Below are positions 1 through 64,000 of a stretch of DNA of 64,000 nucleotides, piece by piece. The notes below the pieces were generated by a model. That model was not told the origin of the DNA and made no database searches. It worked only from the letters and a program-made list of their open reading frames with translations. A program made the translations under genes and the position numbers. The first letter of the stretch is position 1. Every line of letters starts with the position of its first letter. The stretch lies in assembly GCA_902802265.1 (NCBI GenBank), contig CADCLN010000023.1, positions 4,116-68,115 of the forward strand, in the 5' to 3' direction. This DNA is from an uncultured Bacteroidales bacterium. GTDB lineage: Bacteria > Bacteroidota > Bacteroidia > Bacteroidales > Bacteroidaceae.

Positions 1-1295
1 CCAATGTTGAACGTGCAGTAGAACATGAAATACATCAGCAGCAGGAAGATGGGGTAGCCCCACACGGGGTTGGTCACGACGGCATCGATGCGTTTCGTCA
101 GCAGGCGGCCAGAGTGAATAGTTCTTTCGTAACATTCCCTCAGCGCACCCTGTACGAAACCGTACTTGGCATCGGTAATGGCTGACTCGCTGTCTTCTCC
201 GATTTCGTCCAAAATGGCTTGCTGGCAGAGGTCGCGTTCCTTGACGATGTCGTCGGCATTGGCAAGTTTGCGGATGATGCCCTCCACCTGACGGTCGTTC
301 TCCAGCATCTTGATGGCAAGGAAACGCCCCGAATAGTTGTGGTGTGGCTCTGGGTTCAGACGAATCAGAGTTTCTACCTTTTCGATGTTCTTTTCCAGCA
401 AATGCCCGTGATTCACATGAATGTGACGGAAGATGGTTTGGCGACCTTCTTCTATTTCAATGATTTGGTGGAACAGTTCCCTTACACCCTCACCTGTGCG
501 CCCCACGGTGGGCACGATGGGCACACCAAGCAGTATGCCCAGTTGCTGCATGTCGAGACGGGCACCGCTTGCCTTCAGTTCGTCGTACATGTTCAGAGCC
601 ATAATCATGGGCACGTCCATGTCGATGAGCTGTGTCGTCAGATAGAGATTGCGCTCCAGGTTGCTGGCATCCACCACGTTAATGATGAGGTCGGGGGTCT
701 TTTCGATGATGTATTTGCGCACATACAGTTCTTCTGGCGTATAGGCACTCAGCGAATACGTGCCAGGCAGGTCAACCAGATGGAAATGATAGCCTTCAAA
801 TTCAAACTCACCCATCTTGGCATCGACTGTCACACCTGAGTAGTTGCCCACCCGTTCATGTGCTCCGCTGGCGATGTTGAAGAGGGATGTCTTTCCGCAA
901 TTGGGATTGCCCACGAAGACCACGGTGAGTTCTCGCTCCTTCAGCTTTGCCACTCGTTTCATCAAGTCTTCACCCACCCGCTTGAAGTCGTTGCAGTCTT
1001 CAGCCTGAATGCCCCGATGAAAGATGGCTTCTTGTGTATGCAGGCGTTCCTCCACATATTGCATAGCTTCCGCTTCGTTTACCACTTCTACGAGTTCAGC
1101 CTCTGCACGTCGCAGACTCACCTCGTAGTCCATCACCTTGTATTTCACGGGGTCGCGCAGTGGAGCATTGAGTAGCACCTTGATGGTTTCACCCTTGATG
1201 AACCCCATCTCGACGATGCGTTTGCGAAATCCTCCGTGTCCATGCACATGTACAATGACGCCCGTTTCGCCAGTCTTCAGTTCCGAAAGTTTCAT
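1..1295 (-). CDS. feoB: FeoA-FeoB fusion ferrous-iron transporter (N-terminal ~431 codons; the C-terminus runs off the left edge of the window)
   Basis: Missing from the ORF track because the frame has no stop inside the window. My own reverse-strand translation starts at ATG complement(1293-1295). It reads MKLSELKTGETGVIVHVHGHGGFRKRIVEMGFIKGE (FeoA-like), VVFVGNPNCGKTSLFN (G1 P-loop), HLVDLPGTYSL (G3), ALNMYDE (G4 NMxD) and PVWGYPIFLLLMYFMFY (first TM segment). Confidence 0.9.
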   Translation of the reverse strand, partial: MKLSELKTGETGVIVHVHGHGGFRKRIVEMGFIKGETIKVLLNAPLRDPVKYKVMDYEVSLRRAEAELVEVVNEAEAMQYVEERLHTQEAIFHRGIQAEDCNDFKRVGEDLMKRVAKLKERELTVVFVGNPNCGKTSLFNIASGAHERVGNYSGVTVDAKMGEFEFEGYHFHLVDLPGTYSLSAYTPEELYVRKYIIEKTPDLIINVVDASNLERNLYLTTQLIDMDVPMIMALNMYDELKASGARLDMQQLGILLGVPIVPTVGRTGEGVRELFHQIIEIEEGRQTIFRHIHVNHGHLLEKNIEKVETLIRLNPEPHHNYSGRFLAIKMLENDRQVEGIIRKLANADDIVKERDLCQQAILDEIGEDSESAITDAKYGFVQGALRECYERTIHSGRLLTKRIDAVVTNPVWGYPIFLLLMYFMFYCTFNI

Positions 1296-1315
1296 GCCTA
1301 TCTGAATTTTGGCTG

Positions 1316-1323
1316 CAAAGTTA
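1316..1323 (-). promoter_or_regulatory. Bacteroidota -7 promoter box TAACTTTG for feoAB
   Basis: Plus-strand caaagtta is TAACTTTG on the minus strand (consensus TAnnTTTG). It lies about 21 nt upstream of the feoAB ATG. Confidence 0.6.
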
Positions 1324-1393
1324 CGGCGAAATTTTCATATAGGCAATACTTAAAACATAGTATTCGTGTTCTTTTTAGAACAACAGATTGAAT

Positions 1394-1597
1394 GGAGAAC
1401 CTGCTTACTTCTCCCATTTCAGTGGCAAAGTTCTCCCGTTGCGGTGGCAAAGTTCTCCCACTTCAGTAGCAAAGTTCTCCCGCTGCGGTGGCAATGCAGT
1501 GCGACGGCAGTGGGAGAACTTTGCTACTGAAGTGGCACAGTTCTCTGCCGGCAGCGAGAGAACTTTGCCACTGAAAGACGAGTGCAGTGTTGTCGAG
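1394..1597. repeat. 22-nt-register repeat array A (8 units, 1422-1597, preceded by a GGAGAA/TTCTCC hairpin)
   Basis: Units are gtggcaaagttctcccgttgcg, gtggcaaagttctcccacttca, gtagcaaagttctcccgctgcg, gtggcaatgcagtgcgacggca, gtgggagaactttgctactgaa (inverted core), gtggcacagttctctgccggca, gcgagagaactttgccactgaa (inverted core) and agacgagtgcagtg.. (degenerate). A 24-bp perfect stem pairs 1458-1481 with 1512-1535. Confidence 0.9.
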
Positions 1598-1647
1598 ACT
1601 AAAATTCAGTCTAAAATTTGCAAATGTTATATGCTGTAATAAGAAAA

Positions 1648-2595
1648 CTACAGCGGATAGTTCTCGAAGTCGTAGAGAACGGTGGAGAGGTAACGCTCGC
1701 CGGTGTCGGGCAAGAGGGCTACGATTTGTTTGCCTGCATTCTCTGGCAGACGTGCCAGTTCGGAGGCGGCATAGGCTGATGCACCCGACGAGATGCCGAC
1801 AAGGAGACCCTCGGTGGCAGCCAGTTTGCGGCTGGTGAGGATGGCTGCATCGTTGGGCACCTTGAAGATTTCATCGACAACAGCGCGATTGAAGGTCTGG
1901 GGCACGAAGCCTGCACCAATGCCCTGAATCTTGTGGGCTCCTGGGGCTTCGCCACTGAGGACGGCACTGCTGGCGGGTTCGGCGGCAACTATTTTAATAT
2001 GGGGGTTGAGTTCCTTCAGCCGTTTGCCTACACCAGAAACGGTTCCACCAGTACCTACACCTGCCACAAAGATGTCTATCTTGCCGTCGGTGTCGCGCCA
2101 GATTTCTTCGGCGGTGGTGCTGTAGTGGATAGCTGGGTTGGCTGGGTTTTCAAACTGTTGCAGGATGACTGCACCAGGGATGCTGTCGCGCAGTTCTTCT
2201 GCCTTGGCGATGGCTCCCTTCATGCCTGCTGTGCCTGGAGTGAGGACGACTTGTGCTCCGTATGCTTTTACAAGGTTGCGACGTTCTATGGACATGGTTT
2301 CGGGCATGGTGAGAATGAGTTTGTAGCCTTTGACGGCACTCACGAAGGCGAGTCCTACGCCTGTGTTGCCGCTGGTGGGTTCGATGATGGTGGCTCCTGG
2401 ACGGAGTATGCCACGGTCTTCAGCATCGCGAATCATGCTGAAAGCTACGCGATCTTTCACGGAACCTGCGGGATTGAAGTATTCCAGTTTGGCGATGACT
2501 TGTGCGCCGAGATTCTCCGACTGTGAATAGGACTGAAGGCGGAGCAGGGGGGTGTTGCCGATAAGTTCGGTCAGCTGTGTTGCAATTTTTGCCAT
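1648..2595 (-). CDS. cysK: Cysteine synthase A (O-acetylserine sulfhydrylase)
   Basis: 315 aa. N-terminus is [20 protein letters not shown]. Carries the PLP-lysine motif [15 protein letters not shown] and the GVGTGGT loop. Confidence 0.92.
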
Positions 2596-2674
2596 AATCT
2601 GTGTTGTGTTTTGAACGTTATTAATAATATAATATGTATATACGTAGGGACGGTGATGCGACCGTTTTCGGCTG

Positions 2675-2682
2675 CAAAGTTA
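2675..2682 (-). promoter_or_regulatory. -7 box TAACTTTG for cysK
   Basis: The sequence ggctgcaaagttacg contains caaagtta, which is TAACTTTG on the minus strand. It lies 80 nt upstream of the ATG. Confidence 0.55.
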
Positions 2683-2942
2683 CGATTTTTCGCATATATT
2701 GAACAAGAAAAGCCGTGGAATAAAGAAAATATTCCTGAAAATGTAGGTTTTGTCAGAATAATCGTTCAGTTTGAACATTTTTTCACTTTTTTCTTTACTT
2801 TATTTTTAGCGTTGTGGATAGGCTGGAAATCCTTTGCGAATGGGGGATGGCAGGCGAAAAAAGGGGCGGAAATGCTATGTTATGTCAATTGTGCACGGAC
2901 ACAAAAAGTGTGAAAAAGTTTGGCTGTTCCAAAAAAAGTCCG

Positions 2943-2950
2943 TACCTTTG
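2943..2950 (+). promoter_or_regulatory. -7 box TACCTTTG with -33 TTTG (2919-2922) for the 3052 gene
   Basis: The sequence aaagtccgtacctttgca has TTTG 20 nt upstream. The same 18-mer promoter core recurs at 42920. Confidence 0.6.
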
Positions 2951-3051
2951 CAGCGGAATTGAATGAAAACACGCTCAAAAACTCCCTGTGATGGGGTGTG
3001 CGTATGTTTTGAAAGAGATAATAATCAAGGACTAAAAAGAAAGGTAAAGTT

Positions 3052-3489
3052 ATGAAGAAATTCATGTTTTCATGCCTGATTGCATGGTCAGTAGCGTTCT
3101 CTTTATCGGCAGCTACTATAGATCTTGAAAAGAAATGGGCACCTGTGATTCGTGCCATAGCTCAAGTTGAAAGTGAAGGCAATCCGAAGATGGTAAGCAA
3201 GTGTGGCCGCTATGTGGGCTACCTGCAGATTTCAAAGATTTTGGTACGCGAATGTAATCAAATCCTCGGCAAGCAGGTTTACACTTACGATGACCGATAT
3301 GATAAGCAGAAGAGCATTGATATGTTTATCGTGTTCCAGGAACATTTCAATAAAGAAGGTAACACCGAAAAGGCTATCCGCTTGTGGAACTCTGGCGACC
3401 TGAACTGCATGAAACACAAATGCCCCACCGAGGGTTATTACCGCAGGGTGATGGCGAAGTTCACGGCTCAGGCTCAGGCAACGGAATAG
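3052..3489 (+). CDS. Small secreted lysozyme-like or lytic-transglycosylase-like protein
   Basis: 145 aa. Signal peptide is MKKFMFSCLIAWSVAFSLSA. The motif AQVESEGNP resembles the catalytic-Glu ES-x-x-NP motif of SLT/goose-lysozyme folds. The family call rests on this motif only. Confidence 0.55.
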   Translation: MKKFMFSCLIAWSVAFSLSAATIDLEKKWAPVIRAIAQVESEGNPKMVSKCGRYVGYLQISKILVRECNQILGKQVYTYDDRYDKQKSIDMFIVFQEHFNKEGNTEKAIRLWNSGDLNCMKHKCPTEGYYRRVMAKFTAQAQATE

Positions 3490-3518
3490 TTTTAACGGGA
3501 TAACCGATTACAAGAATT

Positions 3519-3570
3519 GAACGGATTTTTAGGTATGTGTTTTATCACTACTAAAAATCCGTTCATTTTA
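3519..3570. terminator. Bidirectional intrinsic terminator between convergent genes
   Basis: A 14-bp perfect stem, gaacggatttttag (3519-3532) with ctaaaaatccgttc (3551-3564), is followed by attttatttg. Confidence 0.7.
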
Positions 3571-3650
3571 TTTGATATTGGGTTGTGTTTTCACTCCTTC
3601 AATGTGATGGCCGTTCAATGTGTTTAATTCGTTGTTAAACATTTGCCGTT

Positions 3651-4133
3651 TTAACGACGTTTCAGGATGCTTTTTGCAACAGTCGTTGCATTGTCGTAAG
3701 CTTTTTCCCAGTCTGTGTTGAGGGGAAAGGGGATTGCCTTGCTTTCATCGACAACGGTGTTGGCTGGGTCTTGAAACAACGGGAACTTTTTGGCTGCATT
3801 TACGTAGCAACGCACCATTTCGTCGTGCTTTGCCCGTGACACTTTTTCTGCTGTACGGGTGTTGGTGAGAAAGTCGTCGATGAACGAAGTGAGGTTCACA
3901 GCCTGTGAGTCCAGAAAGTAACTGTCGCGTGTCTGCCCTTCCTGCTGACCTTTGGTCTTGAGGTAGTTGAGGGCTTCCAGCTTGAATCGGTTTTCTTGCT
4001 GTTCAGCAGCCGTGGCGGAGGGATTGTTCACAATGCTCTGCACCTTTTCATAGACAGCTTCGTAGAGTGTCTGTCCCTCCATAGGCTGAATGGCCATGGC
4101 CAGTGCCATAGCAGGGATGATGAGCTTCTTCAT
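3651..4133 (-). CDS. Hypothetical secreted protein
   Basis: I trimmed the ORF to the internal start MKKLIIPAMALAMAIQPMEG (signal-like). The longer start would overlap the prs stop. I recognised no family motif. Confidence 0.5.
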   Translation of the reverse strand: MKKLIIPAMALAMAIQPMEGQTLYEAVYEKVQSIVNNPSATAAEQQENRFKLEALNYLKTKGQQEGQTRDSYFLDSQAVNLTSFIDDFLTNTRTAEKVSRAKHDEMVRCYVNAAKKFPLFQDPANTVVDESKAIPFPLNTDWEKAYDNATTVAKSILKRR

Positions 4134-4176
4134 GCTTTTTTGTTTTAACGTTATTACGTTATTGTGCGTTTTTGCG

Positions 4177-5115
4177 TTAGAAATTAAATTCTTCGCTGAC
4201 ACTTTCGTCTTTCGATACACGGTCGATGGCTCTTGCGAACATGTCTGCCACGGAGAGTTGTTTCACTTTTGCACAGCGCAGCGAATAGGGGATGGAGTCG
4301 GTGAAGACGATTTCCTCCAGTGCGGAGTCTTGCACACGGTCGCTGGCTGGACCGGACATGATGCAGTGGCTGGCTATGGCACGGACGGAATTGGCACCTG
4401 CCTTCATCATTTCGTCTGCTGCACGGGTGATGGTTCCGGCTGTGTCAACCATGTCATCGACCAGTACGACATCCATGCCTTGCACGTCACCGATGATTTG
4501 GATAGCTGACACTTCGTTGGCACGGCTTCGTGTCTTGTGGCAGAGCACCAATGGCGCATTCAGTCGCTTGGCAAACAGAGCCGCACGTTTTGAACCACCT
4601 ACGTCGGGGGTAGCAATGGCGAGGTTGGGCAGGTTGAGTGAAGCGATGTAGGGGATGCAGATGAGCGAACCGTAGAGGTGGTCAACAGGTACGTTGAAGA
4701 AGCCCTGAATCTGGTCGGCATGGAGGTCCATTGTGATGAGACGGTCAATGCCAGCCACACTCAGCAGGTCGGCAACGAGTTTTGCGCCAATGCTCACACG
4801 GGGCTTGTCCTTACGGTCTTGTCGCGCCCAACCGAAGTAAGGGATGACGGCAATGATTTTTCTGGCACTGGCTCGCTTTGCCGCATCAATCATCAGCAGC
4901 AGTTCCATCAGGTTGTCACTGTTTGGGAAGGTGGATTGCACCAGATAAACATCTCTGCCGCGAATGGATTCCTCGAAAGAAACAGCAAATTCGCCGTCGG
5001 CAAAATGTGTGATGATAAGGTTGCCCAGCGGACAGCCCAAACTCTGGCAGATACGCTCAGCGAGGTATCTGGACTTTGTTCCTGAAAAAACCTTGAATGG
5101 TCGTCTTTCGCTCAT
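4177..5115 (-). CDS. prs: Ribose-phosphate pyrophosphokinase (PRPP synthetase)
   Basis: 312 aa. Carries VIPYFGWARQDRK, DLHADQIQGFF and the PRPP loop VLVDDMVDTAGT. Confidence 0.92.
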   Translation of the reverse strand: MSERRPFKVFSGTKSRYLAERICQSLGCPLGNLIITHFADGEFAVSFEESIRGRDVYLVQSTFPNSDNLMELLLMIDAAKRASARKIIAVIPYFGWARQDRKDKPRVSIGAKLVADLLSVAGIDRLITMDLHADQIQGFFNVPVDHLYGSLICIPYIASLNLPNLAIATPDVGGSKRAALFAKRLNAPLVLCHKTRSRANEVSAIQIIGDVQGMDVVLVDDMVDTAGTITRAADEMMKAGANSVRAIASHCIMSGPASDRVQDSALEEIVFTDSIPYSLRCAKVKQLSVADMFARAIDRVSKDESVSEEFNF

Positions 5116-5145
5116 GGTCGTCTAAGTGTTGGTTGAATTTTGCTG

Positions 5146-5153
5146 CAAAGGTA
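5146..5153 (-). promoter_or_regulatory. -7 box TACCTTTG for prs
   Basis: In tgctgcaaaggtaagc, caaaggta is TACCTTTG on the minus strand. It lies 31 nt upstream of the ATG. Confidence 0.55.
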
Positions 5154-5196
5154 AGCAATTTATATGAAGAATGAAGAATGAAGGATGAAAAATTGA

Positions 5197-5292
5197 GAAA
5201 CGAATTGCCCTAATTTTTCTTAATTTCATCCACAACTATCGTTTTAAGGTGATTTGTGAAAAAAATTATGACTAATTAGGATAATTCGTTTC
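5197..5292. repeat. 96-bp element bounded by 19-nt inverted repeats
   Basis: The arms are gaaacgaattgccctaatt (5197-5215) and aattaggataattcgtttc (5274-5292), matching at 17 of 19 positions. It is preceded by gaagaatgaagaatgaagg (5166-5184). Confidence 0.6.
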
Positions 5293-5330
5293 CAAAAGAA
5301 TCTGTTTGTAGATATGCTTTCTGTGCTTTA

Positions 5331-7688
5331 TTATTTCTTCAGCATTTCAATCATGGCCGCTGCGGCACGGCGACCGTCGCCCATGGCGAGGATAACTGTT
5401 GCACCACCACGCACGATGTCGCCACCTGCAAAGATGGTAGGAATGCTTGACTGCATCTGCTCGTTCACGGCGATGGTGTTCTTGCGACCCAGTTCCAGTC
5501 CTGCTACAGACTTCGGTACGAGTGGGTTAGGACTTACACCTACGGCAACGATAGCCATGTCGATGTCGCGTGTCACAATCTGACCCTCTACAGGGATAGG
5601 ACTGCGGCGACCGCTGGCATCGGGTTCGCCAAGTTCCATCACTTGCAGTTTCACCTGAGTGACGTTGCCCTTTTCGTCGGCAATGTATTCGATAGGATTG
5701 TGCAGGGTGAGGAATTCGATGCCTTCTTCTTTGGCGTGCTTCACTTCTTCCAGACGGGCTGGCATTTCTGCCTCGCTGCGACGGTAAGCAATGAAGACGT
5801 GTTCAGCACCGAGGCGCTTTGCTGTGCGGCAAGAGTCCATTGCGGTGTTACCACCGCCGACAACCATCACGCTCTTTGCCTTCACGATAGGTGTGTCGCT
5901 TTCGGGATTGCTGGCATCCATCAGGTTTACACGGGTAAGATATTCGTTGGACGACATGATGCCAACAGAGTTTTCACCTGGAATACCCATGAAGTTTGGC
6001 AGACCGGCACCGCTGGCAACGAAGATGGCTTTATAGCCTTCTGCTTCCAGCTGTTCGATGGTGATGGTCTTGCCGACAATGCAGTCTTTCACGAAGTTGA
6101 CACCAATCTTGCGGAGGTTCTCGATTTCCACATCCACAATGGCATTGGGCAGACGGAATTCAGGAATACCATACTTCAGTACACCGCCAATTTCGTGCAA
6201 TGCTTCAAAGACAGTCACATCGTAACCAGCCTTGGCCATGTCGCCAGCGCAGGAAAGTCCTGCAGGACCAGAGCCTACGATGGCCACTTTCACACCATTC
6301 TTGGGTGCACATTCTGGCAAAGCCATCTTGCCAGACTGACGCTCAAAGTCGGCAGCAAAGCGTTCCAGGTTACCGATGGCTACAGGCTTGTGACCCATCT
6401 TCAGGTGGATACACTTGCTTTCACACTGCTTCTCCTGTGGGCAGACACGTCCGCAGACGGCTGGCAATGCGCTGGTAGCTTTCAGCACCTTTGCTGCTTC
6501 GAGGAACTGTCCGCGCTCGATGTTCTTGATAAATGAAGGTATGTTGATGCTGACAGGGCAACCTTCCATACAGGAAGGCTTTGCACAGTCAAGACAACGC
6601 TTGGCTTCGGTCAGAGCCTGTTCTACGGTGAGACCAGTGTTCACTTCCTCGGTACGAGTCGTGGCACGATAGACAGGGTCAAGTTCACCCATCACGCAAC
6701 GCTCAATTTCGCCACGATCTTTGGGCTTGATGCTGGCTGCCAGTTCTTTGCGCCAAGCGGCGTTGCGGTCGGTCAGCTCTGCGAGCGGAGTGTCGTTGGT
6801 CATGCCTGTGGCATCGGCCGTCTTTTCTGTTGCTGGGGTATTGCAAGAAACGGGACCGGCACCATTGACATGGGCTTCCAGCTTCTTCATTTCTTCTATC
6901 TCGATGGGCTTGAAAGCACCCATACGCTTGAACATCTCGTCGAAATCCACTTCGTGACCGTCGAACTCAGGACCATCCACGCAGACGAACTTCGTCTTTC
7001 CGCCTACGGTGATACGGCAAGCACCGCACATACCTGTACCATCGACCATGATGGTGTTCAGACTCACGTCGGTCGATACATTATATTTCTTTGTCAACAG
7101 GCAGCAGAATTTCATCATGATGGCAGGACCGATGGCAAAACACTTGTCCACCTTCTCGCGCTGAATGACTTGCTCAATGCCGACAGTCACCACGCCTTTC
7201 TGGCCATACGAACCGTCGTCGGTCATGATGATGACCTCGTCACTGTGCTTGCGCACCTCGTCTTCCAGAATGATGAGTTCCTTTGTGCGTCCGGCCAATA
7301 CGCTGATGACACGGTTACCGGCAGCTTTCAGAGCTTTGATGATAGGAAGCATCGGGGCCACACCTACACCACCACCGGCACAAACCACGGTGCCGAAGTT
7401 CTCGATGTGGGTAGCCTGTCCCAGTGGACCTACCACGTCTGTGATGTAGTCACCTTCGTTCAGGCGGCAGAGTTTTGTGGAACTGTAGCCCACCGTCTGT
7501 ACCACCAGTGTGATGGTGCCAGCCTCTACATCGGAATCGGAGATGGTGAGTGGAATACGTTCACCTTTTTCACCTACGCGTACAATGACAAAATGTCCCG
7601 CTTTGCGTGACTTTGCAATCAGTGGAGCTTCAACTACAAACTTGAAGACTTTCTCGCTGAACTGCTCTTTCTTTACAATCTTGTTCAT
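5331..7688 (-). CDS. Fusion of a PyrK/ferredoxin-NADP-reductase-like subunit with a glutamate-synthase-small-chain (GltD)-like subunit (NfnAB-type oxidoreductase)
   Basis: 785 aa. The N-terminal half has RIPLTISD, GGGVGVAP and MCGACR. The C-terminal half has Cys clusters CLDCAKPSC..GCP and CGRVCPQEKQCESKC, plus Rossmann motifs VAIVGSGPAGLSCA and VVGGGNTAMD. Confidence 0.85.
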   Translation of the reverse strand: MNKIVKKEQFSEKVFKFVVEAPLIAKSRKAGHFVIVRVGEKGERIPLTISDSDVEAGTITLVVQTVGYSSTKLCRLNEGDYITDVVGPLGQATHIENFGTVVCAGGGVGVAPMLPIIKALKAAGNRVISVLAGRTKELIILEDEVRKHSDEVIIMTDDGSYGQKGVVTVGIEQVIQREKVDKCFAIGPAIMMKFCCLLTKKYNVSTDVSLNTIMVDGTGMCGACRITVGGKTKFVCVDGPEFDGHEVDFDEMFKRMGAFKPIEIEEMKKLEAHVNGAGPVSCNTPATEKTADATGMTNDTPLAELTDRNAAWRKELAASIKPKDRGEIERCVMGELDPVYRATTRTEEVNTGLTVEQALTEAKRCLDCAKPSCMEGCPVSINIPSFIKNIERGQFLEAAKVLKATSALPAVCGRVCPQEKQCESKCIHLKMGHKPVAIGNLERFAADFERQSGKMALPECAPKNGVKVAIVGSGPAGLSCAGDMAKAGYDVTVFEALHEIGGVLKYGIPEFRLPNAIVDVEIENLRKIGVNFVKDCIVGKTITIEQLEAEGYKAIFVASGAGLPNFMGIPGENSVGIMSSNEYLTRVNLMDASNPESDTPIVKAKSVMVVGGGNTAMDSCRTAKRLGAEHVFIAYRRSEAEMPARLEEVKHAKEEGIEFLTLHNPIEYIADEKGNVTQVKLQVMELGEPDASGRRSPIPVEGQIVTRDIDMAIVAVGVSPNPLVPKSVAGLELGRKNTIAVNEQMQSSIPTIFAGGDIVRGGATVILAMGDGRRAAAAMIEMLKK

Positions 7689-7732
7689 AATGATATTTTA
7701 TCTTTTTACCATGTTTATCGTAAAAAACGCTG

Positions 7733-7740
7733 CAAAGTTA
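7733..7740 (-). promoter_or_regulatory. -7 box TAACTTTG for the NfnAB-like gene
   Basis: The sequence cgctgcaaagttac lies 45 nt upstream of the ATG. Confidence 0.55.
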
Positions 7741-7839
7741 CAAAAAACAGATGGAAACTACGTGCTTTTTGTCAAAGAATCGTCTAAAATACTATCTTTT
7801 TTCTGTAAAACGTGCCAAAAGCAGTGTTTAACGAATCTG

Positions 7840-9369
7840 TTAAGGTTGAGTTTGTGTATTTACAATACTTTCACTGCTGCGAATGACCCACTCGGCGGTA
7901 TCAATCTCCAGACCTTCGCCTTTCAGCCAGAATGCGTAGTCAATGGAGTCGGTGGTTTCGACCAGGCGGCGGATATCGGTGAGGGGTTCGCCAGCAACTT
8001 CCTTGCAGACACTCCAAAATTCTTCCTCGGTGAAGCCGCGACGGTATTCTTTGTAGAAACGGTTGTAGAGCAGGCGCATGACATCATCGAGTGAACGCTG
8101 GTCGGCTGTCTTGCGGCGGATATCAATATCCATGAGCAGACCGATGATGGGACCTTTGAAGTAGTAGTTGATTCGCACGTCGCGAGCGTTATCGTCAGAA
8201 TTCATGAAGTTAAGCCAGATGTCGTAGCTGGATTGTCGGAGACTCTGATGGCGTTGTCCCTCATAGGGTGCATAGAGGGCGAAATAGGTGGAGAGCAGTT
8301 CCAGCCCTTCTTCTTCAGTGATTATGCCTGCATCGCGTAGCAGACGGTATTCGTAGTAACAAGTTAATCCCTCACTGACCCAAAGCATTGGCGTGATGGC
8401 TTCGTGGTCGTAGTCAAGCGGCCATAGTTCAGCGGGGCGTATGCACTTGACATTGTAAAGGTGGAAATACTCGTGAGCTACAAAGGCAAGAAACTTCACT
8501 TCAGCCTTCCGTGATGGAAATCGGTAGGTGCCATCAGTATAACAAGCCTGTGAGTTCAAGTGCTCCAGTCCGCCGCCACCAGCACCCATGTGGATGAGGC
8601 AGTAGTTGTCGTAGGGCACATCACCCATCAGTCGTGTGGCCGCAGAGACAATGCGGCGGAACTGTCCTTCAAAGTCCATGTCCTCTGCACCGTCGGGTGT
8701 TTCGAGAGCTATTTCGTAGTCGTGTCCCTCATGCGTGAATTTGTGCGTATAGAAGTTGCCGATGAGCAGGGGAGAGTCATAGAGCACGTCGAAGTCTGGG
8801 GCTGTGAAAGCAGAACTGTCGTCGGCATGTGGACGCATTCCAGTAGCAATATGCTGCCATCCGTCTGGCAGACGGAAGCGGACGGTCACAGCATGGTCTT
8901 GTTCGCCATCGACATACATGAAGACACCGTTTGGTGCCACAAAAGCAATGTCCCGCTCCACACGGCTTGATGCCACATTGCGCTGGTTGGCATAAATGCG
9001 GTAGGACACTTCGGCACATTTGTCGGCAGAGAGCTTGATACGCCAGCGGTTCATGCCCTCCTTATACCATGTGAGGATGCTGTCTTGAGAGTCTTGGGCC
9101 TTGAAATCTGTAAGGTGCTTGGCGAAGTCCAGCATTTCGTAGTAACCAGGTGCCCAGCGTGGCATAACCAACACCACTTCATCGGGAGCGTCGGCTCCAG
9201 CGGTGTAAGTGAGTTGCACGTTCAGGTAGTGCCTAACAGTGTCCATCTCGATGGTGTAGTCCATCGAGTAATCAGTCTGCTTATCCTTACAAGCAGTGAG
9301 CAGAGTCAACGCGGCAAATATCCAGATGAAATGGATTTTGCAAAAATAGGGTTTAACAAATAAATCCAT
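7840..9369 (-). CDS. M61-family (glycyl-aminopeptidase-like) zinc metallopeptidase lipoprotein
   Basis: 509 aa. Lipoprotein signal is ..FAALTLLTAC. The motif HEYFHLYNVKCIRP (HExxH) plus the downstream WVSEGLTCYYE match the M61 signature as I recall it. Confidence 0.75.
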   Translation of the reverse strand: MDLFVKPYFCKIHFIWIFAALTLLTACKDKQTDYSMDYTIEMDTVRHYLNVQLTYTAGADAPDEVVLVMPRWAPGYYEMLDFAKHLTDFKAQDSQDSILTWYKEGMNRWRIKLSADKCAEVSYRIYANQRNVASSRVERDIAFVAPNGVFMYVDGEQDHAVTVRFRLPDGWQHIATGMRPHADDSSAFTAPDFDVLYDSPLLIGNFYTHKFTHEGHDYEIALETPDGAEDMDFEGQFRRIVSAATRLMGDVPYDNYCLIHMGAGGGGLEHLNSQACYTDGTYRFPSRKAEVKFLAFVAHEYFHLYNVKCIRPAELWPLDYDHEAITPMLWVSEGLTCYYEYRLLRDAGIITEEEGLELLSTYFALYAPYEGQRHQSLRQSSYDIWLNFMNSDDNARDVRINYYFKGPIIGLLMDIDIRRKTADQRSLDDVMRLLYNRFYKEYRRGFTEEEFWSVCKEVAGEPLTDIRRLVETTDSIDYAFWLKGEGLEIDTAEWVIRSSESIVNTQTQP

Positions 9370-9429
9370 TCAAGTTTCGCTTGTTCTTTTTTTTACTTAT
9401 CTAAGGAACAAGTGTTTGTTCTTTTTTCT

Positions 9430-9544
9430 CTAAGGAATTTAGGAACCTTTAGCTCGGCGGTAGCCAATTTAGGATTTTTATCGATGCTCGCATCGACCTT
9501 CCTTGATTGGCTACCGCCGAGCTAAAGGTTCCTAAATTCCTTAG
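9430..9544. repeat. Large perfect palindrome (39-bp arms) between serS and the M61 gene; MITE-like or a giant terminator
   Basis: The arm ctaaggaatttaggaacctttagctcggcggtagccaat (9430-9468) is the exact reverse complement of 9506-9544. The 37-nt loop contains its own hairpin, tcgatg-ctcg-catcga. Imperfect pairing extends to about 9405-9566. Confidence 0.9.
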
Positions 9545-9629
9545 AATAAAAAAACACCTGTTCCATAGAGAAAACGCTATTTATTACTTCCGAAAGTTGA
9601 GTAAATACATTTTCTAAAATATATGCCTT

Positions 9630-10946
9630 TTAGTCAATCATCTCAAACCCTGTATATTGCTGCAAAGCCTTGGGGATGCGGATGCCGTCGGCTGTCTGGA
9701 AGTTTTCCAAGATGGCGGCCACGATGCGTGGAAGGGCGAGGGCAGAACCGTTGAGGGTGTGGCAGAGCTGCACCTTCTTGTCTTCGCTGCGGCGATAGCG
9801 ACATTTCAGACGATTGGCTTGGTAGGTATCGAAATTCGACACACTGGAAACTTCGAGCCAACGGCCTTGGGCTTCGCTATAAACTTCAAAGTCATAGCAA
9901 ATGGCAGAGGTAAAGCTTTGGTCACCGCCGCAGAGACGCAGGATGCGGTAGGGGAGTTCCAGTTTCTGGAGCAAACCTTCCACGTGATTCAGCATTTCCT
10001 TGTGGCTTTCAGCAGAATGTTCGGGTGTGTCAATGCGTACAATTTCAATCTTTGAGAACTCATGCAGACGGTTCAAACCACGCACATCCTTTCCGTAGCT
10101 GCCCGCTTCACGACGGAAACATTGCGTGTAAGCACAATTCTTGATGGGCAACTGCTTTTCGTCCAGAATCACGTCGCGGTAGATGTTTGTCACAGGCACT
10201 TCGGCTGTAGGAATGAGGTAAAGGTCGTCCACTTCGCAATGATACATTTGCCCCTCTTTGTCGGGCAGCTGTCCTGTGCCGTAACCGCTGGCAGCGTTCA
10301 CTACCGTTGGCGGCATGATTTCCGTGTAACCAGCCTTGCTGGCTTCGGCAAGGAAGAAATTGATGAGAGCACGCTGCAACTGTGCCCCTTTGCCTACATA
10401 GACAGGGAAACCTGCACCAGTGATTTTCACGCCGAGGTCAAAGTCGATGAGGTTGTATTTCTTAGCCAGTTCCCAGTGGGGCAGTTTTGCTTCGCCGTTG
10501 GCAGGCACGGTGTCCCAGTTGCCTACGGTGTCGCCAGGCTTACACTCGCGCAGGGAAGATTTCACCACGACATTATCCTCAGCGGCAGCACCTTCGGGCA
10601 CTTCGTCGTAAGGAATGTTGGGAATGGTGCAAAGGTGAGCCGTCAGAGCAGTTTCGGCTTCGGCTTTCTGCTGTTCCAATGCTGCGGCTGTGGCTTTCAG
10701 CTTTGCCACTTCGGCCTTGGCAGCTTCGGCTTCCGCTTTCTGTCCAGCCTTCATCAGTTTGCCGATTTCTGCGGCGTAGCGCTTGCTTTCAGCCAATGTA
10801 GCATCGAGTTTTGTCTGAGCATCGCGGCGCATTTTGTCAATGGCGATAGCTTTCTCTACCGCGCCTTCTGCGCCTTTGAAATGTTTCTTTTGGAGACCCT
10901 TGATGACACGCTCAGTCTCCTCTGTAATCAATTTGAGTGTAAGCAT
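9630..10946 (-). CDS. serS: Seryl-tRNA synthetase
   Basis: 438 aa. It has an N-terminal coiled-coil arm and class-II motifs FRREAGSYGKDVRGLNRLHEFSKIE and GSALALPRIVAAILEN. Confidence 0.93.
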   Translation of the reverse strand: MLTLKLITEETERVIKGLQKKHFKGAEGAVEKAIAIDKMRRDAQTKLDATLAESKRYAAEIGKLMKAGQKAEAEAAKAEVAKLKATAAALEQQKAEAETALTAHLCTIPNIPYDEVPEGAAAEDNVVVKSSLRECKPGDTVGNWDTVPANGEAKLPHWELAKKYNLIDFDLGVKITGAGFPVYVGKGAQLQRALINFFLAEASKAGYTEIMPPTVVNAASGYGTGQLPDKEGQMYHCEVDDLYLIPTAEVPVTNIYRDVILDEKQLPIKNCAYTQCFRREAGSYGKDVRGLNRLHEFSKIEIVRIDTPEHSAESHKEMLNHVEGLLQKLELPYRILRLCGGDQSFTSAICYDFEVYSEAQGRWLEVSSVSNFDTYQANRLKCRYRRSEDKKVQLCHTLNGSALALPRIVAAILENFQTADGIRIPKALQQYTGFEMID

Positions 10947-10975
10947 ATTTATTTACTTTTTACTGAATTTGGCTG

Positions 10976-10983
10976 CAAAGTTA
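10976..10983 (-). promoter_or_regulatory. -7 box TAACTTTG for serS
   Basis: The sequence ggctgcaaagttacgg lies 30 nt upstream of the ATG. Confidence 0.55.
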
Positions 10984-11423
10984 CGGAGAAAAAATGAAAA
11001 ACAAAGAAGGAATGGTCTGTGAATTTCACTTTTTTGTCTGCGAATTATTATTTGTTGGCGAATTATACGAACTTTTGGCGTGACAAAGGCGTTGAAGCGA
11101 AAATTCGTTTCTAAAAAATACTTTTCGCCCTTTTTACTTGTTTCTTTCAGAAATAAATGCTTTCTTTGCACCGTGTTTTCAGATGAGACACAACATTTTT
11201 GCTCAATCCTCTGTTGAACTGCTACCTCGAAAGAGATAAAGAGCAAACTGAATAACCGTTGGAGTTGCGCTTCACAGCGCAGGCTTCTCCATAGGTTATT
11301 TAGGGTTGTAGCAGACCTAACAGAGGTATGGCGAGTCTGCGCTTTTTCCTTAACAAAAGCGATATACAAAACTTAATTTATTAACAAAAACCTAAGAAAA
11401 CAAGAAATTTACTTTTAAACGGA

Positions 11424-13889
11424 TTGCTGACATTCACATTATGTCAGCAAAGTGTGGCTCAGTCTCCATCGTCTGTTCCAATCACCGTCGGAGAAATCAC
11501 AGCCTTGATTGACGATTACCTTTCTCCAGACAACAAAGGGCGCATTACAGTGGAAGACATATCTGCACTGATAGACAAGTATCTTCAGCAAGGTATGCAG
11601 AAGGACTGGCAACTGATAGTCTGGCAAACATCGGGCACCAAGCTCTGCTATGATCTCGACGAGCAGCCGAAGACTACCTTTGATGCTTCCAACCTTCTGC
11701 TCTCCACATCCAAGACAAGCCTTTCCTTTCCGCTTTCTGACATCATTAAATATACGTATGCGGAAAAAGGCAAGGCAGACTTAACGCCCATTCCGGCTCG
11801 GACCGTTCCGAATTACCAAGACGCTGTCTTTGTCTATCGAAACGATGGCACATTCGATGCTTTTCTGCTGGAGAATGTAGATAGCATGAGTTATTCGCAG
11901 TTCAGCGAAACGCAGAAAGTCTATACCCCCGATAGCGTTTATAGCATTCCGCTTGCAGCCATTGACAGCATTGGCTTCCATGCCGATGCGCCCGCATATA
12001 AACACGATGTGATGATGATGAACACCACGTGGATTCCATACGTCATTTGTGTGACGGAGAGCACCATCACATTCCGCAAGGACACACCTGTCAACTTCCT
12101 GCCCGTCAAGGGACAAGTTGTCGCAGCAGAGACCTTCGATGCGCCGTTTGAGTCTGGCTTTGCAGGCAGGGTGACCAGTGTGACAAATTACAAAGACAGC
12201 ATTGTCTATGCTGTAGAAGGCGTTGGTTTGTCTGACATCTACAAACACCTTGTTTGCACAGGTCGCAGCACTTCTTACCTGGAAGGCGAGGAAAACCCTG
12301 AAGCCAAGCGGCGTGTGTTCGACATCAATAGCATTTACTTTCCTTTGCCCAGCAATATCTCAGTGCCAATAGGTCCCGTCACAGTGTCTTGTGCGCCTTA
12401 TGTCTATATGGACTGGGCCATCTGCATTTTTGAAGAAAACTTGCGTAATCAGGCAAAGCTGGTTGTGCACCATACCTACAACGGTTCCGTGCAGCTTGAT
12501 TGTAAGTTTGATGCCGAATATAATCCAGAACCCAAATGGCTTAAAACCTTTATCCCAATTACAACAAGCGTTCCTGGTCTGTATGGAAAAATCATGTTTG
12601 GTGGCTTCTTGAGTGCGTCGGGATCTGTAGAGGTGTCGGCCACCCAGCCCTTTACTATTACTGGCTCATCGGGCTTCTCCTATACAGAGAGCAAAGGCAT
12701 TCAGCGCATCAATGACTGGAATGCACAGATGGAAGACACGGAAATCTCCATTAGTCTCGATGGCTCTGTTTCTGCTGGCTTGGCTGTGCGCTTGCAGTTT
12801 GGCGTATTCCATGAGAAAGTGGCAAGTGCCGACATCACAGCCTATCTTGGGCCCAAACTTTCAGGCAATCTGAAACTCAGCACAGCGGGCGTTATTGACA
12901 AGACGCTCTACAGTGCCATCAAAGATTCGGAAATTACTCTCTCGCTCAATGCCAAAGTCGTGCCAGGCTATCGCTATTGGGCCAATGGTGACCATCAGGA
13001 GTTTCCTGTACCGCTCGAACTGGGCTATAACTTGAACCACTGGTACGCTGTGCCTGAGTTCTCTAATTTGAAGTACACACCCGATGAAACGGGATTCTCT
13101 GGTCAATTGTCGGGTACCATCAGCCGCAATCTGCTGTCCAAAGTTTCAATTGGCTGGGGACTTTACGACGAGAACGATAACCTCTATCGCGCGGAATACT
13201 ATCCGCAGACCTACCGCAAAATAGAGGACTGGCCCTGGAACGGCATGGAAAAGCAACTCAAAGATTTGCCCTACGGTTCACACTACAAGGCGTATCCGCT
13301 TGTGCGGCTGATGGGTGTGGGAATGCGAGCAACAGAAAGTTTGGATGTAGCTCATACGACCTGCCCCGACTCCAACCACCCCCACGCCATTGACCTCGGT
13401 CTTCCTTCTGGCACGAAGTGGGCTTGCTGCAATATAGGTGCAAGCTGCCCTGAGGAATATGGTGGATATTATGCTTGGGGAGAGACGGAAGAAAAGTCTT
13501 ATTATGATTGGAATACTTATAAATATTACAATGAAAATTCAGGCGTTGTGAATATCGGCTCTGATATCGCTGGCACTTCCTACGATGTTGCCCATGTGAA
13601 GTGGGGAGGCAGTTGGCGTATGCCGACTACAGAGCAGCAGCAGGAATTGCTTAATAATTGTTCTTCAGAATGGACATCAGAGAATGGAATATATGGCAGA
13701 CGTTTCACAGGGCCTAATGGCGCTTCTGTCTTCCTGCCTGCCGCGGGCTACGGCGGCTGTTGGTCGAGTTCGCTCTACCCGTACTACGACGGCTGCAACG
13801 CCTACTACCTGGCCTTCGTTTCGGGCGGTGCGAGCTGTTACAACAACTACCGCAACAGCGGTGTATCTGTGCGCGCTGTCTGCCCGTAG
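11424..13889 (+). CDS. Large secreted protein with an N-terminal dockerin-like repeat pair, a central beta-rich region of unknown family, and a C-terminal FISUMP-like domain (Fibrobacter succinogenes major paralogous domain)
   Basis: 821 aa counted from TTG. The N-terminus reads ITVGEITALIDDYLSPDNKGRITVEDISALIDKYL. The C-terminus has GYYAWGE..VAHVKWGGSWRMPTTEQQQELL..FLPAAGY..GVSVRAVCP, which fits the FISUMP pattern as I recall it. The start codon is problematic (see findings). Confidence 0.7.
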   Translation: MLTFTLCQQSVAQSPSSVPITVGEITALIDDYLSPDNKGRITVEDISALIDKYLQQGMQKDWQLIVWQTSGTKLCYDLDEQPKTTFDASNLLLSTSKTSLSFPLSDIIKYTYAEKGKADLTPIPARTVPNYQDAVFVYRNDGTFDAFLLENVDSMSYSQFSETQKVYTPDSVYSIPLAAIDSIGFHADAPAYKHDVMMMNTTWIPYVICVTESTITFRKDTPVNFLPVKGQVVAAETFDAPFESGFAGRVTSVTNYKDSIVYAVEGVGLSDIYKHLVCTGRSTSYLEGEENPEAKRRVFDINSIYFPLPSNISVPIGPVTVSCAPYVYMDWAICIFEENLRNQAKLVVHHTYNGSVQLDCKFDAEYNPEPKWLKTFIPITTSVPGLYGKIMFGGFLSASGSVEVSATQPFTITGSSGFSYTESKGIQRINDWNAQMEDTEISISLDGSVSAGLAVRLQFGVFHEKVASADITAYLGPKLSGNLKLSTAGVIDKTLYSAIKDSEITLSLNAKVVPGYRYWANGDHQEFPVPLELGYNLNHWYAVPEFSNLKYTPDETGFSGQLSGTISRNLLSKVSIGWGLYDENDNLYRAEYYPQTYRKIEDWPWNGMEKQLKDLPYGSHYKAYPLVRLMGVGMRATESLDVAHTTCPDSNHPHAIDLGLPSGTKWACCNIGASCPEEYGGYYAWGETEEKSYYDWNTYKYYNENSGVVNIGSDIAGTSYDVAHVKWGGSWRMPTTEQQQELLNNCSSEWTSENGIYGRRFTGPNGASVFLPAAGYGGCWSSSLYPYYDGCNAYYLAFVSGGASCYNNYRNSGVSVRAVCP

Positions 13890-13953
13890 CTTCGAGAAAT
13901 TAGTGCATCCCTTCGCATAGAAGCGATACACGCAAAATAGAACAAAAACCCTA

Positions 13954-14034
13954 AATCCGTCCTGCCCTCGGGAGGTGCGCGGCGGCCCTCCCCCGAAAGG
14001 GGCCGCAGTGCGCCTCCCGAGGGCAGGACGGATT
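13954..14034. repeat. GC-rich 81-nt near-perfect hairpin
   Basis: The arm aatccgtcctgccctcgggagg (13954-13975) pairs perfectly with cctcccgagggcaggacggatt (14013-14034). Inner pairs are gcgc/gcgc and gcggcc/ggccgc, with an apical cccc-gaaa-gggg. It lies 65 nt after the 821-aa ORF stop. Confidence 0.85.
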
Positions 14035-14164
14035 GCAAAAAAATGAAAAATGGCTCAGATACTTGACATATTAGAAAAAGAAAAGGAATGCACGGAGGAT
14101 TCACGAAGGACTGTCCACCTGTTTCAAGAAGGTTCTTTCTACCGCGCCTACGGAGTTTATCTGT

Positions 14165-14350
14165 AAAAATCTGTCATTTCTGTCATGGACTGTTTATCGT
14201 GCTGATACACAATGGATTTATCAATGACAGATTTCCGAAAAATCTGTCATAATCTGTCATAATCTGTCATTTCTGTCATGGAATCTGTCATTCAATAATA
14301 GGCTGTCAAACAATGATTTAAATACATCCATGACGGAATGACAGATTTTT
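14165..14350. repeat. Iteron-like block of (A)TCTGTCAT motifs
   Basis: Forward CTGTCAT copies occur at 14171, 14180, 14244, 14254, 14264, 14273 and 14285. Five of these are consecutive with a 9-11 nt spacing. Inverted ATGACAG copies occur at 14224 and 14338. The block is bounded by AAAAATCTGTCAT (14165-14177) and ATGACAGATTTTT (14338-14350). Confidence 0.85.
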
Positions 14351-14433
14351 TCTTCAAACTCGTATAGAAAAGGTTTCCCTATAGGAAGCAAGCCTGTGAA
14401 AGATGTAAAAATTTCAGTTCTTCCGACACCACT

Positions 14434-14603
14434 GTAGCAATGCATTGCCACTGCGGTGGCAAAGTTCTCTCGCTGCGGTAGCAATGCAGTGCCACAGCAG
14501 TGGCAAAGTTCTCCCACGGCAGTAGCAATGCAGTGCTACGGCGGTGGCAAAGTTCTCCCACGGAAGTACGAGTGCAGTGCGACGGAGTAGGGGAACTTGT
14601 CTG
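14434..14603. repeat. 22-nt-register repeat array B (7 units plus 1 degenerate, all the same orientation)
   Basis: Two unit types alternate strictly. The units are gtagcaatgcattgccactgcg, gtggcaaagttctctcgctgcg, gtagcaatgcagtgccacagca, gtggcaaagttctcccacggca, gtagcaatgcagtgctacggcg, gtggcaaagttctcccacggaa and gtacgagtgcagtgcgacggag. The array ends 10 nt from the patatin gene stop. Confidence 0.9.
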
Positions 14604-14612
14604 AAAAAATGC

Positions 14613-16658
14613 TTAGAACATATAGCCGATGTTGAAGAAGGCTCCCACTTTTCGGGTAATGTTGCTCCAGTTGAGGTTCAGTTCGATAGGACCAACGGAG
14701 GTGCGGTAACCTGCGCCGATGGCAGCACCAATCATGTTTTTGGTGTCAATGAAGTTGTGGAAGGAATTGCCTGCAAAGCCATAGTTGCAGACGGCAAAGG
14801 CATAGCTGTTGGTGGTGAAATATTGTCGGAAATTCACACCGCCAAAGAGCAGTTCGTTGGGTGCCGACTGGATGAAGTTGATACCTGCAAAAGGCAGTTG
14901 CTGAGGCATATAGTGGCCGTAAGTGTCGATGCCACCGATGAAGTTCACCAGACAGAAATGCGTGTTGTTGTTCTGCACGAAACGTCCTGAAACAAAGGGC
15001 GTAAGAATGGTCTTAGGCGTGAGGGGCAGGGCGATGTTCCAGTATCCCTCAATGGTATTGACGCCACCACGTCCCTGGAAGTTGTAGCCATTGTCGGTGT
15101 AGTATCGGTAAAGCACACTCCATTTCATGCCCTTCTTGGGCAGCACTCGTGCATCCTGACTGTCGTATTGCATCTGGAAGAAATAGGAGAGAGAACCTTC
15201 ATTGTCCTGTTCCTGGGCAAAATCGGCCCAGTTGCTTCTTGTCAGCAAGTCGTCGTAATGCACATATTTATATAAAGTACCGAATGAGATGCTCAGTTGT
15301 CGCCAGGAACGGGAGAGGGAAAGGCTGATGGCGTGTTTGTGATAGTTCAGGTCGGCAATGTTGTCCCCTTCGTTGTACAATTTCGTGTCGTTCAGCGCAT
15401 AGTGGTAAAGCAGCCGCAACCGCCAGTTCTTCCACGGGTTGATGCTGGTATAGAGATGCGTGTAAAGCCGTTTGCCCAGTCGAGCCTCCACACCGACACG
15501 GAAATGGTTGTCATGATTAAATTCGTAGGCACCACCCACCATCAACGTGGCCAGTTCTTCGTTGTCGAAACGTGCGCCGATGCCCACAAAACTGGCGTCC
15601 TTTCGTACTGTGTAGATGGACGGAACAGGTTCAAACGTATTGGGTTCAATCTCAATCTGTTTGGGCTTTCGTTTTACGGTTTCTGGAACGTAGCCGGCGG
15701 GAAGTCCCAATTGCCTTTTCAGTTCCATGAAATCGTTCCACTTTTCACGCGCAGCCGTTTCGCCCCTTGCCAACAAAGTGTCAATGGCAGTATTGGTGAA
15801 ACTGGCAGAGGTATAACCGCTGACATTCACACGAATATAAAGGTCGGTGTTCTTGCGGTTCTCTTCCAGTTTATTGGCACAAGCCAAGTCGAGCACTTGC
15901 ATCAGTACGGTAGAGGCAGATTTGAGTTTTTTATAGTCTCGGGTAGGACTGGTCACGTCCACACCAATCACGATGTCGGCTCCCATTTTCCGTGCCACAT
16001 CCACGGGGTAATAATTCACCAGACCACCATCCACCAGTATCATGCTGTCCCGCTTGATGGGAGAGAACACGCCTGGTATTGCCATGCTGGAACGCATACA
16101 TTCAGCCAGAATTCCTGAGTGCATATCTATCTCGTTGCCAGTCGTTATATCCGTTGCCACACAGGCAAAGGGGATGGGCAATGTGCGAAAGTCGATGCTG
16201 TCCAGATGGTCGGCAGTCAGTTCCGAGAACATTCGACCTATCTTGTTGCCTTTCAGAAATCCACCCTCCATCACTTCAAAAGGATTCTTGTCAAAACGCA
16301 CGCTGACCATATACCTTTCCGTGTTTGATCGGTCGTCCAGTCTGATGCTCTGGCGGTCCACCTTGTCGGTCAGCAGAGACTGCCAGTCCTGTTTCCTGAT
16401 CAGACTGTCTATCTGGTCAGCCTTGTACCCCGAAGCATACAGTCCGCCCACAATACTTCCCATGCTGGTGCCCACCACCATGTCAACGGGGATGCCAGCC
16501 TCTTCAATCACCTTCAGCACACGGGCATGAGCCACACCCTTTGCTCCGCCACCACTCAACACCACGGCTACCTTTTTTCTGTGAGGCCGTTGTGCCATCA
16601 GTGTGGTTGAAAAACAGAACACCAATAACCATGTAAAGACCTTAAAATTCATTTCCAA
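14613..16658 (-). CDS. Patatin-like phospholipase fused to an Omp85/surface-antigen-type beta-barrel (PlpD-like architecture)
   Basis: 681 aa with a signal peptide. Motifs are LSGGGAKGVAH (oxyanion GGGxxG), GTSMGS (GxSxG) and LVDGGL (Asp dyad). The C-terminal ~300 aa is beta-rich and ends in FFNIGYMF. Confidence 0.85.
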   Translation of the reverse strand: MEMNFKVFTWLLVFCFSTTLMAQRPHRKKVAVVLSGGGAKGVAHARVLKVIEEAGIPVDMVVGTSMGSIVGGLYASGYKADQIDSLIRKQDWQSLLTDKVDRQSIRLDDRSNTERYMVSVRFDKNPFEVMEGGFLKGNKIGRMFSELTADHLDSIDFRTLPIPFACVATDITTGNEIDMHSGILAECMRSSMAIPGVFSPIKRDSMILVDGGLVNYYPVDVARKMGADIVIGVDVTSPTRDYKKLKSASTVLMQVLDLACANKLEENRKNTDLYIRVNVSGYTSASFTNTAIDTLLARGETAAREKWNDFMELKRQLGLPAGYVPETVKRKPKQIEIEPNTFEPVPSIYTVRKDASFVGIGARFDNEELATLMVGGAYEFNHDNHFRVGVEARLGKRLYTHLYTSINPWKNWRLRLLYHYALNDTKLYNEGDNIADLNYHKHAISLSLSRSWRQLSISFGTLYKYVHYDDLLTRSNWADFAQEQDNEGSLSYFFQMQYDSQDARVLPKKGMKWSVLYRYYTDNGYNFQGRGGVNTIEGYWNIALPLTPKTILTPFVSGRFVQNNNTHFCLVNFIGGIDTYGHYMPQQLPFAGINFIQSAPNELLFGGVNFRQYFTTNSYAFAVCNYGFAGNSFHNFIDTKNMIGAAIGAGYRTSVGPIELNLNWSNITRKVGAFFNIGYMF

Positions 16659-16674
16659 AACGTGTTTATGCCTG

Positions 16675-16682
16675 CAAAGTTA
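16675..16682 (-). promoter_or_regulatory. -7 box TAACTTTG for the patatin gene
   Basis: The sequence cctgcaaagttacgc lies 17 nt upstream of the first ATG, so the leader is very short or the second Met is the true start. Confidence 0.5.
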
Positions 16683-16862
16683 CGCTTTTTTGCATTATCA
16701 AGATTCCTTTGCAAGCAGAAAAATACTTTTCAGAGAGGCATTTTTCTTCATTTTGTTCTTTTCTCCCTTGTTCTCTCTATACCAAATCACTTTTTTGTTT
16801 GTCAGAAAGGTGCAAAATTTCACTTTTTAATTAAATTACTTTCACAATTCAAAAAAAAACCA

Positions 16863-16870
16863 TACCTTTG
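16863..16870 (+). promoter_or_regulatory. -7 box TACCTTTG for the glycogen synthase-glgP operon
   Basis: The sequence ccatacctttgcaccc lies 57 nt upstream of the ATG at 16927. Confidence 0.55.
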
Positions 16871-16926
16871 CACCCATTATCGAAATACATAGTATATAAT
16901 AACGTAAATAAACGCTTATAACGCTT

Positions 16927-18606
16927 ATGCCCAGGGCTGCATTATTATCTCCATCCTGCATCTTCGAATCCTCTTGGGAGGTGTGCAACAAAGTGGGTGG
17001 TATCTATACCGTATTGTCTTCCAGAGCAAAAACTCTGCAAGAAGTTTTCAAAGACAAAGTTTTCTATATAGGTCCAGACTTCTGGCTTGAAAAGAAAAAT
17101 CCATTATTCAAGGAGAGCAAGACCCTCCTGAAGGCATGGCGCGAAGCAGCGAAGGAGGTAGATGGACTCTCCCTTCGCATCGGCCGTTGGGCTATACCTG
17201 GCGAACCCATTGCCATTCTGGTGGATTTTCAGCCATTTATGGAAGAGAAAAACCAAATCTTCGGCTGGGCATGGGAAAACTTTGGCGTTGATTCACTCCA
17301 TGCTTACGGCGACTACGACGAAAGCATCGTCTTCTCTTGGGCGGCAGGCAAAGTGGTCGAAAGCTACTTCCGCTACTTCCATCTCTCTCTCGGCGACAAT
17401 GTGGTTTTTCAGGCACACGAATGGCAAACCAGCCTTGCCGCCATGTATGTCAACAAATACGTGCCAGAGGTGGCAACCATCTTCACCACTCATGCCACCA
17501 CGGTGGGTCGCAGCATCGCTGGCAACAACAAACCACTCTACGACTATCTATTCTCTTACGACGGCGACCAGATGGCTGCCGAACTCGGTGTTCAAGCCAA
17601 GCACTCTGTGGAGAAAAACGCTGCCCACACGGTCGATTGCTTTACCACGGTAAGCGAAATCACAGGCAAAGAATGTAAACAGCTTTTGGCAAAGGAACCC
17701 GATGCCATTCTGATGAACGGCTTTGAGAACGACTTTGTGCCCGCTCCGGCAAAAGCCTTCGACGAAGCCAGAAAAGCAGCTCGAACCACCCTGCTCAACG
17801 TAGCCAACAAACTGATGGGAACAGACATCGGCGACGAGGCACTTATTGTGGCAACAGGTGGCAGATACGAGTACAAAAACAAAGGCATAGACGTCTTTGT
17901 CGATGCCATCAACCGACTCCGTTTCGATGAAAACCTCCAACGCCCTGTTGTAGCATTCATCTTAGTGCCAGCATGGATGAAAGAAGCACGCCAAGACCTG
18001 AAGCAGGCACTCAAGCCCACCACCAAACTGGCAGGCGCACTTTCCAATCCGCGTATTACCCATGAACTCAACGAACCCTGGAACGACAAGGTGCTCGCCC
18101 AGATGGACTGGCTCGGCATCCACAACAAAGCCGACGACAAGGTGAAAATCATCTTCGTCCCCTGCTACCTTGACGGCACCGACGGCATCTTCAACAAACA
18201 CTACTACCAACTGCTCATCGGCATCGACCTCTGCGTCTTTCCCTCCTACTACGAACCCTGGGGCTACACACCCACAGAGTCCATCGCCTTCCATGTTCCC
18301 TGCATCACCACCGACCTTGCAGGCTTCGGGCTCTGGGCAAACGCCGTGAAGGGAGAAACCTCCCAGATAACCGACGGCGTGCAGACCATCCATCGTTCCG
18401 ACTACAACTTTGAAGATGTTTCCGAAGAAATCAAGAACACCATCCTGCAATATGCCGACTTCACCAAGAAAGAAGTCACTGCGGCTCGCAGCGCAGCCAA
18501 GAAACTGGCAGAAAAAGCACGCTGGAAACATTTCATTAAATACTACTACGAAGCCTACGACATTGCCTTGCGAAAACGCAACCAACGCTGGGCGCATAAC
18601 CGCTAA
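16927..18606 (+). CDS. Glycogen synthase, GT3 (eukaryote/Bacteroides type)
   Basis: 559 aa. The N-terminus FESSWEVCNKVGGIYTVL is typical of GT3 glycogen synthases as I recall them. It is followed 46 nt later by a glucan phosphorylase gene. Confidence 0.8.
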   Translation: MPRAALLSPSCIFESSWEVCNKVGGIYTVLSSRAKTLQEVFKDKVFYIGPDFWLEKKNPLFKESKTLLKAWREAAKEVDGLSLRIGRWAIPGEPIAILVDFQPFMEEKNQIFGWAWENFGVDSLHAYGDYDESIVFSWAAGKVVESYFRYFHLSLGDNVVFQAHEWQTSLAAMYVNKYVPEVATIFTTHATTVGRSIAGNNKPLYDYLFSYDGDQMAAELGVQAKHSVEKNAAHTVDCFTTVSEITGKECKQLLAKEPDAILMNGFENDFVPAPAKAFDEARKAARTTLLNVANKLMGTDIGDEALIVATGGRYEYKNKGIDVFVDAINRLRFDENLQRPVVAFILVPAWMKEARQDLKQALKPTTKLAGALSNPRITHELNEPWNDKVLAQMDWLGIHNKADDKVKIIFVPCYLDGTDGIFNKHYYQLLIGIDLCVFPSYYEPWGYTPTESIAFHVPCITTDLAGFGLWANAVKGETSQITDGVQTIHRSDYNFEDVSEEIKNTILQYADFTKKEVTAARSAAKKLAEKARWKHFIKYYYEAYDIALRKRNQRWAHNR

Positions 18607-18652
18607 AACTACTAAAACCTGTACATTATTCATTTAAAACAATATTACTATT

Positions 18653-21220
18653 ATGAAGATTCAAACAAGCAATGCCAACACCCCCAACTGGCGTGAAATC
18701 AGTGTTCGTTCCTCCGTGCCTGAAGCACTCAAGCCTCTTGATGAAATCGCACACAACGTCTGGTGGTCGTGGAACAACGAAGTAGGGCACCTCTTTCAGG
18801 ACATGGACGCCCAGCTCTGGCACGACACCGTGCAGAACCCCGTCCTCTTCCTTTCCCGCATGAACTACGAGAAACTCGAAGCCCTCGCTGCCGACAAAGC
18901 CATCGTCGGTCGTGTCAACGACATCTACAACAAATTCCGTGCCTACATGGACGTCAAGCCCGACAAGAAACGCCCCTCCGTTGCATACCTCTGCATGGAG
19001 TACGGACTCAACCACGTCCTGAAAATTTACTCCGGCGGTCTCGGCATACTCGCAGGCGATTACGTGAAGGAAGCCTCCGACTCCAACATCGACTTCTGTG
19101 CCGTCGGTTTCCTCTATCGCTACGGCTACTTCACACAGACCCTCTCCATGGACGGCCAGCAGATAGCCAACTACGAAGCACAAGTGTTCCCCACACTCCC
19201 CATCGAGCGTGAACTCGACGAAGACGGCAACCAGGTTGTCATCGGCGTGCCCTACAACAACTACACCGTTCATGCCCTCGTTTGGCACGTCAACGTAGGC
19301 CGAGTAAAACTCTACCTCCTCGACACCGACAACGAAATGAACTCCGAATACGACCGCAGCATCACCCACGCCCTCTACGGCGGCGACTGGGAAAACCGCA
19401 TCAAGCAGGAAGTCCTCCTCGGCATTGGCGGCATCCTCCTGCTCCGCAAACTCGGCATCAAGAAAGACATCATCCACTGCAACGAAGGCCATGCAGCCCT
19501 CGCCAACGTGGAGCGACTCTCCGAATTTGTCGAGAGCGGACTCAACTTCAGCGAAGCACTCGAACTCGTCCGCACCACATCCCTCTACACCGTGCACACC
19601 CCCGTACCCGCAGGCCACGACTACTTCGACGAGGGCCTCATGGGCAAATACCTCGGACAGTACCCACAGCGCCTCGGCATCTCTTGGGACGAATTCATGG
19701 GCATGGGCCGCAGCAACCCCGACGACAAGGGCGAGCGCTTCTGCATGTCCACCTTCGCCTGCAACACCAGCACATGGGTCAACGGCGTCAGCTGGCTCCA
19801 CGGCAAAGTCTCCCGCGAAATGTTCAGCGGCATCTGGAAAGGCTACTTCCCCGAAGAACTTACCAACGTGGGCTATGTCACCAACGGCGTCCACATGCCC
19901 ACATGGACAGCCAGCGAGTGGAAGGAACTCTATGCCAAATACTTCCCCGAAGGCTACCTGGCCGACCAATCTAACCAGAAACTCTGGGAATCCATCTACA
20001 ACGTGCCCGACCAGGAAATATGGGAAACGCGCATGAAGCTCAAGACAAAACTCTTCGACTACATCCGCAAGCAGTTCCACGACACATGGCTCAAGAACCA
20101 GGGCGACCCCTCACGCATCGTCTCCATCATGGAGAAAATCAACCCCAACGCCCTCACCATCGGCTTCGCCCGCCGCTTCGCCACCTACAAGCGTGCACAC
20201 CTGCTCTTCTCCGACCTCGACCGTCTCTCCAAGATTGTCAACAACCCCAACTACCCCGTGCAGTTCCTCTTTGCCGGAAAAGCACACCCCGCCGACGGAG
20301 CCGGACAGGGACTCATCAAGAAAATCTACGAAATCAGTCGCCGGCCCGAATTCCTCGGCAAAATCATCTTCCTTGAAAACTACGACATGAAACTCGCCCG
20401 CCGACTCGTCACAGGCGTTGACATCTGGATGAACACACCCACACGCCCCCTCGAAGCCAGCGGCACATCGGGCGAGAAAGCCCTCATGAACGGACTCGTC
20501 AACTTCTCCGTGCTCGACGGCTGGTGGCTCGAAGGCTACCGCGAAGGCGCAGGCTGGGCACTCACCGAGAAGCGCACCTTCCAGAACCAGGACCAGCAGG
20601 ACCAGCTCGACGCAGCCACCATCTACTACCAGCTCGAAAACGAAATCCTGCCACTCTACTACAACCAGGGCAACCTGGGCTACAGCGAAGGCTGGGTAAA
20701 GGTTATCAAGAACTCCATCGCACAGATAGCCCCCAACTACACCATGAAGCGACAGCTCGACGACTACTTCACCAAGTTCTACGAACCCCTTGCCCGTCGT
20801 CGCAAGCTGCTCTTTGCCGACAACTATCGGAAGGCACGCGACATCGCCGCATGGAAGGAACTCGTTGCCTCCCGTTGGGACGACATCCACGTCGTCTCCT
20901 ACGAGAAAGCCGAAGACATGGTGGCTGGTAGCATCCTCTCTGGCAAGAAATACAAACTCAAATACATCATCGACGAACAGGGACTCGACGATGCCGTCGG
21001 GTTCGAACTCGTCACCCTCTATCGCGACGAAGAAGGCAAGCAGCACATCAGTCAGGTGGAGGAACTCAAAGTGACCAAGCGCGAGGGCAACCTCTTCACC
21101 TTCGAAGGCGTGCACACCATTCCTACAGCAGGATCCTTCCAGGTGGCATACCGCATGTTCCCCAAGAACGCCGACCTGCCCCACCGTCAGGACTTCTGCT
21201 ACGTGAAGTGGTTCAACTAA
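18653..21220 (+). CDS. glgP: Alpha-glucan phosphorylase (GT35)
   Basis: 855 aa. Motifs are [39 protein letters not shown] and [15 protein letters not shown] (PLP-lysine region). Confidence 0.9.
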
Positions 21221-21254
21221 CAAACCACCTTCCCCCTATACCGTTGAAGCAATC

Positions 21255-21300
21255 GGGGTGTGCTTTGCCTTGGCGAAGCCACCCCCTCTTTCTTGTTTAC
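21255..21300 (+). terminator. Intrinsic terminator after glgP
   Basis: The stem ggggtg (21255-21260) with cacccc (21280-21285) has an inner gctt/aagc pair and is followed by the T-rich ctctttcttgttt. Confidence 0.55.
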
Positions 21301-21381
21301 CCCAAAATTCTAAGGAAATTAGAATAAATCCTATCATCCTTAGAAAAGTAAAAAGGGGGGCAAGCGAATCTTTGAAACAAT

Positions 21382-21926
21382 ATGAGAGGTTCTATCAAAA
21401 AGGGATGTGGTTTCCTCTTGGCATCCGTTTTGTTGTTAAGCATCGGGGCAGCAATCGCCTGGTATGTGAACAGACCCAAATGGAGCGATGACTACGGTCA
21501 GCGGTTTATTGATGTGGCTTACGGAAGCCGTGAACATAACAAGTTTCATTCTTCATTCTTCATTGACTTCGTCGAGCCTCTTACATACTCCCAAAAATCT
21601 AAGCCTCCCCGCAGGGGCAACGTCGGCTTGATTTTTATGTCGTCTGTGTTTCGAGGGTTCTTCATTCTTCATTCGGCAGGCATCGCCCATACATTACATA
21701 AACGATTCTACCGCCCTGCCATCCATCTTTGCCTATGGCGAGAAAGACTGGTTGGTGAGGCGAAACCACTACCAGTCGCTTCAAGCAAGATTTGACAGCC
21801 TCGGCTGGGCCATACGACTTGATTGTTTTTCCGAACTCAGGACACATGCTCATGAACGATAAAGATTGCACTATGCGCTACGACAGCACCATGCGTGCTT
21901 ATTGTAAGAAATACTTCGGATACTGA
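21382..21926 (+). pseudogene. Degraded alpha/beta-hydrolase (esterase) gene: N-terminal and C-terminal remnants only, plus a frameshift
   Basis: The N-terminal piece is MRGSIKKGCGFLLASVLLLSIGAAIAWY..DVAYGSREHNKF, an esterase-type start. The C-terminal pieces lie in two frames: LPSIFAYGEKDWLV..YQSLQARFDSLGW and PYDLIVFPNSGHMLMNDKD..YCKKYFGY*. The nucleophile-containing middle is absent and replaced by a segment flanked by TTCATTCTTCATT. Confidence 0.6.
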
Positions 21927-22082
21927 TAAACATACGAATGAATAAAGCAGATTTGTGCTGTAAAACAAAACTTAAGTTATAAGGACATTCATGTTGGTGC
22001 AATAACCCTATTGGTGCGCCTGATGTCACCAGCTTGGTAGCGCGTTATCCGGCACAGCTTACTCAGACATGACAAGAAGATT

Positions 22083-22224
22083 ATGACAGAGATAGAGAAG
22101 ATGCGCAGTGAGGAGTTTTATGACTTCACAAACGAAAAATGTTTGGCGAGTGACAAAGAACGTGGAACCGAATACGATTGTTGGCGGAGTCCCTGCTAAG
22201 GTTATCAAAAAGATAGAAGTATAA
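22083..22224 (+). pseudogene. Internally deleted maltose/galactoside O-acetyltransferase (Maa/LacA-like) remnant
   Basis: The N-terminal frame reads MTEIEKMRSEEFYDFTNEK. After a frame change it reads NVWRVTKNVEPNTIVGGVPAKVIKKIEV*, a typical Maa C-terminus. The left-handed beta-helix core is missing. Confidence 0.6.
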
Positions 22225-22334
22225 ACAGATAAATCGGATTATTTCTTTTTATATTCCCTTGACTTTTGAACTTTGCAAAAATCTATCCAGTCATTAAAAA
22301 ACATCAAGGTAAATACCAATTAAACGAACAAAGT

Positions 22335-23126
22335 ATGATTGCAAACGGAAAATATAGACATACCTACACAGCGACGGCGTCTGACATCACGCCATTGTAC
22401 AGGCTAACGCCTAATGCCATGCTGATGTATTTTCAGGACAGTTTCGCCCGCCTGATGACCATTCACCATGTAGCTGCTTTCGACATCGTGAAGCAGAGAC
22501 GGATGTGGGTTATCACAGAGGTGCAGATTGACATCCAGTCAACTGTCACTTATTGGTCGGAAGAATTCACAGTGGAACTGTGGGTGAGTGAGTTGACATC
22601 GCTCCGCATCTACTGCGATTTCCGTATTGTCCGCAGGGATAACGAACAACTGATAGCTTCAGGCACCAGCCAGTGGAACATTCTCAACCTTGATACCAAG
22701 CGTCTGGAACCGACAGACTTCCTTGCAGACAAGCTGGTGGTTGTACCCGAACTGATGACCGGTAGTCACAAGAAAGTACGGTTTCCCAAAACACAGTCAA
22801 TCGACATGCAGATGGAGCATCAAGCAACACGTCTTGACCTTGATTTCAATTTCCACGTCAGCAACCGCAGCTATGTCACTATTGCCATGCTGACTATGCC
22901 CGATGAGTTGCTTTCCTCCCACACATTGACATCCGTCATTGTCCATTGGCTGCACGAGACCTATCTTAACGACACCCTAACATGCTGCATGTCACGCACA
23001 GACGATGAAAGTTATCTTCACAAGCTTACGAATGCAGAGGGTGTAGTGGTCTGTGAGCTTATGAGTCTTTGGAAGCCACAACCAGAAATACCCGAAGTCA
23101 GTGAAGTGCTGAACAGAGATTTATAA
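22335..23126 (+). CDS. Acyl-ACP thioesterase-like protein (double hotdog)
   Basis: I trimmed the start to ATG 22335 (MIANGKYRHTYTATASDITPLYRLTPNAMLMYFQDSF). The TTG start in the ORF track overlaps a promoter-like cttgacttttgaactttgca. The two-halves architecture and N-terminal pattern fit the FatA/B-type family as I recall it. Confidence 0.6.
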   Translation: MIANGKYRHTYTATASDITPLYRLTPNAMLMYFQDSFARLMTIHHVAAFDIVKQRRMWVITEVQIDIQSTVTYWSEEFTVELWVSELTSLRIYCDFRIVRRDNEQLIASGTSQWNILNLDTKRLEPTDFLADKLVVVPELMTGSHKKVRFPKTQSIDMQMEHQATRLDLDFNFHVSNRSYVTIAMLTMPDELLSSHTLTSVIVHWLHETYLNDTLTCCMSRTDDESYLHKLTNAEGVVVCELMSLWKPQPEIPEVSEVLNRDL

Positions 23127-23173
23127 AACGCTAATAGATAAATCGGATTTTATATTAAACTGAAAGAAACTAC

Positions 23174-23554
23174 ATGAAGAAAGAGGTTAATTTCCGAGAA
23201 GAGGCAATAGAATGTGTTAAAGATTCTGTCCTCCCGATGCATCAGCAAATATATGACAAGTATAAAGGGGATTTTGACAGAATCTATGCGGAAGCGTATA
23301 ATAACAAATCCTATACAGGTAAAGTAATCGTCCCAGGGAAGGTATATGAACTGAGTTATTTGGAATGTTCGTGTCCCAAGGTTAAATGTGGTATGAGAAG
23401 TTGCCCAGAACAATGTGAATGTTCGCGCCAGAGCATTTTATATATACTGTCACAACTTGAGCCGAATAGCAATTTTGATGTTCAGATTGTAAACACGATT
23501 CTCAGAGGTAGCGATCGGTGTACTTTCCGGATAACGAGACAAGAGAGGCGCTAA
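23174..23554 (+). CDS. Small Cys-rich protein, possibly ATC-hydrolase-like
   Basis: 126 aa. It has the cysteine pattern CSCPKVKCGMRSCPEQCECS and a C-terminal GSDRCTFRI. The family assignment is tentative and from memory of the PF14196-type pattern. Confidence 0.5.
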   Translation: MKKEVNFREEAIECVKDSVLPMHQQIYDKYKGDFDRIYAEAYNNKSYTGKVIVPGKVYELSYLECSCPKVKCGMRSCPEQCECSRQSILYILSQLEPNSNFDVQIVNTILRGSDRCTFRITRQERR

Positions 23555-23726
23555 AGTAAATTCCAATTTATCCTACAGAATAAGCGAGGTCACACAGCCT
23601 TGCTTTTTTTGTTTCCCCATGTGCAGTTTTACCTCTCACGATGGTCGGCTTTTCATCCTTTTGGAATGGAAAACAATAAAATGGGATGTGTTTGCGTTTA
23701 TAGGCTAAACAAATATCTTTTTCACC

Positions 23727-25970
23727 ATGAAACGTTTTGTATCTTTTTTCCTGACAGTGCTGACAGCACTGAACCTGAATGCCCAGACTCCTAAGTATCT
23801 GGACAATAATGCTCCGATGGAGGAACGCATAGAGGATGCCCTCAGCCGAATGACGCTCCACGAGAAAATCAGCATGCTGCACGCTCAATCGAAATTTACC
23901 AGTGCGGGTGTTCCTCGGCTGGGCATTCGTCAATTGAACATGGACGACGGACCACACGGTTGCCGTGAGGAACTGGAGTGGAACACGTGGAGTCCCGCCA
24001 AGTGGACGAATGACTATGTGGTGGCTTTCCCGTCGCTGACGTGCCTGGCTGCTACCTGGAACCCCGACATGTCTGCCCTGTATGGCAATGCTATCAGCGA
24101 GGAGTTTGCCTTCCGTGGCAAGGATGTGTTGCTGGGCCCAGGGGTGAATATGGCTCGCACACCGCTCAACGGACGTGCCTTTGAGTACATGGGCGAAGAC
24201 CCTGTGCTGGCCAGCGAGATGGTGGTGCCCTACATTCAGCATGTGCAGCAGAACGGGGTGGCTTGCTGTCTGAAGCATTTCGTGCTGAACGACCAGGAGA
24301 CGGACCGCTTCCGTGTGAACGTGAATGTGTCGGAACGTGCCCTGCGCGAGATTTATTTGCGCCCCTTCGAAATGGCTGTGAAAAAAGCTAAGACATGGAG
24401 CATGATGGGTTCGTACAACCTGTGGCAGAATGTACACTGCTGCCACAACGACGCCCTGCTGAACGGCATCCTGAAGAAGGAGTGGGGATGGGACGGTGCG
24501 CTGGTCAGTGACTGGGGCGGCACAACCAATACGCAGGAGGCCATCTATGGTGGACTGGACATTGAGATGGGTACTTACACCGACGGCAAATTGCGCGAGA
24601 GTGAGTTTACATACGATGACTACTACTTGGCAAAGCCCTTTGAACAGCTGGTGAAGGACGGAAAGGTGCCCATGTCGGTGCTTGACGAAAAGGTGCGCCG
24701 TGTGTTGCGGCTGATTTTCCGTACTGCCATGAATCCCAAGAAAGTTATTGGCAACCAGTGTAGCGAAGCACACTACGAGGTCTGCCGACAGATTGGCGAA
24801 GAGGGCATTGTGCTCTTGAAGAATGAAAAGTTGCTGCCCTTGGAACCCGCTGCCGTGCAGGGCAAACGCATCTTGGTCGTAGGCGAGAATGCTACCCGCT
24901 CGTTGACACAGGGTGGCGGTTCGTCGGAACTGAAGACGCTGCGCGATATTTCTCCGCTGGAGGCTATCCAGCAGATGTATGCGGGCTGCACGGTGATGCA
25001 TGCGCAGGGCTATGTCAGCGGACGTGCGGTGTATGACCGTGTAGATAGAATCAATGCGGACGAGAACAAGCGTCTGCACGACGAAGCGGTGCGCATGGCT
25101 CGCGAGGCTGACTTCGTCATCTATGTGGGTGGTTTGAACAAGAACCACGGGCAGGATTGCGAGAATGGCGACCGCGAGGGTTACAACCTCAGCTTTGGTC
25201 AGAACGAACTGATTGCCGACTTGGCTGCCGTGCAGAAGAACATCGTGGTGGTGACGTTTGGCGGCAATCCATACGCCATGCCGTGGCTTCGGAAGGTGCC
25301 TGCCTTGCTCCACTGCTGGTATCTGGGCAGCGAGGCTGGTTCGGCGTTGGCGGGTGTGCTCAGCGGCAAGGTGAATCCCAGCGGCAAGTTGCCTGTGACG
25401 TTTGCTCAGCGGCTGGAGGATTATTCCTCCATGCGCTTTGGTGCAGAGGGCTATCCTGGCACGAACAAGCAGGTGCACTACAAGGAGGGCATCTTCATGG
25501 GTTATCGTTGGTTTGACCTGCCCAAGGCTGCGCAGCAGAATTTCCTTAAATCCGAGCATGCTCAAGATCTCACAGCTGTCGGGCAGCCCCTTTTCCCCTT
25601 CGGTTTCGGTCTGAGCTACACGACGTTCCGCTACGGAAAGCCCACCATTTCGGCTACGGGCGACTACGGATGGACGGTCACGGTCGATGTGACCAACACA
25701 GGACAGCGTGCAGGCAAGGAAGTGGTGCAGCTCTATGTGGGTCGGAAGGACAAGAGTGGGGTGGCACGTCCCGTCAAGGAACTGAAATATTTTACCAAAG
25801 TCAGTTTGCAGCCAGGCAATACCAAGCAGGTCAACCTGTTTATTCGTCGCGACGACCTCAGCTATTGGGACGAAAAAACGCATGGATGGAACATAGAACC
25901 AGGTACATACAATGCCTACGTCTGTGCTTCTTCCACCGATGTGCGGGGTGTGGTTTCGTTCAAGTATTAA
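23727..25970 (+). CDS. bglX: GH3 beta-glucosidase
   Basis: 747 aa with a signal peptide. Motifs are LGIRQLNMDDGPHG, KHFVLNDQE and GALVSDWGG (nucleophile Asp). There is a C-terminal Fn3-like domain. Confidence 0.9.
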   Translation: MKRFVSFFLTVLTALNLNAQTPKYLDNNAPMEERIEDALSRMTLHEKISMLHAQSKFTSAGVPRLGIRQLNMDDGPHGCREELEWNTWSPAKWTNDYVVAFPSLTCLAATWNPDMSALYGNAISEEFAFRGKDVLLGPGVNMARTPLNGRAFEYMGEDPVLASEMVVPYIQHVQQNGVACCLKHFVLNDQETDRFRVNVNVSERALREIYLRPFEMAVKKAKTWSMMGSYNLWQNVHCCHNDALLNGILKKEWGWDGALVSDWGGTTNTQEAIYGGLDIEMGTYTDGKLRESEFTYDDYYLAKPFEQLVKDGKVPMSVLDEKVRRVLRLIFRTAMNPKKVIGNQCSEAHYEVCRQIGEEGIVLLKNEKLLPLEPAAVQGKRILVVGENATRSLTQGGGSSELKTLRDISPLEAIQQMYAGCTVMHAQGYVSGRAVYDRVDRINADENKRLHDEAVRMAREADFVIYVGGLNKNHGQDCENGDREGYNLSFGQNELIADLAAVQKNIVVVTFGGNPYAMPWLRKVPALLHCWYLGSEAGSALAGVLSGKVNPSGKLPVTFAQRLEDYSSMRFGAEGYPGTNKQVHYKEGIFMGYRWFDLPKAAQQNFLKSEHAQDLTAVGQPLFPFGFGLSYTTFRYGKPTISATGDYGWTVTVDVTNTGQRAGKEVVQLYVGRKDKSGVARPVKELKYFTKVSLQPGNTKQVNLFIRRDDLSYWDEKTHGWNIEPGTYNAYVCASSTDVRGVVSFKY

Positions 25971-26028
25971 GCCTCTCTTCGGCGACCATGTGACAACGCC
26001 TTGCGCCGCGTGATAACGCTCTTTTTCA

Positions 26029-26182
26029 GTGGCACAGTTCTCCCACTTCGGTCGGAGAACTGTGCCACTGCCGTCGCATAGTTCTGCCACTCGGCTGGGA
26101 GAACTGTGCCACTCGGCTGGCAATGCAGTGCCACCGCAGCGGGAGAACTTTGCCGCCGCAGTGGCACTGCATTGCTACTGCA
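26029..26182. repeat. 22-nt-register repeat array C (7 units, alternating core orientation)
   Basis: Units are gtggcacagttctcccacttcg, gtcggagaactgtgccactgcc, gtcgcatagttctgccactcgg, ctgggagaactgtgccactcgg, ctggcaatgcagtgccaccgca, gcgggagaactttgccgccgca and gtggcactgcattgctactgca. A 17-bp perfect stem pairs 26027-26043 with 26054-26070. Confidence 0.9.
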
Positions 26183-26274
26183 AATCATTCCCATACATAC
26201 AGTCAAAAAACCATGAATGTGTGAATCTTTGCGTTTTTTTTCTGATAATGTTTGCAAGTTCGGGCAGAAGTTTG

Positions 26275-26282
26275 TATTTTTG
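26275..26282 (+). promoter_or_regulatory. -7 box TATTTTTG with -33 TTTG (26251-26254) for lacZ
   Basis: The sequence tttgcaagttcgggcagaagtttgtatttttgtg has 20-nt spacing between the boxes. It lies 102 nt upstream of the ATG. Confidence 0.5.
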
Positions 26283-26380
26283 TGCCCAAAAGGCAGGTGC
26301 TGATGCTATGAACAGACGGATACTGCCCCTGTTTTATTCTGATACATACTAATAACTAATCTAATAAAAACGCTTATTGA

Positions 26381-29536
<3,156 letters not shown>

Positions 29537-29592
29537 TCATGGATCATCAGAACGACAACATTAAAACATTTGTCTGATTCACGGAAATAGAT

Positions 29593-29600
29593 TACCTTTG
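29593..29600 (+). promoter_or_regulatory. -7 box TACCTTTG for the tandem GH43 gene
   Basis: The sequence agattacctttgcagc lies 32 nt upstream of the ATG. Confidence 0.55.
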
Positions 29601-29631
29601 CAGCAGAAAACCCATTAAAATCTAATAAACA

Positions 29632-31614
29632 ATGAACAAGAGTAACATTTTATTGACATCCTTTCTTGTGGCTGCAAGCTTGAACCCCGCGTTTGCCGCC
29701 AAGAAAAAGACTGTAACTGAAGAGCCGAAAGACCCCAACGAAATGGTGGCTTACCTCTTCACGTATTTCAATAGCAATGCTCCAGAAGACGAGCAGATCT
29801 GCTATGCCATCAGCGACGACGGCTACAACTACACTCCGCTGAATCATGGCAACCCTGTGATTACGAGCGACACCATTGCTTATACACAGTGTGTGCGCGA
29901 CCCGCACATCTTGCGCTGTGAGGATGGCAAGACATTCTACATGGTTGTGACCGATATGCGTTCTGCTTACGGCTGGTCAAGCAACCGTGGCATGGTGCTG
30001 CTGAAGTCCACCGACCTTATCCATTGGCAACACTCTGCCATCAATTTCCCCACTCGCTACACCAAGGAGTGGAAGAACGTCATCCGTGTGTGGGCACCAG
30101 AAACCATCTACGACCGAAAGGCTGGCAAGTACATGGTGTTCTATTCCCTGCGTACCAGCGACCCAGGGTCATTTGACAAAATTTATTATCAGTATGCCAA
30201 CAAGGACTTTACCGATTTGGAAGGTGAACCCAAGTGGCTCTTCGACGCTGGCAATGCCACGATTGACGGCGACATTGTGTTTAACGATGCAGACCAGATG
30301 TACCACCTCTTCTATAAGCAGGAATCGGGACGCGGCATCTATCAGGCTGTTGCCAAGCAGCTGACTGACCGTTGGCAGATGCTCGGTGGCAATGTGGAGC
30401 AGACAAAGGAAGCTGTGGAAGGTGTCGGCGTGTGCAAAGCCATCGACGGCAAGTCGTGGATTATCATGTACGACTGCTACGGCAACGGACACTACCAGTT
30501 CTGCAAGTCGGAAGACCTGAAGACTTTCAAGTTCGTGCAGAACACCGAGATGAAGGGCAAGTTCACCCCACGTCACGGTACGATTATTCCTATCACCCGT
30601 GCCGAGAAGGAACGTCTCCTGAAGGAGTACGGCAATCACAACCAACCCATTCTGCAAGGTTTCCATGCCGACCCCGAAGTGCTTTATTCCAACAAAACAA
30701 AAAAATACTACATCTACAGTACCACCGACGGCACACCAGGGTGGGGTGGTCACGACTTCAGCGTGTTCTCCAGCACAGACCTCATCAATTGGACAGACGA
30801 AGGCAAGATGCTTGACGTGAAGGGCGACCAGGTGAAGTGGGCTACGGGCAATGCCTGGGCACCCTGCATCGAGGAAGTGAAGCAGAAGGATGGATCCTAC
30901 AAATACTACTTCTATTTCTCTGCTCACAATCCTCAGACCAACCGCAAGGAAATTGGTGTAGCCGTGAGCGACAATCCGACAGGTCCCTTTGTGGATTCGG
31001 GTGCTCCTATCATCACCGATGCTGACCGTCCAGCAGAAGCTCGTGGCGGACAAGCCATCGACGTAGATGTGTTCACCGACCCAAAGACGGGCAAACACTA
31101 CCTCTACTGGGGCAATGGTTTCATGGCTGGTGCAGAACTGAACGACGATATGCTCTCCGTGAAGAAAGAGACCATCACCCACCTCACACCGAAGGGTGGC
31201 AGCTTGCAGACTTGGGCTTTCCGCGAAGGTGCATACGTATTCTATCGCAAAGGCACTTACTACTTCATGTGGTCGGTTGACGACACAGGATCGCCCAACT
31301 ACCACGTTTGCTACGGCACAGCCAAATCTCCGCTGGGACCCATCACCATCGACGAGAACAACTACCTCGTCATCAAGCAGAAGCCCGAAGACAAGATTTA
31401 CGGCACAGCCCACAACTCTGTGCTGCAGATTCCAGGCAAGGACGAATGGTACATTGTCTATCACCGCATCAATAAGAACTTCATCGACCGTCATTTTGCA
31501 CCAGGCATCCACCGCGAAGTCTGCATCGACAAGTTGACTTTTGACAAGAAAGGCAACGTCATTCCTGTCACTCCAACGCTGAATGGTCCTGCACCTTTGG
31601 CTGTAAAAAAATAA
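29632..31614 (+). CDS. Secreted protein with two tandem GH43-like five-bladed propeller domains
   Basis: 660 aa. Domain 1 has YLFTYFNS..YAISDDGYNY..VRDPHILRCEDGKTFYMVVTD..VWAPE. Domain 2 has GFHADPEVLY..YYIYSTTD..AWAPCIEE..EGAYVFYRKGTYYFMWS. Confidence 0.8.
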   Translation: MNKSNILLTSFLVAASLNPAFAAKKKTVTEEPKDPNEMVAYLFTYFNSNAPEDEQICYAISDDGYNYTPLNHGNPVITSDTIAYTQCVRDPHILRCEDGKTFYMVVTDMRSAYGWSSNRGMVLLKSTDLIHWQHSAINFPTRYTKEWKNVIRVWAPETIYDRKAGKYMVFYSLRTSDPGSFDKIYYQYANKDFTDLEGEPKWLFDAGNATIDGDIVFNDADQMYHLFYKQESGRGIYQAVAKQLTDRWQMLGGNVEQTKEAVEGVGVCKAIDGKSWIIMYDCYGNGHYQFCKSEDLKTFKFVQNTEMKGKFTPRHGTIIPITRAEKERLLKEYGNHNQPILQGFHADPEVLYSNKTKKYYIYSTTDGTPGWGGHDFSVFSSTDLINWTDEGKMLDVKGDQVKWATGNAWAPCIEEVKQKDGSYKYYFYFSAHNPQTNRKEIGVAVSDNPTGPFVDSGAPIITDADRPAEARGGQAIDVDVFTDPKTGKHYLYWGNGFMAGAELNDDMLSVKKETITHLTPKGGSLQTWAFREGAYVFYRKGTYYFMWSVDDTGSPNYHVCYGTAKSPLGPITIDENNYLVIKQKPEDKIYGTAHNSVLQIPGKDEWYIVYHRINKNFIDRHFAPGIHREVCIDKLTFDKKGNVIPVTPTLNGPAPLAVKK

Positions 31615-31645
31615 ACCGTAAAACCCTTAACTGTATATATTAAAC

Positions 31646-32278
31646 ATGAAGAAAATAATCTTTCTTGCCATCACCCTGCTGAGCACACTGAATGTCTGTG
31701 CTCAGCGGGAAGAAGGAACCTTCACCATCCAGCCCAAAGTGGGACTGAACATCTCCAACGGTTCCACATCTTCCGATAACCTTACGCGGGTAAGCCCCAG
31801 GTTGGGTTTAGCTGCAGGTGTTGAAGCAGAATACCAGGTTTCCAGAATCTTGAGCCTCTCCGCAGGAGCACTCTATTCCATGCAGGGCATCAAGGGAAAG
31901 ACCACCATCATTTCGTTGGCAACAGCCAGCAAAACAGAATTTGATGAAGTCATCAAACTGGATTACATCACCGTCCCCATCATGGCAAACTTCTATGTGA
32001 CGAAAGGACTTGCCGTGAAGTTTGGTGTGCAGCCGGCCTTTTTGGTACACAACGGCTACAAAGTGTCGTCCTCGCAAAAGGGTGATAGTGGCAAACTGAC
32101 GGATATAGGCTACGAACTCAACACGTTTGATTTCTCCATTCCTGTCGGCATTTCGGGCGAATACAGCAATGTTGTGCTGGATGCCCGCTATAACATTGGT
32201 GTCACGAAGATTACCAAGAATTATGGCGGCAGGAACAGCATCTTCCAATTCACACTGGGCTATAAATTTGAATTGTAA
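31646..32278 (+). CDS. Small outer-membrane beta-barrel protein (porin-family/OmpA-like barrel)
   Basis: 210 aa. It has the signal ..LSTLNVCAQ, alternating beta-strand patterning and a C-terminal FTLGYKFEL. It is a paralog of 43815-44426. Confidence 0.75.
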   Translation: MKKIIFLAITLLSTLNVCAQREEGTFTIQPKVGLNISNGSTSSDNLTRVSPRLGLAAGVEAEYQVSRILSLSAGALYSMQGIKGKTTIISLATASKTEFDEVIKLDYITVPIMANFYVTKGLAVKFGVQPAFLVHNGYKVSSSQKGDSGKLTDIGYELNTFDFSIPVGISGEYSNVVLDARYNIGVTKITKNYGGRNSIFQFTLGYKFEL

Positions 32279-32286
32279 ACATCAGA

Positions 32287-33483
32287 ATGAACATTTCCAT
32301 TAAAAATAGCAGGGATGCAGTCGTGCTCATGCTTGCTGGGCGGTTAGACACATCTGCCGCTCAGCAAACGGCTACTGAAATAAACGCCCTGCTGGAAGAA
32401 CAAGGCGAGATAAAGAAACTGTTGTGCCATGTCGGCGAATTGGAATACATCTCCAGTTCCGGACTGCGCATTCTGCTATCCTTAGCCAAGCAGTACTCCA
32501 ACTTCTCTGTCGTGGAATGTCCACCAGACATCTATCAGGTGTTTGAAATGACAGGCTTCTCGAAGATAATGACCGTGGAGCGTGCGCTGCGCAGATTGTC
32601 TGTGGAGGGCTGTGAAGTCATTGGCATAGGGGGTGTGGGCACAGTCTATCGGCTCGATGACGACACCATTATCAAGGTGTTCCGCGAAGGTACTACTATG
32701 GACGAAGTGAAGCGGGAAATCACCATGTCGAAGGAAGCCTTTGTGCTGGGTATGCCCACAGCCATCTCGTTTGATGTCGTCAGCGTGGGTGAACAGTTTG
32801 GCCTTGTCTATGAACTGCTGGACGCCACTACGCTGAGTGCCTGCCTGAAGCAACATCCTGAGCGGGTAGATGAGTATGCACGAAAGTATGCCGCCTTGTT
32901 CCGCCAGTTGCACGCCATTGAGATTCCGCAGGACAGCACCGTCCCCAGTGCCGCCCATCATGAGCGGGAACAAGTGCTCCACATTCGTCGCTATTTCCCG
33001 CAGGAGAATATTGACACCATGCTGCAAATTCTTGATGCCATCCCAGCAGGCAATCGACTGTTGCACCTTGATTTGCAGTCGAAGAACGCCATGATGCAGG
33101 GCGATGAACTGATGCTGATCGACATGGGTGAAGTGGGTTATGGCCATCCGCTGCTCGACCTGGCCCATGCTTATTCTGCCATGGTGACATTGGTGGGCGA
33201 TTACGAACAGGTGATAGGCGTGCCGCGCGAACTGGGTTTGGAACTCTGGAACCGTGCCATTGGCTATTACTTCGAGGGGCTGCCTGCCGACCTTGTGGCT
33301 CACCGCAAGGAACAGATAGAAGTCGTTTCGTGTGTCCGCAACTTCAGCTGGCTTGCCCTGAGCGACACCTTCCCCGCCGAAGTTATCAACGAGTGCGTCC
33401 AACTTTTTGATGAACGCATCGGTTCCCGTCGCGACTACATCCTTGACGTCTGCAAAACTTTTTCCGACTGGCGACTGGATTGA
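32287..33483 (+). CDS. STAS (anti-sigma-antagonist-like) domain fused to an APH/choline-kinase-type protein-kinase-like domain
   Basis: 398 aa. The STAS part has LAGRLDTSAA..ELEYISSSGLRILL..VFEMTGF. The kinase-like part has GIGGVGTVYRL..IIKVF (Gly loop plus Lys), LLHLDLQSKNAMM (HxDxxxxN), LIDMGE (DxG) and GHPLLDLA. The ATG is 8 nt after the OMP stop. Confidence 0.75.
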   Translation: MNISIKNSRDAVVLMLAGRLDTSAAQQTATEINALLEEQGEIKKLLCHVGELEYISSSGLRILLSLAKQYSNFSVVECPPDIYQVFEMTGFSKIMTVERALRRLSVEGCEVIGIGGVGTVYRLDDDTIIKVFREGTTMDEVKREITMSKEAFVLGMPTAISFDVVSVGEQFGLVYELLDATTLSACLKQHPERVDEYARKYAALFRQLHAIEIPQDSTVPSAAHHEREQVLHIRRYFPQENIDTMLQILDAIPAGNRLLHLDLQSKNAMMQGDELMLIDMGEVGYGHPLLDLAHAYSAMVTLVGDYEQVIGVPRELGLELWNRAIGYYFEGLPADLVAHRKEQIEVVSCVRNFSWLALSDTFPAEVINECVQLFDERIGSRRDYILDVCKTFSDWRLD

Positions 33484-33519
33484 TGGTTGTTGCCGATTGA
33501 AGCATTTCATCGCCGCGAA

Positions 33520-34226
33520 AATGCCGTAGGCATTAAATAGGGGTAGCCAGCCATACAGCCATGCCGTTAGGTATGGCGAAATGGCTGGAATGCAGGGATG
33601 AACAACATCATCAGCCTGCCTTTAGGTAGGCGATATATATTATAAAAAAATGGCTAATACCTATACGCAAATCTATATGCACATTGTCTTTGCCGTTGGG
33701 CAGCGCGAATGCTTGATTTTCGATGATTGGGCGGACGAACTGTACTGCTATATGGCTGGTGCTTGCCAAAACCGCAAACATTTTGTCCACGCCATCAATG
33801 GAACTGCTGACCATGTGCATTTGCTTATTGGAATGCATCCCAGTGAATCCGTTTCCGAATTAGTTCAATCGTTGAAATTACAATCTACCAAATGGATAAA
33901 CGAAAAATTCCTGCATGGTGCATTTGGTTGGCAGAGCGGATATGGTGCGTTTTCTTATAGCAAATCGTTGGTTCCCGCTGTTAAAAATTACATAGAACAT
34001 CAACGTGAGCATCATCAGCGTGTTTCGTTTGAATCCGAATGGAAAGATATATTAGAAAAGGCAGGAATCAATTATGAACCAGCATATATGATGAGAGGGT
34101 TTGTGCAGCCCTTATCGCCTTCCTAAAGGCAGGCTGGACCGCGTACATAACTTCCATACCAGCCATTTCGCTGTACCTAACGGCACGGCTGTATGGCTGG
34201 CTACCCCTATCTGATGCCTACGGCAT
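33520..34226 (+). mobile_element. RAYT unit: Y1 transposase gene bracketed by ~105-bp inverted hairpin-containing repeats
   Basis: The left repeat (33520-33627) is the reverse complement of the right repeat (34122-34226). Long identical blocks include cctaaaggcaggctg, ccagccatttcgc, cctaacggca, ggctgtatggctggctacccctat and atgcctacggcat. Each arm carries GTAG followed by the palindrome CCAGCCAT..ATGGCTGG. Confidence 0.8.
33650..34126 (+). CDS. rayT: IS200/IS605-family Y1 (HUH) transposase, REP-associated (RAYT-like)
   Basis: 158 aa. It has YTQIYMHIVFAVGQRE, the HUH motif TADHVHLLIG and the catalytic-Tyr region NYIEHQREHH (YIxxQ). The stop codon lies inside the right inverted repeat. Confidence 0.8.
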   Translation: MANTYTQIYMHIVFAVGQRECLIFDDWADELYCYMAGACQNRKHFVHAINGTADHVHLLIGMHPSESVSELVQSLKLQSTKWINEKFLHGAFGWQSGYGAFSYSKSLVPAVKNYIEHQREHHQRVSFESEWKDILEKAGINYEPAYMMRGFVQPLSPS

Positions 34227-34282
34227 CGTTCCCCACGGGATTGGCTCTGCCGCTCTGCCAAAAACCCAGCGGAACTTGAATC

Positions 34283-34447
34283 ACATTATTATACAAATTT
34301 ACATTATTATACAAATTAAGGTTAAAACATCACAAATGTCTCTTCGAAACTTAGCACTTGTCTCTTCGATACACGGCTGTTGTCGATTCGAGACTTAACT
34401 GCTGTTAAAATGGCACAGAGGACACAGAGAAGACAGAGGGCACAGAG
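34283..34447. repeat. Three short tandem-repeat sets: 2x18 nt, 3x22 nt (family 2) and 4x9 nt
   Basis: The sets are acattattatacaaatt(t/a) x2 (34283-34318), about 3 units of (gcac)ttgtctcttcga.ac.. (34337-34402), and ggcacagag/gacacagag/aagacagag/ggcacagag (34412-34447). Confidence 0.8.
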
Positions 34448-34451
34448 GCCT

Positions 34452-34627
34452 GTTGCACAGTTTTCTCACTGCCGTGGCAAAGTTCTGCCGTTGCCCCCGC
34501 AAAGTTCTCTCGCTGTCCCCGCACAGTTCTCCCACCGCAGCGGCACAGTTCTCCCGTTGCGGTGGGAGAACTGTGCGCCGGCAGTAGCAGAACTTTGCCA
34601 CCGCAACAAGAGAACTGTGCGGCTATA
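34452..34627. repeat. 22-nt-register repeat array D (8 units: 5 forward-core, then 3 inverted-core)
   Basis: Units are gttgcacagttttctcactgcc, gtggcaaagttctgccgttgcc, cccgcaaagttctctcgctgtc, cccgcacagttctcccaccgca, gcggcacagttctcccgttgcg, gtgggagaactgtgcgccggca, gtagcagaactttgccaccgca and acaagagaactgtgcggctata. Confidence 0.9.
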
Positions 34628-34631
34628 TCAC

Positions 34632-34675
34632 AAAAAAACACTACACGATGAAAACCTTTTCGTGTAGTGTTTTTT
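34632..34675. terminator. Bidirectional intrinsic terminator (serves the GH43-CBM6 gene)
   Basis: An A-run is followed by the 11-bp perfect stem acactacacga (34638-34648) with tcgtgtagtgt (34660-34670), then a T-run. Confidence 0.8.
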
Positions 34676-34729
34676 CTATTTGATGTAGTATGTGAAAACT
34701 GAAGTGTGTAAAGAAACAGAATGGGGTGG

Positions 34730-36265
34730 CTATTTCACAAGCACTTTCTTTCCGTTGCGGATGTAAACTCCATGCTGCGGATGGCTGACGGGAATGCCCT
34801 GAAGGGTGAAGAGGGTGGATGCGTCGGACGGAGCAGATGCCTCAATGGTTTCGATGACCGTGGGAACGGTGTTGAACTGCCACCAATCCCAATTGAAGAG
34901 GGTTTCGTCGGCTTTGCCTGTGAAGCTGAAATGGATGTCGTGGATGCCTTTGGGTGAAAGGGAGAGGTCGAAGGTGCGTTCCTCCCAGACAGCGCTTCCG
35001 CCCGTTTCTTCTATCTTGATTCTGCCCAGTATTCTGCCCTTGGCGTTGTCCTGACGGATGATGAGATAACCGCCCGTCTGGGCAGAAGCCATGCGCAGGG
35101 TGATTGAAGATGCACCGCCGACTCCGAAGTCCACATTGGCTACTCGCATGGAGTCGCCTGCATGGATGCCTGTGACGTACACACCCTTCGACTCGTTGCC
35201 CACAACGCTGATGCCGTAAGCTGCGTTCAGCGTTTCAGCCTGCTGCCGCTCGTATGGATTCATGGTGCAGAGAGCCTTCACGCCCTTTCTGGTAGCCGTG
35301 ACGGGCTGGATGGTTCCGTCTGCATTGAAGTGCATTTCCTCTACGGCCATGCTTCGGTTGAAACCGCCGCCGCCATGTGCCCAGCCCGTGTGGTAGAAGA
35401 AGTAATCCTTCCCCTTGTAGTTCACGATGCCGCTGTGGTTGGTGAACGAGCCTGTGTTTTGCTGCGTCATCACCTGTCCCTTGTAGGTCCAGGGACCTTC
35501 TGGGCTGTCGCTCATGCTGTAAGAGATATGTTCGGGTACACCGCCAGCGGCATACATCAGGTAGTAGTGGTCGCCACGCTTGTCCAGCCAGGGACCCTCT
35601 TCGTAACAGTCTGCGCCTCTCACTTTATCATCTACCTTCACGCCGCCAAACGCTTCCCTTGTCAGGGGCACTTCCACGATGCCTTTCTCGCCGATAGACG
35701 TGTCGAGCAGCAGCATGTTTGTTTTCAGTTTGGCATAGCGGAGTTTGTTGTTGCCCCAGTAGAGGTATGCCTGTCCGTCGTCGTCGATGAAAACGGTCGG
35801 GTCAATGTCTCCGCCCTGGCCCATGTCGAAGATGGGTTGTTTGCGTGCATCCTTGAAAGGGCCAGAAGGTTTGTTGCTCTTTCCCACACCGATGTAGTGC
35901 CGCCAGTCGTTAGGCTTCGACGCACACATATACCAGTAGTAAGTGTCGCCGCGTTTCACACACTGACTTGCCCAGCAAGTGCCTTCGCGTGCCCAGGTGA
36001 AAGCTGTGCGCGGCATGGCAACGCCGTGGTCTGTCCAGTTTACCATATCAATGGTGGAATAGACACGCCAGCGCTCCATGTAGTAGAAATCGTTTACGCC
36101 TGGAACATTCATGTCCTCGTCGCAATACACATACAGACTGTCTTCGCCTTCGAAAACCATAGGTGCGGGGTCAGCCGTGTAGCAGTGGCTGACGATGGGG
36201 TTTTGTGCCACCGATGGTTGAAGGGCCAAGCATGAAGAACAAATGAGAATGGATAATTTTTTCAT
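34730..36265 (-). CDS. GH43 glycoside hydrolase with a C-terminal CBM6-like module and a short sorting-like tail
   Basis: I trimmed the start to MKKLSILICSSCLALQPSVAQ, because the longer start would overlap the GH95 stop. Motifs are CYTADPAPMVF, WASQCV and CYEGPWLDKRGDHYYLMYA. The CBM6-like region is AGDSMRVANVDFG..FNWDWWQF. Confidence 0.85.
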   Translation of the reverse strand: MKKLSILICSSCLALQPSVAQNPIVSHCYTADPAPMVFEGEDSLYVYCDEDMNVPGVNDFYYMERWRVYSTIDMVNWTDHGVAMPRTAFTWAREGTCWASQCVKRGDTYYWYMCASKPNDWRHYIGVGKSNKPSGPFKDARKQPIFDMGQGGDIDPTVFIDDDGQAYLYWGNNKLRYAKLKTNMLLLDTSIGEKGIVEVPLTREAFGGVKVDDKVRGADCYEEGPWLDKRGDHYYLMYAAGGVPEHISYSMSDSPEGPWTYKGQVMTQQNTGSFTNHSGIVNYKGKDYFFYHTGWAHGGGGFNRSMAVEEMHFNADGTIQPVTATRKGVKALCTMNPYERQQAETLNAAYGISVVGNESKGVYVTGIHAGDSMRVANVDFGVGGASSITLRMASAQTGGYLIIRQDNAKGRILGRIKIEETGGSAVWEERTFDLSLSPKGIHDIHFSFTGKADETLFNWDWWQFNTVPTVIETIEASAPSDASTLFTLQGIPVSHPQHGVYIRNGKKVLVK

Positions 36266-36281
36266 TGTGAGATATAATGTG

Positions 36282-38879
36282 TTAATGGTTGATGATTTTC
36301 TTTCCTTTCTGAATACGAACACCCTTGCTCAGGGGTGTAGCCCGACGACCGCTGAGGTCATAGCTGATGGCAGGTTTTGCCGATTCAGTCCTGGCTTCTA
36401 CCGACTCGATGGCCGTCATTGACCCCTGAAGGTAAACCATATAGTCGCCGCCAGCCTCTGTGTCCAGGTCGTATTCATATACAGTCTTGACATTGATTTT
36501 CGGCTTTGTGCGAAGTACACTCGACAGCAACGGAGTCTTGACCTCGGCAGGAGCAAACAGCGGGTTGGGGCAATCGCCACTGGCTGTCCGCAGTCCTTCG
36601 CCCTCCAGCTGAACGTAGGAACGCAGGCGCAGGGTGCCGCCAATGGTGGAGTGAATCTTTGCCACAGCCAGTTTGCGGTCTTTCCACTCCATGTCAATCT
36701 CGAAGCCGCCGCGTGCCCTCAGTCCGCGCACATTGCCTTCTGCCCATTTTGTCGGTACGGAGGGCAGCAAGTGTACGGCTCCGTCGTGGCTTTGCAGCAA
36801 CATCTCGGCAATGCCCGCTGTGGCTCCGAAGTTGCCGTCAATCTGGAAGGGTGGGTGAGCATCGAACAGATTGGGGAAGGTACGTCCGTCGGGATACTTG
36901 CTCTCGTCCTCCTCCGATGGCAATAGCTTCAGCATATTGCTCAGAATGGTCAGCGCATGGTTGCCATCCAACATTCTTGCCCAGAAACATATTTTCCAAC
37001 CCAGGCTCCAGCCCGTAGCCTCGTCGCCACGCTCTGTCAATGTCTGCTTGGCGGCAGCAAACAGTTCGTTATGGCTGTATGGGCTAATCTGGTTCGATGG
37101 GAACAGGCCGTACAGATGAGAAATGTGTCGATGCTTATTGTTGGCATCGTCGGCATCCTGCAACCATTCCTGCAACTGGCGATGACTGCCAATCTGCATG
37201 GGCGGCAACTTGTCGAGCGCCTCGCGAAGGGTTTGCTGGTAAGCCTCGTCTTCTCCTAAAATCTGGGCAGCCCGCAGCGTGTTGGACAGGGCATCGAAAG
37301 CAATCTGATTGTCCATTGTGCAACCGGCCGTGACGGGCGACGATTTGCCCATCGGAGCCAGTTCGGGACTGACCGATGGCACTACAACCAGCCATCCGTA
37401 GGCAGGGTGAATCTGCATATAGTCCAAGTAGAAATCGGCCGTACCCTTGATGACGGGGTACCACTGACGCAGGAATTCCTTGTCGCCCGAATAGAGGTAA
37501 TGCTGCCACAAATGGGTTGCCAGCCACGCGCCGCCATTGGGGTACATGCCCCAGAAAGCTCCGTCCACAGGTCCAGCAATGCGCCATAAGTCCGTGTTGT
37601 GGTGCGCCATCCAGCCACCGCAGCCATACATCTTCTTGGCTGTGATGCTGCCTGTTTCGCTCAGGTCGCGAATCATGCTGAACAGGGGTTCGGTCGTCTC
37701 GGTCAGGTTGCAAACCTCGGCAGGCCAGTAGTTCATCTCCGTGTTGATGTTGATGGTATATTTCGAATCCCACGGTGCATCTCGCTTGTCGTTCCACACA
37801 CCCTGCAGATTGGCCGGTTGTCCACCTGGCTGCGAACTGGAAATGAGCAGGTAGCGACCGTAGTTGAACAGCAAAGCTACCATGCCCCAGTCGGCACTTC
37901 CCGTGAAATTGTCCAGACGTTTGTCGGTAGTCAGCTGACTGTTCGCCGAGGATGGCAACCAGAGGTGCACCCGTTCATACTGCTTTCTGTATGCCTCAAT
38001 GTGTCTGGCCAACAAGGTTTCATAGTCATATTCTTCCAGACGCTGCATCCGAGCCTCGTTCCTGCTGCCCGCATCGCCGCTCACGTCGTCATAGCGCTTA
38101 TAGTTGGTTGCAGCCGAGATGTAAAGCGTTGTCACCGTTGCATTTTTCACCATGATAATTCCCCTTGTGCCGTTGTTTACGATGGAGCCGTCGCTTTCCA
38201 CCCTGTAGGCACACTCTGCCTTCAGTTTACCTTCGATGCCTTCCTGCGATTCCCCTTGAATCGTTGCCACGATGCCGCCGCAGCCTTTGGCGTATCGGGT
38301 AGAGAAGGGGCAGGAATGTTGCAGCGTGAGGGTTTCGCCTTTGTCCGACTCGATTCGTATCACGATTACGCTGTCGGCCAACGAGGCAAACGCAGTACGT
38401 CGGTAGCTGTTGCCATCCGACAGAAAGCTGACACGGCTGCAAGCGGTGGTCAAGTCCAATTCGCGTTGATAGTCGGTCACCTTGTCTTCCTGTATGCTCG
38501 AACTTTTGATGCTGAGACTACCCAGCGACAAGAACCTCATGCCGTGGGGTCCCTTTACAAACTTGTTGTCGATGATGTTCTGTGCCTCCTGTTCCTTGCC
38601 GTCAAAGATGAGCTGCCGCACGTGCTCCAACTCGTTCAGCGATGCGTTGCTGTTGTTGTTGTGCGGACCGCCCGACCAGAACGTTTCCTCGTTCAGCTGA
38701 ATCTGTTCCGTCTTTGTGCCGCCATAGATCATGGCACCCAGATGTCCGTTGCCGATAGGCAGAGCCTCCAGCCAGATATTGGCAGGGCGGTCATACCACA
38801 ATCTCTCCGTGTTGTCGTCCTGAGCCGACAGCCCCGACAGCGTTGCCGCCAAGGCGAGGAATACAAATAGTCTTTTCAT
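36282..38879 (-). CDS. GH95 alpha-L-fucosidase-like glycoside hydrolase
   Basis: 865 aa with a signal peptide. The N-terminal pattern [39 protein letters not shown], plus the size and architecture, are typical of GH95 as I recall it. Confidence 0.8.
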
Positions 38880-38963
38880 CTTTCTGCTTGAGATTATTGT
38901 TTATGTTTTTTAGATACACTGCTGTTTCAGGCACTTCGCTGTTTACGCCAAGCTTTTTCGCTG

Positions 38964-38971
38964 CAAAGTTA
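38964..38971 (-). promoter_or_regulatory. -7 box TAACTTTG for the GH95/GH43-CBM6 operon
   Basis: The sequence cgctgcaaagttaagc lies 85 nt upstream of the ATG. Confidence 0.55.
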
Positions 38972-39349
38972 AGCACAGCGTCCCGCATATCGCGCACGGA
39001 CACGAAACAGAAATTTTCTTTTTTGTAACAAATCCCAACTTTTCCCCTTTTTTCTTCCTGAAAAGCATGAAAACACAAAACAGAAGGGGACGGAATGAAC
39101 GAAAAACATCATTTCCTTCCCCTTTATTTTGTTGAAATATCAAAAGGAATACTCAATGACAAATTGATGGCTGATAGTTTGTATATAAATCCTGCCTACA
39201 TTTACGACAATTCTATCAACAATCAGCTTTCTTACCTACTTTCTCGCACCACAAAGGGACATCTCTTCAAACAATATGTGGAGGATACCCTTGAATGGGC
39301 AAAGATGTTGCTAAGGAATGAGGTGTATTTACTATAATTGGATATTATA

Positions 39350-40501
39350 TTAATTTGAAATTTCAACTTTCCATCCTTCTTTATTCGCAATAGCAAAGAA
39401 TTCATTTTTAGCTTTATCCCAATACCAATAACTTTCTATGCGTTCATGACCAGCTCCCCATTGATTACAAACAACAAATGCTGTATGATTCACATCATAT
39501 AACCAATCTTCGTTTTTGATGTAGAATCGCCTTTGGTCATCTACGGAGTCTATCGTTTTTATAACTCCACAAGAATGCCATTCTGGGCGAAACACTTTCT
39601 CTAAATCGTGAAAAGTTAGTGTGGGATGGCTTTTTACATATTCCGTAACAAGTAATAATACAAAGCGTCCCTTGCCAACACGGGTGCTTCCATTCAAGGA
39701 ATATTTTGTGTAGTCTTTGTTGTCAACCATATTTTTACGAGTGGAAATAGGACTGCGTTGCGAATACACAATATTTCTTTCTACTGATTCTCTTTGTTGT
39801 ATTGAATTTACTGGTTGGTTGAAATTCTCTTTGGGCTGCACATTAAAAGACAAAGAGAAAATCATCTTATCTATATCTTGCTCAGAAAAAGTCGTTGAAT
39901 ATGCTTCCATTAAATATTGTTTTACAATATGGGATATTTGTAATTCGCCTTCATTAGCAATAAGTTTCTTTTTAAGCTCTTCAAGTTTTTTTTGATTGAG
40001 TTTTTCTTGTACAATTTTGTCATACAAATTTTTGATGTTTTCAGGATTGAAGTTTTCTTTTGAAAACATTTCAGCAAAAAACATTCCATTTTTGTGATCC
40101 AAAGCAAGTTCTGCTCTGAATACAGGAATTGGTTCTTTGTTGTCTTGCGGATAGTCGTAAAAAACCTCCAAATATTCACCGATATAAATTCCCACCTTCA
40201 ATCGTAACTGTAGCATATAAGAGAAGAGCTGTTGCAAATCTCTTTCGTTACAGTTATGATTGGGGCGTTTCACTTCAATTACAAACATGTTTTCTCCGTC
40301 TCGGCGCACTAAAATATCTGGTTGAATATGTCCGACGGATCCAATGGGGAGGGTAACCTTGTGACAAATTTCTCCTCTATAGGTTGCCCATCCCAATAGT
40401 TCGAGTTTATCTTCAATTATGTTGTGGTAGATAGCCTCCTCTACATTGTTTTTTTTACATTCTATGAGTTTGTAAACAAACTTGTTCCAAATATCTTTCA
40501 T
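39350..40501 (-). CDS. PD-(D/E)xK nuclease-fold protein (HsdR-N-terminal-like domain) with a coiled-coil and an uncharacterised C-terminal domain
   Basis: I take ATG 40501 (MKDIWNKF) as the start. The ORF-track start at 40558 is a TTG that overlaps a promoter-like region. The nuclease core is LELLGW..GHIQPDILVRRDGENMFVIEVKRP (PD..ExK). The coiled-coil is QEKLNQKKLEELKKKLIANEGEL. The C-terminus has GKGRFVLLLVTEYVKSHP..VVCNQWGAGHE. The locus is markedly AT-rich. Confidence 0.7.
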   Translation of the reverse strand: MKDIWNKFVYKLIECKKNNVEEAIYHNIIEDKLELLGWATYRGEICHKVTLPIGSVGHIQPDILVRRDGENMFVIEVKRPNHNCNERDLQQLFSYMLQLRLKVGIYIGEYLEVFYDYPQDNKEPIPVFRAELALDHKNGMFFAEMFSKENFNPENIKNLYDKIVQEKLNQKKLEELKKKLIANEGELQISHIVKQYLMEAYSTTFSEQDIDKMIFSLSFNVQPKENFNQPVNSIQQRESVERNIVYSQRSPISTRKNMVDNKDYTKYSLNGSTRVGKGRFVLLLVTEYVKSHPTLTFHDLEKVFRPEWHSCGVIKTIDSVDDQRRFYIKNEDWLYDVNHTAFVVCNQWGAGHERIESYWYWDKAKNEFFAIANKEGWKVEISN

Positions 40502-40662
40502 GAAAAATGTTTGTATAAGGTTAGTAACAAATTTTGCATTATATTCAGATTCTTTCAACGATTTTTGTTCGTTTCATGTTTTTCTTGTTATATTTATCGA
40601 CCGCAAAAGTACAAAACTTTCCTGAACCACACAACTTTCTGGAAGAAAAAATGCGGATTGCG

Positions 40663-40816
40663 GTGGCAAAGCATTGTTGTTGCGGTGGGAAAGTTCTCCC
40701 ACTTCTGTGGGAAAGTTCTCTGACTGCGGTGGCACTGCATTGCCGCTGCGGTGGGAAAGTTCTGCTACGGCAACGGCATAGTTCTGCGCCGGCAGCGGGA
40801 GAACTGTGCCACTGAG
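40663..40816. repeat. 22-nt-register repeat array E (7 units)
   Basis: Units are gtggcaaagcattgttgttgcg, gtgggaaagttctcccacttct, gtgggaaagttctctgactgcg, gtggcactgcattgccgctgcg, gtgggaaagttctgctacggca, acggcatagttctgcgccggca and gcgggagaactgtgccactgag. Confidence 0.9.
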
Positions 40817-40833
40817 GGGGAAGTGTGTGCAGA

Positions 40834-40869
40834 CAAAAAATCACCCTGACTGCGGGGGCGGTCAGGGTG
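40834..40869 (-). terminator. Intrinsic terminator of htpG
   Basis: The 9-bp stem caccctgac (40842-40850) with gtcagggtg (40861-40869) is followed on the minus strand by a T-run (plus-strand aaaaaa, 40835-40840). Confidence 0.75.
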
Positions 40870-40893
40870 TAAATAAGTATGTTGGAGTTGCGA

Positions 40894-42780
40894 TTACTTA
40901 ATCAGTTCTACGCTGCGCTTGACGAACTTGGTGAGGGCTTCGCCCTTGAGCATTCCGTTCTGGAGCAGGGCCAGGTCGATAAGCTGGCTGACAAGTTCTG
41001 GCTTGCTGTCGGCGAGGGTTTGCTTGATGAGCGGGTGGTCGGTGTTGAGCACGAGGTTCATCATCGTAGGCATTTCGCCGTAGAAAGCCATGCCTGGTTG
41101 CAGGCGACCCATCTCCTTCATGCGGCGCATGTATTCGCTCTGGGTGATGATGACTGGGGCTGCGGTTTCGCCAAGCGGCTGAGCTTCCACCATGAATTCT
41201 GTCTTGTCGAGGGTTGGCAGGGCGTTCTTGAAGGTTTCGGTGAGGGTCTTCTTCTGATCTTCTGGCAGTTCCTCCTTCTTGGTGTCTTCCTTGACGATGA
41301 GTTTGTCGATGACATCACCATCCACACGGGTGAAGCGGGTCTTCTCCAGCTTTTGCTCCAACAGGCCGAGCATGGCGGGGTCGAGCTGACCGTCCATCAG
41401 GAGGACATTGTAGCCCTTTGCCTGAGCGGCATCGATGTAGGTATATTGGTCGTCCTTGTTCTGGGCGTAGAGGTAGATAAGGTTGCCGTCCTTGTCGGTC
41501 TGGTTGTCCTTGATGAGGGTCTGATACTCTTCGTAGGTGTAGTACTTGCCTTCGGTGTCCTTGAAGAGGGCAAACGACTTGGCTTTGTCGTAGAAGGTTT
41601 CGTCGCTGAGCATTCCGTAGTCGATGAAGATTTTGATGTCGTCCCACTTCTCCTCAAACTGCTTGCGGTCGTTCTTGAAGATGCTGGAGAGGCGGTCGCT
41701 CACTTTCTTGGTGATGTAGGTGGAAATCTTCTTCACGTTCTGGTCGCTTTGCAGGTAGCTGCGCGATACGTTCAGCGGAATGTCGGGTGAGTCGATGACA
41801 CCATGCAAGAGCGTAAGGAATTCGGGCACAATGCCTTCCACGGAGTCGGTCACGAAGACCTGGTTGCAGTAGAGCTGAATCTTGTTCTTCTGCAGGTCGA
41901 ACTGATTCTTTACCTTCGGGAAGTAGAGGATGCCAGTGAGGTTGAAGGGGTAATCCACATTGAGGTGAATCCAGAAGAGCGGTTCGTCGCTCAGGGGGTA
42001 GAGTTTGCGGTAGAACTCCTTGTAGTCTTCATCCTTCAGGTCGGCAGGCTTCTTGGTCCAAAGTGGGGTAGTGTCGTTGATGACGTTGTCCACTTCAATC
42101 TCTTTGCGCTTGGGGTTGCCCTTGTCGTCCTTCTCGCCGCTGGGGTCATCAATCCAGTCTTTCTTCTTGCCGAAGATGACGGGAACGGCGAGGAACTTGC
42201 AGTACTTGTGCAGCAGTTCGCTGATTTTGTATTCTTCGAGGAAGTCCTTGCAGTCGTCGTCGAGGTACATCACGATGTCGGTACCACGGTCGGCCTTGTC
42301 GCATTCTTCGATGGTGTAGGCTGGACTGCCGTCGCACGACCACTTCACAGCCTTGCTACCCTCCTGCCAGCTCTTGGTGATGATTTCCACTTTCTTGCTG
42401 ACCATGAAGGCGGAGTAGAAGCCCAAACCGAAGTGACCAATGATGGCGTTGGCGTCTTCCTTGTATTTGTCGAGGAAATCGTTTGCCCCTGAGAAAGCAA
42501 TTTGGTTAATATACTTCTCGATTTCGTCTTCGGTCATGCCGATGCCTCGGTCGCTGACGGTGAGTGTGCCCGCGTCTTTGTTGATGCTGATGTGTACGTT
42601 CAGTTCGCCAGCCTCCTCTTTCAAGTCGCCTTTGCTGGCAAGGGTTTTCAACTTCTGTGTGGCATCGACGGCGTTGCTGACGATTTCGCGCAGGAAAATT
42701 TCATGGTCGCTGTAGAGAAACTTTTTGATGACGGGGAAGATGTTCTCGGTCGTAACCCCGATGTTACCTTGTTGTGCCAT
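40894..42780 (-). CDS. htpG: Molecular chaperone HtpG (Hsp90)
   Basis: 628 aa. Motifs are EIFLREIVSNAVDA, VSDRGIGMT and GHFGLGFYSAFMV (GHKL ATPase). Confidence 0.93.
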   Translation of the reverse strand: MAQQGNIGVTTENIFPVIKKFLYSDHEIFLREIVSNAVDATQKLKTLASKGDLKEEAGELNVHISINKDAGTLTVSDRGIGMTEDEIEKYINQIAFSGANDFLDKYKEDANAIIGHFGLGFYSAFMVSKKVEIITKSWQEGSKAVKWSCDGSPAYTIEECDKADRGTDIVMYLDDDCKDFLEEYKISELLHKYCKFLAVPVIFGKKKDWIDDPSGEKDDKGNPKRKEIEVDNVINDTTPLWTKKPADLKDEDYKEFYRKLYPLSDEPLFWIHLNVDYPFNLTGILYFPKVKNQFDLQKNKIQLYCNQVFVTDSVEGIVPEFLTLLHGVIDSPDIPLNVSRSYLQSDQNVKKISTYITKKVSDRLSSIFKNDRKQFEEKWDDIKIFIDYGMLSDETFYDKAKSFALFKDTEGKYYTYEEYQTLIKDNQTDKDGNLIYLYAQNKDDQYTYIDAAQAKGYNVLLMDGQLDPAMLGLLEQKLEKTRFTRVDGDVIDKLIVKEDTKKEELPEDQKKTLTETFKNALPTLDKTEFMVEAQPLGETAAPVIITQSEYMRRMKEMGRLQPGMAFYGEMPTMMNLVLNTDHPLIKQTLADSKPELVSQLIDLALLQNGMLKGEALTKFVKRSVELIK

Positions 42781-42926
42781 TTATTTATGTTTTTATGTTT
42801 GGCGGTTTATTTGCACAAAAAAAATGCCAGTCTTGATGGGGACTGACATTTTGTCGGTGTTGTGTGTCAATAAAAGGTTAATTGCAAAATATAGTGGAAA
42901 AGTTTTGTCATTATTGAAAAAGTCCG

Positions 42927-42934
42927 TACCTTTG
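42927..42934 (+). promoter_or_regulatory. -7 box TACCTTTG with -33 TTTG (42904-42907); drives a ~330-nt structured leader or sRNA candidate
   Basis: The sequence gttttgtcattattgaaaaagtccgtacctttgcac has 19-nt spacing between the boxes. The next ATG with a signal peptide is at 43266. Confidence 0.6.
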
Positions 42935-43265
42935 CACTGCACGTCAGCAATGGCGGCAGACATATTAGGAAGCGTGTACGCTTTATTTCCTGATGGTGAA
43001 ATTGGACACTTCGCAAATTAGGAAACTTAGTCACGAAACGATTTCGTGTAGAAGAAAGAACGTTACCGCTCTCCTTCGACTGTATTATGTTTTGAACACA
43101 GCTCATGCTGTAGACATATACGTCGAAGGTGTGGGCAGAAAAAACATTCTTTTTACACGGGTCGTCCAATACCCACCATCAGAGAATGGCATATTAGGCT
43201 CACACCTTTTTGTGCTGTTCTATAAATGTGTTTTAGAATATTGCAAACTCTTTAATATTAATACA

Positions 43266-43778
43266 ATGAAAAGATTATTTATTGTTATCTTTACCCTTCT
43301 GAGTATTACAAATGTTTATGCACATCAAAGGGGGTATAAACCTTCTTTTGAAATTGGGTACACACATGGTTTAGGTGAAGGAGATGAACGTTTGGCTGTA
43401 TTCACAACTCATGGTTATCAATTCAGTCCCTATTTATTTGTAGGTGGTGGTGTAGGAGTAAATCGCTTTTTATCTGAAAAGGCATGGGGCGTTCCTATTT
43501 TTGCTAAAGTACGTGCAGATTTACTGAATAAAAGTATTAGCCCATTTATTGACACCAAAATAGGATATTCTGTTACGAATGTAAATGGGTTTTATTTTTC
43601 TCCTTCTCTTGGTTGTAGATTTGATACACCCAATGATTTTTCTATTACGATGAGCATTGGTTATGAACTTCAGATGAGAGATTATGAAATGGGAAATTTT
43701 TTGGGGTCTGTTTATATTTTTGAGACGAAAAAGAAAAATTGTGGTGGTTTAACTTTCCGATTAGGTTTTGAATTTTAA
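43266..43778 (+). CDS. Small 8-strand-type outer-membrane beta-barrel protein
   Basis: I trimmed the start to MKRLFIVIFTLLSITNVYA (signal peptide). The C-terminus is TFRLGFEF. The gene is AT-rich. Confidence 0.7.
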   Translation: MKRLFIVIFTLLSITNVYAHQRGYKPSFEIGYTHGLGEGDERLAVFTTHGYQFSPYLFVGGGVGVNRFLSEKAWGVPIFAKVRADLLNKSISPFIDTKIGYSVTNVNGFYFSPSLGCRFDTPNDFSITMSIGYELQMRDYEMGNFLGSVYIFETKKKNCGGLTFRLGFEF

Positions 43779-43814
43779 GTGGTAAATAATGTTCAGATAA
43801 ATAATAATTAGAAA

Positions 43815-44426
43815 ATGAGACGTTTGTTAATTGTCATTTTTGCTTTTTTGAGTACAAAAAATGCTTTTGCTCAGCAAGAAGCAGGAACGTTTACCATTCA
43901 GCCCAAAGTGGGTTTAAATGTTGCCAGTGTTACTGGGACTGTAGATAATGGGGCTAATAAGGGCTTTAGGTTAGGGCTGGCTGCAGGGGTGGAGTTAGAG
44001 TATAAGTTTACCAAAACTATTGGTGTTTCTTTTGGTGCATTGTATTCAATGCAAGGTGTAAATGCAAGTACAACGCTTGAAGGTACAAAGTTGACTGAAA
44101 CAGCAAGACTAGATTACATAAACATTCCAATAATGTTGAATGGATATGTGGCAGAAGGGGTTGTTTTGAAATTTGGTATTCAGCCAGCATTTAGGGTGAA
44201 CGATGGCTATACAATGTCTGCTCAAGGGCAAAGTTTGAATGGTAAATTGTCGGACTTAGGTTTTGAGATTAATTCATTCGATTTCTCTTTCCCTGTTGGT
44301 TTGTCTTTCGAATTTAGCAACGTAATATTAGATGCTCGTTATAATATAGGCATTACAGAGGTTTCTAAAGGTGGTGGAAGGAACAATGTGTTCCAATTTA
44401 CTTTGGGCTATAAATTCAAATTGTAG
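43815..44426 (+). CDS. Small outer-membrane beta-barrel protein (porin family), paralog of 31646-32278
   Basis: 203 aa. It shares blocks with the paralog: GTFTIQPKVGLN, RLGLAAGVE, GALYSMQG, LDARYNIG and FQFTLGYKF. Confidence 0.8.
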   Translation: MRRLLIVIFAFLSTKNAFAQQEAGTFTIQPKVGLNVASVTGTVDNGANKGFRLGLAAGVELEYKFTKTIGVSFGALYSMQGVNASTTLEGTKLTETARLDYINIPIMLNGYVAEGVVLKFGIQPAFRVNDGYTMSAQGQSLNGKLSDLGFEINSFDFSFPVGLSFEFSNVILDARYNIGITEVSKGGGRNNVFQFTLGYKFKL

Positions 44427-44443
44427 TATAATTGAAATGCAAA

Positions 44444-44486
44444 GAAAAAGCCGTACTTGTTTGGAATGCAAGCACGGCTTTTTGTG
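44444..44486. terminator. Bidirectional intrinsic terminator (OMP gene / clpC)
   Basis: An A-run is followed by the stem agccgtacttg (44449-44459) with caagcacggct (44469-44479), which has one mismatch, then a T-run. Confidence 0.7.
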
Positions 44487-44506
44487 TTTAAAGAACTGAT
44501 TTTTGA

Positions 44507-47014
44507 TTACTTCTCAACTGCAATATTGACTTTGCCATCGGCAAAGGTGGCGGTGATGGTGTTGCCAGGGGCAATGTCCTCTTCCACGATGAGTTCGCTG
44601 ATGCCGTCTTCGAGATGTTGCTGAATGGCACGGCGGAGGGGACGGGCACCAAACTGCTTGTCGTAACCTTGTTCGGCAATCCAGCGTTTGGCTTCGGGGG
44701 TGATGCTGAGGTGATAACCCAGCCCTTCGATGCGCTGGTAGAGTCCTTCCAGTTCTACGTCGATAATCTGGATAATGCTGTCGAGTTCCAGCTGGTCGAA
44801 TGTGATGATTTCGTCGATGCGGTTGAGGAACTCTGGCGAGAACTGCTTGTTGAGTGCTTTCTGGATGACGCTGCGGCTCACTTCCTTGTCGTCTTTTCCC
44901 GCCATGGCGGAGAATCCTACGCCTCGACCAAATTCCTTCAGCTGACGAGTACCTACGTTACTGGTCATGATAATCACCGTGTTACGGAAATCTACCGTGC
45001 GACCGTTGCTGTCGGTGAGCCGTCCGTCGTCCATTACCTGCAGCAGGATGTTGAATACATCGGCATGTGCCTTTTCAATCTCATCCAAAAGGACAATGGA
45101 GTAGGGCTTACGGCGAACTTTCTCAGTGAGCATTCCTCCTTCTTCGTAGCCCACATAGCCTGGAGGTGCACCTACCAGTCGGCTGACGGTGAACTTCTCC
45201 ATGTATTCGCTCATGTCGATACGGATCAGGGCATCGGATGTGCCAAACATGTGCTCTGCCAATTTCTTTGCCAAATAGGTTTTGCCCACGCCTGTAGGAC
45301 CAAGGAACATGAACACACCGATGGGGCGTGCGGGGTCTTTCAGTCCGACACGGCTACGCTGAATGGCGCTGACCAGTTTGTCGATGGCAGGGTCTTGGGC
45401 GATGACTTTCGACTTGAGCTCTTGCCGCATACCCTTCATCTTGATGCCTTCTTCGGCTGCCATGCGCTGAACGGGTATGCCTGTCATCATGGAGACAGTC
45501 TCTGCCACCTTGTCAGCACTGACGGTGATGCGGCTGTCCTCCAGCGTGGATTCCCATTGCTGCTTCATCTCTGCCAATTCGGAAGTGAGCTTCTTCACGT
45601 GATCACGGTAGTTGGCGGCCAGTTCGTATTTCTGACCCCTGACGGCTTCTTCTTGCTGGTGCTGCGCCTTGGCAAGTTCTTCTTCCTTATCTTCAATCTC
45701 CTTCGGCACCGTGATGTTGTTGATGTGAACCCGTGACCCCACTTCGTCGAGGGCATCGATGGCTTTGTCGGGGAAGCTGCGGTCGGTGACGTAGCGTTCT
45801 GTCAACTTGACACAAGCCTCCAGCGCTTCATCGGTGTAGCTCACGTTGTGGTGTTCTTCGTATCTGTCCTTGATATTGTGCAGAATTGTCAATGTTTCCT
45901 CGGGGGTGGTCTGTTCCACAATGACCTTTTGGAAACGACGTTCCAAGGCGCCGTCCTTCTCAATGTTCTTGCGATATTCGTCCAGAGTGGTTGCGCCGAT
46001 GCACTGCAGTTCGCCACGGGCCAAGGCTGGTTTCATCATGTTGGCAGCATCCATCTGTCCTGCTTGGTTGCCAGCTCCCACGATGGTGTGGATTTCGTCG
46101 ATGAACACAATGAGGTCGGGGTTCGCCTTCAGTTCGTTGATGATGTTTTTCATGCGTTCCTCAAACTGACCACGATACTTTGTGCCAGCCACGATGGTGG
46201 ACATATCGAGTAAGATGATTTTCTTGTTGAACAAGATGCGTGATACACGCCTTTCGCTGATTCTCAAGGCCAAACCTTCTACGATGGCACTCTTGCCGAC
46301 ACCTGGTTCACCGATGAGTACGGGGTTGTTCTTCTTGCGGCGTGACAGGATTTGTGCCAGTCGTTCAATCTCCTTTTCGCGTCCCACCACGGGGTCAAGT
46401 TTGCCCTCGGCTGCAGCCCGAGTCAAGTCGAAGCCAAAATTGTCAATGGCTGGATGGTCGGAGTTTGCTTTCTTTTCCGTCTTTTTCTTCTGACTGGTCG
46501 AAGCCGACTTGCTGCTGTCGGTCGGAGCCTGTTCCTCTTCGTCCTCTTCGTCGTAATCCACTCCCGAATTTTTAGGGTGTGAAGCAGGCTGGAACATGGA
46601 GTTGAACAGTTCCTTGTAAGTCACGTCGTTGTCTTCCAGCAATTTGGCTGCCAAATTGTCTTTATGCTTCAAGATGGCAAGCAACAGGTGCTCAGGCAGA
46701 CTTTCCTTGCTTTTCGTCTGTCGAGACTCCAGAATGCTGAGTCGCAAGATGGTGGAAGATTTCTGGTTGAAAGTGATGTCTGAAGAAAACAGCATACTGC
46801 CTGTCATGTCTTGCACAAGCTTCTCCAGTTCCTTTTTCAGGTTGGAGATGTTGATGAGAAACTTGTGCTGCAATGTTTCCACAGCCAGGTTCTTGCCGTC
46901 GCGCAAGATGCCCAGCATCAGGTGTTCGGGACCAATGTAGTCGTTGTTCAGTCGGAGTGCTTCTTCCTTAGAGTAGGATAGGATCTGATTGAATGTATCT
47001 GAGTAATTGTTCAT
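44507..47014 (-). CDS. clpC: Clp/Hsp100 AAA+ ATPase, ClpC-type (short UVR-like middle domain)
   Basis: 835 aa. It has Clp_N repeats, Walker A motifs GEPGVGKSA and GPTGVGKT, a short linker [23 protein letters not shown], and sensor GARPLRR. Confidence 0.88.
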
Positions 47015-47101
47015 TATTTGATGTTTGAGTGTTCTGAGTTTTCTGAATAATCCGGATGTTTTGAATCATCAAGGGGAGTCTTCTACAAAATCCGTGCCAA
47101 C

Positions 47102-48400
47102 CTATTTCAGCCACTCGGTCAGTCTGTCAGTAATTTCTTGTTTCATCTCCGTCGGCATGTTGCCGATGCGAGCTTTATGGCTGCCGCGCGGTTGCACATA
47201 GATGCGCATGTTCTGTTTCTTCTTGCAGTTGAGCCAGGTGCATACGCCGCTGGCAGACCACGGATCGTTCTCTCCATATATAAAGATGTGTCGAGGGTCT
47301 TCCTCCTTAAGAAATTTCACCGTGCGACGATACAGCGTGGGGTCGAAGTCATAGTGGCGCAGGCTGTCGGGCAGCATCAGCTGACGCAGGTAGCCCTTGG
47401 TGTTCTTTACCGAAGCCCACTTCTTGATTGCTTTCAGCGAGTAGCCATAGTAGCCCAGTTCGCGGGCAGCCTGCACGTCGAAAGGCATATACTTGTTGGG
47501 ATAGCTGAAATATTCAGGTTCTGCCATCTCCATCAGGTTGCTGAACCACTCCTTGTCTGTGGCTTCTTCCGACGGAATGCTGCTGACAGGTGTACCCCAT
47601 TGCCACAGGGCAAACGGATATTCCAGCACACAGTAGTCGTAGATGTTTTCGTTGCTGATATAGAACTGATAACCTTTCTCTTGGCAATATTGGTTAAACA
47701 TTGGCATTAACTGTTGCTTCCGTTGCATCAGCTGCTGCTGAGCCTTCACGATGGCTTTGCGTTCCTCCTTTGTGCCCACCTGCTTGTCCAGGAATTTCTC
47801 GTGGCGTCCATCCTCCACACTTCGGTTCAGCGGAGCCACATAGCTGACGCTGACATCCACGTCGTTGGGGTAAGTGGCACGATAGAACATGGTGGTCTGT
47901 CCACCTTTACTGATACCTGTTGAAATCCATTTACCTGTAAAGAGACTGCCCAGAGCCTGACGCACACGATGGTAGTCGCGTAGCGAATTGTCCACCGTCA
48001 TGTAGTCCCAGTTGGTGGGCATGGGCACCGATTCGCCGAAGTAGCGGTATTCACACAACACTACGTTGGCATTGAACATCTGGCACAGTTCTTCTGTGTA
48101 GTTCTGCCGTTCACCGTAATGTGCATAGTAGCCCTCAGTAACCAGTACGGTGGGGCGGTCGTAGCCTTGGAACCCCACGAAGATGCGTTCATCGAATGTG
48201 CCCTTGTCAGCATTGTCGCCATCGACAAACTGACGGAATTTCAGTACATACTTTTCGTGAAACTTGTCGGTGTCCAATCGTTGCACCTGACTGATGCCAG
48301 GCACGTTGCACAGCTGTTTCATGAAACGTGTGGAGTCGTTTTGTGCTGCAGCGGTAAGCCACAACAGCAGCACAGGGATGGTAACGATGATTCTTTTCAT
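47102..48400 (-). CDS. Secreted alpha/beta-hydrolase serine peptidase, S37 (PS-10)/S28-like
   Basis: 432 aa with a signal peptide. It has a nucleophile-elbow-like GISKGG. The N-terminal pattern FxQxxD..TFxxRxF..GYxxPTVLxTEGY fits the S37 family as I recall it. Confidence 0.65.
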   Translation of the reverse strand: MKRIIVTIPVLLLWLTAAAQNDSTRFMKQLCNVPGISQVQRLDTDKFHEKYVLKFRQFVDGDNADKGTFDERIFVGFQGYDRPTVLVTEGYYAHYGERQNYTEELCQMFNANVVLCEYRYFGESVPMPTNWDYMTVDNSLRDYHRVRQALGSLFTGKWISTGISKGGQTTMFYRATYPNDVDVSVSYVAPLNRSVEDGRHEKFLDKQVGTKEERKAIVKAQQQLMQRKQQLMPMFNQYCQEKGYQFYISNENIYDYCVLEYPFALWQWGTPVSSIPSEEATDKEWFSNLMEMAEPEYFSYPNKYMPFDVQAARELGYYGYSLKAIKKWASVKNTKGYLRQLMLPDSLRHYDFDPTLYRRTVKFLKEEDPRHIFIYGENDPWSASGVCTWLNCKKKQNMRIYVQPRGSHKARIGNMPTEMKQEITDRLTEWLK

Positions 48401-48402
48401 AA

Positions 48403-49602
48403 TTATTGATTTACAAATTCGCTGACTTCAAAGTTGTTGGCAACGGCGAGGCGAGCACAGTTCTGCAGGATGTGGCGGTTTGCGCTGCCCACCATGTTGG
48501 GTGTGCCCTGCTTGCCGTAGATAGTGATGTCGTTGCGGATGTTGCGTCCCATGCAGGGAGCAATAATCGCCTCGAAGAACGTGCATGCCAGCAGATAACG
48601 ACCCATGTAGAGGTCGATGTGGAAATTGTCGCGCGTCAGTTCATTATCGTGCACCAACGACGTGACGTTTCGGGCATTCTGCACGGCTGTTCCACAGGGG
48701 ATGATGACGTCGATGCCTGAAATGGCTTTCATTTTCTTCACCGAGTCACAAATCTTCTTGTACATATTCAGCTGAGAGCCATACTTGCTGATGTTCTTAT
48801 GCTTCGACGAGTAAGCCCAAGTCTGGTTGAAGGCAAAGGTGGTGCGTGGCGACAGCTTCGTGATGTTGTATGCCTGTATGATTTTGCTTAGGTAAGGCTC
48901 ATACGTTGTGTAGTCGCCCGACTCCAGGGAGTATTGCTGAAAGACTACCACATCGTAGGGCTCACGCCGCATCACGTCGCGTATGTTGATGGCTGTCTCG
49001 ATGCGTTTGCCGCCGTAGATGTTATACTGCCACAGCTCATACACAGGCTCACCACTTTTATAATATTCATAGTGTTGCTTCATGGAACATCCTCCCTTGT
49101 AGAGCACATATACGTTGACATTCGGAATGCCCACCGAATTGAATATTTCGGGCAATGCCGTGCTGGTGTCTATCGAGAACGAATTGCCGATAAAGAGCAC
49201 GTCGAGTTTCACGGGCATATAGGGCAGGGGAGGGTTGCTCAGGTAGCCGCAAGTAGCTGTCGGCACGATGGTCTGCTGTTGTTGCGGAGCAGTTGTTTCC
49301 GTAGCGGCCGCTGTCGCAGTTGGGGATTCTGCTGCTTTGGGCTTGGCTGTTGTGGTGTCTTTGAGAGTAGCTGGGGTTGTCTTCTGCGCGGCAGGCTTAG
49401 TTGCGGCTGTTTTTGCCGTTGTTGCCTTTTGCGCCTGAGTTGTGGCAGGCTTCTTTACGATGACTTTCTTCACGACAACCTTCTTGTTCTGTGATTGCTT
49501 GTTGGTTTGAGCCAGTCCTTCTGCATAGCCGAAACTGCACACCGTTAGTATGAGCACGAATTTCAGTAAGACCGATTTCAGTAATTTTTCGGGGTTTATC
49601 AT
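48403..49602 (-). CDS. Secreted SGNH-like hydrolase-fold protein (DUF4886-like) with a K/T/A/P-rich linker
   Basis: I take MINPEKLLKSVLLKFVLILTV as the start because the promoter box at 49650 excludes the longer ORF. There is a low-complexity linker KKVVVKKVIVKKPATTQAQKATTAKTAATKPAAQ.., followed by VLFIGNSFSIDT. Confidence 0.7.
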   Translation of the reverse strand: MINPEKLLKSVLLKFVLILTVCSFGYAEGLAQTNKQSQNKKVVVKKVIVKKPATTQAQKATTAKTAATKPAAQKTTPATLKDTTTAKPKAAESPTATAAATETTAPQQQQTIVPTATCGYLSNPPLPYMPVKLDVLFIGNSFSIDTSTALPEIFNSVGIPNVNVYVLYKGGCSMKQHYEYYKSGEPVYELWQYNIYGGKRIETAINIRDVMRREPYDVVVFQQYSLESGDYTTYEPYLSKIIQAYNITKLSPRTTFAFNQTWAYSSKHKNISKYGSQLNMYKKICDSVKKMKAISGIDVIIPCGTAVQNARNVTSLVHDNELTRDNFHIDLYMGRYLLACTFFEAIIAPCMGRNIRNDITIYGKQGTPNMVGSANRHILQNCARLAVANNFEVSEFVNQ

Positions 49603-49649
49603 GTTTTGTACTTTATGTGTAAAAGTTATAGTCCTTTTGTTTTTGTGTG

Positions 49650-49657
49650 CAAAGGTA
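49650..49657 (-). promoter_or_regulatory. -7 box TACCTTTG for the DUF4886-like gene
   Basis: In gtgcaaaggtacatg, caaaggta is TACCTTTG on the minus strand. Confidence 0.55.
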
Positions 49658-49762
49658 CATGATTTTTTCCCAAACACAAACCTGTTTGATGAATAAATTG
49701 TGTTTTGTTGGTTTTTCGTTTGTGTTTTTTACATATATTATATTTGTTCGGCATATAACTTT

Positions 49763-49828
49763 GCACTTGTCATTTCAAAACACAGCACTTGTTGATTCAA
49801 AACACAGCACTTGTTGATTCAAAACTTA
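49763..49828 (+). repeat. 3 x 22-nt tandem direct repeat (family 2) upstream of susC
   Basis: Units are gcacttgtcatttcaaaacaca, gcacttgttgattcaaaacaca and gcacttgttgattcaaaactta. A TAACTTTG box (49756-49763) abuts the left edge. Confidence 0.9.
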
Positions 49829-49975
49829 ATTGATATTAAATGGGGGATTTGCTGCCATAATGACGGCGAAAAAAGTCGCCCAGAGTCTATTTCTGTTTTT
49901 TTGCAATTTTTCTGCAATTTTCGTGTTTTTGCAAAAAAAGTGTAATAAAATAGCTGCTGATTCGTTTATTTTTCG

Positions 49976-49983
49976 TACCTTTG
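49976..49983 (+). promoter_or_regulatory. -7 box TACCTTTG proximal to susC
   Basis: The sequence ttcgtacctttgcccc lies about 80 nt upstream of ATG 50062. Confidence 0.5.
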
Positions 49984-50061
49984 CCCCCTGTTTTGTGTAA
50001 AAGTGTGCATACATGTGTGGAAACAACCCTCGTGTATGCTCTAATGTTAACTAATATATTT

Positions 50062-53000
50062 ATGGTATTCAACAAGAAAGGATTTTCTTTGTGGCTATTG
50101 CTGTGTCTGCTCTCAGTGGGCAGCGTAATGGCTCAGAGCAAAATTTCGGGAACAGTGGTTTTCATGGATGACGGTGAACCGATCATCGGTGCATCAGTCG
50201 TAGTGCAAGGCGAAAAGATGGGCGTTGTCACAGACTTGAACGGACATTTTACGCTCACCGTCCCGAAAGGAAAGAAGTTGACCTTTAGCTACATTGGTAT
50301 GGAGTCGGTGACACTCTCGCCCAAGGATGGCATGAAGGTGCAGTTGAAGTCGAGCAATGAGCAGCTCAACGAAGTGGTTGTCACTGGTATGCAGAAGATG
50401 GACAAACGTCTGTTTACGGGTGCAACGACGAAAATTGATGCAGGCGATGCGAAAATCGACGGTGTGGGAGACATCAGTCGCTCGTTGGAAGGACGTGCAG
50501 CGGGTGTCAGTGTACAGAACGTGAGCGGTACGTTTGGTGCGGCTCCGAAGATTCGTGTGCGTGGTGCCACGTCTATCTATGGCTCGTCGAAACCGCTGTG
50601 GGTGGTCGATGGTGTCATTATGGAAGACGTGGTCGATGTGAGTGCCGACGACCTTAGCTCGGGCGATGCCAATACGCTGGTATCTTCTGCCATTGCAGGC
50701 TTGAACTCGGACGACATTGAGAGTTTCCAGATTCTGAAAGACGGTAGCGCTACTTCTATATATGGTGCGCGCGCAATGGCTGGTGTGATTGTTGTAACTA
50801 CCAAGCGTGGTAAGGCAGGACAGGCTCGCATCAACTATACGGGTGAATACACCATGCGTCTGAAGCCTTCATACGCCAACTTTAACATTATGAATTCGCA
50901 GGACCAGATGTCCATCTATCAGGAACTGGAGCAGAAGGGCTATCTGAACTATGCCGAGACTGCCAACGGCAGCGACACGGGTGTGTATGGCAAGATGTAT
51001 CAGATGCTGAGCGAGTATGACCCCACGACGGGTATGTTTGCGCTGAACAATACGCCAGAGGCTCGTGCAGATTATCTGCGTGCTGCTGAGTATCGCAACA
51101 CAGACTGGTTCAGCCGCCTGTTCAATAACTCTATCCAGCACACCCACTCTGTGTCGATGTCGGGTGGTACAGATAAGATGCAGTATTATGCTTCGGTCAG
51201 CGCCATGGTTGATCCAGGGTGGTCAAAGCGCAGTGCTGTGGATCGCTACACGGCAAATCTGAACTCTACTTTCAAGATTTCAAACAAGATATCTTTCGAC
51301 ATCATCAGTAGTGCTTCTTACCGTAAGCAGGAGGCTCCTGGTACGTTGAGCCGACAGGTTGACCCCGTTTCCGGTACCGTTTCACGTTCATTTGACATTA
51401 ACCCCTATTCGTATTCTCTGAACACCAGCCGTGCGTTGGACGCTGATGCTTACTATACTCGTAACTATGCTCCGTTCAACATCTTCCACGAATTGGCAAA
51501 CAACTATATTGACATCAATGTGGTTGACTTCCGTCTGCAGGGCAAGCTGACCTATAAGCCTGTCCGCAAGGTGGAACTGAGCTTGCTGGGTGCAGTGAAG
51601 TATTCTGCCAGCAGCCAGGAGCACAACATTTTGGACGACTCAAACCAGGCACAGGCTTACCGTGCCATGGGTACTTCGACCATCCGCAAGAACAACAACT
51701 ATCTCTATACTGACCCCGACAACATCTATGCGCTGCCTATCTCCATCCTGCCAAACGGTGGTATCATGGAGCGTACAGACAATCGCATGCTGGGTTACGA
51801 CATGCGTGCAGCCGTGAGCTACAACGATGCGTTCAACGACGATATGCACATTATCAACCTCTATGGTGGTATGGAGACAAACAGTGTGGACCGTCATGCC
51901 ACTTGGTTCCGTGGTTGGGGTATGCAGTATTCTCAGGGAGAAATTCCTGCCTACGCTTATCAAGCTTTCAAGAAGGGTGCTGAGCAGAACAACAGCTACT
52001 TCTCACTGGATAATACCCGTGAACGCAGTGCAGCCTTCTTTGCCAATGCCACTTATTCGTTCAAGGGACGCTACACGCTGAATGGTACCATCCGCTATGA
52101 AGGTACGAACAAGCTGGGCAAGAGCCGCAGTGCACGTTGGTTGCCTACATGGAACGTGGCTGGTGCATGGAATGTGCATGAGGAAAATTTCTTTGAGAAG
52201 CTGAGGCCAGCACTTTCCAACTTAACTTTCAAACTGTCTTATTCATTGACCGCCGACCGTGGTCCATCGGATGTGACCAACTCCCGTGTGGTTATTGGTA
52301 GCACAAGCCCTTGGCGACCCTTTGCCAGTGTGAAGGAGACTTATCTCTACATTTCAGACTTGGCTAACGAGGACCTTACTTACGAGAAAAAGCATGAGTT
52401 CAACATCGGCATGGAGGCAGGCTTCCTCAACGACCGCATCAGCTTGGCTGTGGACTGGTATAAACGTAACAACTACGACCTGATTGGCCCTGTTACTACA
52501 CAGGGTGTGGGTGGTGCCATCCAGCGTTTCGGAAATATTGCTACGATGAAGTCGAATGGTTTGGAAATCAGTCTTTCTACCGTAAACATTAAGAACAGGA
52601 ATTTCAGCTGGACTACGAGCTTCATTTACTCACATACGCACAGCGAAGTGACAGGACTGGAGTCTTCTCGTCGATTGGTTGACCTGGTGTCGGGTAGTGG
52701 CTTCACAATGGAAGGCTATCCTGTGCGCAGTATCTTTTCCATTCCTTTTGTCGGACTGAACAAAGAGGGTTTCCCTGTGTTCATCGGACATGAAGGTGAG
52801 AAGACCACAACGGGCATTTTCTTCCAGGAATCCGAACCCGAACTGCTGAAGTTCCTGGAGTATTCGGGCAGTGCAGAACCAACAGACATGGGTAGCTTTG
52901 GCAATGTGTTCAAATATAAAGGCTTCACGCTGAATGTCTTTGTTACCTATTCGTTTGGCAACGTGGTTCGTCTTGACCCTGTATTCTCCAACAAGTACAG

Positions 53001-53394
53001 CGACCTGACGGCACATCCCAAGGAGTTCAAGAATCGCTGGGTAGTGCCAGGCGATGAGCTTTACACCGATATTCCAGTCATTGCGAGTGCACGTCAGAAC
53101 CGCAACGACACCGATCTTTCATACGCCTACAGTTCTTACAACTACAGTACGGCCCGTGTGGCTAAGGGTGACTTCATCCGCATGAAGGAAATTTCACTGA
53201 ACTACGATTTTCCTCAGTCGCTCATCAGCCCGCTGAAACTGAATTCTCTCTCGCTGAAGTTGCAGGCTACCAACCTGTTCCTGATTTATGCTGATAAGAA
53301 GTTGAACGGACAAGACCCCGAGTTTGCGAATGCAGGTGGTGTGGCTGTGCCTATGCCAAAGCAGTTTACGCTGACATTGAGATTAGGGCTTTAA
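50062..53394 (+). CDS. SusC/RagA-family TonB-dependent outer-membrane transporter
   Basis: Start is at MVFNKKGFSLWLLLCLLSVGSVMAQ. The alternative Met is at 50044. It has a CarbopepD-reg-like ISGTVV..GASVVV..TDLNGHF, a plug domain, a long barrel and a C-terminal TLTLRLGL. Confidence 0.9.
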   Translation: MVFNKKGFSLWLLLCLLSVGSVMAQSKISGTVVFMDDGEPIIGASVVVQGEKMGVVTDLNGHFTLTVPKGKKLTFSYIGMESVTLSPKDGMKVQLKSSNEQLNEVVVTGMQKMDKRLFTGATTKIDAGDAKIDGVGDISRSLEGRAAGVSVQNVSGTFGAAPKIRVRGATSIYGSSKPLWVVDGVIMEDVVDVSADDLSSGDANTLVSSAIAGLNSDDIESFQILKDGSATSIYGARAMAGVIVVTTKRGKAGQARINYTGEYTMRLKPSYANFNIMNSQDQMSIYQELEQKGYLNYAETANGSDTGVYGKMYQMLSEYDPTTGMFALNNTPEARADYLRAAEYRNTDWFSRLFNNSIQHTHSVSMSGGTDKMQYYASVSAMVDPGWSKRSAVDRYTANLNSTFKISNKISFDIISSASYRKQEAPGTLSRQVDPVSGTVSRSFDINPYSYSLNTSRALDADAYYTRNYAPFNIFHELANNYIDINVVDFRLQGKLTYKPVRKVELSLLGAVKYSASSQEHNILDDSNQAQAYRAMGTSTIRKNNNYLYTDPDNIYALPISILPNGGIMERTDNRMLGYDMRAAVSYNDAFNDDMHIINLYGGMETNSVDRHATWFRGWGMQYSQGEIPAYAYQAFKKGAEQNNSYFSLDNTRERSAAFFANATYSFKGRYTLNGTIRYEGTNKLGKSRSARWLPTWNVAGAWNVHEENFFEKLRPALSNLTFKLSYSLTADRGPSDVTNSRVVIGSTSPWRPFASVKETYLYISDLANEDLTYEKKHEFNIGMEAGFLNDRISLAVDWYKRNNYDLIGPVTTQGVGGAIQRFGNIATMKSNGLEISLSTVNIKNRNFSWTTSFIYSHTHSEVTGLESSRRLVDLVSGSGFTMEGYPVRSIFSIPFVGLNKEGFPVFIGHEGEKTTTGIFFQESEPELLKFLEYSGSAEPTDMGSFGNVFKYKGFTLNVFVTYSFGNVVRLDPVFSNKYSDLTAHPKEFKNRWVVPGDELYTDIPVIASARQNRNDTDLSYAYSSYNYSTARVAKGDFIRMKEISLNYDFPQSLISPLKLNSLSLKLQATNLFLIYADKKLNGQDPEFANAGGVAVPMPKQFTLTLRLGL

Positions 53395-53409
53395 AAGTAT
53401 AAGACGAAT

Positions 53410-55017
53410 ATGAAAAAAATCTATATATTGATGATTGCGTGTGCAGCCCTGCTTGCTGGCTGCGACAGCTATTTGGACACGTTGCCCGACAACCGTACCG
53501 ACATTGACTCTGAGCAGAAGGTACTGAAGTTGGTGGGTTCTGCCTACATCACGGCTCCTTCGCTGATGGCGATAGAGTTTATGTCGGACAATGTGGATAA
53601 TTATGGTGAAAACAATCCAAACACCAGCCGTTTTGCCGACCAGTGCTACAGCTGGAGCGATATAACAGAAGGTGACAACGAAGCACCCGAAGTGCTGTGG
53701 GAAGATGCTTACTCTGCCATTGCCACAGCCAATCAAGTGTTGATTGCTATCGAGGAACTAGGTGGAACTACCACATCGAATCTGCGTGAAGCCAAAGCTG
53801 AAGCATTGCTTTGTCGTGCATACGCTCACTTCCAGCTGGTCAATATGTTCTGTAAGAATTACAACAAGCAGACCAGCCAGACGGACTTGGGTGTTCCCTA
53901 TATGAAGCAGTTGGAAACCACCATCGGTGTATATTACGACCGTGGCACGGTGGCAGAAGTCTATACCCAGATTGACAAAGATTTGCAAGAAGCCTTGCCT
54001 ATGGTGGGCGATGCTCACTTCAATGCAGCCAGTGCTGTGCCGAAGTATCATTTCAACCAGCGTGCTGCCTATGCTTTTGCCTGCCGTTTCTACTTGTATT
54101 ATGAGCAGTGGGAGAAGGCTGTTGAGTATGCCAACCTTTGCTTAGGCTCTTCGCCAGTCACCATGCTGCGTGACTGGAAAGCTACGAGCGATATGGTGCA
54201 GCAGGAGGATGCCATCTGTCAGCATTACATCGATGCAACGCTGAACTGCAACCTGATGTTGCATACAGCCTATTCCTACATGGGTCTTGTCTTTGGACCA
54301 TACGCCTTGTACTCACGCTATTCTCATGGATCCTATCTGGCTGAGACCGAAGACGGCAATGCCAAGAACATTTGGGGAAGTTCGGAATTCTATTCTCCCA
54401 TGCATGAGTATGCTGCCACCAACCTGGACAAGGTCATTTTCTGGAAGCTGCCTTACCTCTTTGAATATACTGATGCTGTGAAGGGTATTGGTTATTACCA
54501 TACAGTTTATCCAGTATTTACCGGTGACGAATGTCTGTTGAACAGAGCAGAGGCTTACGTCATGCTCCGTCAGTATGACAAAGCTGCTGCCGACCTTACG
54601 ATGTGGATGCAGAACATCATCAATACGAAGAAGGTGCTGACACCGCAGAGCATTCAGACGTTCTACGGCAATCCTGACTTGAAGTATTCTTACGAAGACG
54701 AAAAGCACATTCTTTCGACCGTCAAAAAGCATCTGCATCCAGCTTTTGAAATTGATGAAGAAGGCAGTTTGCAGGAATGTATGCTGCAGTGTGTGCTGGG
54801 CTTCCGTCGCATTGAAACCCTTCAGACAGGTATGCGTTGGTTTGACATCAAACGTTACGGCATTGAGATTGTTCGCCGTGTGATGAATGCAAAAGGGTAC
54901 CCCGAAACACTCAAGGATGTACTGAAGGTGGACGACCCACGCCGTGCTGTTCAGTTGCCTAAGAAGGTGCTGGATGCTGTTGTGGAAGGGAAGCAGATGC
55001 CACCAAACCCAAGATAA
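53410..55017 (+). CDS. SusD/RagB-family lipoprotein
   Basis: 535 aa. It has the lipobox LLAGC and a TPR-like helical pattern. It sits immediately downstream of susC. Confidence 0.88.
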   Translation: MKKIYILMIACAALLAGCDSYLDTLPDNRTDIDSEQKVLKLVGSAYITAPSLMAIEFMSDNVDNYGENNPNTSRFADQCYSWSDITEGDNEAPEVLWEDAYSAIATANQVLIAIEELGGTTTSNLREAKAEALLCRAYAHFQLVNMFCKNYNKQTSQTDLGVPYMKQLETTIGVYYDRGTVAEVYTQIDKDLQEALPMVGDAHFNAASAVPKYHFNQRAAYAFACRFYLYYEQWEKAVEYANLCLGSSPVTMLRDWKATSDMVQQEDAICQHYIDATLNCNLMLHTAYSYMGLVFGPYALYSRYSHGSYLAETEDGNAKNIWGSSEFYSPMHEYAATNLDKVIFWKLPYLFEYTDAVKGIGYYHTVYPVFTGDECLLNRAEAYVMLRQYDKAAADLTMWMQNIINTKKVLTPQSIQTFYGNPDLKYSYEDEKHILSTVKKHLHPAFEIDEEGSLQECMLQCVLGFRRIETLQTGMRWFDIKRYGIEIVRRVMNAKGYPETLKDVLKVDDPRRAVQLPKKVLDAVVEGKQMPPNPR

Positions 55018-55058
55018 TCGCAAAACGCAAAACCGTAAAAACGTACAGAGAAATAATT

Positions 55059-55973
55059 ATGAAGAATTATATATATAACAATGTAAGACGGCTTGCCATC
55101 ATGGCTGTTCCCATGTTGGCAATCGCCTTCAGCAGTTGCAGCGAGGGAGATATGGACGACCAGAGTATCATCACTGTGGACCATGTGGACTATACGCCTT
55201 TTGACCATTGGCTGCAGCGCAACTATGTGGCTCCTTACAACATTGAGTTTAAATATCGCTATGACGACAAGGAGTCGGACATGAACTATTACACCATTCC
55301 TGCCCGTTACGAAGCGTCGGTCATCTTGGCTCACATCGTGAAGTATGCCTGCATCGAGGCTTACGACGAAGTGGGTGGCATCAACTTCACCCGTCGTTTC
55401 TTCCCGAAAATGATTTTCACCATTGGTGAATGGGAATACCGCAACAACGGTACATTCATTCTGGGTACAGCCGAAGGTGGACGCAAAATTTTGCTTTCGG
55501 GTACTAACTATGTGGAGCAGTATATGGGCGACGCCAACGATTTGAATGAATATTATCTGCGAACCATTCACCATGAGTTTACTCACATCTTGAACCAGAC
55601 AAAGGATTATCCTGCCGATTACAAGCTGATTACAGGTTCTGCCTATGTGGCAGACTCCTGGAGCGAAGGCAGTCTGGCCACAGGATTCCTGGAGCGCGGC
55701 TTCATTACCAACTATGCTCAACATTCCGACACAGAAGACTTTGCAGAAATGCTGTCGATGTTCGTCTGCAATTCAGAAGAGCAGTGGAACAAATGGATGG
55801 AGGAAGCTGGCGAGACAGGTGCTCAGCTTATCAACTCCAAACTGGACATGGTGAAAGCCTATATGCAGACCGCTTTCAATATCGACATCGTGAAGTTGCG
55901 TAATGCCATCCAGCGTCGTCAGAAAGACATCACGGCTGGCAGAGTGAATTTGACAGACCTCACTGTAAACTAA
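55059..55973 (+). CDS. Zinc-metallohydrolase lipoprotein (substrate-import-associated type found next to SusCD pairs)
   Basis: 304 aa. It has the lipobox AFSSC and the motif TIHHEFTHILNQ (HExxH). The family name is recalled from the TIGRFAM of this description, not verified. Confidence 0.75.
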   Translation: MKNYIYNNVRRLAIMAVPMLAIAFSSCSEGDMDDQSIITVDHVDYTPFDHWLQRNYVAPYNIEFKYRYDDKESDMNYYTIPARYEASVILAHIVKYACIEAYDEVGGINFTRRFFPKMIFTIGEWEYRNNGTFILGTAEGGRKILLSGTNYVEQYMGDANDLNEYYLRTIHHEFTHILNQTKDYPADYKLITGSAYVADSWSEGSLATGFLERGFITNYAQHSDTEDFAEMLSMFVCNSEEQWNKWMEEAGETGAQLINSKLDMVKAYMQTAFNIDIVKLRNAIQRRQKDITAGRVNLTDLTVN

Positions 55974-55987
55974 AAAGAAAGACAAAG

Positions 55988-57313
55988 ATGAATAACAATA
56001 TGATTACAAAAAAATGGGCAGCTCAGGCTTGGGGCATCTTCGTGTTGACCTCGCTGCTGTTGACATCTTGCTTGAAAAATCAGGAGGATTTCTTTGAAGA
56101 GTCAGCTTCTGCCCGAATGACAAATACCATCAACAAGGCGAAAGACATCTTGCGCAATTCCGAATATGGTTGGGAATTTGAATACTATCCAGACCGTGAA
56201 CTGTCGTATGGTGGCCTGGTATATACCGTAAAGTTCGATTCGCTGGATGCAACGATAGGTTGTTCGTTGATTCCCGATTCCACGGTGACTACCTACTACC
56301 GCATCACTAACGACAACGGTCCAGTATTGACTTTCGACACCTACAATCCCCTGATTCACTATTTTGCCACACCCAGTGCCGGAGAATACGAGGCAAAGGA
56401 TGGTGACTTTGAATTTGTGATTGAAAAGTTGACCGACGACGAGATTGTGCTTTACGGCAAACGTACACTCAACACCATGTATCTGCGCAAGTTGAAGTAT
56501 AGTCCCGACGAATATGCAGCAAAGACCATAGCCATTTGCGACAATTTCATTCAGTCCATGACAGGATCGGTGGGTGAATCAGACGTGAATGCCACATTCG
56601 ACTTGAATGCAAAAAGCATTGAATTCATTCAGGGAACCGACACCATCACGTCTTACTTCACTTTCAACGACGAAGGCATCCGTCTCTATGCTCCGCTCAA
56701 ACTGGGTGGACTGAACATGCAGTCTTTTGCTTACGACATTGAAGCCAAGACGCTGACTTGTCTGGATGAAGGTTGTGACAGTCTCACGTTCCAGGGTACA
56801 CCTCACGATGAAGACTATATGCCCTACAGCCTTTATGCAGGTCGCTACAAACTGCGTTACCACAACGATCAGCTGGAAGCAAATATAGAATTGATACCCA
56901 ATCGCATCGATGGAAGCTACCGTCTGACAGGACTCAATCCAAACTATGAATTGACACTGAATTACGATTTCAATACAGGTGAACTCTTGCTTTCACCCCA
57001 GATGATTGGTGTCATTGACAACAAAGCAGTCTATTTCCTGACCATCGATATGGATGACAAAGGTAATGCAAACTCCATTTGGGTGGGAGAAGAATGTGCC
57101 CTCAAACTGGTGTGGAACAAGAACAATACTTATCCCGTCTTCACCTTTGAGGCAGACAACCCTGACAAATACCCCTGTAACTCGGCAGGACTCTTGATGC
57201 TCTACTACGATGAAGACGACGAACTTACTGGTGACAGAGTGGATGATCCAGCGTGGCTTACCAACGATTCACCTCTTTTCCCAGACTTAAACACATTAAC
57301 TAAACTGAAATAA
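55988..57313 (+). CDS. Lipoprotein of unknown function (DUF4302-like)
   Basis: 441 aa with lipobox LLTSC. Its position after the Zn-metallohydrolase matches the conserved gene order as I recall it. The stop overlaps the next ATG (TAATG). Confidence 0.65.
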   Translation: MNNNMITKKWAAQAWGIFVLTSLLLTSCLKNQEDFFEESASARMTNTINKAKDILRNSEYGWEFEYYPDRELSYGGLVYTVKFDSLDATIGCSLIPDSTVTTYYRITNDNGPVLTFDTYNPLIHYFATPSAGEYEAKDGDFEFVIEKLTDDEIVLYGKRTLNTMYLRKLKYSPDEYAAKTIAICDNFIQSMTGSVGESDVNATFDLNAKSIEFIQGTDTITSYFTFNDEGIRLYAPLKLGGLNMQSFAYDIEAKTLTCLDEGCDSLTFQGTPHDEDYMPYSLYAGRYKLRYHNDQLEANIELIPNRIDGSYRLTGLNPNYELTLNYDFNTGELLLSPQMIGVIDNKAVYFLTIDMDDKGNANSIWVGEECALKLVWNKNNTYPVFTFEADNPDKYPCNSAGLLMLYYDEDDELTGDRVDDPAWLTNDSPLFPDLNTLTKLK

Positions 57314-58383
57314 TGATTATGAAAGGACTTAGCATATTTTTTCTGACTTTGCTGTTGTTGGCAGCTTGCAAAAGCGAAGACGATGGTTATGACACCGATG
57401 GAAATTCCATCACCATCGTGCGTCAAGATTTGACGTTTGACCCACAGGGACGTACAGGTTCATTGGAGGTTCGTGCCGACGGTGCTGTTTCTGTATTGAG
57501 CAGTTCCGACTGGTGTACAGCCGTAGTCAATGGCAGTGTGATCAATGTCACGGTGACAGACAACACCAATATAGAAGGACGTGTGGCTATCTTGACCCTC
57601 AAATCAGGAACAAACACCCTGAAGGTGCCCGTGCAGCAGCGAGGCATGGCCATCGCTACATTGCCTTTCAACCGTCTTCATGCAGAGAATGCTGGCAGCA
57701 CAAAAAAATATTTGCTTCAGCATGACTTCGAAGCAATCCTTACGACTGAAGAAGACTGGATTCATTCAGAAATGAAAGGCGACAGCCTCATTCTCAAGAT
57801 TGACCCCAACACCACTTCACAGATTCGTCGTGGCGAATTGGCATTCTCCTGTGGTGGGATTAAAGACACCCTCCGCATCGTTCAATACGACATTCAGAAG
57901 AACATCGTCGGAGCTTACTACTTTGGCGGTGACTTCTCTGGCAGTCCCTACGGTGTGAGCTTTGAACTCTACAAGGAGAAAGGAGTCTATTACATGGACT
58001 GGTCATCACACGAAAACTGGGAGGGAGCCATCTTCCCTGTTGACTTCAACGAAGAAACCTGTGCCCTTACCATTCCCTCTGCCATGGAGTTCTACTTTAA
58101 CAATGGTGACTGGGAACGAGGCTACTTCTACGACACTTCGGGTCGTGTTGCTTCCAGCCCTGCTGTCAGCATGACAGCCTATCTCTACAGCAACCCCATG
58201 TTGTCAAACGCAACGTACGGCACCCTTGAAGAAAACGGATCATGGCCAGACCACACCATCAACGGCTTTGTGCTCAGAATGGCACGCCTGGGAGGTCTGC
58301 TCACACAGACAGTTTTCACCCTGACCGATGTCTATGTTATGCGTGTAGGACCACGAGGTTCGCAGAACAAAGATTCCAAATAA
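57313..58383 (+). CDS. BACON-domain lipoprotein
   Basis: 356 aa with lipobox LLAAC. It has a BACON-like LTFDPQGRTGSLEVRADGAVSV.SSSDWCTAV..VINVTV..N...EGRVAILTLKSG, followed by a second similar repeat. Confidence 0.7.
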   Translation: MIMKGLSIFFLTLLLLAACKSEDDGYDTDGNSITIVRQDLTFDPQGRTGSLEVRADGAVSVLSSSDWCTAVVNGSVINVTVTDNTNIEGRVAILTLKSGTNTLKVPVQQRGMAIATLPFNRLHAENAGSTKKYLLQHDFEAILTTEEDWIHSEMKGDSLILKIDPNTTSQIRRGELAFSCGGIKDTLRIVQYDIQKNIVGAYYFGGDFSGSPYGVSFELYKEKGVYYMDWSSHENWEGAIFPVDFNEETCALTIPSAMEFYFNNGDWERGYFYDTSGRVASSPAVSMTAYLYSNPMLSNATYGTLEENGSWPDHTINGFVLRMARLGGLLTQTVFTLTDVYVMRVGPRGSQNKDSK

Positions 58384-58420
58384 AAACTTCGTAATAACGT
58401 AATAGTGAACAGAGAAAGAC

Positions 58421-58900
58421 ATGAAGCGCATACTCTTGTTAACACTTTGGTGCGTCGCCGCGACAACATTCGCACAGCTGCCCAAAGTAAATGTTAAAGA
58501 CATCAGCGGAAAGGCTGTCTGCACCGATACGCTTTCGAATGGCGGCAAGCCGTTCATCATCGATTTCTTTGCCACATGGTGCAAACCCTGTAACCGTGAA
58601 CTCGATGCCATTCGCGAAGTCTATGAAGACTGGCAGGCAGAGACTGGAGTGAAAATCTTTGCCGTAAGCATTGATGAGGGACAAAACATCAACAAAGTAA
58701 AGCCATTGGTTGATGCCCACAGCTGGGAATACGAAGTGCTGCTCGACCAGAACGGCGACTTCAAGCGTGCTTTGGGCATACAGATGATTCCCTACACGCT
58801 GATTGTTGATGGAAAAGGAAAAATAGTTTATCAACACAACGGTTATACAGATGGTGCTGAAGACGAGTTGATTGAAAAAGTCCGTGAACTGATTCAATAA
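58421..58900 (+). CDS. TlpA/redoxin-family periplasmic thiol-disulfide oxidoreductase
   Basis: 159 aa with a signal peptide. It has KPFIIDFFATWCKPCNRELD (CxxC). Confidence 0.85.
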   Translation: MKRILLLTLWCVAATTFAQLPKVNVKDISGKAVCTDTLSNGGKPFIIDFFATWCKPCNRELDAIREVYEDWQAETGVKIFAVSIDEGQNINKVKPLVDAHSWEYEVLLDQNGDFKRALGIQMIPYTLIVDGKGKIVYQHNGYTDGAEDELIEKVRELIQ

Positions 58901-58904
58901 ACAA

Positions 58905-60572
58905 ATGCTCATGATGGTCAAAACGAGGACTTGTAAGAATCTCCTTCTTTTGCTGTCATTTTTGTCCCTCGTGGCAAAAGCACAAGAAGAACAAAAAGGC
59001 ATTACGCTGAGTGGAAGCATTCAGAGTAATGTCCTTATTCCTCAAGAAGACAAAACCATTGGTGCTCCCGACTACAAAGACTGGGGGCTGACCAACACAT
59101 ACGCTGAACTTCACCTGCAGAGTCAAGCCGTCGATGCAGGTGTCCGATTGGAATACCTTGAACACCCGTTGCCTGGTTATGAAAAGGACTTTGCGGGGTG
59201 GGGTATTCCATACTTTTATGTCAAAGGGAAGCTGAAGTTTGCCGAATACACTTTGGGCGATTTCTACGAACAATTCGGTTCGGGTTTCATTCTCCGCACC
59301 TACGAAGAACGCAGTCTGGGCATTGACAACTCGCTGCGCGGCGGTCGGTTAACAATCAAGCCTGTAGCCGGAGTCACTCTGAAAGCCTTGACCGGTCGGC
59401 AACGTCGTTACTGGGAGCACAACAAAGCATGGGTTTCAGGTGCCGATGTGGAATTGAACCTCGACGAATGGTTTTCATCCCTTCGCCGCAGCAATACCTA
59501 CATCACATTGGGTGGCTCTTGGGTGAACAAACATGAAGACGACGAAGAAATCTTCTCCGAAAAACCTGACCACAAACTCAATCTGCCGCTCAATGTCAAC
59601 GCTTTCGATGTACGAGCCCGTCTCCAGCATGGAGGTTTCAGTGTCTTGGCAGAATATGCCCACAAAACACAAGACCCCAATTTCGACAATGGCTACATCT
59701 ACCGTCCAGGTAACGTAGCCATGCTTTCAGCCAGTTATTCCCAGCGTGGCATGAGCATCCTCTTGCAGGCAAAACGCAGCGACAACATGGGATTTCGCAG
59801 CCGTCGAACCATGAACGGCACATCCTCCATGATTAACCACCTGCCTGCTTTCACCCTGGAACACACATACGCTTTGGCAGCACGCTATCCCTACGCCACC
59901 AATCCCGATGGCGAATGGGCTTACCAGGCAGAGTTTGCCTACACTTTTAAGAAGAAAACCCCGCTGGGCGGCAAATATGGTACAGGCATCAAACTCAACT
60001 TCTCCCACATCCATAGCCTGAACACTACCCCCGACCTCCTGGAAGGCAAATACCTCAAAGGCAGCAACGGCTACACTTCACCCTTCTTCAAGTGGGGCGA
60101 CCAGGTATATTATCAGGACTTGAACGTCCAAGTCGAGAAGAAACTCTCCAGTAACTTCAAGTTCAATCTGATGTACATGAATCAATTCTACAACAAAACC
60201 GTCATCGAAGGCGAAGGTGGCATGATTCACAGCGACATCGTCATCGGAGAAGCCCAGTGGCGCATGGGTCGCAAACTCATTCTTCGAGGCGAACTGCAAT
60301 ACCTCTTCACCAAAGACGACGAAGGAGACTGGGCTTTTGCCCTTGCCGAACTCTCCCTCAATCCCCACTGGATGTTCACCCTGAGCGACGAATACAATGT
60401 GGGAAGCACCCATGTACACTACTATCAGGGACTTGTCACCTTCAACACCGGTGCACACCGATTCCAGTTAGGCTATGGCCGAACCCGTGCAGGTTTCAAC
60501 TGTTCAGGCGGAGTTTGCCGATACGTCCCAGCCAGCAGAGGATTGACAGCCTCATATAACTACAATTTCTAA
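58905..60572 (+). CDS. Predicted outer-membrane beta-barrel protein (DUF6029-like)
   Basis: 555 aa with a signal peptide. It is beta-rich with an aromatic terminus TASYNYNF. The family name is from memory. Confidence 0.65.
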   Translation: MLMMVKTRTCKNLLLLLSFLSLVAKAQEEQKGITLSGSIQSNVLIPQEDKTIGAPDYKDWGLTNTYAELHLQSQAVDAGVRLEYLEHPLPGYEKDFAGWGIPYFYVKGKLKFAEYTLGDFYEQFGSGFILRTYEERSLGIDNSLRGGRLTIKPVAGVTLKALTGRQRRYWEHNKAWVSGADVELNLDEWFSSLRRSNTYITLGGSWVNKHEDDEEIFSEKPDHKLNLPLNVNAFDVRARLQHGGFSVLAEYAHKTQDPNFDNGYIYRPGNVAMLSASYSQRGMSILLQAKRSDNMGFRSRRTMNGTSSMINHLPAFTLEHTYALAARYPYATNPDGEWAYQAEFAYTFKKKTPLGGKYGTGIKLNFSHIHSLNTTPDLLEGKYLKGSNGYTSPFFKWGDQVYYQDLNVQVEKKLSSNFKFNLMYMNQFYNKTVIEGEGGMIHSDIVIGEAQWRMGRKLILRGELQYLFTKDDEGDWAFALAELSLNPHWMFTLSDEYNVGSTHVHYYQGLVTFNTGAHRFQLGYGRTRAGFNCSGGVCRYVPASRGLTASYNYNF

Positions 60573-60598
60573 TTCCCTACACCTCCAAAACCGTCCCA

Positions 60599-61417
60599 AT
60601 GGCAAAAAGACACCTTCTCTCACTGCTATGCATACTCTGCTTGACGAGTTGTTCCCATGTCGATGTGGACGACCGCCTCATCTATGTCGAACCCCCAGTG
60701 GTCGAACCCGTTCAGGAAGACGACACCATCACCATCAAGCCCAGTGTGCTGATTGAAGACTTCACCGGACAACGCTGTGTCAATTGCCCCACAGCAGCCG
60801 AAGAGATTCAGCGTCTGAAGACACAATATGGCGACAGCACCATTGTGGCAGTAGGCATCCACAGCGGACCCCTTGCCGTCTTTCCCACCGACAAAGCTGT
60901 AGGTCTGCGTACCCAGCAAGGCGATGACTACTACCAGCATTGGAACATCGATGCCGAACCCGCAGGGCACATCAACCGCAACGGCACCATCTCCACACCC
61001 GACTTGTGGCAGACACAAGTCCGCAGCGCCCTGTCACAACCCGCCAACGTCAGCCTCCGTGCCACGTCGCACTACGATGCCGCCACACGCAGTCTTTCCA
61101 TTCAAGTGGAAATATTCAGTAAAATCTCCCTCACAGGCCACCTGCAAATATGGCTGACGGAAAGCGACATCATAGCCCTGCAAATGATGCCCAACGGGAA
61201 AGCCAATCGCGACTACGTCCACAACCACGTCTTCCGCACAGCAGTCAATGGTGCCTGGGGCGACCCCTGTTCACTCAGCGAAAAAGAAACCAAGACCCTC
61301 AGCTTTACAGCAACCATTGACCAACAGTGGATCCCCGAAAACCTCTCCGTAGTCGCCTTTCTCTACAACGACACAGGCGTTCTGCAAGTCACCGAAAACC
61401 ATCTTAAAACCCCATAA
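60599..61417 (+). CDS. Omp28-related lipoprotein with a thioredoxin-like CxxC
   Basis: 272 aa with lipobox CLTSC. It has LIEDFTGQRCVNCPTAAEE. Confidence 0.7.
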   Translation: MAKRHLLSLLCILCLTSCSHVDVDDRLIYVEPPVVEPVQEDDTITIKPSVLIEDFTGQRCVNCPTAAEEIQRLKTQYGDSTIVAVGIHSGPLAVFPTDKAVGLRTQQGDDYYQHWNIDAEPAGHINRNGTISTPDLWQTQVRSALSQPANVSLRATSHYDAATRSLSIQVEIFSKISLTGHLQIWLTESDIIALQMMPNGKANRDYVHNHVFRTAVNGAWGDPCSLSEKETKTLSFTATIDQQWIPENLSVVAFLYNDTGVLQVTENHLKTP

Positions 61418-61487
61418 ACATAACAACGTTATAACGTTATAACGATATAACGAAAAACCGTAACCCCCTAAAAACCTCAACATCCGA

Positions 61488-63734
61488 ATGAAAAAACTCC
61501 TTACCCTCTACCTCATGCTTCTGGCTGTGGCTCTCACCCTCAAAGCCCAGCAGCCAGCAGAATTTCGCTTTCATGGCAAACCCCTGGCAAACGGTGCCAC
61601 CGTCACACTCGACATGGAAGAAGACCCCTTCGAGATTGACCCGCCATACTTCTCTTCCAATCCATCGGAAGACCCCGAAAACGGCTTGGTCCTGGTCAAT
61701 CTGACCAACCAGCAACTGTCTGGCGCATCCATGCTGACCATACAGCAAAACACACTCACCACCAGCCCATTCCAGTGGTGCATGGGCGGTTCGTGTGAAC
61801 GATTCTACGACTCCCAGTATTCCAAAGACTTCACCCTCCCCGCAGGAGGACAAACCCAGGTGCAGTTCGATGTCTATCCCACAGCCGACGGCACACTCGA
61901 AGCAACCCTCGAAGTCATGATACAGCTGCGTCGCATCTCCGTCACCATCCGCTGCACCAACGTTCCCGACCAAGCCTGGTGGGGTAACTACACCGACGGC
62001 TCCACCCTCAAGTCCATAGGTTCGGGCGAAAAGGATTCCTACGACTGTGCCGTGCTCTATCGCCAGTCGCGTACCGAAATGTACGGATCCACTATTCACG
62101 GCGTCCGCTTCTACCTGAACGATAAAACCAACCTCTCCGATGTCAAGGTATGGATTTCATCCACTCGGCCCACATCTCCCGACAAGGCAGACATCACCTG
62201 CATCAATGTAGAAAACACCCTGCTGAAAGACTATGTTCACGACGGCGAAATGATTGAAGTCATGCTGCCGTCAGCCTACACCGTCGAGGGAGACGTTTAC
62301 GTCGGCTACTCCTTCAAGGTAAATGACAACGCCACCGACTACGACATACACCCCGTCCTCTACGCCTCAACAAAGATGGCAGACGGCTTCTGGCTGAAAC
62401 TCGGCAAAAACCCCTGGAGCAACTACACCTCATGGTACGGCAACCTCTCCACCCAACTGCTCATCAGCAACCCCAACCTGGGCACCCATGCCGTCTCTGT
62501 GGAAACCCTCACCAAGGCCATAGGCGTAAAATCGCAGCAGAGCATCGTGATGGCAACAGGTCTGGTCGATGGCTTGGCAGGAGTTTCCAGCCTCGACTAC
62601 GTCGTCAGCATCGACGGCACCCCGCAGGCTGAGCGCCACTACACGCTGCCCAACCCCATCACAGCCTACGGCAGCAGCTTCACCTTCCCCGTCGAATTTA
62701 CCGCACCCGCCACATCGGGTACCTACTCCTACGATTTGCAAATCACCCAGGTAAACGGACAGCCCAACGACGCAGAAATCACCAAAGCCACAGCAGCCAT
62801 GCTCACCCTCGACCGCAGTGCCCTTCGCCGCAGCGTGATGGAGGAATTTACAGGCACCTGGTGTGGATGGTGTCCACGCGGCATCGTCGGCATGGCCAAC
62901 CTTGAACGCGAATTTGGCGACCGCTTCATCGGCATAGCCATGCACGCCGACGACCCCATGAGCCAGAAATTCTACAACAACCTCCTCACCGACCGCTTCC
63001 CCAGCAGCCGCATCGACCGCACCATCGAGTGCGAACCCTACCTGGGCACCCTCCGCGGCACGCACTACGCCTCCGACCAAGACTTCCGCAGGGCCCTCGA
63101 AACACCCACCGAGGCAGAACTGCAACTCACAGCCACCTGGGTTGACGACGACTGCACACAGATTTCCCTCTCGGCCACAACCACCTTCCTCTACACCAAC
63201 GACCACGCCGCCTACAGCCTTGCCTACTTTATCACCGCCGACAGCATCACCGGCACAGCTGGCAAGTGGGCACAAGCCAACTACCTGCCAGGCAGCCAGT
63301 TCCGCGATGCCGACCTCGACTTCTTCCGTTCCGCCTCCGACCCCGTCGTTGACATGGTCTATAACCACGTAGCCATCGCCGGCAGTTCGGTGGGAATGGG
63401 CGACGACACAGCCATCGAATCATCCATCGTCAGCGGACAGGGAATCACGGCAGCCAAAACCATTACGCTGGACAACACCGCGCTCAGTCTCTTGAACGGC
63501 AACAAGAAAAACCTCCACGGCATCGTCCTCCTGCTCGACACCGAGACGGGCAAAGTGGTCAACGCCGTCAAAGCCGACGTGAAGCAGCGCATCACTATTG
63601 AAGACATCACCCAGCTCATCATGCTCTATCTGGAAGGCGCATCCGCCACCCCAGACACAGACATTGATGGCGACGGACAATTTACCGTCGGCGACATCAC
63701 CTCGCTCATCAACAATTACTTAATACAAAACTAA
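61488..63734 (+). CDS. Large secreted protein with an unknown N-terminal region, an Omp28-like CxxC domain and a C-terminal dockerin-like EF-hand pair
   Basis: 748 aa with a signal peptide. It has VMEEFTGTWCGWCPRGIVG (CxxC). The C-terminus reads ITIEDITQLIMLYLEGASATPDTDIDGDGQFTVGDITSLINNYLIQN. Confidence 0.75.
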   Translation: MKKLLTLYLMLLAVALTLKAQQPAEFRFHGKPLANGATVTLDMEEDPFEIDPPYFSSNPSEDPENGLVLVNLTNQQLSGASMLTIQQNTLTTSPFQWCMGGSCERFYDSQYSKDFTLPAGGQTQVQFDVYPTADGTLEATLEVMIQLRRISVTIRCTNVPDQAWWGNYTDGSTLKSIGSGEKDSYDCAVLYRQSRTEMYGSTIHGVRFYLNDKTNLSDVKVWISSTRPTSPDKADITCINVENTLLKDYVHDGEMIEVMLPSAYTVEGDVYVGYSFKVNDNATDYDIHPVLYASTKMADGFWLKLGKNPWSNYTSWYGNLSTQLLISNPNLGTHAVSVETLTKAIGVKSQQSIVMATGLVDGLAGVSSLDYVVSIDGTPQAERHYTLPNPITAYGSSFTFPVEFTAPATSGTYSYDLQITQVNGQPNDAEITKATAAMLTLDRSALRRSVMEEFTGTWCGWCPRGIVGMANLEREFGDRFIGIAMHADDPMSQKFYNNLLTDRFPSSRIDRTIECEPYLGTLRGTHYASDQDFRRALETPTEAELQLTATWVDDDCTQISLSATTTFLYTNDHAAYSLAYFITADSITGTAGKWAQANYLPGSQFRDADLDFFRSASDPVVDMVYNHVAIAGSSVGMGDDTAIESSIVSGQGITAAKTITLDNTALSLLNGNKKNLHGIVLLLDTETGKVVNAVKADVKQRITIEDITQLIMLYLEGASATPDTDIDGDGQFTVGDITSLINNYLIQN

Positions 63735-63750
63735 AACACAAAAACCATTT

Positions 63751-64000
63751 ATGAAGAAACTGAACCTCACCCTCTCCCTCCTGCTGCTGGCCCTGACAGC
63801 CGCCGCACAAAGCACCCAGTACGTCAATACCTGGATTAAAGTGAAAGCCGTGCCCGAATCCTCAGGCACCGTCACCGCCACCTTCTCGACGACAACGAAA
63901 CCAGCCTACGCAGCCGAAGTAGATGTAAACACCACCGCACCCACCTCCTTCGGCGACTTGCTCATGCTGGGAGTCTATACCGACCCCGCCGAGGGGTATG
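63751..64000 (+). CDS. Secreted hypothetical protein (5' part; runs off the right edge)
   Basis: ATG at 63751. The translation starts MKKLNLTLSLLLLALTAAAQ (signal peptide) and the frame stays open to the window end. Confidence 0.6.
   Translation, partial: MKKLNLTLSLLLLALTAAAQSTQYVNTWIKVKAVPESSGTVTATFSTTTKPAYAAEVDVNTTAPTSFGDLLMLGVYTDPAEGY

Follow-up and report, generated by a model that had tools for sequence, protein, structure and literature searches.

Tandem 22-nt palindromic units at five intergenic loci of a rumen Bacteroidales genome, and their likeness to REP/BIME repeats

What are the short palindromic units that lie head to tail next to a patatin gene in the genome of this uncultured Bacteroidales bacterium, and does a neighbouring transposase-like gene account for them? 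The question arose from an earlier note on a 64,000-nt stretch of one contig (hereafter the window), in which five such arrays were described and tentatively read as a REP/BIME-like family. We analysed the five arrays, their folding, their occurrence in other genomes and the genes around them.

Anatomy and position of the five arrays

Tandem Repeats Finder called all five loci as period-22 arrays, with 0% indels in every row except one, which is an alternative alignment of array C (26043-26116). When the loci were printed in 22-nt lines, 37 full units were counted together with degenerate edge units, all of them in exact register, and arrays A and B were found to carry an extra decayed unit at their left (1400-1421 and 14412-14433). 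No spacers separate the units, only a 4-nt linker. This confirmed that the window holds five intergenic arrays of 7-8 units each in a strict 22-nt register. The arrays and their neighbours are as follows, F, R and P being the three core types defined below.

1400..1597, no strand: array A; decayed unit, F F F P R F R, decayed P; a single long hairpin
1648-2595, minus strand: cysK-like gene, its stop 51 nt from array A
14412..14609, no strand: array B, the locus originally flagged; decayed unit, P F P F P F P, decayed R-like unit
14613-16658, minus strand: patatin/Omp85 gene, its stop 10 nt from array B
26029..26182, no strand: array C; F R F R P R P; three adjacent hairpins; placed 58 nt past the GH3 stop and 201 nt ahead of the GH2 start
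34452..34627, no strand: array D; F F F F F R R R; flanked by a Y1 gene cassette and by a separate terminator hairpin (34633-34675), with the GH43-CBM6 stop 102 nt away
40663..40816, no strand: array E; P F F P F F R; htpG stop 77 nt away, the array lying beyond the hairpin and T-run (40843-40870) that belong to htpG itself

Each unit consists of an 18-nt "double-foot" skeleton, GT(G/A)G-N10-C(C/T)AC, and the 4-nt linker, the palindromic frame GTGG-N10-CCAC being common to all units. As first described, three core types are found in the 37 units: F, its reverse complement R, and the self-complementary P. The perfect alternation of two types reported for array B was also recovered. F and R units stand within the same arrays at the exact 22-nt period; since skeleton and linker are symmetric, a module keeps the phase in either orientation. 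Two symmetric positions, A6 and T13, are invariant (37/37 units), and positions 5 and 14 are occupied by C or G only. Conservation reached 30/37 for G1, 28/37 for T2, 33/37 for G4 and 32/37 for C18. The start is exactly GT(A/G)G in 22 of the 37 units, and the complementary C(C/T)AC corresponds to positions 15-18.

The core GGCAAAGTTCTCCC, allowing up to 3 mismatches, was matched 34 times in the window, compared to 5.6 +/- 2.5 expected and a maximum of 13 in dinucleotide shuffles. A position matrix derived from the units gave 71 matches in the window, and only 4 of these, all weak (12.4-14.2 bits), fell outside the arrays, in coding DNA. The units are thus extragenic and dispersed in many copies, and essentially no isolated unit was detected in the window by the matrix. 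Arrays C, D and E are base-identical wherever they are present, in contigs from four different samples, which means that the arrays are not an assembly artefact. The modal size, over about 17 arrays, is 7-8 units, a value that may be an artefact of short-read assembly, which breaks at longer arrays; contigs do terminate in or near arrays.

Two simple identities were tried and rejected. The arrays are not CRISPRs, as the units abut via the 4-nt linker and are not interrupted by unique spacers. Nor do they encode protein, given that a period of 22 nt cannot be divided by 3 and that strains differ by an indel of one whole unit (22 nt).

The distances of 10 to 102 nt from stop codons given earlier were correct at all five arrays, and Pfam confirmed the neighbouring genes (cysK-like PALP, patatin/Omp85, GH3, GH43-CBM6 and HtpG). 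The automatic gene map, which miscalled bglX, has about 12 non-divergent spacers of 150 nt or more, 5 of which hold an array, and about 5 divergent ones, all of them free of arrays. On other contigs (L012, L033, L061, L090 and L147), arrays directly adjoin stops, at distances of -13 to +16 nt. A scan for consensus terminators found none beside arrays A, B, C and E; terminator-like hairpins, detected by eye or by repeat search, adjoin arrays D and E only. The arrays themselves may be terminators.

Folding of single units and of whole arrays

Single units had been described as mini-hairpins. This was found to hold for the P unit, which folds as DNA with -6.0 kcal/mol, and for the GTGGGA variant (-3.9 kcal/mol), but not for the commonest F unit, GTGGCAAAGTTCTCCCAC, which contains a C.C mismatch and reaches only -0.9 kcal/mol (z -0.5, DNA fold). 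Whole arrays gave much stronger values. Folded as RNA, array A yielded -105.8 kcal/mol, with z scores of -13.9 on the + strand and -14.6 on the - strand; corresponding pairs of z scores were -3.6 and -5.9 for array B, -10.6 and -10.8 for array C, -11.6 and -9.9 for array D, and -5.4 and -4.6 for array E. For the arrays folded as DNA, z ranged from -8.7 to -11.4 (array A -11.4, array D -10.7). According to these models, stable structure is a property of the array and not of the unit, F arms being predicted to pair with R arms, often around a P unit as the tip. Either strand of an array, as ssDNA or RNA, would thereby form a single long imperfect hairpin or a few of them.

In most arrays containing the two types, F units come before R units; in arrays A and C they are interleaved. 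The arms vary in concert: for 43 of 62 F-R pairs taken within one array, the variable base at position 7 of F equals the complement of position 12 of R, against 27.5 expected by permutation (8 arrays, p = 0.00075). An F...R order looks the same from either strand, and thus describes an inverted repeat at the level of the array, a hairpin, rather than a strand orientation. The earlier claim that every array begins on the + strand with forward-core units has to be withdrawn, as arrays B and E begin with P and the F...R order is strand-symmetric. For the same reason, a bias relative to replication or strand cannot be defined.

If transcribed, such short tandem repeats would fold extensively, and they could also belong to RNA elements, either precursors of RNAs of about 22 nt or repeat-RNA antitoxins of the ToxI type. 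We regard this as extremely improbable. None of the five loci has an adjoining toxin or endoribonuclease gene, the arrays are strand-symmetric, D and E lie on either side of separate terminators, and the order of units is not conserved. Rfam gave no match to the arrays at the gathering threshold, and a permissive scan, carried out on the array B region alone, returned only sub-threshold matches to generic miRNA-like hairpins. Processed RNAs of unit length (~22 nt) received no support.

Distribution among genomes and change between strains

Among 185,579 species genomes, the exact two-unit pattern was present in 2 rumen MAGs only. A search of metagenomes with a three-unit skeleton gave 120 matches, which were sorted by eye and with the matrix, and most of which were 11-nt satellites, Rep_3 iterons and other families. 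Related arrays were found on about ten to a dozen rumen metagenome contigs, with different flanks. The units are therefore not confined to the window, and they keep the same 22-nt register elsewhere. In 88 kb from four relatives (83-91% HtpG identity), no array was found.

In the sister species L147, array C is absent from the orthologous GH3-GH2 spacer, which measures 138 nt there and 413 nt here. This species has its own 10-unit array, F4-P-R4-P, at a different position. The segment missing at its empty site exceeds array C by about 60 nt on each side, so that the array alone does not define the mobile unit. Orthologues of array B in L102 and L083 have retained 7 units with an altered order of types, including a P/F chimera; such a constant number amid changed composition could indicate a constraint on length, hence function rather than drift. 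In strain L054, exactly one 22-nt unit of array E (40707-40728) is missing, the aligned flank to the right of the array, across htpG, being 93% identical. The family is thus narrow in host range and dynamic, with gain or loss between sister species and module-wise remodelling between strains. These genomes also contain several other intergenic tandem repeats with periods of 21-24 nt, unrelated to the array units.

The earlier note did not recognise the arrays as a described element, and this impression stands after the searches. Besides Rfam, PLSDB plasmids gave no match (distant blastn with array A as query). Two patterns searched in viral contigs hit only chance or unrelated 11-nt repeats and a mis-binned Bacteroides locus. 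Unit sequences in full-text literature retrieved only unrelated primer strings, and literature searches on REP or RAYT in Bacteroidota or Prevotella yielded nothing specific.

The nearest described element in the phylum is BrickBuilt of Porphyromonas gingivalis (PMC4596501). Its 23-nt units follow one another without spacers in arrays that are dispersed, confined to intergenic DNA and able to form long stem-loops, and the number of units varies between strains. We considered whether the arrays could be MITEs of this type, which carry an internal minisatellite and, being non-autonomous, depend on a DDE transposase acting in trans. Both are found in Bacteroidales as dispersed intergenic arrays of 22-23-nt units with long stem-loops and strain polymorphism in unit number. 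Moreover, three rumen copies (L058, L090 and L100), whose arrays are similarly ordered, share roughly 15-40 nt of left flank (...GTACGTCA), and a short right end, GAGAACTTTGCTTTTT, is common to two of them (L058 and L100). However, the consensus sequences are unrelated (AGAYCATARTATCCTCTCRTRTG for BrickBuilt versus GTGGCAAAGTTCTCCCACNGCN for the array units), and BrickBuilt units are described solely as direct repeats, whereas the present arrays hold both orientations. The leader and tail of BrickBuilt carry IS5-like terminal inverted repeats. Around different arrays of the present family no shared leader, tail, terminal inverted repeat or target duplication was found, and nothing is common to the flanks of the five window arrays and most others; the exceptions in the flank comparison were orthologous loci, the three rumen copies just named and another family of 22-nt repeats. 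Identity with BrickBuilt itself was rejected on unit length, consensus and the TIR-bearing leader and tail, and a MITE of this type appears quite unlikely.

The arrays might, at the other extreme, be neutral minisatellites that arose in situ from a palindromic seed by slippage and template switching, with neither mobility nor function. Whole-unit indels and replacement of units between strains would be expected of such sequences, as would the decay of units at array edges, and the unrelated 21-24-nt repeats mentioned above would be of the same kind. Yet a single family of units recurs within 64 kb at five loci that have nothing in common, and about ten further contigs carry it between different flanks; one 18-nt sequence common to many loci requires dispersal or a common source. 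The sister species, moreover, has the family elsewhere and an empty site here. Purely local origin is accordingly improbable in our estimation.

Another explanation is that the arrays are protein-binding platforms, in which operator-like palindromes every 22 bp would place the dimers of some host protein side by side along a single face of the double helix. The half-sites would be TGGCA / TG(C/G)CA, and the arrays could be likened to iterons, centromere-like sites or gyrase/IHF-binding BIMEs. The rigid phase, free of indels and equal to two helical turns, would suit such a role, as would the invariant, symmetric A6 and T13, the restriction of positions 5 and 14 to C/G, and the 7 units held by array B orthologues despite unit replacement. 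The modal size of 7-8 units has been counted in its favour, but is open to the short-read artefact mentioned above. An "18-nt palindrome + 4-nt linker" arrangement, TGGCA-N6-TGCCA, also occurs in other gut Bacteroidales, for example between ECF-sigma and FecR genes, and the skeleton pattern caught true 22-bp Rep_3 plasmid iterons (L034 and L072), which are likewise head to tail with a strict 22-bp period and a GGCA...TGCC core. Those iterons, however, are direct repeats beside a rep gene on a plasmid, while the window arrays are chromosomal, dispersed and contain inverted units; no rep gene was present among ten flanking or nearby genes scanned. The patchiness among close relatives, with the four array-free relatives and the empty orthologous site, is unlike a conserved chromosomal system, and no gene for a candidate binding protein is linked to the arrays. 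Finally, the unit core is not the same in all arrays (position 7 may be A, C or T), and its variation is matched in the two arms, which better fits base-pairing or local copying than recognition by a protein. A platform role is therefore unlikely.

It is also conceivable, at similarly low odds, that 22-bp phase-locked chains of an 18-nt palindrome and a 4-nt linker form a distinct class of Bacteroidales elements, arising and spreading by a hairpin-templated, RAYT-free route or maintained as a ~150-bp platform for a protein that would recognise each module over two helical turns. Such a class would include the window family and the human-gut TGGCA-N6-TGCCA arrays, and may extend to BrickBuilt-like arrays of 22-23 nt.

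The Y1 gene next to array D and the REP/BIME reading

The ORF at 33650-34126, beside array D, had been proposed as the RAYT acting on the units. With NCBIfam models, it scored 71 bits as an IS200/IS605 transposase (cut-off 55) and 18.6 bits with REP_Tyr_transpos (cut-off 80). Its Y motif, YIEHQREHH, is of the type that defines subclass 1.2, the signature of class 2 being YIxxNP (Quentin et al. 2018, PMC6006769). The closest PDB relatives are the TnpA proteins of ISDra2 and IS608, and E. coli TnpA_REP was absent among PDB relatives at E <= 1. Two inverted hairpins, GGTAGCCAGCC...GGCTGG, bracket the gene and bear no relation to the 22-nt units; their GTAG-headed arms, at 33521-33592 and 34155-34226, are 92% complementary.

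In one respect the gene does resemble a RAYT, being a single-copy gene at a fixed locus between inverted GTAG-headed hairpins, with identical neighbours in every sufficiently long contig among the 13 that carry the protein. Three other species have the gene with its GTAG hairpins too, in different places and away from any array, and the hairpin motif was found solely beside Y1 genes (146 loci). Conversely, a sister species in which the syntenic Y1 gene is disrupted by an inversion retains an array of the 22-nt family. In the window and the other loci examined, phmmer detected no other Y1 or RAYT ORF, and no RAYT or other enzyme is flanked by 22-nt units. Assignment of this ORF to the class-2 RAYTs was therefore rejected and, judging from its sequence and its context, the adjacent Y1 gene is not the enzyme of the arrays.

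The REP/BIME-like reading of the arrays themselves survives the loss of this link. The GT(A/G)G head, the palindromic skeleton, the presence of both orientations, the regular spacing and the proximity to stops were all retained. We estimate at roughly 55% the probability that the arrays are a lineage-restricted, non-coding, REP/BIME-like family of repeated DNA. Their behaviour is that of a rapidly evolving relative, particular to one lineage, of the E. coli REP/BIME repeats.

Like these, the arrays are extragenic and built of short palindromes that have GT(A/G)G as a conserved end. Both orientations cluster with regular spacing at gene 3' ends, copy number differs between strains, and sequence families are species-specific. 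Classical REPs are mostly singletons and dimers, with variable spacing. The present units differ in being 18 nt long with a fixed 4-nt linker, in a rigid 22-nt phase, and essentially never single. Furthermore, their commonest form folds poorly alone, the tetranucleotide is found at both unit ends, and no cognate RAYT flanked by units (a REPtron) was seen in the window or the examined loci. These differences count against the reading, as do the lack of common flanks around different arrays and the oversized segment missing at the empty site.

Published families come close on separate points. The available portion of the survey by Di Nocera et al. (2013, PMC3733652) describes small-stem, GTAG-headed REPs reiterated in tandem; there, GTAG families are placed in Proteobacteria, Cyanobacteria and the PVC superphylum, and only CGTC-type repeats in Bacteroidetes. 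"Double foot" REPs, 5' GT[AG]G ... C[TC]AC 3', are associated with TnpA_REP of subclass 2.4 (Bertels group 4) in Bacteroidetes and Cyanobacteria (PMC6006769). The frame and the phylum are those of our arrays, but double-foot REPs are described as long and as flanking, or inserted into, the tnpA_REP gene, whereas the 18-nt units are phase-locked, and the window and examined loci contain no subclass-2.4 gene.

If the arrays are indeed REP/BIME-like, they would probably grow and homogenise in place. Whole modules could slip or be exchanged unequally, and F could be turned into R by strand switching on a hairpin template; both processes would leave the phase intact. New loci would be reached via a process acting on single-stranded hairpins, for which the obvious candidate mobiliser would be a class-2 RAYT of subclass 2.4 encoded elsewhere in the genome. 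REPs are known to act as RNA stabilisers and insulators at 3' ends. A benefit to the cell, if any, would most likely come from a 3'-end RNA hairpin serving as transcript stabiliser or insulator.

These results correct a wrong but attractive link between the arrays and the Y1 gene. The private hairpins of that gene add a little to the published picture of the subclass-1.2 TnpA_Y1 proteins, which are described as generally lacking such structures. On the practical side, contig ends in rumen assemblies made from short reads fall at these arrays and at the Y1 cassette, so that arrays and cassette alike affect the contiguity of MAGs. The arrays offer a clean system for questions on array growth, to which they are suited because phase-preserving inversion of modules is directly visible in them. 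To our knowledge, REP/BIME biology is founded almost entirely on Proteobacteria; a GTAG/GTGG-headed family from rumen Bacteroidales, whose modules obey a rigid grammar of F arm, P tip and R arm in a 22-nt phase, would widen the design space of such repeats.

Register, composition and folding of the repeat units

Tandem Repeats Finder reported period-22 repeats at the five intergenic arrays, with 0% indels in every row except one alternative alignment of array C. When the five loci were printed in 22-nt lines, 37 complete units lined up without any shift and decayed ones stood at the edges, confirming the strict register described in the earlier note.

Arrays in the window: position; period-22 repeat found by Tandem Repeats Finder; RNA fold z (+ strand, − strand)
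Array A: 1400-1597; 1409-1494; −13.9, −14.6
Array B: 14412-14609; 14434-14580; −3.6, −5.9
Array C: 26029-26182; 26043-26182; −10.6, −10.8
Array D: 34452-34627; 34477-34560; −11.6, −9.9
Array E: 40663-40816; 40681-40785; −5.4, −4.6

A6 and T13 were invariant (37/37 units), positions 5 and 14 were restricted to C or G, and G1 (30/37), T2 (28/37), G4 (33/37) and C18 (32/37) were conserved. The exact GT(A/G)G head was present in 22/37. The most apt description of the unit is GTGG-N10-CCAC, a skeleton of 18 nt, followed by a linker of 4 nt; linkers occur in complementary pairs (TGCG/CGCA, GGCA/TGCC, TTCA/TGAA). Three cores were found: forward (F, GTGGCAAAGTTCTCCCAC), its reverse complement (R, GTGGGAGAACTTTGCCAC) and a perfect palindrome (P, GTGGCAATGCATTGCCAC). 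Matches far exceed the level expected by chance: the unit core had 34 matches in the window versus 5.6 +/− 2.5 in shuffles, and only 4 of the 71 window hits of a unit-derived matrix, all weak, lay outside the arrays. Where present, arrays C, D and E were identical among contigs from four samples, and the arrays are therefore not assembly artefacts.

The proposal that single units fold as mini-hairpins was borne out for P (−6.0 kcal/mol) and the GTGGGA variant (−3.9), and failed for the F unit, whose C.C mismatch at positions 5/14 leaves it, alone as DNA, at −0.9 kcal/mol (z −0.5). F preceded R in most arrays with both types, in the window and elsewhere, arrays A and C being interleaved. This order had been read as an orientation relative to the + strand; since an F...R array has F...R order on both strands, it is instead an array-level inverted repeat. 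The arrays are predicted to fold into long hairpins in which F pairs with R and a P unit or linker forms the tip (DNA fold z −11.4 for array A, −10.7 for array D). The variable base of F units was the complement of that in R units in 43/62 pairs, versus 27.5 by permutation (p = 0.00075), which reflects selection to keep the arms paired, or else that one arm is copied locally from the other. A rival reading takes the arrays as a dedicated RNA element; Rfam gave no match at gathering threshold, and a permissive scan, on the array B region only, gave just sub-threshold hits to generic miRNA-like hairpins.

Genomic surroundings and the neighbouring Y1 gene

All five arrays lie 10-102 nt after a stop codon, as first noticed, beside genes that Pfam assigns to PALP (cysK-like), patatin/Omp85, GH3, GH2, GH43-CBM6 and HtpG. 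Among the ~12 non-divergent spacers that measure 150 nt or more, five are occupied by arrays, against none of the ~5 divergent ones, a distribution consistent with promoter avoidance and alone not significant. A consensus scan found no terminator adjoining arrays A, B, C or E. By eye, htpG's own hairpin and T-run (40843-40870) lies between the htpG stop and array E, and a perfect 16-bp hairpin with A- and T-run flanks (34633-34675) between the GH43 stop and array D. Because these separate hairpins lie between stop and array, the arrays are not uniformly "the terminator".

Other features are found in or near these spacers (14241-14351, 34414-34448, 34283-34317, 13965-14040). In those of arrays B and D, some nine copies of AATCTGTCAT, facing either way, occur with an 18-nt direct duplicate, and four copies of CACAGAGGA adjoin array D directly; gene 11424-13889 is followed downstream by a large hairpin rich in GC. 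Another 22-nt tandem family, unrelated to the arrays and made up of GCACTTGTTGATTCAAAACACA with its variants, occurs at 49763-49827 and 34336-34400 and in the syntenic sister species L147 (2856-2914): three units stand in the divergent spacer upstream of the large ORF 50044-53394, degenerate copies border array D on its left, and the L147 array has three units directly to its right.

The ORF beside array D had been suggested as the arrays' RAYT (REP-associated tyrosine transposase) partner. We abandon this assignment: the gene is of another class, has hairpins of its own, and its homologous loci lack 22-nt units. The features of its cassette are as follows.

33650-34126, Y1 gene (Pfam Y1_Tnp, 92.6 bits)
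33521-33592 and 34155-34226, outer arms, 72 nt each, 92% complementary
33612-33635 and 34113-34136, inner inverted pair, 24 nt, tight against the ORF

A class-2 RAYT is ruled out by the NCBIfam scores (IS200/IS605 71 bits; REP_Tyr_transpos 18.6 bits, cut-off 80), by the motifs DHVH, WQ and YIEHQREHH, which fit subclass 1.2 (Y---Q--HH), and by the PDB relatives, ISDra2 and IS608 TnpA and not E. coli TnpA_REP. Subclass 1.2 occurs in Cyanobacteria and Bacteroidetes at low copy number, with "no" REP association (Quentin et al. 2018, PMC6006769). The arms hold a GTAG-headed hairpin, GGTAGCCAGCC...GGCTGG, and the GGTAGCCAGCC motif was found only beside Y1 genes among 146 loci searched. Homologues with 69-77% identity in three other species (L134, L137, L141) have different neighbourhoods and the same flanking hairpins, and no 22-nt units anywhere in their loci. 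In L147 an inversion disrupts the syntenic Y1 gene, and a family array is nonetheless present. Arrays fill about 1/3 of the larger spacers, so the position of array D beside the Y1 gene is unremarkable.

The cassette is REPtron-like, a subclass-1.2-like TnpA_Y1 gene within inverted GTAG-headed hairpins; subclass 1.2 is described in the literature as generally without such terminal structures. The L147 inversion (20900-21235) comprises the 5′ half of the gene and the left hairpin, with short AATGC/GCATT microhomology at the breakpoints next to a small ATGCCGTAGGCAT hairpin, and looks like an inactivating rearrangement.

Distribution and turnover

The host, an uncultured rumen bacterium, belongs to the Bacteroidaceae/Prevotella group; its contigs come from cattle-rumen projects and its HtpG is identical to a protein of the NCBI "MAG: Bacteroidaceae bacterium". 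Among 185,579 species representatives, the exact two-unit pattern was found in two MAGs only, rumen mag_137, with only a two-unit remnant, and roe-deer RGIG3754, whose 7-8-unit arrays have diverged and keep a perfect 22-nt register. A metagenome scan with a three-unit skeleton yielded at least 120 matches; after sorting, true family arrays stood on about a dozen rumen contigs with unrelated flanks among the matches listed. The family thus extends beyond the window in 22-nt register; a purely local minisatellite is a rival reading. Four relatives with 83-91% HtpG identity had no family arrays in 88 kb, and at least two of them (L144, L146) have an ordinary terminator after htpG.

Most arrays have 7-8 units, a mode that may be an assembly bias, as many contigs stop in or near arrays. 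Several metagenome contigs (L006-L010, L108 and L125) stop inside or within ~150 nt of an array or Y1 cassette. Both seem to break short-read assemblies, and estimates of array length and copy number would be biased accordingly.

In L147, GH3 is 85% identical and gene order is as in the window, and the GH3-GH2 spacer measures 138 nt versus 413 nt; on alignment, the ~273 extra window bases right after the GH3 stop correspond to array C with ~60 nt on either side. L147's own array has 10 units (F4-P-R4-P) and lies 9 nt past the stop of the gene on the opposite side of the spacer that contains array B in the window. In a further relative, L148, five TCGGGAAAGTTTTCCCGCTTCA units make up a variant array. 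In strain L054, 93% identical over the aligned flank that runs rightward from the array across htpG, array E is short by exactly one unit, and in contigs L102 and L083 array B keeps 7 units with an altered type order, including a P/F chimera.

Look-alikes and interpretation

The arrays matched nothing among plasmids (array A as query), viral contigs or the searchable literature; with the Rfam result, this agrees with the earlier note, which had recognised no described element. Within Bacteroidales, the described element closest in habit is BrickBuilt, a minisatellite MITE of Porphyromonas gingivalis (PMC4596501), and the arrays could be read as a BrickBuilt-like MITE; sequence, period, unit orientation and termini all differ.

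Rep_3 iterons, matched by the same degenerate pattern, are unrelated look-alikes. They came from two small high-coverage contigs, L034 (9.9 kb) and L072 (7.8 kb), which are probably circular, as the two ends of each contig share a repeat. In both, Rep_3 initiator genes adjoin the 22-bp iteron GTGGCAAAACTATGCCTTTAAT, present in 3-5 copies. Other gut organisms have TGGCA-N6-TGCCA units of the same design (18-nt palindrome, 4-nt linker, 22-nt period), one array being a conserved human-gut locus between ECF sigma factor and FecR anti-sigma genes. Related rumen Bacteroidales without the window family have their own unrelated intergenic tandem repeats, with periods mostly of 21-24 nt, one of them the palindromic GTCCGGCGCGCGCCCGACGTTT.

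Tandem repeats outside the window family
TGGCA-N6-TGCCA arrays: L046 7690-7780 (also L022, L026, L035 and ~15 more contigs); L087 11384-11540; L121 7984-8071; L073; L077; L032
Unrelated intergenic repeats: L141 5338-5489; L137 4-121; L134 3072-3145 and 8663-8736; L144 4707-4808; L145 18772-18958

In this rumen group, a period close to two helical turns may be a recurring trait. A rival reading makes the arrays a platform for protein binding in which each module spans two helical turns.

The arrays are most likely REP/BIME-type repeats (short extragenic palindromes and their clusters). They resemble these in the palindromic unit with its GT(A/G)G tag, the presence of both orientations at regular spacing, the location outside genes at 3′ ends, the species-specific sequence, and the gain or loss between close relatives with rapid internal turnover. 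Their units also share the "double-foot" form described for REPs of subclass-2.4 RAYTs in Bacteroidetes and Cyanobacteria (Quentin et al. 2018). Unusual are the rigid 18+4 design, the lack of isolated units and the array-level hairpin of F arm, P tip and R arm. Because the module is symmetric, the 22-nt phase would survive both whole-module slippage and strand switching templated by hairpins, which would account for the rigid register. Dispersal would require a further enzyme, the most plausible candidate being a RAYT encoded elsewhere in the genome. The general phenomenon is already familiar; the array grammar is unusually clean, in a phylum under-studied for REPs.

Follow-up and report, generated by a model that had tools for sequence, protein, structure and literature searches.

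Partner switching is textbook sigma-factor control, as in the SpoIIAA/SpoIIAB/SpoIIE and RsbV/RsbW/RsbU modules of Bacillus, and its use for non-transcriptional outputs is much less clear. In systems of the SypE/SypA and HsbR/HsbA type, a single protein with kinase and PP2C parts acts on a STAS protein, and the output does not run through a sigma factor. This bifunctional layout, an RsbW-like kinase and a PP2C phosphatase in one protein, is described for SypE of Vibrio fischeri (PMC10120452).

We analysed a window of 64,000 nucleotides from an uncultured Bacteroidales bacterium, in which one 398-aa protein joins a STAS domain to a kinase of the APH/choline-kinase (ChoK) fold. This protein is probably an enzyme-type output of a partner-switching pathway, in which the state of the STAS domain would switch the fused kinase. 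The relevant features, by position in the window, are:

31646 to 32278, plus strand: small OMP beta-barrel gene, 210 aa (open reading frame; PF13568, E 4.4e-20; PF13505, E 5e-10)
32279 to 32286, plus strand: spacer of 8 nt (acatcaga) between the OMP stop and the kinase ATG, read from the sequence
32287 to 33483, plus strand: gene for the fusion of STAS and APH/ChoK-fold kinase, 398 aa, stop codon included (open reading frame; Pfam and NCBIfam models; AF2)
32287 to 32586, plus strand: STAS domain, residues 1-100, SpoIIAA/RsbV type (PF01740, TIGR00377, SpoIIAA structures, AF2 pattern)
32455 to 32457, plus strand: codon of Ser57, predicted phospho-acceptor at the N-terminus of helix alpha2 (aligns with FMDSSGL of SpoIIAA; 118 of 120 family members)
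32599 to 33480, plus strand: APH/choline-kinase-fold phosphotransferase domain, residues 105-398 (PF01636; TIGR02172 below cut-off; VIA-align)
32674 to 32676, plus strand: codon of K130, ATP-anchoring Lys of beta3 (invariant in a 123-sequence alignment)
33064 to 33087, plus strand: catalytic loop H260-L-D262-L-Q-S-K-N267, HxDxxxxN (H260 and N267 invariant; D262 in 118 of 120)
33121 to 33123, plus strand: codon of D279, metal-binding Asp of IDMGE, the DFG equivalent (kept in 119 of 120)

A previous reading of this region, made from the sequence only, described a complete STAS domain with a phosphorylatable-serine region, and this description holds. PF01740 covers residues 3-100 (E 1e-10; 41.8 bits against a cut-off of 22.6) and the anti-sigma-factor antagonist model TIGR00377 scores 59.4 bits (cut-off 53.45); the spore_II_AA model TIGR02886 stays below its cut-off, with 40.7 of 114.75 bits. 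When PDB chains were searched with phmmer, the SpoIIAA structures 1th8 and 1tid matched the fused STAS domain at E 7e-9, and YISSSGL paired with FMDSSGL of 1th8_B, which makes Ser57 the first Ser after the Asp and presumably the counterpart of phospho-Ser58 of SpoIIAA (B. subtilis numbering). The Asp that precedes the phospho-Ser in SpoIIAA is itself a Ser (S56) in the fusion protein. The AF2 model gives this domain strands at residues 2-7, 12-20, 45-55, 73-78 and 96-99 and helices at 22-37, 57-69 and 80-89. Of 120 diverse family members, 118 have S57, which belongs to the motif Y54-I-S56-S57-x-G59-L60-R61, and L60, R61 and T89-G90 are kept as strongly. At the level of sequence, the STAS domain is strongly constrained and not vestigial.

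The C-terminal half had been read as a kinase-like domain, and all motifs named for it are present: the Gly loop (GIGGVGTVYR, residues 113-122), K130 in IIKVF, HLDLQSKN (260-267), IDMGE (278-282) and GHPLLD (286-291). PF01636 (APH) matches residues 119-298 with E 1.5e-13 and 51.6 bits, above its cut-off of 23.2. The best sequence model for this half is TIGR02172 (E 2.8e-33), with 115.6 bits against a cut-off of 228.2; judged by these scores, the fused kinase is related to TIGR02172 and lies outside its curated paralogue set. The APH(3') resistance models NF033068 and NF033059 reach only 15.5 of 205 and 13.7 of 400 bits, and the protein-kinase model PF00069 reaches 12.8 of 31.7 bits, with no stretch of the protein passing. 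Matches to the Pfam families TCAD9, RIO1, EcKL and Bud32 were discounted as chance or below cut-off. A sequence search of the PDB found no relative of the kinase domain, the only match being SteC at E 0.65, which we discounted.

The AF2 model of the 398-aa fusion has a pLDDT of 96.1 and a pTM of 0.89. Its best solved match for the kinase (VIA-align) is 3dxq_A of the ChoK family (Z 18.9, rmsd 4.1 Å, 258 aligned residues), and amicoumacin kinase 6sum (Z 17.8) and APH(3')-Ia 4gkh_C (Z 17.7, rmsd 4.0 Å, 237 residues) score similarly. All of the nearest solved folds belong to small-molecule kinases, among them APH(3'), APH(2''), capreomycin, macrolide and amicoumacin kinases, and the identity of the fused kinase to any solved APH is 11-19%. 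Sequence and model together point to a complete APH/ChoK-fold kinase that is apparently catalytically competent. Protein kinases do occur among APH-like folds (YihE/SrkA is one), and the APH-fold domain of the fusion could itself be a protein kinase.

The linker between the two domains has only ~5-10 residues, and they are modelled as one compact unit. Folded as separate chains, the halves give an ipSAE of 0.51 against 0.00 for the best control, with runs agreeing in at least 96% of contacts and a partner pLDDT of at least 87. The docking tool rates this as weak support; in its calibration, 58 of 80 solved complexes scored at or above the mark, as did 2 of 110 mismatched pairs, and at an ipSAE of 0.60 or less only 7 of the 80 solved complexes passed, together with both passing mismatches.

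The fusion is not peculiar to this genome. More than 1,980 database proteins have the STAS+APH architecture, and the 120 best database matches all share it, at 383-401 aa. A search with the kinase domain only gave 364 clusters at 50% identity (E < 1e-30), nearly all of proteins of 380-410 aa in which the kinase begins at residue 100-110. At least 557 loci in species genomes encode relatives, in hundreds of gut and rumen species of Bacillota, Bacteroidaceae, Coriobacteriales and Spirochaetes; among 200 genomes sampled from the rest of the order, none has a match at E <= 1e-20. Family members are ~30% identical to each other, and in the 123-sequence alignment K130, E176, H260 and N267 are invariant, with S56, S57, G59, L60, R61, E144, D262 and D279 kept in at least 90%; the catalytic residues K130, H260, D262, N267 and D279 are invariant or kept in at least 98%, and E144 also counts among the catalytic set. 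Kinase domains of the same family also exist without STAS (P0128, P0133). One further protein, P0219, joins APH to acetolactate decarboxylase and may be a fused gene call. Since the reading frame is uninterrupted, the architecture recurs in 120 of 120 matches and an independent gut metagenome contains a DNA contig (X4; 31637-32470; 2 differences) that crosses the OMP/kinase junction, the possibility that the fusion is an assembly or frameshift artefact, raised by the sequence-only reading, is rejected. That reading also knew of no characterised example. A full-text literature search, with subscription journals outside its coverage, found no paper on the STAS-APH fusion or on TIGR02172, and the family appears experimentally unstudied.

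The genes around relatives of the fusion place it in partner-switching operons. Part of the locus sample (80 loci) was obtained with a single peptide pattern, EYISSAGLR, which biases these loci towards members and free STAS proteins with that exact motif; 8 loci without a full-length fusion ORF were left out, and genes were called with a simple longest-ATG-ORF caller. An RsbW-like GHKL kinase is present in cis or within 4 genes in 51 of 82 loci: in 16 it forms one chain (STAS-APH-HATPase_c_2), and in 39 it lies within 4 genes of the fusion. In the cis-fused RsbW-like domains the N-box, DxG and GGLG motifs are intact. A PP2C phosphatase accompanies the fusion in 40 of the 82 loci, often in one chain with an RsbW-like domain, and the gene seen most often beside family members encodes PP2C and HATPase_c_2 together (707 aa in L023, 580-950 aa in many Bacillota; the 734-aa protein on contig C11 of the source genome has the same layout). 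A free STAS protein of 96-109 aa, very like the fused STAS domain, directly adjoins the fusion in 15 loci, some of which, such as L035, L057 and L110, have no RsbW within 4 genes. Counting any RsbW-like domain, PP2C or free STAS in cis or within 4 genes, 58 of the 82 loci are positive and 24, many of them on short contigs, are not. Within the same loci, partner-switch genes occupy 91 of 525 places (17%) within four positions on either side, compared with 4 of 419 (1%) further out, and they peak at positions -2, -1 and +1; the Pfam tally of immediate neighbours is 12+5 for SpoIIE, 11+7 for HATPase_c_2 and 7+8 for STAS. Among Bacteroidaceae, RsbW and/or dCache-PP2C genes are directly adjacent in L023, L025 and L026 (63-71% identity) and within 3 genes in L029 (~40% identity). 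In Pseudoprevotella muciniphila the fusion adjoins a dCache-PP2C-RsbW gene and a STAS gene. The STAS-APH-HATPase_c_2 chains, together with a STAS-HAD phosphatase in the same operon as the fusion in L081, show that STAS is used as a regulatory handle on enzymes. As an RsbW-like GHKL kinase is normally present in relatives, the APH-fold domain adds to the canonical kit and does not substitute for RsbW. The earlier proposal that a different kinase fold stands in RsbW's place is thereby disfavoured, as it is by the small-molecule kinases found as nearest folds.

The copy in the window has no partner-switch gene, HATPase_c_2 included, within 4 genes. Elsewhere in the source genome, contig C11 carries a dCache-PP2C-RsbW protein of 734 aa and a STAS gene, C10 a STAS-RsbW-STAS cluster whose RsbW-like protein has 138 aa, C35 a REC-PP2C protein and C6 a free STAS protein. 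A search for a PP2C elsewhere in the genome had been suggested, and C11 and C35 supply candidates. The 734-aa protein is the best homologue of the fusion-adjacent PP2C proteins of relatives, over its full length and with 37-41% identity. The window copy is an unlinked orphan, to which the candidate regulators on C10, C11 and C35 are tied by homology only.

The OMP gene is a different matter. It ends with TAA at 32276-32278, and the ATG of the fusion gene follows 8 nt on, as read directly from the sequence; the reported proximity of the 398-aa gene to a porin-family OMP stop is correct, and both ORFs (31646-32278 and 32287-33483) are confirmed. The 210-aa product has a signal-peptide-like N-terminus, scores 72.9 bits with PF13568 (OMP_b-brl_2; cut-off 27) and falls below the cut-off of the TDE1717-family model (60.8 of 135 bits). 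The metatranscriptome contigs X15-X17 cover the OMP and kinase genes at high identity, from RNA libraries that may carry DNA; none of them crosses the junction 32278/32287, which leaves co-transcription indicated neither way. One of them, X16 (31366-31776), crosses the GH43/OMP junction, with DNA carry-over into the RNA library possible. Promoter and terminator scans at the locus gave signals at or below shuffle expectation. A mobile RAYT element adjoins the fusion gene, and some strains lack it.

An envelope link through the OMP had been proposed on the strength of this adjacency, with conservation of the linkage set beforehand as its test, and the linkage is not conserved. Of 26 other kinase loci checked (11 from the GTDB family, nine of them re-fetched with wider flanks; 8 from the same genus; 7 from Bacillota, with a complete nine-gene block), none has an OMP homologue next to the kinase, and the kinase adjoins none of 11 further OMP loci from the genus. 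Two genomes (G538, G502) carry both genes on different contigs, and the Bacillota relatives have no outer membrane. PF13568 and PF13505 are not among the 25 commonest Pfam families of immediate neighbours in the 80 pattern-derived loci, which come mostly from Bacillota without an outer membrane and were, as a set, assessed through this tally of families. The OMP gene is a chance local neighbour, not a functional partner of the kinase.

The explanation that we favour is that the fusion is an enzyme-type output. At Ser57, the STAS domain would be phosphorylated or bound by an RsbW-like GHKL Ser kinase, a step that a PP2C phosphatase would reverse. The STAS domain would pack against the kinase domain, its state turning the fused kinase on or off, and the kinase would in turn act on a substrate, probably a small molecule. 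The docking of the halves as separate chains lends this explanation weak support. An enzyme with its own substrate fits because homologous kinases without STAS exist. Counting against this explanation, the window copy lacks partner-switch genes within 4 genes, as do 24 of the 82 loci. Compared with the earlier suggestion of a partner-switch or sensor module, the SpoIIAA/RsbV-type STAS domain and the complete kinase are retained, and the OMP link and the replacement of RsbW are not.

That suggestion survives in its strict form as a self-contained cis module, in which the APH-fold domain takes the RsbW role and is itself the kinase for Ser57, either in the STAS domain of the same chain or in free STAS paralogues. 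Throughout the family Ser57 is conserved along with the complete catalytic set, the linker is short and the halves are modelled as one compact unit (pTM 0.89), their docking as separate chains (ipSAE 0.51 against 0.00) gives weak support, and some fusions adjoined by a like free STAS protein, as well as the window copy itself, have no RsbW nearby. However, RsbW-like GHKL domains with intact ATP-binding motifs occur in cis in 16 and within 4 genes in 39 of the 82 loci, which would make a second STAS kinase redundant; the nearest folds are small-molecule kinases and the Pfam protein-kinase score is far from its cut-off (12.8 against 31.7 bits); and there are homologues without STAS as well as a fusion of STAS to a HAD phosphatase in the same operon type. 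We therefore consider a cis module unlikely. We give a similarly low probability to regulation by binding alone, where the STAS domain would be no phospho-switch and would instead tether the kinase to an RsbW-like protein or sense a small ligand. Many STAS domains, such as those of SulP transporters and of the RsbR/RsbS scaffolds, work by binding and provide a precedent; L60, R61 and T89-G90 are kept as strongly as the Ser; and with RsbW in cis in 16 members, stable intramolecular binding is plausible. Against it stand the conservation of S57 (118 of 120 members), the intact ATP-binding motifs of the RsbW-like domains and a PP2C in 40 of 82 loci, whose presence is sensible only with turnover of a phospho-Ser.

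The most conventional alternative is an ordinary antibiotic- or metabolite-modifying enzyme of the APH type, for instance a resistance kinase, whose STAS domain would be decorative or vestigial and which would be co-transcribed with the OMP as an envelope or uptake pair. Antibiotic kinases among the best structural matches, the OMP gene 8 nt upstream and the adjoining RAYT element, missing from some strains, would all suit such an enzyme. It is nevertheless very improbable: the NCBIfam resistance models fail widely (APH(3'), 15.5 against 205 bits), identity to any solved APH does not exceed 11-19%, the STAS domain is strongly constrained, the OMP pairing was seen in the source genome only among the loci checked, and the conserved neighbours elsewhere are signalling genes.

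Other recurrent neighbours allow the enzyme-output explanation to be extended to a possible substrate. A small RelA/SpoT-type HD_4 hydrolase with intact HD and ED motifs, translationally coupled, lies directly upstream in ~20 of 82 loci. Downstream, 9 loci have a gene for a PHP phosphoesterase, a relative of the 3',5'-nucleoside-bisphosphate phosphatases, and in P0202 this enzyme is joined to the fusion in cis; the Bacillota operons L053 and L076 are examples with HD_4 and PHP neighbours. In two Bacteroidaceae relatives the upstream gene encodes a true xanthine phosphoribosyltransferase. It is conceivable, if doubtful, that the family forms the kinase side of a ‘write/erase’ pair under partner-switch control, whose target would be a small molecule that carries a phosphate, possibly a 3'-phosphorylated purine nucleotide. 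The STAS-gated APH-fold kinase would then be the writer that adds the phosphate, with the HD_4 hydrolase as first and the PHP phosphoesterase as second candidate eraser, and the copy in the window would be a kinase alone, without an eraser. If true, this would amount to a new second-messenger or alarmone-like circuit under a STAS switch.

A STAS domain welded to a small-molecule-type kinase, or to a HAD phosphatase, would lead directly from a Ser-phosphorylation switch into metabolism or nucleotide signalling. Links to a small RelA/SpoT-type hydrolase are tight and recurrent in the family, and the identity of the kinase substrate could lead to the discovery, in gut anaerobes, of a new messenger or regulated metabolite. 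The OMP pairing that singled out the window locus is a local accident.

Compared with the Bacillus modules, the fusion has the same type of STAS domain with the phospho-Ser position kept, and its relatives are likewise encoded beside RsbW-like GHKL kinases and SpoIIE-family PP2C phosphatases. However, its STAS domain is covalently joined to an enzyme and is no free single-domain antagonist (398 versus ~110 aa), it has no evident sigma-factor or anti-sigma target, it probably acts through catalysis by its kinase half, and its candidate kinase and phosphatase partners are unlinked in the source genome. With SypE the family shares the joining of PP2C and HATPase_c_2, here in its commonest neighbour. 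The sensor part of this neighbour is a dCache or transmembrane domain and not a receiver domain, and the STAS target carries its own enzyme domain and is often accompanied by a second, free STAS protein. Finally, the fusion resembles the APH and choline/ethanolamine kinases (PF01636) in its fold, Gly loop, K130, HxDxxxxN motif and metal-binding Asp, but differs from members including TIGR02172, a Fibrobacter paralogue family, in having an N-terminal STAS domain and in belonging to a family that sits in signalling operons.

The fusion of a SpoIIAA/RsbV-type STAS domain to an APH/ChoK-fold kinase is encoded by the last of four plus-strand genes that lie in close succession in the ORF list, with a transposase gene downstream.

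Genes at the locus (window positions)
26384-29536, + strand: GH2-like gene (ORF list)
29632-31614, + strand: GH43 gene (PF04616, E 2e-76)
31646-32278, + strand: small outer-membrane beta-barrel (OMP), 210 aa (PF13568, E 4e-20)
32287-33483, + strand: STAS + APH fusion, 398 aa (PF01740, TIGR00377, PF01636)
33650-34126: IS200-like Y1 transposase gene, downstream of the kinase gene (PF01797)

The sequence has 8 nt between the OMP and kinase genes; the other same-strand gaps are 95 nt (GH2-like to GH43) and 31 nt (GH43 to OMP). The IS200-like/RAYT Y1 transposase element just 3′ of the kinase gene (33520-34226) is polymorphic: X4, a DNA contig from an independent gut metagenome, joins 33567 to 34189, with 621 nt skipped and 6 other letters inserted, and element-bearing contigs also occur in X4's own run.

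Every motif that the sequence-only reading quoted is found in the 398-aa protein. Residues 3-100 are a STAS domain, for which PF01740 and the anti-sigma-factor antagonist model TIGR00377 both score above cut-off. Among solved structures this part matches SpoIIAA (1th8_B, E 7e-9), and Ser57 falls on the first serine of DSSG, which we take to be phospho-Ser58 in B. subtilis numbering. Residues from about 105 to 398 score above the PF01636 cut-off as an APH phosphotransferase. TIGR02172 fits the kinase part best (E 2.8e-33) but does not reach its curated cut-off, and resistance-enzyme models fall far short of theirs.

In alignments of 120-123 family members, at about 30% identity to the query, K130, E176, H260 and N267 are invariant, and conservation is 90% or more at Y54, S56, S57, G59, L60, R61, T89, G90, G115, Y121, E144, D262, D279, G286 and P288. 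Among these positions are the residues around the STAS serine (YISSxGLR) and every catalytic residue expected of an APH/ChoK/protein-kinase-like enzyme; both halves look functional. A very confident AlphaFold2 model from the family alignment (pLDDT 96.1, pTM 0.89) makes Ser57 the first residue of helix 57-69. Residues 100-395 are nearest to small-molecule kinases, at 11-19% identity (Foldseek, VIA-align re-ranking): a choline/ethanolamine-kinase family protein (3dxq; Z 18.9, rmsd 4.1 Å, 258 residues), amicoumacin kinase (Z 17.8) and APH(3′)-Ia (Z 17.7), with further matches to capreomycin, macrolide and hygromycin kinases and to choline kinases. The kinase-like domain read from the sequence is borne out as an APH/ChoK-fold kinase with its full catalytic residue set. 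Folded as separate chains, the STAS and kinase halves reached 0.51, with the best control at 0.00, a result that the tool rates as weak support; contact agreement between runs was at least 96% and partner pLDDT at least 87. When the tool was calibrated, 58 of 80 solved complexes and 2 of 110 mismatched pairs attained the mark, and passing scores of 0.60 or below came from only 7 of those 80 complexes and from both passing mismatches.

The concern that the fusion might be an artefact is removed by its relatives, among which the STAS + APH architecture is the norm across a large family. Of the candidates that a word-indexed search scored, more than 1,980 were homologues, and all 120 listed ones have STAS + APH at 383-401 aa. 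A kinase-domain-only HMMER scan returned 364 clusters at 50% identity (E < 1e-30), nearly all of them 380-410 aa long with the kinase starting at residue 100-110, and therefore STAS-fused. In the databases the word-search homologues go by names such as "STAS domain-containing protein", "anti-sigma factor antagonist", "phosphotransferase" and "TIGR02172 family". When species genomes were scanned with EYISSAGLR, a single peptide of the family, relatives numbered at least 557, nearly all in rumen or gut assemblies. Most are in Bacillota (Oscillospiraceae, Lachnospiraceae, Ruminococcus, Erysipelotrichaceae), with others from Coriobacteriales, Spirochaetes (Treponema among them) and Prevotellaceae. 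One Ruminococcus genome carries three STAS-kinase paralogues (405, 395 and 456 aa) inside 5 kb (L069:9956-15185). Within the window's own lineage the fusion is patchy: in the GTDB family 12 of 301 genomes were found to have it, in the genus 9 of 59, with the nearest genus copy at 70% identity, and among 200 genomes sampled from the remainder of the order, none. Sequencing runs in which the window stretch occurs come from gut metagenomes of cattle, goats, sheep and other hosts.

The sequence-only reading had also suggested a link to the envelope through the OMP, and the neighbourhood survey shows that this pairing is local. The adjacency is genuine in this organism, as an independent DNA contig confirms, and it is not a conserved pair. 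Searches with the OMP (tblastn and blastp) detected no homologue next to the kinase at 11 GTDB-family loci, 9 of them taken with wider flanks as well, or at 8 same-genus loci, and at 11 further OMP loci that were retrieved the kinase is not a neighbour. In the genus, 15 other genomes have an OMP homologue; two genomes (G538 and G502) own both genes on separate contigs. The bulk of family members are from Gram-positive lineages, which have no outer membrane. A 55% identical OMP paralogue lies on the same strand 11.5 kb downstream (43815-44423; 47930-48538 on the contig). Contigs from three ruminant metatranscriptome runs match both genes at high identity, which as contigs is no proof of transcription; none in these runs spans the OMP/kinase junction, and one RNA-library contig (X16, 31366-31776) crosses the GH43/OMP junction.

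What does recur beside the fusion is the machinery of partner switching. We gene-called 82 loci (73 from a set of 80 loci of the EYISSAGLR scan, 8 from Bacteroidaceae, and the window) and tagged neighbours with HMMs seeded from Pfam-verified neighbours, cross-checking immediate neighbours against Pfam. An RsbW-like GHKL kinase (HATPase_c_2), a SpoIIE-family PP2C phosphatase or a free STAS protein lies at most four genes away in 55 of the 82 loci (58 if cis fusions are included), and in 33 of the 44 loci having four genes on each side. Such genes make up 17.3% of those within four positions versus 0.95% farther out in the same loci, and peak at positions -2, -1 and +1. The commonest regulator is one sensor-PP2C-RsbW protein of 580-950 aa, and 16 members are STAS-APH-HATPase_c_2 triple fusions that keep the GHKL ATP-binding motifs. 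In Bacteroidaceae, six loci (L023, L025, L026, L029, L123, L124) have RsbW and/or dCache-PP2C genes beside the fusion, and another (L032) has an RsbW+PP2C gene four genes upstream and a free STAS gene three genes upstream. At L081 (6182-7273) a STAS domain is fused to a Cof-type HAD phosphatase (PF08282, E 9e-54), a second kind of enzyme-fused STAS, in an operon with a free STAS, an RsbW+PP2C protein and the STAS-kinase.

This genome's own assembly (2.88 Mb, 85.65% complete) carries partner-switch genes on other contigs, with candidate PP2C phosphatases on C11 and C35.

Partner-switch genes elsewhere in the assembly
Contig C11: dCache-PP2C-HATPase_c_2 protein, 734 aa, then a STAS gene
Contig C10: STAS-RsbW-STAS cluster
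Contig C35: REC-PP2C
Contig C6: free STAS

The 734-aa protein is the best homologue of the fusion-adjacent PP2C proteins in L023 and L026 (37-41% identity, full length). The window locus is an ordinary orphan member of the fused family.

The sequence-only reading had raised a self-contained module in which the APH-fold domain could stand in for RsbW and act on the STAS domain in cis. Replacement of RsbW is disfavoured because a GHKL STAS kinase is regularly present in relatives, often in the same polypeptide; cis-autophosphorylation, which could apply at loci with a free STAS and no nearby RsbW, seems to us unlikely. On the simplest account, the STAS domain serves as a regulatory handle and the APH-fold kinase is the output that it controls: Ser57 would be the target of an RsbW-like kinase and PP2C, and the fused kinase would be gated by the state in which this leaves the STAS domain. 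Homologues that lack STAS, the fold's nearest relatives among small-molecule kinases and the neighbouring STAS-HAD protein are consistent with this account.

As to what the kinase might phosphorylate, its other neighbours offer a lead. In about 20 loci the gene directly upstream of the STAS-kinase encodes an HD_4 protein of roughly 188 aa. It consists solely of the hydrolase portion of RelA/SpoT and retains the HD and ED motifs. Gaps run from -59 to +17 nt, and apart from a single one they fall between -14 and +17; in many Bacillota the two genes are translationally coupled (L053:2251-2814, L035:2621-3181 and about 18 further loci). At 9 loci the long forms have a PHP phosphoesterase downstream, whose best matches (below cut-off) are 3′,5′-nucleoside bisphosphate phosphatase and RNase RNM; one homologue (P0202) carries it as a cis fusion, and another (P0194) has an extra HD-CE domain. 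In L023 and L024 the fusion is immediately 3′ of a true xanthine phosphoribosyltransferase gene. The recurrent pairing with nucleotide 3′-(pyro)phosphate hydrolase families hints that the substrate may be a nucleotide. No small HD_4 or PHP partner was found in the window's own assembly, where only two long RelA/SpoT-type proteins carry HD_4. A tyrosine-phosphatase-family gene (Y_phosphatase3, E 2e-52) is directly downstream of the STAS-kinase at L029 (9209-10081), and one is directly upstream in two other loci.

The component families are known and the STAS-APH architecture is already annotated in databases; in full-text searches of openly available papers we found no published study of the fused family. 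The new aspect would be partner switching with an enzyme-fused STAS domain as its output.
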